Positions 1 to 31,903 of a stretch of 31,903 bases of DNA are shown piece after piece. The stretch covers positions 1 to 31,903 of the forward strand of contig SLPR01000254.1 of assembly GCA_007131895.1 (NCBI GenBank). The letters are read 5' to 3'. The stretch is from Bacteroidales bacterium (GTDB lineage Bacteria > Bacteroidota > Bacteroidia > Bacteroidales > UBA7960). Below the pieces are notes generated by a model. That model saw nothing but the letters and a program-made list of their open reading frames with translations, had not been told where the DNA came from and searched no databases. Made by a program: the position numbers and the translations under genes. The stretch's first letter is position 1. The number at the start of each line of letters is the position of its first letter.

Positions 1-7
1 TTATTGC

Positions 8-50
8 AATGGTCACTTTTGTCCTTAAAAGGCAAGAGTGGCCATTTTTT
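8..50 (+). terminator. Intrinsic terminator of an upstream gene outside the window
   Basis: Imperfect hairpin AATGGTCACTTTTGTCCTT / AAGGCAAGAGTGGCCATT followed by a T-run ending at 50. Confidence 0.6.
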
Positions 51-76
51 GTGACGGGCCACTTCCAGTGAGCCCG

Positions 77-128
77 CCCGCTACTCTCCGCTCCGTGGTC
101 TGACGACTTCCAGCTCGTCCGACCACTA
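77..128. repeat. REP-like palindromic repeat family A, copy 1
   Basis: Hairpin GTGGTCTGACGA-N8-TCGTCCGACCAC at 95-126 with a CCCGCTA...GCTCC leader; near-identical to 256-307. Confidence 0.8.
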
Positions 129-137
129 CTCCAGATA

Positions 138-210
138 GCGACTAAAAATATAAAACTTTCAGAATACATCCATAATTACGAGAAAGCGGAAATTGTATTT
201 CCGCTTAACA
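138..210. repeat. About 70-bp repeat family B, copy 1, ending in palindrome AGCGGAAAT-N3-ATTTCCGCT
   Basis: GCGACTAAAAA...TTCAGAATACATC.ATAAT.A.GAGAAAGC.GAAAT...ATTTCCGCT is repeated at 420-492; perfect palindrome at 185-205. Confidence 0.8.
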
Positions 211-255
211 GGGGGGCTTCCCCCGCTAAGCTGCATTTTACAACAGTGACACCGT

Positions 256-307
256 CCCGCTAATCTCTGCTCCGTGGTCTGACGACTTTTAGCTCGTCCG
301 ACCACTA
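256..307. repeat. REP-like palindromic repeat family A, copy 2
   Basis: Hairpin GTGGTCTGACGA-N8-TCGTCCGACCAC at 274-305; near-identical to 77-128. Confidence 0.8.
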
Positions 308-419
308 AACCCCCGCTAAGCGGCATTTAACTTCGTTGAGCTCCCTTCGGTCGGTTGTAATGCCCTTTGGAACACGGTTGAATTTGTAATTCAACAAAAT
401 ACATTACGGCTTTTCCATG

Positions 420-545
420 GCGACTAAAAAGACGATACCTTCAGAATACATCAATAATAAAGAGAAAGCAGAAATGCAATTTCCGCTCAGCGGCGAATAC
501 AACGAAAAAAAAGATAGCGGAAATACAATTTCCGCTTAGCAGAGG
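420..545. repeat. Repeat family B, copy 2, plus a third isolated palindrome
   Basis: Diverged 70-bp copy at 420-492 (palindrome 467-487, one mismatch) and perfect AGCGGAAAT-ACA-ATTTCCGCT at 516-536. Confidence 0.8.
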
Positions 546-565
546 CTTACAATCCAATAAATCTT

Positions 566-573
566 TACCTTTG
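566..573 (+). promoter_or_regulatory. Bacteroidota sigma-A -7 element (TACCTTTG) for the cvfB-like gene
   Basis: Exact TAnnTTTG match ending 6 nt before ATG at 580. Confidence 0.6.
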
Positions 574-579
574 CCTATT

Positions 580-1422
580 ATGGAGATAAAAATCGGACAA
601 TACAATACCATGAGGGTGGTGAAAACCCTTGATTTTGGCATTTACCTCGATGGAGGTGAAATGGGTGAAATTCTTATGCCTACCAAATGGGTGCCTGAAG
701 GAACGGAGCCTGAGGATGAAGTGGAAGTGTTTATCTACTTTGACTCAGAAGACCGTCCCATTGCCACCACTACAAAACCCAAAGCTCAGGTGGGTGAATT
801 TGCATGGATGAAGGTGAAGGCCGTTGACCGCATCGGTGCCTTTCTTGACTGGGGGCTGGACAAGGATTTGCTGGTGCCTTTCAAAGAGCAGAACGCCAAA
901 ATGGAAGAGGGACGTTCTTACCTGGTATATCTTTATGTAGATACCCGAAGCAATCGTATTGCTGCTTCTGCAAGGCTCGAAAAATACCTGGATATTGAAC
1001 CTGTGGATTATACCCCGGGGCAGGAAGTTGATCTGATCATCTGGACACGCACCGATATAGGTTACAAGGCCATCATCAACCAGAAACACCAGGGTTTGTT
1101 GTATACCAATGAGATTTTTCAGGATATAAGACCGGGGCAAAAACTCAAAGGGTATATTTCGCAACTAAGGCCGGATGGTAAAATTGACCTTAAGCTGCAG
1201 CAGTCGGGATATGAAAATGTGATTGATGATTTTTCAAAAAAGCTTATCGTTACCCTCAAGGCCAATGAGGGATTTTTACCCATTACCGACAAAAGTTCTC
1301 CGGAAGAGATATACCGAACCTTGCAAATGAGCAAGAAAAACTTTAAAAAAGCGGTGGGCTCTCTCTATAAGCAACGAATCATTTCTATCAATGAAACAGG
1401 AATCGGACTAGTCAATCAATGA
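580..1422 (+). CDS. cvfB: CvfB/YitL-family S1-domain RNA-binding protein
   Basis: Tandem S1-like repeats (GIYLDGG, GAFLDWGLDKDLLVP, GYKAII) and C-terminal winged-helix segment (LQMSKKNFKKAVGSLYKQ). ATG 580 preferred over TTG 571, which lies inside the -7 element. Confidence 0.9.
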   Translation: MEIKIGQYNTMRVVKTLDFGIYLDGGEMGEILMPTKWVPEGTEPEDEVEVFIYFDSEDRPIATTTKPKAQVGEFAWMKVKAVDRIGAFLDWGLDKDLLVPFKEQNAKMEEGRSYLVYLYVDTRSNRIAASARLEKYLDIEPVDYTPGQEVDLIIWTRTDIGYKAIINQKHQGLLYTNEIFQDIRPGQKLKGYISQLRPDGKIDLKLQQSGYENVIDDFSKKLIVTLKANEGFLPITDKSSPEEIYRTLQMSKKNFKKAVGSLYKQRIISINETGIGLVNQ

Positions 1423-1490
1423 AATTATTGGTTCTGTTGAGCAATTCAACAAATTGTTTGTTGTAGAAGTGAACCTTTAATACTATAACT

Positions 1491-1748
1491 ATGGCAAAAC
1501 TGTTTAAATATATCTGGAAAAAAAGCGAGTACTTTTTGTTTACCATTTTTTTTGTAATGATGTCGCTTATTGCGCAATCCCAGGCACCCACACACATCCC
1601 CCGTGAACAAACGCGCCCGGTAGATTTTCTTGAATCAACTGAAAATATCGTATTTTTCATTGTTATTCCTGTTTTGATTGTTATTCTCTATCTTGTGTGG
1701 AGAAGAAACTTAAGAAAACAAAGGGAAGAAGAGGAGAAAAAACAATAG
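1491..1748 (+). CDS. Small membrane protein of unknown function
   Basis: 85 aa; N-terminal hydrophobic signal-like segment, Pro-rich linker, TM helix (IVFFIVIPVLIVILYLVW), charged tail; 3 bp before mscS. Confidence 0.75.
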   Translation: MAKLFKYIWKKSEYFLFTIFFVMMSLIAQSQAPTHIPREQTRPVDFLESTENIVFFIVIPVLIVILYLVWRRNLRKQREEEEKKQ

Positions 1749-1751
1749 ACC

Positions 1752-2567
1752 ATGAGCAATTTCTTTCAGGATATTCTGGCTGAAGTGCATCAGTATTATG
1801 ATGGACTGGTAGCCTTTTTTCCACGGTTGTTGATGGGAATTATCATTCTTGTGGTTACCTGGGTTATCTCGCGACAAATACGCAATGCAGCAGACCGCAG
1901 ATTAAAGAAGCAAATGGAAGATCCACTGCTGGCAGAGTTTCTTGCTACCATGGCCCGTGCATTGGTTTTTATTTTCGGGCTGCTGTTTGCCTTAAAAGCA
2001 TTGGGTCTTGGAGGAATCACTGCGAGCATATTGGCCGGTGCGGGTATCACTGCCTTTATCATTGGATTTGCCTTGCGCGATATTGGCGAAAATTTTCTTG
2101 CCGGTATACTTTTGGCTTTCAAAAGACCCTTCAGGGTTGGTGATTTTATTGAAACCGGAGCCACCAAAGGACGCGTTATTAGTCTCAATATCAGGGACAC
2201 GCACTTGAAAACTCCGGATGGTAAAGATGTGTATGTGCCCAATGCTCAGTTTATCAAAATACCCCTGATTAACTATACGATTGATGGGTTTCTCAGGTAT
2301 GACTTTGTGTTAGGTATACCCACTTCGGCTGATTATGAAAAGGCCATGAACGACATTGCTTCATCAGTTAACTCCATAGAGGGGGTTATCCAGAGAAGGA
2401 GAAAGACGCAGGTTTTTGTTTCGGGCATTGCTCCCGGAAGAGTGGATGTAACGGTCAGTTTCTGGATCGATACATTTAAAATCCGGACTACTGCCGATGT
2501 GATACGCTCTGAGGTCTTTAAAAAGGTACAGGCTGAAGTGGATAAGCTTGCAGGGGACAAATCCTGA
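1752..2567 (+). CDS. mscS: Small-conductance mechanosensitive channel (MscS family)
   Basis: Three TM helices, GAGITAFIIGFALRD (TM3), KRPFRVGDFIE, G.V.SLNIRDT, VYVPNAQF motifs. Confidence 0.92.
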   Translation: MSNFFQDILAEVHQYYDGLVAFFPRLLMGIIILVVTWVISRQIRNAADRRLKKQMEDPLLAEFLATMARALVFIFGLLFALKALGLGGITASILAGAGITAFIIGFALRDIGENFLAGILLAFKRPFRVGDFIETGATKGRVISLNIRDTHLKTPDGKDVYVPNAQFIKIPLINYTIDGFLRYDFVLGIPTSADYEKAMNDIASSVNSIEGVIQRRRKTQVFVSGIAPGRVDVTVSFWIDTFKIRTTADVIRSEVFKKVQAEVDKLAGDKS

Positions 2568-2601
2568 TTACACTCATTGTCCGGTTTTCTGAAAACACAC
2601 T

Positions 2602-3441
2602 TTATCTGGATGCATTTTTCTTAACTCCAATGCCGGCAGTAATACGGTCGAGAATAATGGCCAGGATGACTACCACAAGACCGGCTTCAAAACCTTGTCC
2701 TACCTGCAATCTCTGGATACCCCGCAATACATCTTCTCCCAGTCCTCCCGCTCCAATCATGGCAGCAATTACTACCATCGACAATCCCAGCATGATAGAC
2801 TGATTCACCCCTGCCAGGATGGTTGGTTTGGCCACGGGGATTTGCACCCTCATAAGTTTCTGAAATTCGGTGGCTCCAAAAGCATCTGCTGCTTCCACCA
2901 GTTCAACGGGTACTTGCCGTATGCCCAGGTTGGTCAGGCGGATAAGCGGAGGCAAGGCAAACACGAAAGTAGCTACGACTCCCGGCACCAGTCCCAATCC
3001 GAAAAACATTACCGCAGGTATGAGGTAAACAAATGCAGGCATGGTTTGCATAAAGTCGAGGATTGGGCGTAGAATGGCATTGAAGCGATCGCTGCGCGCA
3101 GCCCATATTCCTAAAGGTAGCCCCACAAGAATCACAATAATTTCTGCTGATAGTACCAGGGCGAGGGTTTCCACAAAGGCTTCCCATAAACCGATGTTTT
3201 CGCTCAACAACAGGCCAAGAAAGGCGATGATGCTGTTCTTCCAGCCTGCCATATACCAGGTTATGCCTGTAATGATGAGTATTAGCACAATGGGAGGGAG
3301 AAAAAGCATCCCCTCTTTGAGGTTATCAACCAGAAAATAGATGAATGCACTGAAACCGTCAAAAACTGGTCCCAGCTCCCTCTCCAGGTATTCAACTGCA
3401 GTGGTAACCCAGTCTCTTAATGGAATTCTATAAGGAAACAT
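2602..3441 (-). CDS. proW: Glycine betaine/proline betaine ABC transporter permease (ProW/OpuAB)
   Basis: RPILDFMQTMPAFVYLIP and EAA loop (ELVEAADAFGAT..QKL..VQIP), QSIMLGLSMVVIAAMIGAGGLG. Confidence 0.95.
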   Translation of the reverse strand: MFPYRIPLRDWVTTAVEYLERELGPVFDGFSAFIYFLVDNLKEGMLFLPPIVLILIITGITWYMAGWKNSIIAFLGLLLSENIGLWEAFVETLALVLSAEIIVILVGLPLGIWAARSDRFNAILRPILDFMQTMPAFVYLIPAVMFFGLGLVPGVVATFVFALPPLIRLTNLGIRQVPVELVEAADAFGATEFQKLMRVQIPVAKPTILAGVNQSIMLGLSMVVIAAMIGAGGLGEDVLRGIQRLQVGQGFEAGLVVVILAIILDRITAGIGVKKNASR

Positions 3442-3563
3442 AATGTTGAAAATTTAAAGTTTTATAGTAATGGGGACATTTTACTGTGCCGGAAAGGCTG
3501 TGTGATGATTAAAAAGCTATAGCCAGTGATTTTTTATGTTCCGGGTTTAGAAAGTGTTGGTTT

Positions 3564-4790
3564 TTATGTTTTTCCGTTTTCTCCGGGAATATATGATTCT
3601 GAAAGTGCTGCTATTACAGCTCCTTTTACAATTACCCCTTTGACTTTATTTTGTTTGTCAACCACTGCAATGGGGCCGAATTCATGGTCGGTGTACATAT
3701 TGATGATCTCGTTAAGAGGAGTATTTTCTTCTACGCTGGCGGGTTCATGCAGCAGTCCTTCATTCATTGGAATATTTTCAGCGTCTTTGTTTTTATTGAT
3801 ATAGTCTGCAAGCTCAGAGGCCCTTATGTAGGCTTTGAGCTCTTTGCGGGTGTTGGTCATAAGGATGCCGGTGAGGCCCTTTTTACGGATTTTGCGCAGG
3901 ATGGTCCTTGGTCCATCCCCCTCAAAAGCGGTATCTTCAACAGGTTGCATTACCGATGCAGCAGTGAATATGGCAGATCTGTCCATATCGACTACAAAAG
4001 CTTTTACATAGTCATTGGCCGGCCGGGAGATGATTTCTTCGGCTGTGCCGATCTGTACGATTCCCCCGTCATCCATGATTGCGATTCGGTTACCCAGCCG
4101 AAAGGCTTCATCCAGATCATGAGTAACAAAAATGATGGTTTTTTGCATACGATCCTGGATTTCCAGCAATTCGTCCTGCATTTGCCTGCGAATGATGGGA
4201 TCCAGCGCACTGAAGGCTTCATCCATCAGCAGGATATCAGCATCTACTGCCAGCCCGCGAGCCAGGCCTACCCTTTGCTGCATACCACCAGAAAGTTCAT
4301 CAGGATAGCTGTTCTCGTGCCCTTCCAATCCTACCAGTTTGATCACCTCTATCGCTTTTTTGGCTCTCGTTGGCTTGTCTACTGATTGAAGTTCCAGCCC
4401 AAACTCAACATTTTCCTGCACGGTGAGATGGGGCAGGATAGCAAAGTTCTGAAATACCATCCCACAGAAATGCTTGCGGCGAAAATTGCGCAATTCTTTC
4501 TTGTTTAGTTTGGTGATGTCGGTTCCGTCGATAATAATTTCTCCCTGGCTGGGCTCGTGCAAGCGGTTGAGCAATCGCTGAAGAGTAGATTTGCCGCTTC
4601 CTGAAAGCCCCATAAGTACAAATATTTCGCTCTTTTTCACCGAAAAAGACACATCATATACACCCACCTTCTGATTCAATTCACGAAGGATGTCATTTTT
4701 CGATTTGCCTTTTTTGAGTTCCCCAATCGCTTTTTCGGGGTTTTTACCAAATATCTTTGATAGATTCTTTACTATTATTTTATCTTCCAT
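3564..4790 (-). CDS. proV: Glycine betaine ABC transporter ATP-binding subunit with C-terminal CBS pair (ProV/OpuAA)
   Basis: Walker A GLSGSGKST, signature LSGGMQQRV, Walker B LLMDEAFSALDP, C-terminal CBS-like domains. Confidence 0.95.
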   Translation of the reverse strand: MEDKIIVKNLSKIFGKNPEKAIGELKKGKSKNDILRELNQKVGVYDVSFSVKKSEIFVLMGLSGSGKSTLQRLLNRLHEPSQGEIIIDGTDITKLNKKELRNFRRKHFCGMVFQNFAILPHLTVQENVEFGLELQSVDKPTRAKKAIEVIKLVGLEGHENSYPDELSGGMQQRVGLARGLAVDADILLMDEAFSALDPIIRRQMQDELLEIQDRMQKTIIFVTHDLDEAFRLGNRIAIMDDGGIVQIGTAEEIISRPANDYVKAFVVDMDRSAIFTAASVMQPVEDTAFEGDGPRTILRKIRKKGLTGILMTNTRKELKAYIRASELADYINKNKDAENIPMNEGLLHEPASVEENTPLNEIINMYTDHEFGPIAVVDKQNKVKGVIVKGAVIAALSESYIPGENGKT

Positions 4791-4873
4791 GATTGGTTTT
4801 ATAGAGTACGGATTGTTACCGGTTGAAACTGCCGGTAAGGGGCAAAATGAAAATGCCTGTTGACTTTGGATAG

Positions 4874-4915
4874 AAACACTGCCGGAAAATTTGCCCCATT
4901 CCGGCAGTGTTTTTA
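4874..4915. terminator. Strong 14-bp hairpin between proX and proV (terminator or mRNA-stabilising stem)
   Basis: AAACACTGCCGGAA (4874-4887) / TTCCGGCAGTGTTT (4899-4912); long T-run on the + side, only a short U-run in the sense (minus) direction. Confidence 0.6.
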
Positions 4916-4954
4916 TTTTGTCAGGACGAACCTAAAGAGGCATCAGGCATGATT

Positions 4955-5818
4955 TTATTGCAGCCATGCATTCACTTTTTCAGGGTTTTCGGCTATCCAC
5001 TGCCTGGCAGCGTCCATGGGTTCCATATCATCTTCAATGAGCATCATCACTTCTGCCATGTCATCGGGGGTCCAGTAGAAATTGTCCAGAAATGCAAATA
5101 CTTCCGGGGCTTTTGTCTGGAGATTAGGATGCACAATGGTGGCAATGTGTTCTTCTTCGCCTAGTGATAATTTGGGATCCTCCAGGTATTTGAGGTCGAA
5201 GGCAGCAAACTTCCAGTGGGGTGTCCATCCGGTAACTACTATCCATTCTTCTCTCTCAATGGCGCGTTGCAAGGCAGCAGTCATTGCTGCATCAGAGCCG
5301 GAAACCAGGCGGAAATTGTCCAGTTCATAATCTTCCATTACTTTTTCACTGGCAGCCATAAGGCCTGCGCCCGGATCAATGCCTATGATTTGTTCGTTGA
5401 ATTCTTCTGCATATTCATTGAGCTCATCAATGCTGTTTACAGGCACATACGAAGGCACCACCCATCCCAGGCGGGCACCCTCAAGATTTGGCCCCAGGTT
5501 GATAATATCATCAGCGGTTTGGTCGAGGTAAGCTTCGTGGGTCGTAGGCAGCCAGGCAGCTACGATGGCATCAAAGTCACCCCTGGCAACACCCATCCAC
5601 ATGGGGCCTGCATCTACAGCAGTAAGGGATACTTCTTCACCTAGTCTGTCTTCAATCACTGCTGCTACCACGTGGGTTGAAGCAATTTCAGAGTCCCATA
5701 AAACATATCCCAGTTTAATTTTTTCTGTTCGGGGTTCGCACGAGCTTATCATAAATAATACTCCTACCAATGCAAAACCTTTCAGCAGGTTTGAAATCGT
5801 TTTTTTTGTCATCATCAT
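4955..5818 (-). CDS. proX: Glycine betaine ABC substrate-binding lipoprotein (ProX/OpuAC-like)
   Basis: Lipobox MISSC; Trp-prism motifs LWDSEIAST, AAWLPTTH, GWTPHW. Start moved from ORF-track 5884 to the ATG run at 5818-5810 so the signal peptide begins the protein. Confidence 0.92.
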   Translation of the reverse strand: MMMTKKTISNLLKGFALVGVLFMISSCEPRTEKIKLGYVLWDSEIASTHVVAAVIEDRLGEEVSLTAVDAGPMWMGVARGDFDAIVAAWLPTTHEAYLDQTADDIINLGPNLEGARLGWVVPSYVPVNSIDELNEYAEEFNEQIIGIDPGAGLMAASEKVMEDYELDNFRLVSGSDAAMTAALQRAIEREEWIVVTGWTPHWKFAAFDLKYLEDPKLSLGEEEHIATIVHPNLQTKAPEVFAFLDNFYWTPDDMAEVMMLIEDDMEPMDAARQWIAENPEKVNAWLQ

Positions 5819-5968
5819 AATTGGTTTTTGAGGTTTGTGATAAAAATTTGTTGGGTGAGGTTTTTCCTGGCCGCTGGTGTACATAGCGTATTACACTTGA
5901 GGCTTCAAGAAAGCCATTTATATCCCAATCAAAAGAATTGTGTTGAAAAATATTTTTAAAACCGGGAA

Positions 5969-7231
5969 TTAGAAATAATACCCGATATTTACATTGAAGC
6001 GCAGGTTCCAGTTTACATCTTCCAGCGGGAGCGGTTTTCCTTCAGCGTCCAGATGTCCTGCACCCAATCCGGTTCCGAAGTAATCCGTAAGCCAGGGATG
6101 GTTTTTACCCAGGGCAAAATCAACATAGGTATAAATGTTTCCTGCCGTAATCATAAATCCGGGCACAATCATGTAAGAATTCTGGAAATTAAAATCAGCA
6201 TCCCCGGGAATTAAACTTCCATCTTTGGTCATCATGGAATAATCAAAATAGGGGAGGATGTTGCTGATGGGCCCCCATTGCACCGGTATGCTATAGGCTA
6301 AACCCGCAGTGATGAGTGAACCTCTTGCCGCAACTCCGTCGCCATAATAAGGGTCGCCATAAGCACCCATTTGCACGCGATTGAGGGTATTGCCCTCGTC
6401 GTCACGCGCTTTATAGTCGTAAGATGTATATTGCAGTTTGAGGTTGAAGCCGGAGAAATCAGAGTTCAGATGTACGGCCCATGCATTGCCATAGTCTGTT
6501 TCCTGCAACACTGAGTTGTAAAGCCCTTTAATCTGACCGGAAAATCCCAGTTGTGTACCGTCGAAAATTTCGTAGGCCGCACGCAGGTTAAACTGGTTCA
6601 TCTCACGGATAGACGAGGTGGCTCCCGACTCCGATAGAACGCCGTCGGTGTCGGGTATCACATTGTAGGAATAAGTCCCCGCTCCGGGTCCTCCAAAGCT
6701 GGCGCTGCCATAAGCAGGCCCTGCAGGCTCTGCTTGCCTGAAATAAGCAAAGGAAATATCCAGCTTCTCTGAAGCAGCATAATTGAATTTGATCCCCATG
6801 TTATAGTCATCCTCCAGCCCTAAATAATAGGGCATGAGAAACCACCAGCTGTGGGAGTTGTAGGTAAGATTCCCAAAGGGAACCTGCGTGACCCCCAATT
6901 GCATTTCAAGGTCCTCGTTAAAGTTGTATCCCAGAAATCCATGGTGAATAAAATGGGTGTTGAAGGTGGGATAAAACCGGTACTCAAAATCGAGTACAAC
7001 ACCACTGTAGCGTGCTGCAACGTTAAGCCTCCAGGTGTCGAAAGTGGCATAAGTACTGGTGGGAGTACGGGCACTTTCATAATTCTGACTTACCACGTTG
7101 ATGCGGAATGCACCGCCAATTCTCAGATAATCTTCATCTTCTGTCTCCTGTGCAAAAGAGGGTAAAGAGATGAAGCTTACACAAAGAAGAATAAATAGTT
7201 TTGTCAACAAATTTTTCGTAAAGATTCTCAT
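5969..7231 (-). CDS. Uncharacterised outer-membrane beta-barrel (porin-like) protein
   Basis: Cleavable signal peptide (..LPSFA/QE), alternating aromatic beta-strand pattern, C-terminal beta-signal FNVNIGYYF; first gene of the proX-V-W run. Confidence 0.8.
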   Translation of the reverse strand: MRIFTKNLLTKLFILLCVSFISLPSFAQETEDEDYLRIGGAFRINVVSQNYESARTPTSTYATFDTWRLNVAARYSGVVLDFEYRFYPTFNTHFIHHGFLGYNFNEDLEMQLGVTQVPFGNLTYNSHSWWFLMPYYLGLEDDYNMGIKFNYAASEKLDISFAYFRQAEPAGPAYGSASFGGPGAGTYSYNVIPDTDGVLSESGATSSIREMNQFNLRAAYEIFDGTQLGFSGQIKGLYNSVLQETDYGNAWAVHLNSDFSGFNLKLQYTSYDYKARDDEGNTLNRVQMGAYGDPYYGDGVAARGSLITAGLAYSIPVQWGPISNILPYFDYSMMTKDGSLIPGDADFNFQNSYMIVPGFMITAGNIYTYVDFALGKNHPWLTDYFGTGLGAGHLDAEGKPLPLEDVNWNLRFNVNIGYYF

Positions 7232-7277
7232 AAATTTTAGGATTAATGAATACTATGAATAATTAAATGCTTGCGAA

Positions 7278-7285
7278 CAAACATA
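7278..7285 (-). promoter_or_regulatory. Proximal -7 element (TATGTTTG) for the porin-proXVW operon
   Basis: Exact TAnnTTTG on the minus strand, 46 nt upstream of ATG 7231. Confidence 0.45.
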
Positions 7286-7520
7286 CTATGAACTTACCTG
7301 GGAGGAAATTATGGTAATTGTAATTGCACAGCCGCGGCTGTCAGCTAGCAGGTTCTTGCAACTTTTATGGTTTGGTTTCATACATGCAGCAGGCATACAT
7401 GATGCATCTGATGTTTGTAAACAATAAAGATGTTGAAGAACTTTTACGAAGGCATGGCAGGTAGATGGTTCTCCGATAGTGAGGAGGTGAAAATCTGTAT
7501 TTTTCTGCCCGTTTGCAATG

Positions 7521-7528
7521 CAAATATA
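7521..7528 (-). promoter_or_regulatory. Distal -7 element (TATATTTG) pointing toward the porin operon
   Basis: Exact TAnnTTTG followed by CA on the minus strand. Confidence 0.5.
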
Positions 7529-7584
7529 AACATGTAAGGTTATATAGCACAATAAAACCGGTTTTTTTTTTGTAATCGTTTTTG

Positions 7585-7592
7585 TACATTTG
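7585..7592 (+). promoter_or_regulatory. -7 element (TACATTTG) for the BCCT-USP-SBP operon
   Basis: Exact TAnnTTTG, 67 nt upstream of ATG 7660, divergent from 7521-7528. Confidence 0.55.
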
Positions 7593-7659
7593 TCTGAAAA
7601 ACTATAAAAATTAAGAGCTTATAGTGATTTTTTATGGATAATATTTTATTATTTACAAT

Positions 7660-9276
7660 ATGAAAGATGCGAAGGAAAAAAAAGGAGCAGTGGCACCTAA
7701 AAAGAACAAGTACTTTGAAATAGATCCCTGGGTTTTCTGGCCCTCGTCTGTTTTGATCGTGTTTTTTATTGCTGTCACTCTGCTGGTGGGTGAGCCTATG
7801 GAGCGGGTTTTTGCCAGTATTCAGAACAATATTTCAGAGTTTGGAGGCTGGTTTTTCGTGTTGGCCGTAAATATTTTTCTGATTTTTTCTCTCTCCATTG
7901 CCTTCAGCAAGTTTGGGAATATCCGGCTGGGAGGACGAACGGCCAAGCCGGAGTTTAAAAAGATATCGTGGTTTGCCATGTTGTTCAGTGCCGGTATGGG
8001 AATCGGGATTTTATTCTGGAGTGTGGGTGAGCCGGTATTGCATTATGTCAATCCTCCTGCAGGGCCGGGAGAAACCGTCGAAGCTGCCCGCAAGTCCATG
8101 CAATTCACCTTTTTACACTGGGGTTTGCATGCATGGGGCATTTATGCTTTGGTGGGAATGTCGCTGGCTTTTTTTACTTTCAATAAGAAACTCCCGCTAA
8201 CTATCAGTTCGGTTTTTCATCCTCTAATCGGCGATGGGATTCACGGCAAACTGGGTAAATCCATCAACGTATTGGCTGTAGTAGCCACACTCTTTGGTTT
8301 GGCCACATCACTGGGAATGGGAGTACAGCAGGTAAGTGCCGGTCTGAACCATTTGCTGGGTTGGCCCGACAATACCAATATGCAGGTTATTCTTATTGGT
8401 GTTATAACCCTGGCAGCTACCGGCTCAGTGGTGGCAGGGCTGAGCCATGGGGTAAAACGTTTGAGTCAGCTCAACATAATTATCGGAGCTTTTTTCTTGT
8501 TGTTTATGCTCATTGTGGGGCCTTCCCTGTTTATCTTCAGCTCGTTTGTGCAAAATATAGGAGGGTATCTGCAAAACTTTTTTGAGTTGAGTTTCTGGAC
8601 AGAAACCTATACCCAGTCTGACTGGCAAAAAAGCTGGACTGTTTTTTACTGGGCCTGGTGGATCAGCTGGTCTCCTTTTGTGGGGATGTTTATTGCCCGT
8701 ATTTCGCGCGGTCGCACCATTCGTGAGTTTATTCTTGGGGTGTTGATTGTACCCACCATTCTTACCTTTTTGTGGTTGTCGGCCTTTGGGGGTTCGGCAC
8801 TTTTCCTGGAGCTTAATGGACTGGCCAATATAACGGATGCGGTGCAAAATAATGTGGCCACTTCACTCTTTGTTTTGCTGGACCAGTTTCCCATTGGTGC
8901 CTTTACTTCTGTTGTTGGAATTATCCTGGTGACCAGCTTCTTTATTACCTCTTCCGATTCCGGGTCGCTGGTGATTGACAGCCTCACAGCAGGAGGGAAG
9001 CTGGATGCTCCTGTTACGCAGAGAGTGTTCTGGGCCCTTACAGAAGGGGGTGTTGCTGCAGTACTGCTCATTGGTGGAGGACTGGGGGCTTTGCAAACAG
9101 CCGCGATCACTACCGGCCTGCCATTTACCATTATTTTGCTATTAATGGCATACAGCCTCACCAAAGGTCTTTCGCAGGAGCATTACAAACTGATGAGGTA
9201 CGACTTGGAGAAGGAGCGGAAATCTTACCTGGATATCGTAACCGATGTTGTATCTAAAAGAGAAAAAAAATCCTAA
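7660..9276 (+). CDS. BCCT-family transporter, Na+-coupled glycine betaine type (OpuD/BetP-like)
   Basis: LFSAGMGIG (Gly, not the Asp of H+-coupled choline carrier BetT), HWGLHAW, WTVFYWAWWISWSPFVG aromatic box, FFITSSDS Na2-site motif. Confidence 0.93.
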   Translation: MKDAKEKKGAVAPKKNKYFEIDPWVFWPSSVLIVFFIAVTLLVGEPMERVFASIQNNISEFGGWFFVLAVNIFLIFSLSIAFSKFGNIRLGGRTAKPEFKKISWFAMLFSAGMGIGILFWSVGEPVLHYVNPPAGPGETVEAARKSMQFTFLHWGLHAWGIYALVGMSLAFFTFNKKLPLTISSVFHPLIGDGIHGKLGKSINVLAVVATLFGLATSLGMGVQQVSAGLNHLLGWPDNTNMQVILIGVITLAATGSVVAGLSHGVKRLSQLNIIIGAFFLLFMLIVGPSLFIFSSFVQNIGGYLQNFFELSFWTETYTQSDWQKSWTVFYWAWWISWSPFVGMFIARISRGRTIREFILGVLIVPTILTFLWLSAFGGSALFLELNGLANITDAVQNNVATSLFVLLDQFPIGAFTSVVGIILVTSFFITSSDSGSLVIDSLTAGGKLDAPVTQRVFWALTEGGVAAVLLIGGGLGALQTAAITTGLPFTIILLLMAYSLTKGLSQEHYKLMRYDLEKERKSYLDIVTDVVSKREKKS

Positions 9277-9288
9277 AACGATAATGTT

Positions 9289-10206
9289 ATGTTTAAACTT
9301 GATAAATTACTGATATGCCTTGATCTCACCGAAATGGATGAGTCATTGATTAGGTATGCCAATTTTATGGTGGAAACCTTCAGCCCCTCTTCTGTAACCT
9401 TTATTCATGTGATGGATACTTACGAAATACCGGAAGAAATAATAGGTACCATAACGGATAGTGACAGGCCTCTGAAAGATTTGCTGAAAGAGGAGATAGA
9501 GGAAAAAGTGCAGGAGCATTATCAACACGCAGACAAATTAAAGCCCACCGTAGTAATGGAAGAAGGGCTTACTGTGGAGAAAATTGTAAAGTACGCTCAG
9601 AAAAACAAAACAGACCTGGCCGTGATGGGCAAAAAGGTTGGATATATTGGTGAGGGAGGAGTGGTGAAGAAGATTATTGGTTTGATTCCATCATCGGTTT
9701 TACTCATCAGTGAAACATCTGCCTATCGGTTCACCAGGATTATGGTACGCACAAATTTTGCCAGTCCTTCTGTAGTGGCATTCCAGATGGCCAAATTCCT
9801 CCAGAATGTAACCGGAGCAAGTGTTGAATTTCACAATGTGTACAAACTTCCCTACAATTACTTCCCCGAACAAACAGCACAGGCAGCACAAAAACTAAAA
9901 GCACGATTGGAGCCCTATATGACAAAAAAGTATGAGAAATTTGTCGCAAAATACAAGTTGCCAACTGATATCCCTTTCAACTACACGGTAGATGTTAAAG
10001 GGGATGAAGCCCAGTCGTTGTATAATTATGCGGTAAGAAACCAGGTAGATCTGGTTATCACGGGTACGCGCCTCAAATCGCAACTGGCCAATATTATCAT
10101 GGACAGTACTTCAGAAAAACTGGCCGGGGTTGAAAAGAATATTCCTGTTTTGATTGTAAAAGATGTGAAAGAATTTGTAGGCTTTTTCAAAGCATTATTC
10201 GAATAG
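9289..10206 (+). CDS. Universal stress protein with two USP domains
   Basis: KLLICLDLT...FIHV...DLAVMG and RIMVRTNF...DLVITG...STSEKL...IPVLIV; 12 bp after BCCT. Confidence 0.88.
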   Translation: MFKLDKLLICLDLTEMDESLIRYANFMVETFSPSSVTFIHVMDTYEIPEEIIGTITDSDRPLKDLLKEEIEEKVQEHYQHADKLKPTVVMEEGLTVEKIVKYAQKNKTDLAVMGKKVGYIGEGGVVKKIIGLIPSSVLLISETSAYRFTRIMVRTNFASPSVVAFQMAKFLQNVTGASVEFHNVYKLPYNYFPEQTAQAAQKLKARLEPYMTKKYEKFVAKYKLPTDIPFNYTVDVKGDEAQSLYNYAVRNQVDLVITGTRLKSQLANIIMDSTSEKLAGVEKNIPVLIVKDVKEFVGFFKALFE

Positions 10207-10221
10207 TAAAAAGATACGTAT

Positions 10222-11097
10222 ATGAAAAGTAGTATGGTTAAATTACTGGTGTTTACGCTGTTGCTGGGAAGTTGTGTTTCTCCTTCCGACCGCGCCGTAA
10301 GTGAACAACGAGAGATAAAAATGCTTTATACCGACTGGTCGGAAAGCATAGCCATGACCTACCTCGCCTCCGTTTTGCTGGAAAGGGATATGGGGTTTAA
10401 GGTAACCACCCGCATGACAGATGTAGACGATATATTCAATACTATTGCTTCCGGCGAGGCGGATGTATTTCTGGATGTTTGGTTGCCTGCCACCCATAGT
10501 GAGTATATTGACCTTTATGGCGACAGAATCGAGCTATTAGGGTTGAATTATGAACCCGCACGTACCGGCCTGGTTGTTCCGGATTATATGGGTGTTGATA
10601 ATATAGAGCAACTCAGGGAGTATTATCAGGGTCCAATTGTGGGCATAGACACTACCGCCGGCATTATGCGCGTGACCCGTGAAGCTCTTGATGTGTACAA
10701 TCTTCCCAATGAGCTGCTGGGATTGTCGGAAGAGCAGATGACCGAAAGGTTGCGCACCGCAGTGCAACGCCAGGAAGATATCGTAATCACAGGATGGGAG
10801 CCCCATTGGATTTTCTTCCGGTATGATCTGCGGTTTCTGGAGGATCCGCAAATGATTTACATGGCTGAGGAGCAGATATACAGCATCGCCCGAACCGGCT
10901 TTGCTGAAGAGTTTGTCCATGTAATCACCTTCCTCAATAGAATGGTGCTGACCGAACGACAAATGAAGTCACTGCTTTTTGAAATGCACCTAAGTCCCGA
11001 TCCGCTGGAGGGGGTGAAAAGATGGATTCAAAGCAACGAGTTTGTGGTCAACCAATGGACCCGGGGACTGGGACCTGAAAGGGAAAAGATTATGTAA
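10222..11097 (+). CDS. Second glycine betaine-type substrate-binding lipoprotein (OpuAC-like), not next to ABC genes
   Basis: Lipobox LLGSC; YTDWSES, DVWLPATH, GWEPHW Trp motifs; 15 bp after the USP gene. Confidence 0.9.
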   Translation: MKSSMVKLLVFTLLLGSCVSPSDRAVSEQREIKMLYTDWSESIAMTYLASVLLERDMGFKVTTRMTDVDDIFNTIASGEADVFLDVWLPATHSEYIDLYGDRIELLGLNYEPARTGLVVPDYMGVDNIEQLREYYQGPIVGIDTTAGIMRVTREALDVYNLPNELLGLSEEQMTERLRTAVQRQEDIVITGWEPHWIFFRYDLRFLEDPQMIYMAEEQIYSIARTGFAEEFVHVITFLNRMVLTERQMKSLLFEMHLSPDPLEGVKRWIQSNEFVVNQWTRGLGPEREKIM

Positions 11098-11191
11098 AAA
11101 CTGCTTGCTTTTAGTCCTGTCCATGGGCAGAACTAACGGTAAACAGATAAGTCCCGGTATGGCTCTGTCTAAAGCCGGATATTGCCGATAA

Positions 11192-11238
11192 AAAATAAAA
11201 GCAGGTACAACCCATTTCGTTGTAACTGCTTTTATTTT
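11192..11238. terminator. Bidirectional intrinsic terminator between convergent SBP2 and ATPase 1
   Basis: AAAATAAAAGCAG.TACAAC / GTTGTA.CTGCTTTTATTTT with A- and T-tracts on either side. Confidence 0.75.
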
Positions 11239-11305
11239 ATGAACCCGAAGATAGAGTCGTTTTCAGCAGAATAGAAACTCTATAGGTTTCAGGCTCTTTG
11301 GCTTC

Positions 11306-13990
11306 TTAATTCCCTTTGATTTTAAGGACAATAAACTTCTCCAGTTCTACCACTATAAAAACCAGCAGACCTGCGGCTAAAGGATAAAGCCAATAGCTTG
11401 CATCAATTGCTGCTGAATCAAAAGTCCTGTTCATAAAGGGAACATAAACAAACAAAAGCTGGAAACCAATGAGAACACCCACAGCTATAAATGCTTTAAT
11501 ATTGCTAAAGAATCCTTTACCGATAGTGGGGTTTTTGATTTTTCTGCAGTTGAAAAGGTAGAATAACTGGCCGGCTACCAGGGTGTTAACAGCAATGGTC
11601 TGAGCGATTTCTATACTTACATCGAGAGATTGCATGTATCTGAATATACCCATGGTCATGCCAGCAATAAGAAGAGAAACAAAAACGATTCGCCAGATGA
11701 ATAATTTGCCAAGGATAGGCTCGTCTGCTTTGCGTGGGGGGCGCTCCATCACTGTCTCTTCCATGGGCTCAAAAGATAGAGCCAGCCCGAGGGTAACCGC
11801 TGTCACCATATTTATCCATAATATCTGAGCCGGTGCAATGGGCATAGTGATGCCCAGCAATATAGCCACCATTAGCACCAGGGATTCAGCACCATTGGTG
11901 GGCAGGAGAAATAAGATGGTTTTTCGGATATTGTCGTAAACGGTTCTTCCTTCTTCAATGGCGTTTACGATAGAAGCAAAGTTATCATCGGCCAGTACCA
12001 TTTCCGATGCATCTTTACTGACTTCCGATCCCTTTATTCCCATTGCGATTCCGATATTGGCTTTTTTCAATGCCGGGGCATCATTTACACCATCACCGGT
12101 CATGGCAGTAAGTTTGTCGTTGGCTTGAAGAGCAGTAACAAGACGAAGTTTGTGCTCGGGGCTCGTGCGCGCATATACATCGTATTCTTTGCCTATCTGC
12201 TGCATTTTTTCGTCGCTCATCTCCTCCAGCTCTTTGCCGGTCATGACCTTTTCGCCATCTCCAATGCCTATTTCTTTGCCTATGGCTTTAGCCGTTATGG
12301 CATGATCTCCGGTAATCATCTTCACTTCCACCCCGGCTTCTTTACATTCTTTTACAGCATCTATCACTTCCTGTCGCGGGGGATCGATAATTCCTATTAC
12401 ACCCAGAAATACCTGGTTTTTTTCCACTTCCTCTTTTTCCAACTCAGAGCGGTTTTTATCTGCCTTTCGAAAGGCTGCTGCCAGCATTCTTTGTCCATCG
12501 GCTGCTACCTCTTCCATTTTCTCTTCCCAGAAATCTTTGTCGATGTCCTGTTCTTCCCCTCCGGCATATTGTTTATCGCACATCTCAAGCAATCTTTCTG
12601 GAGCTCCGGTCATAAATATGAAAACTTCATCTTCTACTTTGTTGAGTGTAGCCATGTATTTGTGCTCAGATTCAAATGGAATCTGATCGATACGCTCAGG
12701 TTTAAAATCTTTTAAACCAGCCTTGTAGCTCAGGGTGAGGAGAGCTCCTTCGGTTGGAGTGCCGCTAAGTTTCCATTCATCGTCTTCCTCCTTGTTTATT
12801 TCAGCATTGTTACAGGTTCGGATGGCTTGCAGCAATTTCAGCAGTACCTTATCCTCTTTGGGATCAATCTCTTCGTCATCCATGAGAATTTTTCCTTCCG
12901 GTTCATAACCTGACCCTTCCACCTTATATTGCTTCTCAGCTGTCACAATGGTTTTGGCAGTCATCTCGTTGCGTGTGAGGGTGCCGGTTTTATCAGAACA
13001 GATCACATTTACTGCCCCTAAGGTTTCAACCGAGGGTAAGCGGCGAATAATGGCATTTCGCTTTGCCATGCGCTGCACTCCAATGGCCAGGGTAATGGTC
13101 ATAATGGCTGGCAAGCCTGAGGGGATTGCAGCTACAATCAGAGCAATGGCTGCCATAAAAAGTTCAGTGATATCATATTCTACAACAAAGTAACCATAAG
13201 CAAAAAATGCTGCGGTAATTCCAAGAATTACCAATGATAACCATTTGCCAAACTTGTCAATTTTCTGTAGCAAAGGGGTGGTGATGTCTTCTACCTCTGA
13301 AATCATCTTATTGATTTTGCCGATTTCAGAATCAGATCCTATTGCTACGACAACCCCTGTGGCCTTGCCATATGTTACTATTGTACCCGAAAAGGCCATT
13401 GAGGATTGATCTCCTATAATGGCATCTTCTTCTGCCGGTTCCGTTGATTTCTTAACTGCTGTGGACTCTCCCGTAAGCGGAGACTCTTCCACCTGGAAGT
13501 CTTTGGATTTGAATAAACGGATGTCTGCCGGTATTTTATCCCCTGATTTTAAAACCACCACATCTCCCGGAACAAGGTCTTCGGCGTCAATCGTTTTTTT
13601 CTCTCCATCTCTCAATACTTCTGCTTCAAGAGAAAGCATTTCCCGGATGTCTTCCAGTGCCTTTTCCGCTTTGCCTTCCTGGATAAAGCCAATCACAGCA
13701 TTGATGATGACTACTGCAAGGATTATCCACATGTCGGTATAGTGTTCGATCAAAGCCGTGATGATAGCTGCTGCAAGGAGCAAATAGATGAGTACATTCT
13801 GAAACTGCATCAACAGGCGCTTCCACCAGGGCCGCTTTTTCCCTTTGGGCAGCTCGTTTTTGCCATATTTCTCCTGCCGTTTTCCAACTTCTTCTTTGTT
13901 AAGGCCCTCATCTTTGCTGGTGTTGAATTCTTTCACCACCTCTTCTGCTTCCATGGAATGCCATTTGGTCTTCTTGTTGTCTTTCGCCAT
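11306..13990 (-). CDS. Cation-transporting P-type ATPase (type II, CtpF/Pma1-like), copy 1, atypical PSGL in M4
   Basis: TGES, DKTGTLT, KMITGD, TGDGVNDAPAL intact; M5 PTNGAE, M6 QILWINMVTA; M4 reads AIPSGLP. Confidence 0.95.
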   Translation of the reverse strand: MAKDNKKTKWHSMEAEEVVKEFNTSKDEGLNKEEVGKRQEKYGKNELPKGKKRPWWKRLLMQFQNVLIYLLLAAAIITALIEHYTDMWIILAVVIINAVIGFIQEGKAEKALEDIREMLSLEAEVLRDGEKKTIDAEDLVPGDVVVLKSGDKIPADIRLFKSKDFQVEESPLTGESTAVKKSTEPAEEDAIIGDQSSMAFSGTIVTYGKATGVVVAIGSDSEIGKINKMISEVEDITTPLLQKIDKFGKWLSLVILGITAAFFAYGYFVVEYDITELFMAAIALIVAAIPSGLPAIMTITLAIGVQRMAKRNAIIRRLPSVETLGAVNVICSDKTGTLTRNEMTAKTIVTAEKQYKVEGSGYEPEGKILMDDEEIDPKEDKVLLKLLQAIRTCNNAEINKEEDDEWKLSGTPTEGALLTLSYKAGLKDFKPERIDQIPFESEHKYMATLNKVEDEVFIFMTGAPERLLEMCDKQYAGGEEQDIDKDFWEEKMEEVAADGQRMLAAAFRKADKNRSELEKEEVEKNQVFLGVIGIIDPPRQEVIDAVKECKEAGVEVKMITGDHAITAKAIGKEIGIGDGEKVMTGKELEEMSDEKMQQIGKEYDVYARTSPEHKLRLVTALQANDKLTAMTGDGVNDAPALKKANIGIAMGIKGSEVSKDASEMVLADDNFASIVNAIEEGRTVYDNIRKTILFLLPTNGAESLVLMVAILLGITMPIAPAQILWINMVTAVTLGLALSFEPMEETVMERPPRKADEPILGKLFIWRIVFVSLLIAGMTMGIFRYMQSLDVSIEIAQTIAVNTLVAGQLFYLFNCRKIKNPTIGKGFFSNIKAFIAVGVLIGFQLLFVYVPFMNRTFDSAAIDASYWLYPLAAGLLVFIVVELEKFIVLKIKGN

Positions 13991-14093
13991 ACAAATGATA
14001 TTTTTAAGGTTTTCAGTAAATAGAGGTAAAATGCTAATTTAAGTAAATTAATGCTTTACTGAGCAATGAAATTTGTTGTTTTTGTTTATTTCA

Positions 14094-14101
14094 CAAAGAT
14101 A
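14094..14101 (-). promoter_or_regulatory. -7 element (TATCTTTG) for ATPase copy 1
   Basis: Exact TAnnTTTG on the minus strand, about 100 nt upstream of ATG 13990 and just after the copy-2 terminator. Confidence 0.55.
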
Positions 14102-14110
14102 AGAAGTCCT

Positions 14111-14142
14111 AAAAAAAGGGGCATGACAGCTGGTCATACCCC
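14111..14142 (-). terminator. Intrinsic terminator after ATPase copy 2
   Basis: Minus strand GGGGTATGAC-CAGCT-GTCATGCCCC then T7. A second 11-bp hairpin lies at 14205-14231. Confidence 0.7.
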
Positions 14143-14294
14143 CACATTTGTATTTTTATTCATCCAGGTAACCCTGCCCTTTGAATACTATCTATCGTTG
14201 AAAGAAGCTATTTCTTTTCAAGAAATAGCTTTATTGTGTTGACTTTCCGTAATTCTTATATAAGTCAAACTTTCAAACGAGAATATAGAAAATA

Positions 14295-16991
14295 TTAGCT
14301 TGCGTACCCTTTAATTTTAAGAATGATAAATTTCTCCAGTTCTACCACGATAAATACCACTAAGCCGGCGGCCAGAGGGTAGAGCCAATATCCTGCTTCA
14401 ATGGCTTCTGTTCCGAAAAGCGTATTCATAAATGGGACATACACAAAAAGCAGTTGCAGAACTATCAGCCCTGCAGCCGCAATAAAAGCGTATTTATTGG
14501 CGAAGAATCCTTTGCCTATACTGAGTTCTTTTATTTTGCGGCAATTGAACAGATAAAACAATTGTCCTGCCACTAACGTGTTCACTGCAACCGTGCGTGC
14601 AAATTCCACACTTACATCCAGCGATTGCATGTATTTAAACATGGCCAGGGTCATGCCTCCAATAAGAACAGATACAAAAGCAATGCGCCAGATAAAAATT
14701 TTGCCCAGGATGGATTCTCCCGGTTTTCGTGGAGGTAGCGTCATTACCTTATCTTCCATGGGTTCAAAGGACAGGGCCAGCGCCAGGGTAACGGCTGTCA
14801 CCATGTTTACCCATAGAATCTGTGCAGGGGTAATGGGCATGATGATACCAAGCAAAATGGCCGACATCAGCACCAGGGCTTCTGCGCCATTGGTGGGGAG
14901 GATAAACAGAAGTGCTTTGCGGATATTGTCGTAAACGGTACGACCTTCCTCAATGGCATTTACAATGGAGGCGAAATTATCATCGGCCAGCACCATTTCG
15001 GAAGCATCCTTGGTTACTTCGGTACCTTTGATGCCCATGGCAATGCCGATATTGGCTTTCTTCAGTGCCGGAGCATCATTTACTCCGTCGCCGGTCATGG
15101 CTGCAAGCTTTCCGTTTTCCTGCAGTGCTGTAACCAATCTTAGTTTGTGCTCGGGGCTGGTACGTGCATAAATGTCGTATTCGCTGACAATTTTACGCAT
15201 TTCTTCGTCGCTCATCTCTTCCAGTTCCTTGCCGGTCATGGCTTTCTCTCCATCGCCAATGCCCAGCTCCTTGCCAATAGCTTTGGCGGTAATAGCATGG
15301 TCGCCGGTAATCATTTTCACTTCTACACCGGCTTCCTTGCATTCCTTGATGGCTTCCACCACTTCGCTGCGGGGTGGGTCAATGATGCCTATTATACCCA
15401 GGAAGGTTTTGCTTTTTTCCAGGTATTCTTTATCTATTTCGGTGCGGCTGCTGTCGGTTTTTTTAAAAGCAGCGCCCAGCATGCGTTGTCCGCCTGCCGC
15501 CACTTCTTCCATTTTTTTCTCCCAGTATGCCTTGTCCAGATCTGCTTCTCCTTCGGCAGTATATTGCTTGTTGCACATATCCATAACCCTCTCCGGTGCA
15601 CCTGTCATGAATACGTACACTTCATCTTCCACCTTGTTGAGGGTGGCCATGTACTTATGGTCGGATTCAAAGGGGATATTGTCAATACGTTCGGGTTTGA
15701 AATCCTTTAATCCTGCTTTATAGCTCAGGGTAAGCAAGGCCCCTTCGGTGGGTGTGCCGCTGAGCTTCCATATGCCATCTTCTCCCTCACTGATTTCCGA
15801 GTTGTTGCTCGTGCGGATGGTTTGCAGCAATTGATAAAGTACTTTGTCTTCTTTGACGTCAACTTCTTTGTCGTCCAGAAGAATTTTCCCTTCCGGTTCG
15901 TAACCTGTTCCTTCCACCTTGTATTGCTTTTCTGCTGTAACGATGGTTTTGGCGGTCATTTCGTTGCGTGTAAGGGTACCTGTTTTGTCCGAACAGATTA
16001 CATTTACTGCACCTAATGTTTCTACCGAGGGCAAACGACGAATGATAGCATTTCGGGCTGCCATACGCTGCACTCCCATGGCCAGGGTGATGGTCATAAT
16101 AGCCGGCAACCCCTCAGGAATGGAGGCCACTATCAGCCCGATTGCTGCAAGGAAAAGTTCGTTTAGCTCATAATCTCCAAAGAAATAACCATAAGCGAAA
16201 AATGCTGAGGTAACTGCAAGGATTATTACGGATAACCATTTTCCGAATTTTTCTATTTGTTGCAGCAGAGGAGTGGTTATTTTCTCTACTTCAGAAATCA
16301 TCGTGTTGATTTTTCCCAGCTCTGTATCACTGCCAGTAGCCACAACTACACCTGTTGCTTTGCCATAGGTAACTGCCGTGCCCGAAAAAGCCATTGAAAG
16401 CTGATCGCCAATGGTGGCATCCGCACTAACGGCATCAGCCGATTTTTCCACAGCAGTGGATTCACCCGTCAGGGGAGATTCCTCCACCCGCAAATCCTTG
16501 GATTTGAAGAGTCGGATGTCGGCAGGTATTTTGTCTCCCGATTTCAAGAAGACAATATCTCCGGGAACCAATTCCTCGGCTTCGATGGTTGCTTTCTCTC
16601 CATCCCTGATTACCACTGCTTCAAGAGAGAGCATATTGCGAATCCCTTCCAGTGCTTTTTCGGCTTTTCCTTCCTGGATAAAGCCAATGAGCGCATTGAT
16701 GATTACAACGGCCAGAATTACCCAGGTATCAACCCAGTGATCCATCAGGGCTGTTATCACCGCTGCGGCCATCAGCACATATATCAATACATTGTGAAAC
16801 TGGAGCATCAATCGAACTAACCAGCTTTGCTTCTTTCCTTTGGGCAGCTCGTTTCTGCCATGTTCCTCCAGCCTCTTGCTCACTTCATCCTTGTTCAGAC
16901 CCTCAGATTCACGGGTGTCGAACGCTTTTATCACCTCTTCTGCTTCAATGGAATGCCAGCGGGCTTTCTTTTTTTCCTTTTCTTCTGCCAT
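14295..16991 (-). CDS. Cation-transporting P-type ATPase (type II, CtpF/Pma1-like), copy 2, canonical PEGL
   Basis: TGES, SIPEGLP, DKTGTLT, TGDGVNDAPAL; collinear and highly similar to copy 1 along its length. Confidence 0.95.
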   Translation of the reverse strand: MAEEKEKKKARWHSIEAEEVIKAFDTRESEGLNKDEVSKRLEEHGRNELPKGKKQSWLVRLMLQFHNVLIYVLMAAAVITALMDHWVDTWVILAVVIINALIGFIQEGKAEKALEGIRNMLSLEAVVIRDGEKATIEAEELVPGDIVFLKSGDKIPADIRLFKSKDLRVEESPLTGESTAVEKSADAVSADATIGDQLSMAFSGTAVTYGKATGVVVATGSDTELGKINTMISEVEKITTPLLQQIEKFGKWLSVIILAVTSAFFAYGYFFGDYELNELFLAAIGLIVASIPEGLPAIMTITLAMGVQRMAARNAIIRRLPSVETLGAVNVICSDKTGTLTRNEMTAKTIVTAEKQYKVEGTGYEPEGKILLDDKEVDVKEDKVLYQLLQTIRTSNNSEISEGEDGIWKLSGTPTEGALLTLSYKAGLKDFKPERIDNIPFESDHKYMATLNKVEDEVYVFMTGAPERVMDMCNKQYTAEGEADLDKAYWEKKMEEVAAGGQRMLGAAFKKTDSSRTEIDKEYLEKSKTFLGIIGIIDPPRSEVVEAIKECKEAGVEVKMITGDHAITAKAIGKELGIGDGEKAMTGKELEEMSDEEMRKIVSEYDIYARTSPEHKLRLVTALQENGKLAAMTGDGVNDAPALKKANIGIAMGIKGTEVTKDASEMVLADDNFASIVNAIEEGRTVYDNIRKALLFILPTNGAEALVLMSAILLGIIMPITPAQILWVNMVTAVTLALALSFEPMEDKVMTLPPRKPGESILGKIFIWRIAFVSVLIGGMTLAMFKYMQSLDVSVEFARTVAVNTLVAGQLFYLFNCRKIKELSIGKGFFANKYAFIAAAGLIVLQLLFVYVPFMNTLFGTEAIEAGYWLYPLAAGLVVFIVVELEKFIILKIKGYAS

Positions 16992-17118
16992 ATTCTATTT
17001 TGTTTTAACTGTTAAGTTGCATCATTTGTAATGACGGAATGCTAATTTAATGAATTAATTGCTTTGACAAGCATGGCAATACTGTGTTTTGTATTATTTT
17101 ACAATGCCAGGGAGATGC

Positions 17119-17163
17119 AAAAAAAGAGTGAGGGCATGACCTAAGACCATGCCCTCACTTTTT
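17119..17163. terminator. Intrinsic terminator downstream of the DEAD-box helicase
   Basis: GTGAGGGCATG / CATGCCCTCAC stem flanked by A- and T-runs. Confidence 0.75.
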
Positions 17164-17167
17164 CCCT

Positions 17168-17345
17168 GTCCGGGTATGACTAATGTTCATACAAAGACTA
17201 ATGCGATATTTTAAGATTCTGCCTGATCCATCCGTCATGCCCGGACTAAACCGGTTATTGTCGCTCGTCCGGGTATGACTATTCTCCATACAGAACCAAA
17301 TACGATGTTCAGCACTTCAGCCTATCCCACCAGTCATGCCCGGAC
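17168..17345. repeat. Two tandem about 80-bp units bounded by inverted repeats GTCCGGGTATGACT / (A)GTCATGCCCGGAC
   Basis: Arms at 17168-17181, 17234-17246, 17267-17280, 17332-17345; 99-bp period; spacers visibly homologous. Confidence 0.8.
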
Positions 17346-17359
17346 TAAAACAAAGAGGT

Positions 17360-19027
17360 TTAGTTCCGCGCAATAGAAAGCATTACCTTCTTACCTTTGA
17401 TGGTATTTTTGTTCATGCCCTTGAGTACTTTTCTTACCTGGGCTTCGGAGATTTCAAAATAACTGAAATGGTCAAACATATCAATCACGCCGATTTGGTT
17501 GCCAGGGATTTTGCATTCGCCTGTGATGGCACCCACAATGTCACCGGGTTTGATTTTGTCTTTCTTACCCAAACCAAGATGCATCCTGATTTTGGGACCA
17601 TTGTCTGATTCATATCCTCTTTTGCCACCGCCATTGCGTTCGGGTCTGTCGGGTCTTTCAGGTCTTTCTTTTCTCTCTGCTCTTGGTTTCTCCTGGAAGG
17701 GTTTTGGTTCTTTCAGGCTGATTCCTTTTTCATCCAGCACCTTTTTTAGCAGGCAAGCTGCCAGCAGATGGGGTTCAAACCCTTTCTCGTACATATCCTG
17801 CAGCACTTTTTCGTAGTCCTTGAGGTTGTTTTCAGTGGCAATGGTCATCAGAGAGCTTTCCAGTCGTGTAAGGTTCGATTGCATCAGTTCCTGGTAGGAG
17901 GGGAGATTGCCCTTCATGATTTTCATCTTGATAAAACGTTCCAGTTCGAAGATTTTGCGGTCGTCTTTGCGGGATTCGGCAAAGCTGAATGCACGTCCGG
18001 TTTTCCCGGCACGGCCCGTGCGACCAATGCGGTGCACATAATATTCATTGTCGTGGGGCAGATCAAAATTGAATACTGCATCTACGTTGTTTACGTCCAG
18101 TCCACGTGCTGCCACATCGGTGGCAACCAGCACATTGATTTCTGCATTCTTAAATCTTCCCAGTACCTGGTTTCTCATGCCCTGGCTCAAATCGCCGTGC
18201 AATGCATCTGCCTTAATGCCTGCCTTGCGCAGCTCTTCGGTAACACTGTCGGTTCTGGCCTTGGTATTGCAGAATACCAGTGATAATCTCAGTTCGTACA
18301 ATTGTATCAGATCCGAAATGAGGCGGTTCTTTTTGCCACCGCGGGTTTCAAAATAAATCTGTTCAATGGTAGAGGCCGTAACATTCTGATCGGCCACTTT
18401 GATAATTTTTGGGTTGTGGAGAAATTTCCTGCTGATATCCAGTATGGGTTTCGACATGGTGGCCGAAAACATTACCGTTTGTTTGTCAGAAGGAGTTCCT
18501 TCAAGAATGGTTTCCATATCTTCACGGAAGCCCATGTTGAGCATTTCGTCGGCTTCGTCCATAACAGCCACCTTCAGTCCGGTGATGTTCAGACTTCCTC
18601 TTCTGAGGTGGTCCATGATACGTCCGGGAGTTCCTACAACGATTTGTGAACCGTCTTTCAGTCCTCGCATCTGGCGCGACATTGAGTCACCTCCATAGAT
18701 GGAAAGCACTTTGATGCCTCTTTTGTAGGCCGACATTTTGGATAATTCGTCTGCAATCTGCACGCAAAGCTCGCGTGTGGGGCAGAGGATAAGGGCCTGA
18801 ACGCGCCTGTCGTTCAAGTCAATTTTCTCAAGGATAGGCAAACCAAAAGCCGCCGTTTTACCGGTGCCTGTCTGGGCCTGCCCCACCATATCGTGTCCTT
18901 CCAGCATAACCGGAATGGATTGTTCCTGGATAGGGGTGGGCGTTTCATAGCCCATTTCTGTAATGCCTCTCAATACTTCTTCGCTGAGAAATAGATCGGT
19001 GAATGTGTTTTCTAAAGTAGTAATCAT
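17360..19027 (-). CDS. deaD: DEAD-box RNA helicase with C-terminal DbpA-type RNA-binding domain (DeaD/CsdA-like)
   Basis: Q motif PTPIQ, AQTGTGKT, PTREL, TPGR, DEAD, SAT, ARGLD, HRIGRTGRAG; C-terminal GKKDKIKPGDIVGAI domain. ATG 19027 preferred over ORF-track 19072. Confidence 0.92.
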   Translation of the reverse strand: MITTLENTFTDLFLSEEVLRGITEMGYETPTPIQEQSIPVMLEGHDMVGQAQTGTGKTAAFGLPILEKIDLNDRRVQALILCPTRELCVQIADELSKMSAYKRGIKVLSIYGGDSMSRQMRGLKDGSQIVVGTPGRIMDHLRRGSLNITGLKVAVMDEADEMLNMGFREDMETILEGTPSDKQTVMFSATMSKPILDISRKFLHNPKIIKVADQNVTASTIEQIYFETRGGKKNRLISDLIQLYELRLSLVFCNTKARTDSVTEELRKAGIKADALHGDLSQGMRNQVLGRFKNAEINVLVATDVAARGLDVNNVDAVFNFDLPHDNEYYVHRIGRTGRAGKTGRAFSFAESRKDDRKIFELERFIKMKIMKGNLPSYQELMQSNLTRLESSLMTIATENNLKDYEKVLQDMYEKGFEPHLLAACLLKKVLDEKGISLKEPKPFQEKPRAERKERPERPDRPERNGGGKRGYESDNGPKIRMHLGLGKKDKIKPGDIVGAITGECKIPGNQIGVIDMFDHFSYFEISEAQVRKVLKGMNKNTIKGKKVMLSIARN

Positions 19028-19332
19028 AATTGTAATTTGGATGCCAGGCACGCGGATTTCATCCCAGACCATGCCATGGCTGTTGATTTGAATATTAATA
19101 AAATGGGTTAAAGACGGGTTGAGGTGTTCGGGTCAGATACGAAATCGATCTTAAGAAAAAGCCGTCTTGTGAAATAGTTAAAAGGAAAGATAATCTTTGC
19201 ATCTTTCACGGTTTGTTGATGGGTAGTGGTCTACCTCGTATTTAAGCATAAAAACAATCATTAGATAATAAGTCGCATCCGGCTTTACCCTAATATGTTT
19301 TTATACACAACAAGCCTGACGCAAAAGCGGTG

Positions 19333-19340
19333 CAAAGGTA
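19333..19340 (-). promoter_or_regulatory. -7 element (TACCTTTG-CA) for the helicase, implying a leader of about 300 nt
   Basis: Exact TAnnTTTG followed by CACC on the minus strand. Confidence 0.6.
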
Positions 19341-19429
19341 CGATAATATTTGAATTGAGAAATGTTTATTGTAAAATAGTTTTGTGGGGGAGGGTAAGGG
19401 GTTGTAGGTTAGGGGTCTTAGCATCGGTT

Positions 19430-19614
19430 GGTCCCTGAGCCTGTCGAAGGGACGGGTAGTGCATGCGTGGTTTCGAAATGCTCAACCACCAGAGCGTCTG
19501 TCCCTGAGCAGTTCGACATGCTCACTGTAGCACCTGTCGAAGGGATATATTTTGCAGTGGTGGTTTCGACAAGCTCAACCACCGGGGAGGGTGGTCCCTG
19601 AGCTTGTCGAAGGG
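19430..19614. repeat. BIME-like cluster of alternating REP-like palindromes
   Basis: GTCCCTGAGC(C/T)TGTCGAAGGG at 19431-19451, 19500-19544 (interrupted) and 19594-19614, alternating with GTGGTTTCGA.A.GCTCAACCAC at 19467-19489 and 19560-19582. Confidence 0.85.
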
Positions 19615-19773
19615 CGCTGTCAACCCATCCCTCACCTTGCCCCAAGTAATTTCGCAGCGCCCCTAATACTTGGTGACCGCTGTTTCTATCGACATGCCGG
19701 GCCGCTGGCCCTGGGTGCAATGTCCTGAGGTTGCCAGCACAACATCGGGCCTGAGCCTCAGTCAACAATCTTC

Positions 19774-19838
19774 AATCCCATTCCCCAGTCCCTATTCCCA
19801 AATCCCCTAATCCGATAATCCAATAATCGACCAATCCT
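19774..19838. repeat. Degenerate 7-8 bp C-rich short tandem repeats
   Basis: ATCCCA TTCCCCA GTCCCTA TTCCCAA ATCCCCT then (A)TAATCC-type units. Confidence 0.6.
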
Positions 19839-19845
19839 ACAATAA

Positions 19846-20841
19846 TTAAAAAAACACCCAATGCAAAACAAATCCGTGCTGTTGGTTGTACTCCAGGGCG
19901 GGGGCGGGGAATTTGATGAAATTGAGGGTGGTGAGTACCTGGTGCAGGGTATGGGAGCGGGTGGGGATGCGCGAAAAATCGATGTCGGGTGAAAGATAAA
20001 GCTGGCGGTAGCGGTGGAAGTGTGGGATTGGGTTTCCATTATACTCTGTGGGGTTGTCATAGCTTCCCAGCATTCCTGTTGCGCTATATCCTATTGCAAT
20101 GTTGAGCCAGGGAGGGAAAAAGTCGCTGTGGGTAAGCGATTGCAGGTTAAACGAAACCCATGCGTTGATGCCATTGTAATCTTTGATAAAATTTTCTCCC
20201 AGGTTGTGGCCCAGCAAGTCGGGGCGGTATTGCGACAAACCACTATAGGTATAGGAATATTTCCAGGTTATTTTCTGTTCTTCCCAGATGATTTGCTGGG
20301 TGTAAAACCATAAGGAACCGATGGTATTGGCAGCGAGATCTGACCAGGATGCGCCCCAATGTTCCGAAAATCCATCCAGAATTTCAATGGTGGTAAGAAA
20401 GAGACTTCCTGAAATGCTCCCCCATAAAGCTGCCTGGTTGTTGTTGAGCCCTGTCCACCGGAAAGTGTTATGACTTATGCGGCTGAAATGATAGGTTGAC
20501 ATGATGTGTCCTGCTTTGTCCATTTGTTTCCAGGAGGCCAGGTCGTTGTAGAATCCGAACGATGACCGGGAATGGTCGCTGTACCACATGTGATTAAGAA
20601 CCATCAGGGTGCCGGTATATCCTGCCACATGGGCAGAACCCACCAGCCAGAGGCGGCGGGAGTCCACAGGGCTCTCTTCCCCGTTTGGGGTTTCGGGATG
20701 GTATTGGGTTGTGACAGGATTGAAAGAATCTGGAGCGGGATTTTCCGCGGTGAGTCGGCAGGGAAGCAGTATGCACAATATTGGCAGCATAACCCGTAAC
20801 AAAGCAATGGAAAGATTTACTGCAGGTATTTTTCGTGCCAT
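19846..20841 (-). CDS. DUF2279/YfiM-like exported protein
   Basis: Signal-like N-terminus, QMDKAGH, IEILDGFS..WGASWSDL..N, KDYNG...W.S motifs, C-terminal Phe. Start uncertain (20841 or 20874; ORF track begins at TTG 20961). Confidence 0.8.
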   Translation of the reverse strand: MARKIPAVNLSIALLRVMLPILCILLPCRLTAENPAPDSFNPVTTQYHPETPNGEESPVDSRRLWLVGSAHVAGYTGTLMVLNHMWYSDHSRSSFGFYNDLASWKQMDKAGHIMSTYHFSRISHNTFRWTGLNNNQAALWGSISGSLFLTTIEILDGFSEHWGASWSDLAANTIGSLWFYTQQIIWEEQKITWKYSYTYSGLSQYRPDLLGHNLGENFIKDYNGINAWVSFNLQSLTHSDFFPPWLNIAIGYSATGMLGSYDNPTEYNGNPIPHFHRYRQLYLSPDIDFSRIPTRSHTLHQVLTTLNFIKFPAPALEYNQQHGFVLHWVFF

Positions 20842-20980
20842 AAGCAGGTTTGTAAATTTGATTGTCTCATTCATGCGCAAGCGGCAACTGCTCCTGTCAT
20901 ATTCCTGTGCTGCATTTTTCGGGGTTGCTACCTGGTTGGAGAAAACCGGGTTCAGGGCCATTGCAATGGTTGCAAAACCG

Positions 20981-22417
20981 TTATCCCGGCTTTACCGGCA
21001 AGGGATTATCCTGTTTTGTCATGATGGTATCATACCCAATCTGCAGTATCTCCAGTGCTTTTTCACGGGTAGAGGATTCGGCGTAGGTGCGCAACACGGG
21101 TTCTGTTCCCGAGGGACGGATCATCAGCCATTCGTGATCGTTGAAGTAATATTTGAAGCCATCGAGGGTTTCTATCCGTTCTACGGTGTAAGGTCCAAAG
21201 GTTTCGTAAACACCATTTTCGCAGTTTACTACGATGCGGTCTTTGTCTTCCTGAGCAAGTTTCAGGTCGCTGCGTTCGAAAGCAAAGGCACCGGTAATGT
21301 CATATATTTCCTGAATAAGTTCCCGGAGGGATTTTCCGGTTTTTACCATGGCTTCCCAGATGAGCAGACCGTTATAGATTCCGTCGCGCTCGGGTATGTG
21401 TCCGGTAACGGCAATGCCGCCCGATTCTTCTCCTCCCATGAGGATGTCTTCTTTGAGCATGAGTCCGCAAATGTGTTTGAAGCCGATTTGTACAATTTCC
21501 AGCGGAAGGTTGTAGGCTTCGCAGAGTTTTCCGATTTTTACCGTGGAAGAAAATCCGGTGGCCACTTTGCCGGTGAGGTTTTTATATTTGTGCAGGTAAT
21601 GGATCAGAAGCAACATAGTGTGGTGCGAATCCACGTAGTTGCCCTCATGGTCAAATAAGGCGATGCGGTCGGCATCGCCATCCACGGCAAGGCCGCAATC
21701 AATATTTTCGGATAGTTTTATTACTTCAGCGAATTCCTGCAGGTTTCTCAGCAGGGGCTCGGGTGGTATGCCATCAAAGAGGGGTTGTCGCTGGCAATGC
21801 AAAAGTGTAATGTCGGGGAAGAGTCTGCGCATCACGTCTTGTCCGCTGCCATACATGGCATCGAAGGCAAACTCCAGTTCAGAGTTGCGGATGGCATCCA
21901 GGTCAAACTTCTCTTCCAGGTAGCTGCAATAATAAGTTTCCAGGTCAACCATTTCTACAACGTTGCTTTCCAGCAAATTCTCAAAATGGATGGCATCCAG
22001 ATCGTGGGGGTTGGTATCGGGAATCAGCTCTTCTACTTCTCTGATTTGTTCTTCCATCAGGGGGCCACCATAGCTTCCCTTAAGCTTGTATCCGTTGTAT
22101 TCGGGTGGGTTGTGGCTTGCGGTGATCACAATTCCCAGGTCGGCTTTGTAGTGCAGCGGGCCCATGGATATCATCGGGGTAGATGCAATGGTGTCGGACA
22201 TGTAAACCTTGATGTTGTTGGCTGCCATCACTTTGGCCACCACCTGGGTAAACATTTCACCTCCAAAGCGGCAATCATGCCCCAACACCACCGATGGTTT
22301 TTCATTTCTTTCCAGCAGCCAGTTGGCCGTTCCCTGCGCCACACGGGCCACATTGTCAAAGGTATAATCTTTTGCTATTACCGCCCTCCATCCGTCGGTT
22401 CCGAATTTTATCTTCAT
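20981..22417 (-). CDS. Phosphoglucomutase/phosphomannomutase family alpha-D-phosphohexomutase
   Basis: FGTDGWR, catalytic TASHNP, metal loop DGDADR, GGEESGG, RPSGTEP. Confidence 0.95.
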   Translation of the reverse strand: MKIKFGTDGWRAVIAKDYTFDNVARVAQGTANWLLERNEKPSVVLGHDCRFGGEMFTQVVAKVMAANNIKVYMSDTIASTPMISMGPLHYKADLGIVITASHNPPEYNGYKLKGSYGGPLMEEQIREVEELIPDTNPHDLDAIHFENLLESNVVEMVDLETYYCSYLEEKFDLDAIRNSELEFAFDAMYGSGQDVMRRLFPDITLLHCQRQPLFDGIPPEPLLRNLQEFAEVIKLSENIDCGLAVDGDADRIALFDHEGNYVDSHHTMLLLIHYLHKYKNLTGKVATGFSSTVKIGKLCEAYNLPLEIVQIGFKHICGLMLKEDILMGGEESGGIAVTGHIPERDGIYNGLLIWEAMVKTGKSLRELIQEIYDITGAFAFERSDLKLAQEDKDRIVVNCENGVYETFGPYTVERIETLDGFKYYFNDHEWLMIRPSGTEPVLRTYAESSTREKALEILQIGYDTIMTKQDNPLPVKPG

Positions 22418-22448
22418 TATTGCTTTGTTTTGAGTTATGAATGGGTGA

Positions 22449-23522
22449 TTATCTCATGATTTGTCTTTGATTCAGGGCATTCTGGTATCTGCGGGCATTG
22501 GTCAGGTGCTGGCTGTAGGTGCGTGCAAAGGCATGGTATCCTGAGAAATCGTCTTTGGCGCAGAAGAACAGGTACTCATGACTTTCATAATTAAGCACAC
22601 CATCAATAACGCGTTGTTCAGGCAGGGCAATAGGTCCCGGAGGAAGTCCTGCATATTTGTAGGTATTGTAGGGCGAATCCATTTCCAGGTGGCGGTTCAA
22701 CACACGGCGAATGGAATAATCTCCCACAGCAAAAATAACGGTGGGGTCGGCCTGCAGGCGCATGTTTCGTTTCAGTCGGTTGATGTAAACACCTGCTACG
22801 CGGGGCAATTCGTCGGGGCGGCTGGTTTCCAGCTGTACTATGGAGGCAAGGGTACCCACCTCTGCGGGAGTAAGGTTGATTCGCTGTGCCTTTGCCAGGC
22901 GTTGCTCATTCCAGAAAGCGCTGTATTCGCGGTGCATACGGGAGATCAATTGTTCGGCAGAAGTGTTCCAGAAAAACTCGTAGGTGTTGGGGATGAAGAG
23001 CAGCTTGGAGGTTTCGGGGTTCATGTTGAATTGCTCAAGGTATACATGATCATTGAGCAAACTGATGATGGAGAGCGAATCGGCCTCAATCTGGCGTGCA
23101 ATGTTTCCGGCAAGCTGTTCTTTGAGTCTGATATTGTTAAACGTAAGCATTACCGGATCCTGCTGTCCTGAGCGCAGAATATTGATCAGCTCATTGTTGC
23201 CCATATCTTCATGGATAAGGTAGCGGCCCGGACGTATATTGTTGCGGTAGTTTTTCTTTTCTGCCAGCCATTCAAAAGTATTGGTATTGATGATCATGCC
23301 TTTTTCATATAGAATGGCCTTCACATCGTTGAAGTTGCTGCCTGTGGGGATAAAAATGTGGGTGGTTTTGCGTTCTCCCAGGAAGATATTGGGCTGGTAA
23401 ATGGCATGATACAAGCGCCATGCAGCGATGCCTCCGCTGACAATAACAATGATGAATATGGATACCAGAACCTTTAACCAAAAAGGGGTGCTTTTACTCT
23501 TTTTTCTTCTTTTTTTTGCCAT
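22449..23522 (-). CDS. mltG: Endolytic transglycosylase MltG
   Basis: N-terminal TM anchor, LASIVQLET (catalytic Glu), RL..NMRLQADPT, SPYNTY..AGLPPGPI, YLFFCA. Confidence 0.95.
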   Translation of the reverse strand: MAKKRRKKSKSTPFWLKVLVSIFIIVIVSGGIAAWRLYHAIYQPNIFLGERKTTHIFIPTGSNFNDVKAILYEKGMIINTNTFEWLAEKKNYRNNIRPGRYLIHEDMGNNELINILRSGQQDPVMLTFNNIRLKEQLAGNIARQIEADSLSIISLLNDHVYLEQFNMNPETSKLLFIPNTYEFFWNTSAEQLISRMHREYSAFWNEQRLAKAQRINLTPAEVGTLASIVQLETSRPDELPRVAGVYINRLKRNMRLQADPTVIFAVGDYSIRRVLNRHLEMDSPYNTYKYAGLPPGPIALPEQRVIDGVLNYESHEYLFFCAKDDFSGYHAFARTYSQHLTNARRYQNALNQRQIMR

Positions 23523-23584
23523 GTGTTATTGAGAAATATTTCCGTAAAGATGACGGGTACAAACAACTGTAAACAATTTTGGGA

Positions 23585-24103
23585 TCAGAAAAGCAGTTGG
23601 AAAAAATACTCATCCAGCCATTGATCTTCAGACAAAAGCCATTCTTTTTTGCAGCCTGCTTCTGTAAAGCCTTTCTTCTTAAACAGTTCTATGCTTTGTT
23701 TATTGTTGGCAGCAATGTTGCAAAAGAGCTGGTGAAGTGAAAGGATATTTTTTGCATAATTAATAACAATGTCGAGTGTTTCTGCAGCATACCCTTTTTT
23801 TCTGTGTTCTTTTGTTATAAGAATTCCTACCCCGGCTCTTCTGTTTTTGGGGTCAAATTCAAAAAGGTCTACACAACCGATGGTTTCTCCTTTCTTATTG
23901 TTAATCACCAGCCTGAGCTGTTTCTCGGTGTATATATCAGAGTGAGAGTTGATAATGTATTGCTCGAGGTAGAATCTTGAAAAGGGAGTTTGTGTATTGC
24001 TGTATATCCATGTTTCCGGATCATTTTCCCATTCATACATGACGTCGATGTCCGACGGCTCCATAGCCCTGAGCTTTAGCGTTTTTCCGTTTAGAGGTTG
24101 CAT
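23585..24103 (-). CDS. GNAT acetyltransferase (RimJ/RimL/SpeG-like)
   Basis: LKLRAMEPSD, acetyl-CoA motif HRKKGYA, NKQSIELFKKKGF. Confidence 0.88.
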   Translation of the reverse strand: MQPLNGKTLKLRAMEPSDIDVMYEWENDPETWIYSNTQTPFSRFYLEQYIINSHSDIYTEKQLRLVINNKKGETIGCVDLFEFDPKNRRAGVGILITKEHRKKGYAAETLDIVINYAKNILSLHQLFCNIAANNKQSIELFKKKGFTEAGCKKEWLLSEDQWLDEYFFQLLF

Positions 24104-24189
24104 ATTTTGGGTTTTTAGCGTTTAGGGGTGCAACTACATTTGCATTCTAAATTGTAAAAATAATCATACTTTTGAAAAGATTGCCCTTT

Positions 24190-24996
24190 TCATATGTCAA
24201 TATCACCATGGAAAACTTTTGTAGCCGGGCCATGCAGGTAAATGCTTGTGTAAAATCCAGGTTTTTTGTTTTCAAAGGTAACCTGCATGTCGCCCCCCCG
24301 GGCTCTTAATTCATAATGATGATTGCCGGATTGGTTGTTTCTGTAGTGCAGGGCAATGGCAGTGGCTGCAATACCGGTTCCGCAGGCAAGTGTTTCTTCT
24401 TCCACTCCTCTTTCGTAAGTGCGCACGTGGATGGTATTGTCAACGATTTCTGCGATGTTAAAATTGACTCCATCTGTGCCAAATACAGGGTTATTGCGCC
24501 AGGTTTTCCCAAGAGTATCCAGGTCGATGTTTTGGATGTCTGTTTTGAAAACAACAAAATGAGGAGACCCGGTGTCGAGTACAAACCCTCCCTCAAATGT
24601 TTGGATGTCCGATACATCTTTCATTTCAAGTGAAACAAGCTGATTGTTTGCTTCAGCATTGATGATTTGTGCATGGTGGGGTCCATCCACAGCAAGGAAC
24701 AATGCTTTGGTGCTGATAATCCCCTGATGAGCAGCAAAAGCCACCAGGCACCGGCCACCATTACCGCACATGGTTCCTTCAAGACCATCAGAATTATAGT
24801 AAACCATTTGAAAATCATACCCGGGCTGATTCTTCAGAAGCATAAGACCATCAGCACCTATTCCGAACCTTCTGTCACATAGAGAGGCAATAAGTTTGTT
24901 TTTATCCTTTCGCGAAGATACAGGTGAAGTTTCGCGTTCGTCAATGATGATAAAGTCATTTCCGGCTCCCTGGTATTTATAAAATGATAGTGTCAT
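24190..24996 (-). CDS. dapF: Diaminopimelate epimerase
   Basis: KYQGAGNDF, RRFGIGADG, MCGNGGRC and RGVEEETLACGTG catalytic Cys motifs. Confidence 0.96.
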   Translation of the reverse strand: MTLSFYKYQGAGNDFIIIDERETSPVSSRKDKNKLIASLCDRRFGIGADGLMLLKNQPGYDFQMVYYNSDGLEGTMCGNGGRCLVAFAAHQGIISTKALFLAVDGPHHAQIINAEANNQLVSLEMKDVSDIQTFEGGFVLDTGSPHFVVFKTDIQNIDLDTLGKTWRNNPVFGTDGVNFNIAEIVDNTIHVRTYERGVEEETLACGTGIAATAIALHYRNNQSGNHHYELRARGGDMQVTFENKKPGFYTSIYLHGPATKVFHGDIDI

Positions 24997-25073
24997 ATGG
25001 TATTTAGATTGGGATTATATCTGCATTAAAAACGGGAAAAACAAAATGTAACAAAACTGAACAGCAACTCATT

Positions 25074-25724
25074 TTAGAAAGATTGATAATCAGGGAAGAA
25101 CAAAGGTTCAGTAATTGGAGTCAGGGGTTTAAAAGAAGTGGAAAACTCAAGAGGATACAATTCGTTGAAATATTTCATGTAGATTTTTTTATTATGCTTT
25201 GTCAGTGTAACCATATCAAAGGATCGAATGCCATAAAGAACAATTTTGTTTTTCCCCATTTTGTATCCGGTAGAGTTAAATGGAGACTCCCAGAATTCAA
25301 CAACGTATATGTCCTCATTGCTGCCCGGGTTGATATTTCCAATAAGTGAATCCAGCTTTCTTACCGATGGAGAAACATTATTTCTGGTTTTCCGGATTGC
25401 AATGGTTTTGGAATATAAGAACCTATCCTGAGCAATCAGGTTGCTGAGGGGAGAGGCAGAGGGTAAAGCGGGCCTGATGTTGTGGTAAGGTGGGGTATGG
25501 GTGTTTTCCGGATTATTCTCTACTACCAGAATGCTATCAGAGTGTTCAATATGAATCCCATGGTCGGAAAACAGGTTGATAACCCTGTCCAGTGCTTCGG
25601 CAATAAGTCTGTCATTTTGTCGGTTGTTATGCCAGTACACAACAGATGTGCCCAGAAAAAAGCCAACCAACAAGCCAGCAAACAGATGAAAAGCGCTAAA
25701 TTCTTTTCGTGACTTATTTTTCAT
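25074..25724 (-). CDS. Hypothetical protein with an N-terminal TM helix
   Basis: 216 aa ORF, hydrophobic segment LFAGLLVGFFLGTSVVYW, same strand as dapF, upstream -7 element. Confidence 0.7.
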   Translation of the reverse strand: MKNKSRKEFSAFHLFAGLLVGFFLGTSVVYWHNNRQNDRLIAEALDRVINLFSDHGIHIEHSDSILVVENNPENTHTPPYHNIRPALPSASPLSNLIAQDRFLYSKTIAIRKTRNNVSPSVRKLDSLIGNINPGSNEDIYVVEFWESPFNSTGYKMGKNKIVLYGIRSFDMVTLTKHNKKIYMKYFNELYPLEFSTSFKPLTPITEPLFFPDYQSF

Positions 25725-25773
25725 GGGCAGTCATAAATAGAGTAAGGTAAAAATTGATGGTTTTTGCACCAAA

Positions 25774-25781
25774 CAAAAATA
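25774..25781 (-). promoter_or_regulatory. -7 element (TATTTTTG) for the hypothetical-dapF run
   Basis: Exact TAnnTTTG about 50 nt upstream of ATG 25724. Confidence 0.45.
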
Positions 25782-26032
25782 CAAAAAAGAGCGATAAGGA
25801 CGGATATACATGCAGTTGTTGTGTTTAGATAGCAAAAGAGTTAACCAAATTTAACCAAGGGCTGGTACTGAAAAGGTTAGTATCTCGTTTTTTAACAAAT
25901 TGCTTATGATTAATTAATATAAGAATGAACAAAATGCCTGAAAAAGGGTACATCTTTTGTAAAAACTTTTGCGCTTACAGCAGAATATACAATGAAAGAA
26001 ATCGTAAATATTGACCATTAAATTAAATTATT

Positions 26033-27514
26033 ATGAAAAAAGTATTTTCATTTCTACTGATTGCAGTTTTAGGAGGTTTTTCGGCGTTGATGATACAAAG
26101 ATATATCTTGCCAGCTCCTGCTACTTATACGCAAACAAGTAGTCAGTTCAGCCAGGACAAAGGCTGGAGTGCCCCCTCATTGTTTACCGGGTTGTTGTCC
26201 AATGTTCCCAAGACTTTGCCTGATTTTACGGTAGTAGCAGAGATGACTGTCAATACCGTAGTGCATATCAGGGCTGAGTTTGAAAGGCCCAGCAGTATTT
26301 ATGATGAGTTTTTTGGTGGAAGCGACATGTTTCGCGAATTTTTCGGACCCCGCCAGCGGCGCGCACCCGAACGAAGGGTTCAGGGTAGCGGTAGCGGCGT
26401 TATTCTCAGCAGCGACGGTTATGTTATTACCAATAATCATGTGGTACAGGATGCGGTGCAGATAGAAGTCTCTCTGAACGATAATCGTGTTTTTGAAGCC
26501 ACCGTGGTAGGGCTGGATCCTACAACTGATTTGGCCCTATTGAAAATTGATGGGGACGATCTTCCCTACGCAGTGTTTGGAGATTCGGATGATGTGAAAG
26601 TGGGGGAGTGGGTACTGGCAGTTGGCAATCCATTTAACCTGACTTCTACCGTAACCGCGGGTATCGTAAGTGCAACCGGCAGAAATATCAATATACTGGG
26701 TGGCGGTACTGCCATCGAATCTTTTATTCAGACCGATGCTGCGGTAAACCGTGGTAACAGTGGTGGTGCGCTGGTAAATACCAACGGAGAACTTATTGGA
26801 ATCAATGCTGCCATTGCTTCTACTACCGGTTCCTTTGCGGGTTACTCCTTTGCTATTCCTGCCAACATCGCCAAAAAAGTAACCATGGACCTGATGGAGC
26901 ACGGAGAAGTGCAGCGTGGTTTCCTGGGAATTAATATTGATGATGTAACACCTGCCCGGGTAAGAGAAAAGAAACTAAAGGTAAACAGAGGCGTGTATGT
27001 TGCGGGGGTTAACGAAAACACTGCAGGAGAAGAAGCAGGACTTAAGCAGGGAGATGTAATCACAGCTATAGATGGCAGAACCATCAATACTACATCAGAT
27101 TTGCTTGAGACTATTGGAAGAAAACGACCCGGCGACGAAGTTAGTGTAACCTGGAACCGCGATGGTCGTACAATGGAAGGAAAGACCGTTCTTAGAAATA
27201 TTCATGGCGACACATCCATTGTTCAAAGAGGCGAAAGAGATGTAATTGAAGCCCTGGGCGCTACCCTGGAAAATGTTGAAGCGCGGGATTTGCGCCGTTT
27301 GCGTATAGAAAGCGGTGTAAGGGTTGCATCTCTGAATAGTGGTAAACTTGCCGATTCCGGTATCAGAGAGGGATTTATCATTACCCACGTAGATCGCAAA
27401 CCGGTGAGCTCTGCCAGAGAACTGGTAGCTGAATTAAGTGGTAAAAGTGGTGGAATTCTGATCGGAGGGGTTTATCCCAACGGCACACGTGCCTACTATG
27501 GTGTAGGGCTCTGA
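26033..27514 (+). CDS. htrA: HtrA/DegP (Do) family serine protease with two PDZ domains
   Basis: GSGSGV, ITNNHVV (His), TDLALLK (Asp), IQTDAAVNRGNSGG (Ser), two PDZ-like repeats. Confidence 0.95.
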   Translation: MKKVFSFLLIAVLGGFSALMIQRYILPAPATYTQTSSQFSQDKGWSAPSLFTGLLSNVPKTLPDFTVVAEMTVNTVVHIRAEFERPSSIYDEFFGGSDMFREFFGPRQRRAPERRVQGSGSGVILSSDGYVITNNHVVQDAVQIEVSLNDNRVFEATVVGLDPTTDLALLKIDGDDLPYAVFGDSDDVKVGEWVLAVGNPFNLTSTVTAGIVSATGRNINILGGGTAIESFIQTDAAVNRGNSGGALVNTNGELIGINAAIASTTGSFAGYSFAIPANIAKKVTMDLMEHGEVQRGFLGINIDDVTPARVREKKLKVNRGVYVAGVNENTAGEEAGLKQGDVITAIDGRTINTTSDLLETIGRKRPGDEVSVTWNRDGRTMEGKTVLRNIHGDTSIVQRGERDVIEALGATLENVEARDLRRLRIESGVRVASLNSGKLADSGIREGFIITHVDRKPVSSARELVAELSGKSGGILIGGVYPNGTRAYYGVGL

Positions 27515-27534
27515 CAAGCTTAATACAGTATAGC

Positions 27535-27581
27535 CATGCCTTTGGAATACTGCCCGTGCAGTGAACCAAAGGCATGTTTTT
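27535..27581 (+). terminator. Intrinsic terminator after htrA
   Basis: CATGCCTTTGG...ACTGC-CCGT-GCAGT...CCAAAGGCATG then T-run. Confidence 0.75.
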
Positions 27582-27631
27582 ATTGTTTTAATTTAAAGTA
27601 AATTTTAGATTACTGTTTTGCTTATTTTTTG

Positions 27632-27639
27632 TACCTTTG
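27632..27639 (+). promoter_or_regulatory. -7 element (TACCTTTG) for rpoD
   Basis: Exact TAnnTTTG, 70 nt upstream of ATG 27710. Confidence 0.6.
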
Positions 27640-27709
27640 AGAGTTTTTTCGCTGTTAAAAAACAGCACATTTCCACTACCCCTATTCTCTATAAATTTTA
27701 ATTCGTATT

Positions 27710-28576
27710 ATGAGACAATTAAAGATTTCAAAATCTATTACCAATCGGGATACTGCTTCGTTGGATAAGTATCTTCAGGAAATAGGTAAAGTGCCCCTCA
27801 TTACTGCAGAAGAAGAGGTGCAGCTTGCACAACGCATAAAGCAGGGAGACCAGGCCGCACTGGAAAAATTAACCAAGGCCAACCTCCGCTTTGTAGTCTC
27901 TGTGGCAAAGCAGTACCAAAACCAGGGGTTAAGCTTACCTGACCTGATCAACGAAGGGAATCTGGGCTTGATTAAAGCCGCCAAAAGATTCGATGAAACC
28001 CGGGGTTTTAAGTTTATCTCGTACGCGGTGTGGTGGATTCGTCAGTCTATTCTTCAGGCTCTGGCCGAACAGTCAAGAATTGTCAGGCTCCCATTGAACC
28101 AGGTAGGTTCACTCAACAAAATCAAAAAGGAAGCTTCACGCCTTGAACAAAAGTTTGAACGTCCGCCCTCTACCGAAGAATTGGCTGAATCTCTTGAAAT
28201 CAGCGAAGACAAAATTACTGAGTCTTTCAGGATTTCAACTCATCACGTCTCTGTTGACGCACCTCTGGTTCAGGGAGAAGATGCCAGTCTGCTCGATGTC
28301 TATGTTAATCAGGACTCACCCAATGCAGACTCCAGCCTTATCCACGAATCGCTGGCAAGAGAAATCCAGCGTTCACTGGCTACTCTTACCGAAAAAGAAA
28401 GAGATGTTATCAACTTGTATTTTGGAATCGGTATGAACCATGGTTTGACCCTGGACGAAATCGGAGCCAAATTTGATCTTACTCGTGAACGTGTACGTCA
28501 GATAAAGGAAAAAGCCATCAGAAGGCTTAAACACACTTCAAGAAGTAAACTGCTGAAAGCCTATTTAGGGCAATAA
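27710..28576 (+). CDS. rpoD: Primary RNA polymerase sigma factor (Bacteroidota RpoD/SigA, no region 1.1)
   Basis: [61 protein letters not shown]. Confidence 0.95.
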
Positions 28577-28600
28577 TTTATTTCGGTTTAGCGATAATTA

Positions 28601-28640
28601 AAACGGTATTTGTATTTTTGCAAATACCGTTTTTTTTTTT
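28601..28640 (+). terminator. Intrinsic terminator after rpoD
   Basis: AAACGGTATTTG / CAAATACCGTTT perfect stem followed by a long T-run. Confidence 0.85.
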
Positions 28641-28704
28641 AGCTGACTTGTTTGACTGCATATTATCGTTACTCATAATATTTCTTAACTAAAACTCAAA
28701 GACT

Positions 28705-30468
28705 ATGAAACTACATGGAATCAAATCGGTTTTACTTTTAGCTCTGCTGCTGTTGGCTTACGGATGCAGGCAAAAGCAGGAAAAAGTGCATGTAAGAATA
28801 ATGGCAACTGCTGATGTGCATGCTGTTGTCTTCCCTCATGATTTTGTGAATGATGCTCCTTTGAATGGAAGTCTGGCCCATGTAAAAACATACCTGGACC
28901 AGCAGCGAGCCATAAAAGGTCAGCATGTAGTTTTTCTGGATAATGCCGACCTTATACAGGGACAACCTGCCGGTTATTATTTTAATTTTGTGGCTGACAG
29001 GGAAACTCACTTTTTTGCCGATGTAATGAATTATCTGGAGACAGATGCTGCTTCCGTTGGAAATCACGATATTGAAATGGGCCCTGAGGTCTACGATCGC
29101 CTCAACGATGAATTTAACTTTCCCTGGCTGGCGGCAAATATCCTGGACAAAAATACAGGTTTGCCCTATTTTGAGCCTTATACCATCATTGAAAAAGAAG
29201 GCGTAAAAATAGCAGTCTTAGGTTTGGTAACTTCTTCGGTTCCCAACTGGCTGCCGCTCAAGTTGTGGGAAAATCTCGAGTTTACCAGTATGTATGAAGC
29301 GGCCGTGGAGTGGATGGCCTACATTCGCGACAATGAGCAACCGCATGCTGTAATCGGACTATTCCATAGTGGTGCCGGCGATGCCGACCATTATGAAGGA
29401 GCGATAGCCACCGAAAATGCCTCTTCGTATGTGGGTAAGAATGTGCCTGGATTTGATGTAATCTTTACGGCTCACGATCACCGGGTACGAAATGAGTATA
29501 TCGAAAATACAGACGGAGAACAAGTGCTGTTGATAGCCGGTCAATCCTTTGCCCGCTCACTGGGTGTGGTTGATATGATTTTTGCGAGAACTGAAGAAGG
29601 TGAATTATTCTTGTCGTCTACAGATGGTCAAATTGTAGAAATGGCAGAATTTGAACCCAGTGAAGAAATGATGAACAGGTTCAACGATGAGTTCGAGCAG
29701 GTTCAGTCATTTGTCAGGCAGCCACTGGGTGAACTGGAAACCCATCTCTCTTCACGCGAGGCGTTTAAGGGAAATGCTGCTTTTGTTGATTTTATCCATC
29801 AGATACAACTGGATTTAACGGGAGCACAGGTGTCGCTGGCTGCCCCCCTTTCTTTTGACGCAGTGCTGGAAGCCGGAGAAATCACTATGAGAGATATGTT
29901 TCGTTTGTATCCTTTCGAAAACTACCTTTATGTGATGGAACTAACGGGTCTTGAAATCAAAAATGCCCTGGAGTATTCTTATGGATTATGGTTTAATACC
30001 ATGGAAGATGCAGATGATCATCTCTTGCTTTTCAGACGGGATGAAATAGGACAAGTAGTCTGGGATCGGGATAACAGGCCATGGTTAGAGAATGCTTTTT
30101 ATAACCTGGATTCGGCTTTCGGCATCAATTATACCGTAGATGTAACCCAGCCTCCGGGGCAACGTATTTCTGTTGCCAGTCTTTCTACGGGAGAAAGGTT
30201 TAATTTGAGAGCACGTTACAAGGTTGCCATTAACTCTTACCGGGGAAGTGGGGGAGGAGGACACCTTACCCATGGCGCAGGAATAGAACATTCGGATTTG
30301 TCTGACAGAATCAGGTGGGTATCCGAAAAGGATTTGCGTGCTCACATTGCCGACTATATCAAAACAGAAGGTGTGCTTAATCCTGTAGCAGGAAATAACT
30401 GGAAAGTAGTACCTGAGGAATGGACGGCAACAGCAGCAGAAAGGGATTTTGAACTTTTATTTCGCTAA
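28705..30468 (+). CDS. CpdB/5'-nucleotidase family bifunctional metallophosphoesterase lipoprotein
   Basis: Lipobox LAYGC; TADVH, DNADLIQG, GNHD, FHSG, AHDH metal motifs; C-terminal 5'-nucleotidase domain (LYPFENYL, INSYRGSGGG). Confidence 0.9.
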   Translation: MKLHGIKSVLLLALLLLAYGCRQKQEKVHVRIMATADVHAVVFPHDFVNDAPLNGSLAHVKTYLDQQRAIKGQHVVFLDNADLIQGQPAGYYFNFVADRETHFFADVMNYLETDAASVGNHDIEMGPEVYDRLNDEFNFPWLAANILDKNTGLPYFEPYTIIEKEGVKIAVLGLVTSSVPNWLPLKLWENLEFTSMYEAAVEWMAYIRDNEQPHAVIGLFHSGAGDADHYEGAIATENASSYVGKNVPGFDVIFTAHDHRVRNEYIENTDGEQVLLIAGQSFARSLGVVDMIFARTEEGELFLSSTDGQIVEMAEFEPSEEMMNRFNDEFEQVQSFVRQPLGELETHLSSREAFKGNAAFVDFIHQIQLDLTGAQVSLAAPLSFDAVLEAGEITMRDMFRLYPFENYLYVMELTGLEIKNALEYSYGLWFNTMEDADDHLLLFRRDEIGQVVWDRDNRPWLENAFYNLDSAFGINYTVDVTQPPGQRISVASLSTGERFNLRARYKVAINSYRGSGGGGHLTHGAGIEHSDLSDRIRWVSEKDLRAHIADYIKTEGVLNPVAGNNWKVVPEEWTATAAERDFELLFR

Positions 30469-30588
30469 GATAATAAGTTGGAGGAAAAGATTTATTCAAG
30501 GGTTTGCAGTTATTCAGGCAACAACGATATTGTTGTAAAAGTCAGGGATAGCAGCAAACCCTGCTTTCTATTAACAATGAAGGTAGTG

Positions 30589-31827
30589 TCAGATATCTTC
30601 ACGCAGCCGAATGGTTTTTCTGTAGATATGATCTCCCCTTAACAGTTCCATTCGGACAGTTGTCCCTTCATCTTGATTAAGATACCCGATTACTTCCTCC
30701 AGGGTAAGTCTTGATGCAGGCTCATTAGCGATCCTGATAATCTTGTCTCCGGGCAGTATTCCCTGCTCCCAGGCCACAGAGTTTTCTCTCACATGATTTA
30801 TTACATAGTCGTTAAAGGCAATACCTTCAGCTATAACTTCCAATCCACTCATATTGGTCTGGAAAGGGGTATTGTAACGTGGATTTCTCCTTAAAATGAG
30901 CTTTTCCGACCGGTAGTCAATAATTACATGAAACCGGTTGAGGATACCGCCACCTATAATCCCTTCCCAGTCAAACTGAAGATTGGCTGCGGTGAGGAAT
31001 TCTTCCTGGGGAAAGGAAGCAAGTGGTTCTTTCAGTTCGAACCCGTCAATGGTAATTTTTTTTAGTCTTCCTGTCTCTCCTTTCAATTCACCACTTATTC
31101 CCTTTCCCAGGTAGGAGGGAATTGTTTCGGGTGTTAAATTTTTATATTTATGGTTTAAAAACAAGGGGCTGGTTGCTCCCAGGTCTACCAGCAAAGGCAG
31201 GGAGTCAATGCCCGAATTCACCCCTTCCACTGACACATCAATGTAGGGCTTGTTGTTTACAATATTCATAGGAATAACCCGGCTTCTGCGCCTTACACGG
31301 TAGGTCGGATTTCGATATATCCTGATAAACTCTCTCCGGTAATTTACCTGTATGGGAAATTCCTTGAAAAAGTCATATCCCAGTATGCCATGTACAGGAA
31401 AGCCGAAAATTTCGGAGAAGGATAAGACTCCTTCAGGTAAAACTATCAGATTCATGTTGTGCCCGGTTATGCCGGGCATGTAAAAAGTAAGATTTCTCGA
31501 CATGCCGGCTTCAATGATCCCCTCGTCTCCCAATCCTACAACATATATGAGCTCATCGATATTCAGGTCAAATGCAAAAGCAACAAGGGGCTCGGTGAGG
31601 ATAGTGGTATTTACCCCTGTATCCAGCACGAAATTCAGTTGAGGCGAGTTGTTGATTCTCATGGAAACAACTACCAGGTTGTGGGTGATATTAACCGGAA
31701 CCCTCAGGGAGCGATAGTTGACATCAAAACTAAACCCTTGCGGCGGCTCCTCTGCTGCTTTAGCAGGCAAAGTATTTAGCTGAGAGACAGCAAATAGAAA
31801 TAAAACAAAAGTCTTTATTAAACGCAT
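30589..31827 (-). CDS. Secreted twin retropepsin-like aspartyl protease with C-terminal PDZ domain
   Basis: Signal peptide; FVLDTG...GILGYDFF and LLVDLGA...GIIGGGIL repeats; PDZ (GLEVIAEG...GILPGDKII). Confidence 0.85.
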   Translation of the reverse strand: MRLIKTFVLFLFAVSQLNTLPAKAAEEPPQGFSFDVNYRSLRVPVNITHNLVVVSMRINNSPQLNFVLDTGVNTTILTEPLVAFAFDLNIDELIYVVGLGDEGIIEAGMSRNLTFYMPGITGHNMNLIVLPEGVLSFSEIFGFPVHGILGYDFFKEFPIQVNYRREFIRIYRNPTYRVRRRSRVIPMNIVNNKPYIDVSVEGVNSGIDSLPLLVDLGATSPLFLNHKYKNLTPETIPSYLGKGISGELKGETGRLKKITIDGFELKEPLASFPQEEFLTAANLQFDWEGIIGGGILNRFHVIIDYRSEKLILRRNPRYNTPFQTNMSGLEVIAEGIAFNDYVINHVRENSVAWEQGILPGDKIIRIANEPASRLTLEEVIGYLNQDEGTTVRMELLRGDHIYRKTIRLREDI

Positions 31828-31903
31828 AAAATCTCATTGCAATTAACATATAGCATCGCCGGATTATCTGTGCTAACAAAAGACTAATCTTTTTTGTTTG
31901 AAA

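Follow-up and report, generated by a model that had tools for sequence, protein, structure and literature searches.

A candidate osmoprotectant porin family encoded beside betaine-type importers in four bacterial phyla

Introduction

Compatible-solute uptake has long been studied as an inner-membrane process, and the outer-membrane step has been assumed to proceed through general porins. In E. coli, betaine is thought to enter via the general porins OmpC and OmpF (PMC13300293). A 31,903-nucleotide stretch of DNA from a Bacteroidales bacterium (contig SLPR01000254.1, assembly GCA_007131895.1), analysed here at its full length and referred to as the window, raises the question of whether this step may have a channel of its own: an outer-membrane barrel gene stands there between two sets of betaine-type importer genes, and an initial annotation made from the sequence alone proposed that it encodes a dedicated osmoprotectant porin. 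Taking together the predicted fold of the barrel, the lining of its pore and the gene neighbourhood of its homologs, we find that "candidate osmoprotectant porin" is the reading that best fits this family, in view of an importer linkage that extends over four phyla and recurs in several gene orders.

Results

Gene layout and expression of the locus

The reading frame and translation of the barrel gene agree with the initial annotation, as do its place at the head of a minus-strand run with proX, proV and proW, all four on the same strand, and the divergent region that it shares with the BCCT operon (Table 1). The BCCT-Usp-OpuAC unit on the other side of this region is a second importer neighbour of the barrel. 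Pfam annotation places MscS and cation pumps in the window as well, making it an osmoadaptation cluster, and the barrel gene is present as a single copy in its 83%-complete genome. The proX reading frame probably starts at an internal run of Met codons about 22 codons downstream of the listed ATG (window 5740-5884, minus strand).

Table 1. Features of the barrel locus, in window coordinates
Feature	Coordinates	Strand	Basis and remarks
Barrel gene (P0001), 420 aa; 16-strand porin by prediction, from an unnamed family bordering on Porin_O_P	5969..7231	-	ORF and translation
Signal peptide, residues 1-27, predicted cleavage after SFA	7151..7231	-	Sequence; model helix 2-21, then low pLDDT at 24-31; no lipobox
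Loop L3, residues 116-143, QVPFGNLTYNSHSWWFLMPYYLGLEDDY, presumed pore-constricting	6803..6886	-	Between strands 5 and 6; short helix 133-137
Last strand, residues 409-420, NLRFNVNIGYYF, C-terminal beta-signal with terminal Phe	5972..6007	-	Sequence
OpuAC-type binding protein ("proX"), lipoprotein, lipobox ISSC	4955..5884	-	PF04069 at 9.4e-70
ProV/OpuAA ATPase with CBS domain	3564..4790	-	TIGR01186 proV 411.6 bits, above cut-off; ABC_tran and CBS
ProW/OpuAB permease	2602..3441	-	BPD_transp_1; choline and ProW permease models at ~1e-90 to 1e-99
Divergent intergenic region between barrel and BCCT, 428 bp	7232..7659	.	Putative promoter region
Divergent unit: BCCT 7660-9276, tandem Usp 9289-10206, second OpuAC lipoprotein 10222-11097	7660..11097	+	

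No terminator-like site was found between the barrel gene and proX on the minus strand, the sigma-70 promoter and terminator scans performed at chance level, and Rfam revealed no RNA family within the window. A Bacteroidetes-type TAnnTTTG box at 7278-7285, 47 nt upstream of the ATG, was considered and dropped, as relatives do not share it. Perfect-match contigs on the barrel gene, proX, proW and the second OpuAC gene came from a metatranscriptome of the same soda-lake sediment, a weak hint that the barrel gene is expressed; such RNA-library contigs are uninformative on co-transcription, strand and level, and uncovered stretches of BCCT and Usp are no sign of silence.

Ends and composition of the barrel protein

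Both ends of the protein are those of an outer-membrane barrel, in line with the cleavable signal and C-terminal beta-signal that had been assigned to it. The N-terminal sequence MRIFTKNLLTKLFILLCVSFISLPSFA, with a basic n-region, a hydrophobic core, an S-F-A motif and no lipobox, precedes a predicted mature start at QETEDED, and the protein ends in RFNVNIGYYF. Residues R411, N413, N415, G417, Y418, Y419 and F420 are invariant in the close alignment (A1), and the terminal Phe is retained in 57 of the 60 sequences of the wide alignment (A3). The richness in Tyr, Trp and Phe to which the initial annotation had drawn attention held up in part: the strings HFIHHGFLGY (93-102), YNSHSWWF (124-131) and YYLGLEDDY (135-143) are present, but Tyr/Phe richness is normal for outer-membrane barrels (34 Y, 27 F and 7 W in 393 mature residues), and in the model HFIHHGFLGY forms transmembrane strand 4 with alternate residues pointing outward, only the other two strings falling in loop L3. 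The net charge of the mature barrel is -22.

Fold and family placement

Structure prediction had been suggested as a means of counting the strands. An AlphaFold2 model built with 42 homologs (pLDDT 86.7, pTM 0.82) is a confident 16-strand porin, in which eight long loops on the outer side and seven short turns connect 16 long predicted strands. Foldseek matched the model to OmpT, VhChiP, OmpK36 and OmpF at E ~1e-12, and VIA-align, with the model as query, gave OprP as the top match (PDB 2o4v, 2o4v_A; Z 25.1, rmsd 3.1 Å, 310 residues aligned), followed by Omp-Pst1 (Z 24.1), Omp32 (Z 23.7) and then DcaP and PorB, with VhChiP (Z 22.7) and OprB (Z 19.3) also among the matches. We regard the protein as very likely a porin-type channel.

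The sequence, as the initial annotation had recognised in naming no characterised family for it, stands apart from described groups. The window barrel has no family match in Pfam or NCBIfam, and neither the close (A1) nor the wide (A3) profile gave a meaningful match among PDB sequences. Against Porin_O_P (PF07396; gathering score 20.9 bits) the window barrel is unmatched even at E <= 1, and one of the 42 close relatives gives a match, at E 0.096; three distant, longer members score 20.9-21.9 bits and a fourth 19.0, and Porin_O_P is the automatic name of ESM Atlas neighbours and of one UniRef entry. Porin_1 and Porin_4 likewise leave the window barrel unmatched, with only two of the 42 relatives matching Porin_4 (E ~0.009-0.01). 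On sequence and model, we would put the family on the outermost fringe of the OprP-type porins without counting it as a member. A word-index search retrieved 1205 proteins of the family, and an exhaustive search 445 clusters at 50% identity. On strands 2-4, polar residues assigned by strand parity to the outer face are conserved, among them D65 (47 of 60 sequences) and H96 (32 of 60); they are the one lead towards a possible homotrimer of the kind formed by classical general porins.

Some distant members depart from the usual length. N-terminal extensions of 100-220 aa occur in P0140, P0153, P0155, P0157 and P0172 and contain no clear Pfam domain, with one weak leucine-zipper-like match and one weak FlgT_C match among them; they are reminiscent of the N-terminal coiled coil of the DcaP porin. 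The 905-aa P0234 appears fused to a UvrD-like helicase C-terminal domain, most likely through a gene-call or assembly artefact.

Loop L3 and the predicted pore lining

Loop L3, a connector of 28 residues, is the most conserved connector of the barrel (0.86 vs 0.69 overall), and in the model its position, length, short helix and conservation would fit an L3 that folds into the lumen, as in classical porins. It is made up of aromatics and three acidic residues (E140, D141, D142) and contains no Lys or Arg. Lumen-facing residues were assigned in the model from hydrophobicity parity along the strands together with conservation; by this assignment the invariant lumen-facing residues include R43, R68, R85, R217, R411, H254, Y328, D330 and D371, and the lumen as a whole is strongly acidic. 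Loop L2 has only 4 residues, making a latching loop impossible.

The wide comparison of 60 sequences, which are only 27-52% identical to the window barrel, revealed that the L3 and wall signature positions are retained in 47-60 of them. G138 is found in all 60, PFG in 56-59, and positions 129 and 130 are aromatic in 59; the acidic residues E140, D141 and D142 are kept in 52, 53 and 47 sequences, respectively, and R85, H254 and Y328 in 58 each. An arginine cluster opposite an acidic and aromatic L3 would, in the modelled pore, suit a zwitterion with a trimethylammonium head. General, non-specific porins such as OmpF, however, likewise have an acidic L3 across from an arginine cluster, and the layout is therefore no proof of selectivity. 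Moreover, the L3 and wall signature is present in four distant members (31-36% identity) whose genes have only unrelated neighbours; it thus represents a family hallmark and is no proof of betaine recognition or of betaine-specific adaptation.

Gene neighbourhood across species

The initial annotation had proposed examining homologs of the barrel for linkage to osmolyte transport genes. Loci were collected from different species (80) and from a phylum-wide genome sample (18, which may repeat some of these species), and homologs of the window transporter genes were located in the 94 loci that had enough flanking DNA; P0131 and P0235, on contigs too short, were left out of the judgement of context. 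The linkage to proVWX/opuA and BCCT genes proved very strong, an OpuA-type ABC or BCCT importer being linked to the barrel gene in 92 of the 94 informative loci. In 84 of them, importer genes follow immediately downstream in the same orientation, mostly after 5-220 bp; five loci have the divergent BCCT-Usp-OpuAC unit only, and in three the barrel is the last gene, following V-W-X-X. The remaining two, from Alkalitalea and Natronoflexus (L007, L009), carry the barrel alone beside a TonB-dependent receptor. Copies that lack an importer neighbour are found in the linked clade too.

The loci span four phyla (Bacteroidota, Balneolota, Calditrichota and Fibrobacterota), and among the cultured carriers are Mariniphaga anaerophila (DSM 26910, L070) and Tangfeifania diversioriginum (DSM 27063, L050), both with a locus of the VWX type, as well as Saccharicrinis and Draconibacterium. 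At least five gene orders occur (B>X-V-W, B>V-W-X, B>BCCT-Usp, B>W-X-V and V-W-X-X>B, with B the barrel); on the barrel tree at least 12 changes of gene order are required, and the BCCT link must have arisen at least twice to account for the well-supported branches. A metagenomic member with 38% identity heads a BCCT-Usp pair, and the divergent BCCT-Usp-OpuAC unit of the window is common to L001-L005, L015, L017, L018, L021, L024-L026 and L054.

Two of these loci differ from the window (1752-7231) in that the proXVW cassette is missing, namely L001 (94% identical; 7406-9493) and L026 (3886-6004), and in both a convergent MscS gene follows directly after the barrel. The ABC module seems to enter or leave the locus as one unit, with the barrel and the divergent BCCT-Usp-OpuAC unit staying in place. 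In G299, a genome from the same order, the barrel is followed by W-X-V, and an AraC-type regulator with a GyrI-like effector domain comes next (L117:4449-5426, minus strand). It is a candidate local regulator, and the window carries no such gene.

Occurrence in an even sample of the phylum

Among 401 genomes drawn evenly from the phylum and covering 180 genera, the barrel was found in 33 genomes (8%) and 18 genera. It adjoins an importer in 28 of the 33, an OpuA-type ABC system in 15 and a BCCT carrier in 13; the other five copies (G052, G276, G212, G260 and G104), from two genera of one family, stand alone beside unrelated genes in genomes that each have a BCCT elsewhere. OpuAC occurs in 65 of the 401 genomes and BCCT in 43, one or the other in 97, and all 33 barrel genomes carry OpuAC or BCCT, compared with 97 of 401 overall; related genomes are not independent, so that these co-occurrence counts overstate significance and no p-value is given. 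The barrel is present in 24 of the 43 BCCT genomes but in only 18 of the 65 OpuAC genomes. OpuA systems thus work without the barrel, most of those in the phylum lacking it, and the barrel is therefore an accessory.

OpuAC matches in barrel-less Bacteroidota lie mostly in reading frames of about 500 aa (e.g., G088:C1:1344-2105), apparently fused permease-binding-protein OpuA as in L. lactis, and barrel-linked systems have a separate binding protein of about 300 aa.

Importer partners and their substrate class

The closest solved match of the window proX is the glycine-betaine-binding OpuAC of B. subtilis (8.5e-70), with L. lactis OpuA also close. The best solved match of the window BCCT (plus strand) is TmaT of Myroides (8zw8), at 592 bits vs 347 for BetP. 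TmaT has been shown to be specific for trimethylamine (TMA) (PMC11708041, PMC7997507). All of the TMA-contact residues, M105, W146, W151, Y154, W325, W326 and W329, are conserved in the window BCCT, and as judged from sequence its substrate may be TMA instead of, or besides, betaine. Being nearest to a trimethylamine-specific carrier, this BCCT extends the possible substrate class of the barrel beyond betaine. The Met105/GMGIG motif was considered as a discriminator between TMA and betaine in BCCT carriers and was rejected, given that BetP has the motif too.

What the ABC and BCCT importers share is the trimethylammonium group of their substrates and not a mechanism, and we accordingly link the barrel to a class of substrates, and not just to osmotic control.

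Both OpuAC-type proteins of the window are lipoproteins, the lipobox of the second (10222-10280, plus strand) being LGSC. Surface export in Bacteroidota is marked by a run of acidic residues behind the lipid-modified Cys; neither protein has one, and the idea that the barrel pairs with surface-exposed OpuAC lipoproteins in the manner of SusCD was dropped for this reason.

Read depth in all three DNA runs shows a spike at window 8351-8681 (51-198 vs ~5-10 elsewhere), with many loose ends at 8623-8720, probably caused by a highly conserved BCCT stretch that recruits contigs of other organisms.

Discussion

Our results suggest that this family is probably the outer-membrane entry step for betaine-type osmoprotectants, that is, for trimethylammonium solutes, a reading that draws on sequence comparison and a structural model. 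We put the probability that the barrel is functionally coupled to uptake of betaine-type solutes at roughly two in three. The barrel would serve as a passive diffusion channel of the outer membrane, admitting small trimethylammonium solutes, glycine betaine first and possibly choline or trimethylamine, to the periplasm, where the OpuAC lipoproteins with the OpuA-type ABC system, or the BCCT carrier, would take them up; the barrel gene would be co-expressed with the importers. The putative eyelet would be formed by L3 (W129, W130, F131, Y135, Y136, E140, D141, D142) facing R43, R68, R85 and R411, and its field may orient a zwitterion with the carboxylate to the arginines and the trimethylammonium group to the acidic and aromatic loop. 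True selectivity of the modelled pore for trimethylammonium solutes is put forward tentatively, the odds being somewhat against it. The same holds for the farther-reaching proposal of a dedicated channel family for glycine betaine, choline and TMA in which the solute would be read by the eyelet itself, its carboxylate bound by the arginine cluster and its trimethylammonium head by the E-D-D run and the aromatic residues of L3, and might then be handed straight to the lipoprotein OpuAC tethered below. We consider this proposal conceivable, yet on balance it is more apt to fail than to hold.

An osmoregulated general porin, the counterpart of the OmpC/OmpK36 "osmoporin", would come to neighbour the importers only through shared induction at high salinity. 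The fold and eyelet layout fit such a porin well, with OmpK36, OmpF and OmpC among the best Foldseek matches, the L3 and wall signature extends through the whole family, unlinked members included, stand-alone copies exist in the seven genomes noted above, and the window, with its MscS and cation pumps, is an osmoadaptation cluster. The linkage, however, is specific to importers of one substrate class and was re-established in at least five gene orders, with two transporter types that are unrelated to each other. The barrel is confined to genomes with OpuAC or BCCT, one would look for a general porin in more than 8% of the phylum, and the conservation of L3 is unusually high for the loop of a general porin. 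We thus consider a general porin unlikely, although it retains real weight, and prefer the reading as an entry step for betaine-type solutes.

The rank of OprP as best structural match, together with the distant members at the Porin_O_P threshold and the automatic names of this type, could also point to an anion channel for phosphate or polyphosphate like OprP and OprO. This is exceedingly improbable for a barrel that finds no PF07396 match even at E = 1, whose L3 bears three acidic residues and no Lys or Arg in a mature protein of strongly negative net charge, and whose neighbours are betaine-type importers, with no phosphate-uptake gene in the window or the annotated loci. A different role altogether, as a small-cation pore, a route of solute exit alongside MscS or a structural outer-membrane protein, would accord with the acidic lumen and with the MscS gene that adjoins the barrel in L001 and L026 and lies nearby in the window; MscS adjacency is nevertheless rare and a by-product of the loss of the ABC cassette, the importers being the consistent neighbours, and we regard such a role as very improbable.

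The repeated placement of a porin beside ABC- and BCCT-type importers suggests that, in halophilic and alkaliphilic bacteria of the FCB group, outer-membrane entry may be selected for, and possibly rate-limiting, in the scavenging of betaine-type solutes. Should the dedicated-channel proposal prove true, compatible-solute uptake would gain in the barrel its first component located in the outer membrane. The assignment offers a name and a testable function for at least 445 clusters (50% identity) that have no Pfam or NCBIfam model, and with them a candidate new pore chemistry for small zwitterions and methylated amines, compounds of importance for carbon, nitrogen and methane cycling in saline sediments. 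Within the literature searchable, we found no dedicated betaine, choline or TMA porin described, and the TmaT literature mentions neither a porin nor the gene neighbourhood. Specific porins with operon linkage are an established type; no description of a porin family serving compatible solutes was found in that literature.

Comparison with known systems

With OprP and OprO the barrel shares a 16-strand architecture of similar length, and distant members of the family touch the Pfam threshold. As oprP sits by pst, the barrel gene sits beside a binding-protein-dependent importer. The pore lining of OprP, including its constriction loop, is basic (Arg/Lys) and gives anion/phosphate selectivity, whereas the barrel has the acidic E140, D141 and D142 and no Lys or Arg in L3, with conserved wall arginines that face the lumen by parity. 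The two groups further differ in that the window barrel has no significant sequence match to OprP or OprO and that the partners here are betaine-type importers instead of phosphate-uptake genes.

The likeness to OmpF, OmpC and OmpK36 lies in the 16 strands and in an acidic L3 facing an arginine cluster, and the conserved P-F-G turn of the barrel L3 resembles PEFGG, a motif of enterobacterial porins. In contrast, sequence identity is 11-17%, L2 of the barrel forms no latching loop, and the barrel gene is embedded in importer operons, where OmpF, OmpC and OmpK36 are encoded by stand-alone genes for abundant porins.

Operon-linked specific channels are known in LamB with mal, OprB with the glucose ABC system, ChiP with chitobiose uptake, and OprP. 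The family described here differs from LamB, OprB and ChiP in sequence family and in substrate class, the candidates being compatible solutes and methylated amines, and follows the same logic, in which the gene for an outer-membrane channel is kept beside that for an inner-membrane importer, as is seen here in 92 of 94 loci and 28 of 33 genomes.

Follow-up and report, generated by a model that had tools for sequence, protein, structure and literature searches.

Can a BCCT carrier, one of a family of LeuT-fold, rocking-bundle transporters treated as single-component systems, work with a binding protein? The question is raised by a soda-lake Bacteroidales genome (GCA_007131895.1; 83% complete) in which a BCCT gene is followed by genes for a USP and for an OpuAC-type lipoprotein, here called SBP2. 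We analyzed contig SLPR01000254.1, a window of 31,903 nucleotides, starting from a sequence-only reading that had proposed a binding-protein-assisted, USP-regulated betaine carrier. Overall, the operon of that reading proved real and widely conserved, with SBP2 tracking the BCCT-USP pair, but its betaine-carrier label is an assumption.

The operon and its neighbors

The genes for the BCCT-family Na+-coupled carrier (7660..9276, + strand; 538 aa; Pfam BCCT, 638 bits), the tandem, cytoplasmic USP (9289..10206, +; 305 aa) and SBP2 (10222..11097, +; 291 aa; Pfam OpuAC, 175.6 bits) are separated by gaps of 12 and 15 bp and followed by a single strong hairpin at 11192..11238 (dG -20.6 kcal/mol, z -6.8; equalled by none of 200 shuffles), so that open reading frames and folding bear out the spacing and the terminator first described. 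An A run lies 5' of this hairpin and a T run 3' of it, making it a bidirectional intrinsic terminator usable by both the operon and the convergent P-type ATPase gene. The three genes form one operon, a module for osmolyte or methylamine uptake.

Upstream, a divergent intergenic region of 428 bp (7232..7659) is, as read from its sequence, presumably a common promoter and regulatory region for the BCCT gene and the gene of a porin-like outer-membrane barrel (5969..7231, - strand; 420 aa, without a Pfam family); no Rfam family was matched across the whole window, this region included. Beyond the porin lies an SBP1-ProV-ProW ABC cassette (2602..5884, -), comprising the OpuAC lipoprotein SBP1 (4955-5884, -; Pfam OpuAC), ProV (3564-4790, -; ABC_tran+CBS) and ProW (2602-3441, -; BPD_transp_1). 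The ABC operon thus has its own binding protein, as had been noted. In 13 of 29 orthologous loci the gene immediately 5' of the BCCT gene, and on its strand, encodes a porin; Mariniphaga-type genomes have the order porin-BCCT-USP-SBP2, and Flavobacteriia-type orthologues also show the arrangement porin-BCCT-USP.

The carrier and its USP

The carrier matches PF02028 over all 485 positions of the model, scoring 638.2 bits where the curated cut-off is 27, and its residues 16-536 align without gaps to TmaT of Myroides profundi D25 (PDB 8ZW8; E 1.1e-176, about 60% identity over 521 residues). The GxGxG motif found in TM3 of Na+-coupled members is present (A-G-M-G-I-G at 111-116), with the Met of TmaT, and the WWxxW aromatic box (W333, W334, W337) is identical to that of TmaT. 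All seven residues of the TmaT trimethylamine site (M105, W146, W151, Y154, W325, W326, W329) are matched by identical ones (M113, W154, W159, Y162, W333, W334, W337). The carrier is therefore a TmaT orthologue of the same BCCT subfamily, a LeuT-fold inner-membrane carrier of the TmaT type with predicted Na+ coupling.

Since TmaT has been reported to be trimethylamine-specific and not to bind glycine betaine (PMC11708041, PMC7997507), to call its orthologue a betaine carrier is an unproven assumption. By the TmaT paper's own account, most of the site residues are common to betaine carriers. TmaT works with the monooxygenase Tmm. Here, no FMO-like (Tmm) match was found in the window's genome (83% complete), and 20 related genomes gave weak partial matches only, with no convincing FMO-type gene; the TmaT-Tmm pathway was therefore rejected as context. 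Our guess at the substrate slightly favors glycine betaine or a close quaternary amine, trimethylamine being a good deal less likely and any other compound a little less likely again.

In the USP, the alpha/beta domain of Pfam Usp (PF00582; 71.9 bits) was found in two stretches. The single sequence had no match in the PDB; a profile of 24 orthologues was required, and it matched MJ0577 (1MJH), the tandem USP 3LOQ and TeaD (3HGM; E 1.7e-6). Alignment with MJ0577 agreed with the earlier remark that, in each domain, the motif G-2x-G-9x-G(S/T) of ATP-binding USPs (the MJ0577/UspFG/TeaD class) has degenerated. In domain 1 the first and third motif glycines remain, the second has gone with a four-residue deletion, and there is an invariant loop peculiar to the domain (G114-x-K116...G121-x-G123); domain 2 reads G-T-R-L...M-D-S against G-S-H-G...L-G-S in MJ0577, with Leu and Asp replacing the second and third Gly. 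Residues D12, L13, D17, H40, G114, K116, G121 and G123 are invariant among orthologues, some distant ones of which retain the canonical motif in domain 2.

Of 29 orthologous loci from across the phylum, 24 have the USP gene after the BCCT gene. The tandem USP is the predicted cytoplasmic partner of the carrier, with which it is co-inherited throughout the phylum. TeaD, of the TeaABC ectoine TRAP system of Halomonas elongata, is a fair precedent: its gene too lies directly after one for an osmolyte-type transporter. TeaD differs in being a single-domain protein, whereas both domains of the present USP lack the motif.

Most sampled Bacteroidota with orthologous BCCT-USP pairs have no OpuAC gene at all (about 23 OpuAC-free genomes were sampled), so the carrier generally needs no binding protein. 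The BCCT-USP pair, often with a porin before it, is the older module, to which SBP2 is an added accessory.

SBP2 and its independence from ProVW

SBP2 has a lipobox (LLGSC, Cys18) and matches L. lactis OpuA at E 8.6e-47; in alignment with L. lactis OpuAC, its W39, W87 and W192 correspond to W330, W377 and W484, and its G147-I148 to G437-V438. These five residues are invariant in 20 of 20 orthologues. The OpuAC-like lipoprotein with all three Trp-prism residues is thereby confirmed, and SBP2 is a lipid-anchored, predicted periplasmic receptor whose trimethylammonium (Trp-prism) pocket is intact. Fold, prism and backbone contacts are those of the OpuA/ProU importers (L. lactis OpuAC 3L6G, 7AHC; B. 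subtilis OpuAC 2B4L), and Gram-positive OpuAC proteins share its lipid anchor. H392 of L. lactis OpuAC is named in PMC2861598; position 392 of the 7AHC chain is Ser in our alignment, and in SBP2 H195 is invariant and H92 nearly so. The linkers after the lipobox Cys of SBP2 proteins are acidic and gave no clear match to the Bacteroidota surface-export motif.

Unlike the OpuA/ProU receptors, SBP2 belongs to a separate clade and ends in a conserved 11-residue tail (residues 281-291, R-G-L-G-P-E-R-E-K-I-M; 11062..11094, +). The C-terminal pattern W-x-[KR]-x-L-x3-R-x-K-[IV]-M occurs in nearly all 53 clade members and in none of 59 ABC-linked homologues, from which the tail-bearing proteins stand apart with an SH-aLRT support of 92 (71 once tail and leader columns are removed). 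The AlphaFold2 model has a mean pLDDT of 88.8, about 95 across residues 30-280, and falls from 67 to 42 along the tail, which is predicted to be disordered. A recent duplication of SBP1 was rejected as the origin of SBP2, the two being 34-35% identical and in different clades. One search of longer proteins for a BCCT-OpuAC fusion found none, only a permease-OpuAC fusion, which is weak evidence.

A search of 61 relatives with the USP gave 18 informative loci, and in all 18 the order and strand of BCCT-USP-SBP2 were the same. With SBP2 as query in a GTDB-wide scan, the order was found at 44 of 80 loci, in 44 species-level genomes (most genomes compared are MAGs), and it persisted while identity fell to 23% for the USP and 39% for SBP2. 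Conserved linkage of binding-protein and carrier genes is also a feature of binding-protein-dependent secondary transporters (TRAP, TTT, TAXI-GltS). The proposed order is thus widely conserved, genomes without proVW included. SBP2 is fixed as the third gene throughout the Bacteroidales/Marinilabiliales clade, and a BCCT-USP pair is present in every tested genome with a tail-bearing SBP2.

Nor does SBP2 depend on the ABC pump. Draconibacterium, Sunxiuqinia and Saccharicrinis have exactly two OpuAC genes per genome, one adjoining ProW and the other in a distant BCCT operon. No ProW homologue is present in nine operon-bearing genomes, each of which has just one OpuAC gene; in three congeners among them, SBP1-ProV-ProW is precisely absent at this position on contiguous contigs. 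A hidden ProW in genome G411 was rejected, its two weak permease matches being PstC/PstA of phosphate ABC systems. The dN/dS of SBP2 is 0.08-0.12, including pairs in which both genomes are ProVW-less, indicating purifying selection. Because these nine genomes keep an intact, selected SBP2, the idea that it occurs only with proVW fails. Binding proteins of ABC importers are encoded with a cognate ProW/OpuAB-type permease and an ATPase; SBP2 is encoded with neither and persists in genomes that have neither. SBP2 belongs to a distinct OpuAC subfamily, one that has parted from the ABC system. As this subfamily tracks the carrier and not the ABC pump, it is a candidate binding protein for the BCCT carrier.

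What SBP2 may do for the carrier

The reading we favor, at somewhat short of an even chance, is that the operon encodes an uptake module in which SBP2 would feed the TmaT-type carrier and the USP would tune it, a coupling inferred from the genes. SBP2 would capture solute entering via the neighboring porin and hand it to the carrier, or concentrate it there, raising apparent affinity as the binding proteins of TRAP, TTT and TAXI-GltS systems do. Its conserved, disordered, basic tail would be the docking element, and the USP, whose canonical ATP motif is gone, would act from the cytoplasmic face via another ligand or state. More tentatively, this may be the first binding-protein-assisted LeuT-fold (BCCT) transporter, in which a tail-docked SBP2, the porin and the USP would complete a four-layer, envelope-spanning route.

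Some observations speak against delivery from SBP2 to the carrier. The SBP2 pocket is of the betaine type and TmaT is reported not to bind betaine (PMC11708041), so the substrates might differ; and LeuT-fold carriers do not use the elevator mechanism, the only one with which binding proteins have so far been associated. There are also the OpuAC-free genomes, in which the carrier works alone, and those in which SBP2 lies apart from BCCT-USP. Carriers with SBP2 also differ from others at 16 clade-specific positions, only four of them in presumed periplasmic loops (the topology comes from a hydropathy reading, and phylogeny confounds the comparison), and the same comparison found no insertions or indels.

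This lack of periplasmic adaptation would also suit a tethered periplasmic sink or porin-linked receptor, which would retain solute that arrives via the porin or leaks out of the cell and benefit the carrier indirectly, with no docking at the inner membrane. The porin gene accompanies the module and remains beside the trio where SBP1-ProV-ProW is missing, the carrier functions in most lineages with no binding protein, and in Balneolales SBP2 is patchy and unlinked to BCCT-USP. However, a C-terminal peptide that is strictly conserved, yet disordered when alone, points to a specific partner protein. The fixed third-gene position over the whole Bacteroidales/Marinilabiliales clade and the fact that the porin also heads ABC operons with tail-less binding proteins likewise tell against a sink, and we consider it rather unlikely.

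SBP2 could instead be an alternative binding protein for ProVW, with a specificity or affinity unlike that of SBP1, and merely co-regulated with the BCCT operon. The default role of an OpuAC protein is that of an ABC receptor; ProVW lies only 2.8 kb from the operon in the window, divergently oriented; and about 85% of the SBP2-bearing genomes tested have ProW. Moreover, SBP2 lies apart from BCCT-USP in Gracilimonas, Balneolaceae and Marinilabiliaceae ANBcel2, all with ProW, and several SBP2-unlinked genomes have it 0.5-5.6 kb from a porin-ProVW operon (3.5-5.6 kb from the ABC operon in Gracilimonas; in ANBcel2, directly adjoining porin-SBP1-ProV-ProW, with BCCT-USP elsewhere). Against this stand the nine ProW-less genomes with an SBP2 under purifying selection, the separate clade with a tail seen in no ABC-linked homologue, and the persistence of SBP2 with BCCT-USP in genomes that have ProVW at another locus. 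Every ABC operon examined, besides, already has an adjacent binding protein. Service to ProVW is thus distinctly improbable.

Least probable of all is a ligand sensor that would switch the carrier or another membrane protein on or off, with the USP as its cytoplasmic equivalent: the conserved tail aside, a possible mismatch between the betaine-type pocket of SBP2 and the nearest characterized carrier, reported to be trimethylamine-specific, would fit regulation better than delivery, and binding proteins are known to feed signaling proteins (review PMC8050422). Genes for a sensor kinase, a chemoreceptor or a cyclase are, however, absent from beside the operon in the loci examined, and no BCCT is known to be gated by a binding protein.

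For the favored reading, delivery to the carrier, the nearest parallel is TAXI-GltS of Bordetella pertussis, for which recruitment of a binding protein to a non-TRAP secondary carrier was proposed from conserved gene linkage (PMC12344293). There as here, and as in TRAP and TTT systems, a binding-protein gene from another transporter's family is coupled to a usually solo secondary Na+ symporter; in both TAXI-GltS and our operon, moreover, the binding protein is a lipoprotein and the evidence is gene linkage. The present system differs in its OpuAC rather than TAXI fold and in the USP gene inserted between the carrier and binding-protein genes. Unlike TAXI-GltS, TRAP and TTT, its carrier is no elevator, the structures of TmaT, BetP and CaiT being LeuT-fold.

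Our literature searches found neither a BCCT described as paired with a binding protein nor one paired with a USP. TmaT was studied alone, with a USP, porin or binding-protein partner unmentioned in its two papers (PMC11708041, PMC7997507), and normally forms part of a porin-carrier-USP module; the operon raises the question of what the TmaT subfamily transports outside Myroides. OpuAC genes that adjoin BCCT genes do not warrant automatic annotation as ABC components. Before 2025, binding proteins for secondary carriers were known only from TRAP and TTT, TAXI-GltS being the third, and an elevator mechanism was proposed as possibly required for their use (PMC12344293). An SBP2 subfamily that tracks a BCCT in at least 44 species and survives without an ABC partner makes that proposal testable, and cultured hosts exist (Sunxiuqinia dokdonensis DH1, S. 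elliptica CGMCC 1.9156). If SBP2 does serve the carrier, the proposed elevator-only rule for binding-protein-using secondary carriers would be broken.

Operon structure and conservation

The BCCT carrier gene (7660-9276, + strand; 538 aa, Pfam BCCT 638 bits), the tandem USP gene (9289-10206, +; 305 aa, Pfam Usp in two stretches, 71.9 bits) and the gene for the binding lipoprotein SBP2 (10222-11097, +; 291 aa, Pfam OpuAC 175.6 bits) are spaced by 12 and 15 bp and followed by a hairpin at 11192-11238 (-20.6 kcal/mol, z -6.8). Both the tight spacing and the single terminator claimed in the sequence-only reading were thus recovered. An A run precedes the hairpin and a T run follows it, so it can terminate both convergent transcripts. 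The separate ABC operon with its own binding protein was also borne out on the - strand, where SBP1, the second OpuAC lipoprotein (4955-5884), lies beside ProV with a CBS domain (3564-4790) and ProW (2602-3441). A gene for a porin-like barrel (5969-7231, -; 420 aa, without a Pfam family) is divergent from the BCCT gene. We also observed that an MscS-type channel gene (1752-2567) and two paralogous P-type cation ATPase genes (11306-16991) border the uptake genes, giving the region the look of an osmoadaptation island. The genome is a MAG of 575 contigs, 83% complete, with one BCCT and two OpuAC genes.

Conservation of the BCCT-USP-SBP order across Bacteroidota, proposed earlier as a check, was assessed with two queries. 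The first, the USP rather than the binding protein, was run against 61 relatives, and the order held in all 18 loci with enough flank, including one whose USP is just 23% identical. These loci come from 13 of 21 congeners, from further genera within the family and from two families beyond it. A wider scan used the SBP2 alignment against one genome per GTDB species and returned 80 loci. The three genes stood in this order on one strand in 44 of them, among them Draconibacterium, Mariniphaga, Sunxiuqinia dokdonensis DH1, S. elliptica, Tangfeifania, Saccharicrinis, Marinilabilia, Salinivirga and many Bacteroidales MAGs. SBP2 was convergent to BCCT-USP in one locus, a tail-bearing SBP2 (with the C-terminal extension described below) had no adjoining carrier in five, and the other 30, from other phyla, were standard ProV-ProW-SBP operons whose binding proteins lack the tail. 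Several Mariniphaga-type genomes carry a porin gene 5' of the trio on the same strand. Separately, a single genome of the order (L067, G447:C458) has a second BCCT-USP copy at the contig end with a TGA within the USP frame, possibly a duplicate in decay or a misassembly.

Ligand pocket of SBP2 and substrate of the carrier

SBP2 has the lipobox L-L-G-S-C (Cys18), and among solved structures it is closest to the substrate-binding domain of L. lactis OpuA (7AHC, 3L6G; E about 1e-46). By alignment W39, W87 and W192 correspond to W330, W377 and W484 of L. lactis OpuAC, so the description of an OpuAC-like lipoprotein with all three Trp-prism residues stands. G147-I148 correspond to G437-V438, whose backbone contacts the betaine carboxylate. 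The Trp prism and G147-I148 are invariant in 20 aligned orthologues, down to 40% identity, and all 20 are lipoproteins. This is a betaine-type pocket. We note that H392 of L. lactis OpuAC has been named as contacting the carboxylate (PMC2861598). In our alignment the 7AHC chain has Ser at 392, whereas W330, W377, G437, V438 and W484 all fall at their published numbers. Most likely that paper misnumbers the residue or means a different His.

The solved structure nearest to the carrier is that of TmaT from Myroides profundi (8ZW8), with a gapless match at E 1.1e-176 and about 60% identity. TmaT is reported to carry trimethylamine in symport with Na+, and betaine, choline, carnitine, TMAO and dimethylamine reportedly do not bind to it (PMC11708041, PMC7997507). 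All the trimethylamine-site residues of TmaT are conserved in the window carrier; most of these residues are common to quaternary-amine carriers, according to the same work (PMC11708041, PMC7997507). The working partner of TmaT is the monooxygenase Tmm (PMC11708041, PMC7997507). A search for FMO-type genes in this genome (83% complete) and in 20 related ones gave no convincing candidate, which argues that the piezolyte pathway is not the context here. The ProVW, MscS and cation-pump neighbours point to osmoadaptation. From the SBP2 pocket and these neighbours we favour betaine or a close quaternary amine as the substrate, with trimethylamine a less probable alternative.

Independence of SBP2 from ProVW

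The sequence-only reading had considered that SBP2 might occur only with proVW, as an alternative binding protein of the ABC importer; this did not hold. Four genomes among the 61 relatives carry the operon with a single OpuAC gene and without a ProW homologue (G411, 98% complete; G426, 91%; G410, 88%; G401, 82%). Contiguous contigs in G411, G410 and G401 hold the window's neighbours but lack exactly the SBP1-ProV-ProW cassette: the S1/CvfB gene is at the site in 3/3, the MscS gene is matched in 2/3, and the porin gene is kept, divergent from BCCT-USP-SBP2. The wide scan added five operon genomes with one OpuAC gene (G478, G489, G490, G487 and G499), in which ProW gave no match at E 1e-3; G478 and G489 are 5.1 Mb Mariniphaga assemblies. 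As a positive control, the same query matched five other genomes at 50-54% identity. SBP2 is under purifying selection, with dN/dS of 0.115 and 0.108 in two comparisons between ProVW-less genomes and 0.081 between G411 and the window. When ProVW is encoded at another site of the chromosome, a dedicated binding protein is encoded next to it and SBP2 remains with the carrier. Taken together, the ProW-less genomes, the selection on SBP2 and its persistence beside the carrier show that SBP2 is independent of ProVW.

As a candidate for a hidden ProW in G411, the sole weak permease matches were to PstC/PstA of phosphate systems and were rejected. The SBP1-ProV-ProW cassette itself (2602-5884; also L068, L069 and L071) is a presence/absence polymorphism among congeners at one fixed site beside the porin gene. 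Ordered by USP identity to the window, cassette-bearing and cassette-less genomes interleave, which suggests repeated loss or gain. The window cassette runs porin-SBP-ProV-ProW, whereas the order typical of the phylum is porin-ProV-ProW-SBP; the odd order is shared with Marinilabiliaceae ANBcel2 at 66-80% identity.

SBP2 also differs from ProVW-linked proteins at its C-terminus. The window protein has the extension R-G-L-G-P-E-R-E-K-I-M at residues 281-291, identified in the 20-orthologue alignment, and across the clade the tail takes the form W-x-[KR]-x-L-x3-R-x-K-[IV]-M, ending the protein. C-termini were compared for all OpuAC homologues of about 100 loci: nearly all of the 53 SBP2-group proteins carry the tail, and it was missing in 59/59 binding proteins encoded beside ProV-ProW, which stop a few residues past the shared V-N-x-W motif. 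Tail-bearing proteins form one side of a single branch of the maximum-likelihood tree (SH-aLRT 92, or 71 once leader, linker and tail columns are dropped), and SBP1 falls on the other side. AlphaFold2 predicts an OpuAC-type body (pLDDT about 95 over residues 30-280) with the post-anchor linker and tail at low confidence (pLDDT 67 falling to 42). Conserved yet predicted to be disordered alone, the tail resembles a docking motif, and we infer that it may act as one.

Carrier, USP and possible coupling

For the carrier, 400 genomes drawn evenly from the phylum were searched. Orthologues at >=50% identity occurred in 29, with the tandem USP after the carrier in 24 of these loci and a porin gene directly before it in 13; about 23 of the carrier-bearing genomes wholly lack an OpuAC gene. 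These counts suggest that BCCT-USP, often with a porin, is the ancestral unit and that the carrier probably works alone in most lineages. The combination of porin, TmaT-type BCCT and tandem USP (window 5969-9276; L164, L170-L182, L186, L158) reaches Flavobacteriia-type genomes, and the published TmaT work (PMC11708041, PMC7997507) is silent on porin and USP neighbours.

All operon-type carriers fall within one clade of the carrier tree. In Balneolales, the presence of SBP2 is scattered among close relatives. SBP2 is monocistronic and apart from BCCT-USP in Gracilimonas, a Balneolaceae MAG, G080 and Marinilabiliaceae ANBcel2. It adjoins porin-SBP1-ProV-ProW in ANBcel2 and lies 3.5-5.6 kb from an operon of this type in three Gracilimonas-type genomes. 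All tested genomes with an unlinked SBP2 hold both BCCT-USP and ProW, so they do not discriminate between the two partners. We looked for periplasmic adaptation of the SBP2-operon carriers and found no insertion and few specific changes in the presumed periplasmic loops; no BCCT-OpuAC fusion protein was found in one search of longer proteins. In a separate observation, operon-clade carriers share charge changes relative to other orthologues (R183S, D200K, D203N, D262S). A rough hydropathy topology puts all four at, or close to, the cytoplasmic ends of TM5 and TM6, and they may be connected with the USP instead of SBP2.

A profile of 24 USP orthologues matches MJ0577, the tandem USP 3LOQ and TeaD. 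The G-2x-G-9x-G(S/T) motif is degenerate in both domains, as had been read from the sequence: domain 2 has G-T-R-L-(9x)-D-S against G-S-H-G-(9x)-G-S in MJ0577, and domain 1 has lost its second Gly through a 4-residue deletion. Some distant orthologues (Flavobacteriia-type genomes, G272, ANBcel2) keep the canonical domain 2 motif. In domain 1, D12, L13, D17, H40, G114, K116, G121 and G123 are invariant, the last four lying in the loop G-K-K-x-G-Y-x-G-x-G (residues 114-123). Invariance across orthologues only 22-31% identical points to a conserved but non-canonical site, putatively for a ligand or an interaction.

The nearest structural relatives of the components are TmaT for the carrier, OpuAC for SBP2 and TeaD for the USP. 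In function the trio comes nearest to TAXI-GltS, which was put forward in 2025 from closely comparable evidence, strengthened there by rare fusions and by ligand binding. According to its authors, TRAP and TTT were the only earlier systems of this kind, and they suggest that elevator mechanisms are linked with them (PMC12344293). Our literature search found no description of a BCCT carrier with a binding protein, nor of a conserved BCCT-USP module. The genomic association of the trio is solid, and from it we infer how SBP2 would be coupled to the carrier. That SBP2 truly assists the carrier through direct contact is a serious possibility, which we hold tentatively and rate a little short of an even chance. 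Should the substrates of carrier and SBP2 prove mismatched, a role for SBP2 as a sink or sensor would be favoured.

Follow-up and report, generated by a model that had tools for sequence, protein, structure and literature searches.

The glutamate of the fourth membrane helix (M4) is described as conserved in all P2-type pumps and as essential for ion binding and gating. A 31,903-nt stretch of DNA from a Bacteroidales bacterium (contig SLPR01000254.1; hereafter the window) contains two neighbouring genes for such pumps, and one of them, copy 1, has a serine in place of this glutamate. Is the serine real, how did it arise, and what could a pump carrying it do? The gene neighbourhood is an osmoadaptation cluster (BCCT, Usp, OpuAC), and the locus occurs in soda-lake and alkali-sediment metagenomes. 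The features are listed in Table 1.

Table 1. Features of the two pump genes and their leaders (window coordinates)
Feature	Position	Strand	Description or basis
Copy 1 (P0001)	11306-13990	minus	894-aa P2-type cation ATPase, M4 motif IPSGLP, full catalytic motif set
Strain-difference cluster in copy 1	11744-11869	minus	10 differences in 42 codons (708-749, M5 to M6)
Copy 1 M6 core INMVTAVTLG, codons 726-735	11786-11815	minus	Alignment to SPCA1, column statistics
Ser291 codon TCA of copy 1	13118-13120	minus	M4 glutamate position: SERCA Glu309, SPCA1 Glu308, LMCA1 Glu292
12-mer TAAATTAGCATT	14030-14041	minus	Conserved; 40 nt upstream of copy 1 ATG
Terminator-like hairpin, 11 pairs, then T-run	14117-14143	minus	Between copy 2 and copy 1
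Copy 2 (P0002)	14295-16991	minus	898-aa canonical family member, IPEGLP; 93% identical to P0005
Glu293 codon GAG of copy 2	16113-16115	minus	Codon read-out
12-mer TAAATTAGCATT	17038-17049	minus	47 nt upstream of copy 2 ATG
Hairpin, 15 pairs, and T-run	17127-17159	minus	Upstream of copy 2; homologous to hairpin upstream of copy 1

The minus-strand codons of copy 1 read ATT GTA GCT GCA ATC CCC TCA GGC TTG CCA (IVAAIPSGLP) and those of copy 2 read ATA GTG GCC TCC ATT CCT GAG GGG TTG CCG (IVASIPEGLP), confirming the PSGL versus PEGL difference reported in a preliminary description of the locus. Positions 13112-13123 of the window correspond to Pro290 to Leu293 of copy 1. In alignments to solved structures, the PEGL glutamate of human SPCA1 paired with Ser291 of copy 1, in agreement with the earlier view that this residue is the equivalent of SERCA E309; LMCA1 was also among the best solved-structure matches. 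As had been described, TGES, DKTGT, TGDGVND and the M5 Asn/Glu (PTNGAE) were intact in the translations of both copies, and the DPPR and TGD motifs and the phosphorylated Asp of DKTGT were present in both. The Pfam domains Cation_ATPase_N, E1-E2_ATPase, Hydrolase and Cation_ATPase_C scored above their cut-offs in each copy. The two proteins were 79% identical at the amino acid level (74.5% in nucleotides) with no gaps, and no stops or indels were found over the 894 codons of copy 1.

An assembly or sequencing error at the Ser291 codon was considered. The same TCA was found in two more assemblies, L001 (ENA ERZ27301261) and L002 (GCA_007119875.1), which are 99.75% identical to the window (27 and 34 SNPs, respectively). 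Furthermore, run X2, which comes from another sample, yielded a contig of 1673 nt that covers 12980-14652 and matches the window throughout, TCA included. No variant at 13112-13123 was listed in any run aligned, the comparison being made with contigs from the runs and not with raw reads, and the GAG expected of an erroneous assembly was not seen. The serine codon is therefore real, and an error at this site is practically inconceivable.

Copy 1 had also been considered a recently inactivated duplicate. The dS between copy 1 and copy 2 was about 2.2 and thus saturated, compared with 0.54 and 1.34 between copy 2 and its orthologues. The dN/dS between the copies was 0.060, within the range of orthologue pairs (0.057-0.071), so the relaxed selection expected of a decaying gene was not seen. 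Among three strains, 20 sites of copy 1 were polymorphic, 18 of them synonymous and 2 nonsynonymous. Within the tract of codons 708-749, 9 of the 10 strain differences were synonymous, the remaining one being V708A; gene conversion from copy 2 was rejected as the source of this tract, since the variant bases match copy 2 inconsistently. A tree placed copy 1 as sister to a four-species clade holding copy 2 (support 93/96), with a branch length of 0.20 for copy 1 versus 0.15 on the path of copy 2. Copies 1 and 2 as sisters were rejected (AU test, p 0.004), and copy 2 grouped with the orthologues of other species, contrary to the ancestor-descendant relation that the preliminary description had implied. 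Copy 2 is orthologous to the single gene at the same position in related species. Each of the 16 congeners with a match had one close homologue, PEGL every time, and no orthologue of copy 1 in another species was found among the congeners searched.

Several of these observations would also suit a redundant duplicate that is drifting to loss, with the serine as the inactivating change. At the copy 1 locus PSGL is restricted to one species, related species hold one gene at the syntenic site, the RNA signal of copy 1 is weak, and changes in conserved columns are more numerous in copy 1 than in most homologues. However, those changes are conservative, the dN/dS remained at 0.06 despite saturated synonymous sites, the coding frame is uninterrupted, polymorphism is largely synonymous, and dN/dS is 0.08-0.09 in other glutamate-less clades, which have persisted. 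Recent duplication and decay were ruled out by dS, dN/dS, polymorphism and the AU test, and we consider drift towards loss highly improbable. Copy 1 is an old paralogue, intact and kept by selection.

The preliminary description had explained the serine by one template switch, an exact 4-base inversion inside an imperfect inverted repeat, instead of three substitutions. The reverse-complement relation literally holds, as CCCTCAGG of copy 1 is the exact reverse complement of CCTGAGGG of copy 2. Pro-x-Gly is encoded by CCN NNN GGN and TC complements GA, and any CCY TCN GG reverse-complements to Pro-Glu-Gly. With the codon usage of this genome, 44% of Pro-Ser-Gly codings have this property and an exact match to the 8-mer of copy 2 is expected at a rate of 6.6%, so that the relation does not go beyond chance. 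The inverted repeat GCAATCC / GGCTTGC is likewise present at the site (6 of 7 pairs), but it is largely forced because of the Ala-Ile-Pro ... Gly-Leu-Pro coding, and an equally good one occurs in L014, a PEGL orthologue; a repeat finder at seed 6 reported no inverted repeat. Moreover, copy 2 is not the ancestor of copy 1, and its third positions are a weak match criterion because synonymous sites are saturated. Its GAG looks derived, judging from its three nearest orthologues and 11 of 17 genus members, which use GAA. The serine codon TCA can be reached from GAA by way of GCA with only two point changes, and the third-position A is then retained. A one-step inversion of the 4-8 bases flanked by CC and GG, by template switch at a quasi-palindrome, would avoid the Ala intermediate, and the weak flanking repeat would fit it. 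Nevertheless, the second PSGL described below uses CCT TCG, one step suffices for the Gln and His variants, and we regard such an event as quite unlikely.

Of 120 close homologues, 117 have the M4 glutamate, as does every one of the 150 sequences that represent the nearest 50%-identity clusters, and on these alignments its loss in copy 1 can be regarded as far from chance. A second, independent PSGL (codons CCT TCG) was found in L045, another soda-lake Bacteroidales MAG, where it was the sole family member found. The neighbours of this gene were Yip1, a TonB-dependent receptor, UbiA and DUF92, and were uninformative. It had been proposed to test whether PSGL-type homologues form a clade. A single PSGL clade of copy 1 and L045 was rejected (AU p 0.006), ruling out a single origin of PSGL, and the placement of copy 1 inside a Bacteroidales glutamate-less clade was also rejected (AU p 0.02), the groups of both tests having been named after the tree was seen. 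In this Bacteroidales clade the M4 glutamate is replaced by Ser, Gln or His. A gammaproteobacterial PQGL clade includes Halospina denitrificans DSM 15505, in which the PQGL pump is paired with a PEGL pump. All replacements of the M4 glutamate seen were polar (Ser, Gln, His). PSGL, PQGL and PHGL have four or more separate origins among Bacteroidales and Gammaproteobacteria that are halophilic or live in soda lakes. The glutamate-less versions are under purifying selection wherever this could be measured, with dN/dS of 0.08-0.09 for both the Bacteroidales PQGL/PHGL pair (P0091, P0116) and the gammaproteobacterial PQGL clade. The P0091 gene has no adjacent second pump.

As far as we are aware, an aspartate in M6 is used by every P2/P3 pump for Ca2+, Na+/K+ or H+. 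This residue (SERCA Asp800, SPCA1 Asp742) was absent in both copies, where Ala731 aligns with it. NMVTAV or NMVTAI was found in nearly all 120 homologues, and the whole family is thus without the M6 aspartate; the preliminary description was silent on M6 and had also missed the recurrence of glutamate loss in halophile pumps. In copy 1, V726I and A735G were specific changes in otherwise nearly invariant columns, and T719A and G776A were the other site-region changes on M6 and M7. The departures of copy 1 from nearly invariant columns were conservative, and 8 of 11 were in membrane helices, with helix boundaries set by eye, compared with 30% expected (p 0.004). When the homologues were ranked by such departures, the three glutamate-less proteins came out on top. 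Changes in M6 at positions 731, 735 and 737 were found in 3 of 3 glutamate-less proteins of the close family and were rare among the 117 PEGL proteins, and A735G was common to copy 1 and the gammaproteobacterial PQGL clade. However, these positions vary in distant PEGL pumps too, and the association of M4 loss with M6 changes was not significant by independent contrasts (4 pairs, p 0.25-0.5). Co-evolution of M4 position 291 with the three M6 positions, suggestive in the close family, was thus not upheld.

The terminator-like hairpin and T-run between the two genes imply that copy 2 and copy 1 are putatively separate transcription units. The 12-mer TAAATTAGCATT before copy 1 lies within a leader of ~170 bp homologous to the leader upstream of copy 2, and it was also found upstream of copy 2 orthologues in three related species. 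An Rfam scan of both leaders gave no credible match. In the one available metatranscriptome, copy 2 was covered by a 1620-nt contig at a depth of ~21 and copy 1 had only a 151-nt exact contig at a depth of 3.6. Transcript evidence for copy 1 is weak.

Taken together, copy 1, which stands in tandem with copy 2 and has a terminator and a leader to itself, is probably a working P2-type cation pump with a changed, less acidic ion site, and not a decaying gene. A pump of changed specificity was among the readings first offered, and a changed ion site is the best of them. We infer the substrate, mechanism, stoichiometry and pH link of copy 1. The family site keeps two carboxylates, the M4 and the M5 glutamate. 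In copy 1, a serine hydroxyl has taken the place of the M4 carboxylate, and one acidic residue (Glu702, M5) is left together with polar and backbone ligands, accompanied by the small M6/M7 changes. The pump cycle would still proceed via an aspartyl-phosphate. Copy 1 may bind monovalent cations in smaller number or with another selectivity, Na+ being the most likely and K+ or H+ possible. One protonatable group fewer would have to be neutralised in the E2 half-cycle, so that proton counter-transport would be reduced or absent. Such an arrangement would be that of the fungal ENA (P2D) pumps, with neutral M4 and neutral M6, which are required when pH and Na+ are high, and an ENA-like site would suit a soda-lake organism.

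Alternatively, copy 1 could be under selection without normal ion transport: it could hydrolyse ATP without coupling, sense ions, or act as a partner to copy 2, whether regulatory or structural. In SERCA, the E309Q mutant still binds Ca2+ yet lacks catalytic competence (PMC7313052). Copy 1 always adjoins a canonical copy and has a low RNA signal, Halospina likewise pairs its PQGL pump with a PEGL pump, and purifying selection by itself does not separate transport from another function. On the other hand, the phosphorylation and dephosphorylation residues are all conserved, which a sensor or scaffold would not need. The glutamate-less pump of L045 is the sole member of the family found in its MAG, that of P0091 is not beside another pump, and natural ENA pumps function without the M4 glutamate (PMC10779151). 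We therefore find a role without transport unlikely and prefer the pump with a changed ion site.

We tentatively raise a broader possibility, namely that pumps with Ser, Gln or His in M4 are a recurrent, selected functional class of ENA-like pumps that extrude Na+ (or K+) by primary transport, have lost protonatable site residues and turn over without proton counter-transport at soda-lake or brine pH, as a convergent counterpart of fungal ENA. If this were true, an ENA-like pump would in some genomes be paired with a canonical pump serving other conditions. The natural pumps without the M4 glutamate are old, maintained by purifying selection and of at least four origins in halophiles and soda-lake bacteria. 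They provide a natural series in which the site carboxylates number two or one or are placed differently. With such a series one could examine how many acidic residues are required by a P-type pump for monovalent cations, and whether at high pH a pump can do without proton counter-transport. The family of copies 1 and 2 is common in Bacteroidales osmoadaptation loci. Two hosts of glutamate-less pumps are either in culture or have complete genome sequences (Halospina denitrificans DSM 15505, Halomonadaceae bacterium KBTZ08), which puts the question within reach of standard genetics and biochemistry.

With regard to class, copies 1 and 2 scored 327 and 330 with TIGR01494 (HAD-IC, P-type ATPase superfamily; cut-off 62). 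Both were below the cut-offs of TIGR01522 (SPCA, PMR1-type; 702.9 and 681.2 vs 798.3) and TIGR01523 (P2D/ENA; 541.2 and 511.0 vs 645.05). The M4 glutamate of P2-type pumps is found in copy 2 (PEGL) and is lacking in copy 1 (PSGL). Of the ENA-type site features, both copies have Ala731, and copy 1 has Ser291 as well. Source annotations of family members conflict (Mg, Ca or K/Na), and no characterised bacterial member of the family was found in a literature search.

The P2A pumps human SPCA1, Listeria LMCA1 and SERCA1a were the best solved-structure matches (E ~1e-169). They share the domain order and ten predicted membrane helices, and copy 2 keeps their PEGL. In contrast to them, both copies lack the Ca2+-binding M6 aspartate, and copy 1 also lacks the gating glutamate. 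The P6 pump CtpE of M. tuberculosis resembles copy 2 and the family in having PEGL in TM4 and a non-acidic residue at the TM6 aspartate position (PMC10654040). This comparison is of pattern only; CtpE carries Ile there and is reported to be a Ca2+ uptake pump, and the phyla listed for P6 do not include Bacteroidota.

Mutants of Na,K-ATPase Glu327 and SERCA Glu309 concern the same residue position and illustrate possible effects of carboxylate loss. SERCA E309Q is a loss-of-function mutant (PMC7313052, PMC11977196), and in the Na,K-ATPase, Na+-dependent phosphorylation suffers less from E327Q than from E327D (bioRxiv 10.1101/106724). These are laboratory mutants in a full acidic site, whereas the change in copy 1 is natural, old and accompanied by other site changes. 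Loss of acidic residues in the TM4 motif also separates P5A from P5B pumps, PP(D/E)LPxE versus PP(A/V)LPAx, and is taken as a change of substrate (PMC6884021), although these belong to another subfamily, are eukaryotic and have another motif.

The known pumps that copy 1 resembles in its ion site are the Na+(K+)-efflux ENA (P2D) ATPases of fungi, mosses and protists, e.g. ENA1 of N. crassa. Copy 1 is bacterial, is nearer in sequence to the SPCA/LMCA1 type and has PSGL rather than PAS(L). The TM4 motif of ENA is IPAS, without the M4 glutamate (PMC10779151), and this neutral M4 would correspond to Ser291. Absence of the M6 aspartate has been described as a hallmark of P2D/ENA pumps (PMC3355532), which retain the M5 glutamate; copy 1 is alike in both respects, and its whole family shares the neutral M6. 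ENA pumps act where both Na+ and pH are high (PMC10779151, PMC3355532, PMC7600311).

Two P-type ATPase genes, copy 1 (P0001) and copy 2 (P0002), lie head to tail in the window, both with the complete P2-type pump Pfam architecture. A gap-free alignment of 891 residues gave 79% identity between the two proteins. Re-reading of the M4 proline region gave ATC CCC TCA GGC TTG (IPSGL) in copy 1 and ATT CCT GAG GGG TTG (IPEGL) in copy 2, as the preliminary description had reported, and the catalytic motifs TGES, DKTGT, DPPR, TGD and GDGVND were kept in both. When aligned to human SPCA1, Ser291 of copy 1 was found opposite the PEGL glutamate, confirming it as the equivalent of SERCA Glu309 and LMCA1 Glu292. 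This M4 glutamate has been described as conserved across all P2 pumps and as essential for binding and gating (PMC11977196). Ala731 was opposite SPCA1 Asp742 in the alignment and the position was non-acidic without exception in the close family (NMVTAV or NMVTAI), so that both copies are without the ion-binding M6 aspartate, a feature that had been overlooked. In Ca2+, Na+/K+ and H+ pumps, this aspartate is an ion ligand. The site residues kept in the family are M4 Glu, M5 Asn699 and Glu702, M6 Asn727 and Thr730, and M8 Gln808.

Features discussed, with their positions in the window
Feature	Position	Strand	Description
Copy 1	11306-13990	minus	P-type ATPase, 894 aa, P0001
Copy 2	14295-16991	minus	P-type ATPase, 898 aa, P0002
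Ser291 codon of copy 1	13118-13120	minus	TCA
Hairpin upstream of copy 1	14117-14143	minus	terminator-like
12-mer TAAATTAGCATT, copy 1	14030-14041	minus	40 nt before ATG
12-mer TAAATTAGCATT, copy 2	17038-17049	minus	47 nt before ATG
Codons 708-749 of copy 1	11744-11869		M5-M6
BCCT carrier gene	7660-9276		
DEAD-box helicase gene	17360-19072	minus	upstream of copy 2
Strain-variable stretch	19433-19614		just past the helicase gene

An exact look-up showed two further members in the 90% cluster of copy 1, differing by one and two residues. Their contigs, from near-identical strain assemblies (ENA ERZ27301261, L001, and GCA_007119875.1, L002), carried DEAD helicase, copy 2, copy 1, OpuAC, Usp and BCCT in this order, were 99.75-99.77% identical to the window (27 and 34 mismatches) and both contained CCC TCA GGC. 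A 1673-nt contig from the run of a different sample covered positions 12980-14652 with zero differences from the window. No variant at the Ser291 site was found in any run compared, at the level of contigs rather than reads. The Ser291 codon is very unlikely to stem from an assembly error.

PEGL was present in 117 of the 120 closest cluster representatives (at least 70% identity), the other three being copy 1 (PSGL) and two sister proteins (PQGL and PHGL). Glu was also at the M4 position in each of the 150 top-ranking representatives of 50%-identity clusters (34-53% identical), in which the M6 aspartate position was highly variable.

The dN/dS of copy 1 was 0.060 against copy 2, a comparison suggested in the preliminary description, and 0.068 against P0005, an orthologue of copy 2; these values match the 0.057-0.071 obtained among orthologues. 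In three strains, copy 1 had 20 polymorphic sites, 18 of them synonymous, and copy 2 had one. Orthologue-like dN/dS together with mostly synonymous polymorphism excludes a decaying gene, contradicting the earlier suggestion of an inactivated copy. The branch length of copy 1 was 0.20 and the path to copy 2 from the same node was 0.15. Copy 1 deviated at 11 columns conserved in at least 117 of the 120 homologues (V89I, T217I, E291S, G479E, T655S, T719A, V726I, A735G, G776A, R797Q and L843F), by conservative substitutions; eight of the 11 were in membrane helices compared to 30% expected (binomial p 0.004, helix limits judged by eye). Such deviations were most numerous in three glutamate-less proteins (12, 11 and 10), and longer-branched PEGL proteins had only 4-5. 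Codons 708-749 of copy 1 contained 10 of the 15-17 inter-strain differences, nine of them synonymous, and roughly half of the SNPs across the shared 12-13.5 kb fell in copy 1, versus 0-1 in copy 2. This tract looks like a segment recombined from a diverged allele; gene conversion from copy 2 was ruled out as its source.

The two copies shared 74.5% nucleotide identity, with a dN of 0.133 and a saturated dS of about 2.2, which is not compatible with copy 1 being a recent duplicate as had been proposed. For copy 2 and its orthologues dS was 0.54 (P0005) and 1.34 (P0004). In a tree with genus-level sampling, copy 1 was sister (support 93/96) to a four-species gene clade containing copy 2, and placing both copies in one clade cost 65 log-likelihood units (AU p 0.004). 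When further metagenomic rows were included, copy 1 was recovered in the same 10-row group, now beside another subgroup (support 84), so its precise branching position is not fixed. The syntenic site of two related species held one ATPase. Matches were found in 16 of 21 same-genus genomes, never with more than one close homologue per genome and with IPEGLP in all 16. Furthermore, about 170 bp upstream of copy 1 were homologous to the leader of copy 2 and its three nearest orthologues, the common parts being a hairpin with T-run at the start, an A-rich stretch and, inside the leader, the exact 12-mer TAAATTAGCATT. This 12-mer, possibly an operator or promoter element common to these genes, also occurs at L005, L006, L008, L009 and L010; in the two copies and in orthologues of three related species it precedes the ATG by 40-47 nt. 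It was not found at the other fetched loci, and the leader had no Rfam match. This is most simply explained by an old tandem duplication that took in the leader and has survived, of the species sampled, in this one alone, although it is possible that copy 1 was acquired from an unsampled relative. A third paralogue on another contig (G000:C495:3517-5358), 59% identical to copy 2 and with IPEGLP, is truncated by the contig end.

The TCA codon had been attributed to a 4-bp micro-inversion within an inverted repeat. CCCTCAGG of copy 1 is literally the reverse complement of CCTGAGGG of copy 2, but three considerations speak against taking this as a mark of inversion. Since Pro-x-Gly is CC....GG and TC complements GA, any CCY TCN GG inverts to Pro-Glu-Gly; with the codon usage of this genome, 44% of Pro-Ser-Gly codings do so, and an exact match to the 8-mer of copy 2 is expected 6.6% of the time. 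Copy 2 is not ancestral to copy 1, third positions are saturated, and the three nearest orthologues of copy 2 read CCY GAA GGN, GAA being the majority codon in the genus (11 of 17). From GAA, TCA can be reached through GCA (Ala, the ENA state) by two point changes with the third base unchanged. The inverted repeat is present as 6 of 7 pairs, but as a consequence of the coding, and is equally good in a PEGL orthologue. An inversion origin is possible, with nothing in its favour.

Scanning for family M4 codings in which the Glu codon began with a base other than G, an approach blind to Ala, Val, Gly and Asp, yielded eight loci in species genomes and seven in metagenomes. A second PSGL pump (codons CCT TCG; L038/L045), 73% identical to copy 1, was the sole family member detected in its soda-lake Bacteroidales MAG. 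The Bacteroidales PQGL genes fell within the clade of P0091 and P0116, the PQGL/PHGL pair. A gammaproteobacterial PQGL clade included two Ectothiorhodospiraceae MAGs, Halomonadaceae bacterium KBTZ08 and Halospina denitrificans DSM 15505; L049 was one additional PQGL locus. At least four independent Glu losses were needed in a 63-row tree, and an apparent fifth was a regex artefact. A clade uniting copy 1 and the second PSGL pump was rejected (p 0.006). The dN/dS was 0.08-0.09 for P0091 versus P0116 (dS 0.5-0.6) and 0.09 for the Halospina and Halomonadaceae PQGL pair (dS 1.3). M6 positions 731, 735 and 737 were changed (Ala to Gly or Ser) alongside three of the four losses; the association was not significant in an independent-pairs test.

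The cultured halophile H. denitrificans DSM 15505 has two pumps on the same contig about 32 kb apart (L047 and L050). The PQGL pump retains the M5 Glu and the PEGL pump has M5 Glu replaced by Gln and M6 Thr by Val, thus each keeps one carboxylate of two. L044 and L004 (P0116) were 99.9% identical, with three differing codons, all nonsynonymous, one of them (CAG/CAT) giving Gln versus His at the M4 position. Glutamate-less pumps thus seem to tolerate different polar residues here. A 51%-identical homologue on metagenome contig Ga0306869_1000330 (L057; 469-503, minus strand) had TAA exactly at the M4 Glu codon and about a dozen in-frame TAA/TAG codons in the N-terminal 100 codons. Its GC was 28.5%, and its frames lengthened under code 6. 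Either the gene is broken or its organism reads TAA/TAG as sense.

Copy 1 has its own hairpin and leader. In one metatranscriptome, likely from the source sample, contig depth across the window ranged between 0 and 186 whereas the DNA run was flat at 5-10, indicating that the RNA signal was not DNA carry-over. The 5' half of copy 2 was covered by a 1620-nt exact RNA contig (depth about 21). Copy 1 had a 151-nt exact contig (depth 3.6) plus short pieces possibly from other organisms, and its transcription in that sample was at most weak. The helicase gene had by a wide margin the deepest RNA contigs of the first 20 kb (100-186 vs 0-21 elsewhere). No contig covered the BCCT gene in that metatranscriptome; OpuAC, downstream in apparently the same operon, had contigs at depth 5-10. 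Past the helicase gene, both other assemblies and the contigs from the DNA run and the RNA run diverged from the window; L001 and L002 matched only to 19451, with alternative letters at 19450-19596.

Neither copy reached a curated NCBIfam equivalog cut-off; PMR1-type came nearest (703 vs cut-off 798), and the ENA-type score was 541 vs 645. The SERCA mutation E309Q abolished function (PMC7313052); in Na,K-ATPase charge removal (E327Q) hurt Na+-dependent phosphorylation less than the volume change E327D (bioRxiv 10.1101/106724). Copy 1 sits in an osmoadaptation cluster, and window DNA was detected in soda-lake and alkali-sediment metagenomes. Site chemistry, these mutant data, the cluster and the habitat suggest a monovalent cation, most likely Na+, as the substrate of the family. 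Copy 1 is probably a functional variant lacking one carboxylate, a loss that would alter ion number or selectivity and lessen proton counter-transport. By site chemistry the family resembles the ENA/P2D pumps: lack of the M6 Asp has been called a P2D hallmark (PMC3355532), the ENA TM4 motif is IPAS (PMC10779151), and ENA pumps are important when both pH and Na+ are high (PMC7600311). PEGL without the M6 Asp is also reported in P6/CtpE pumps (PMC10654040).
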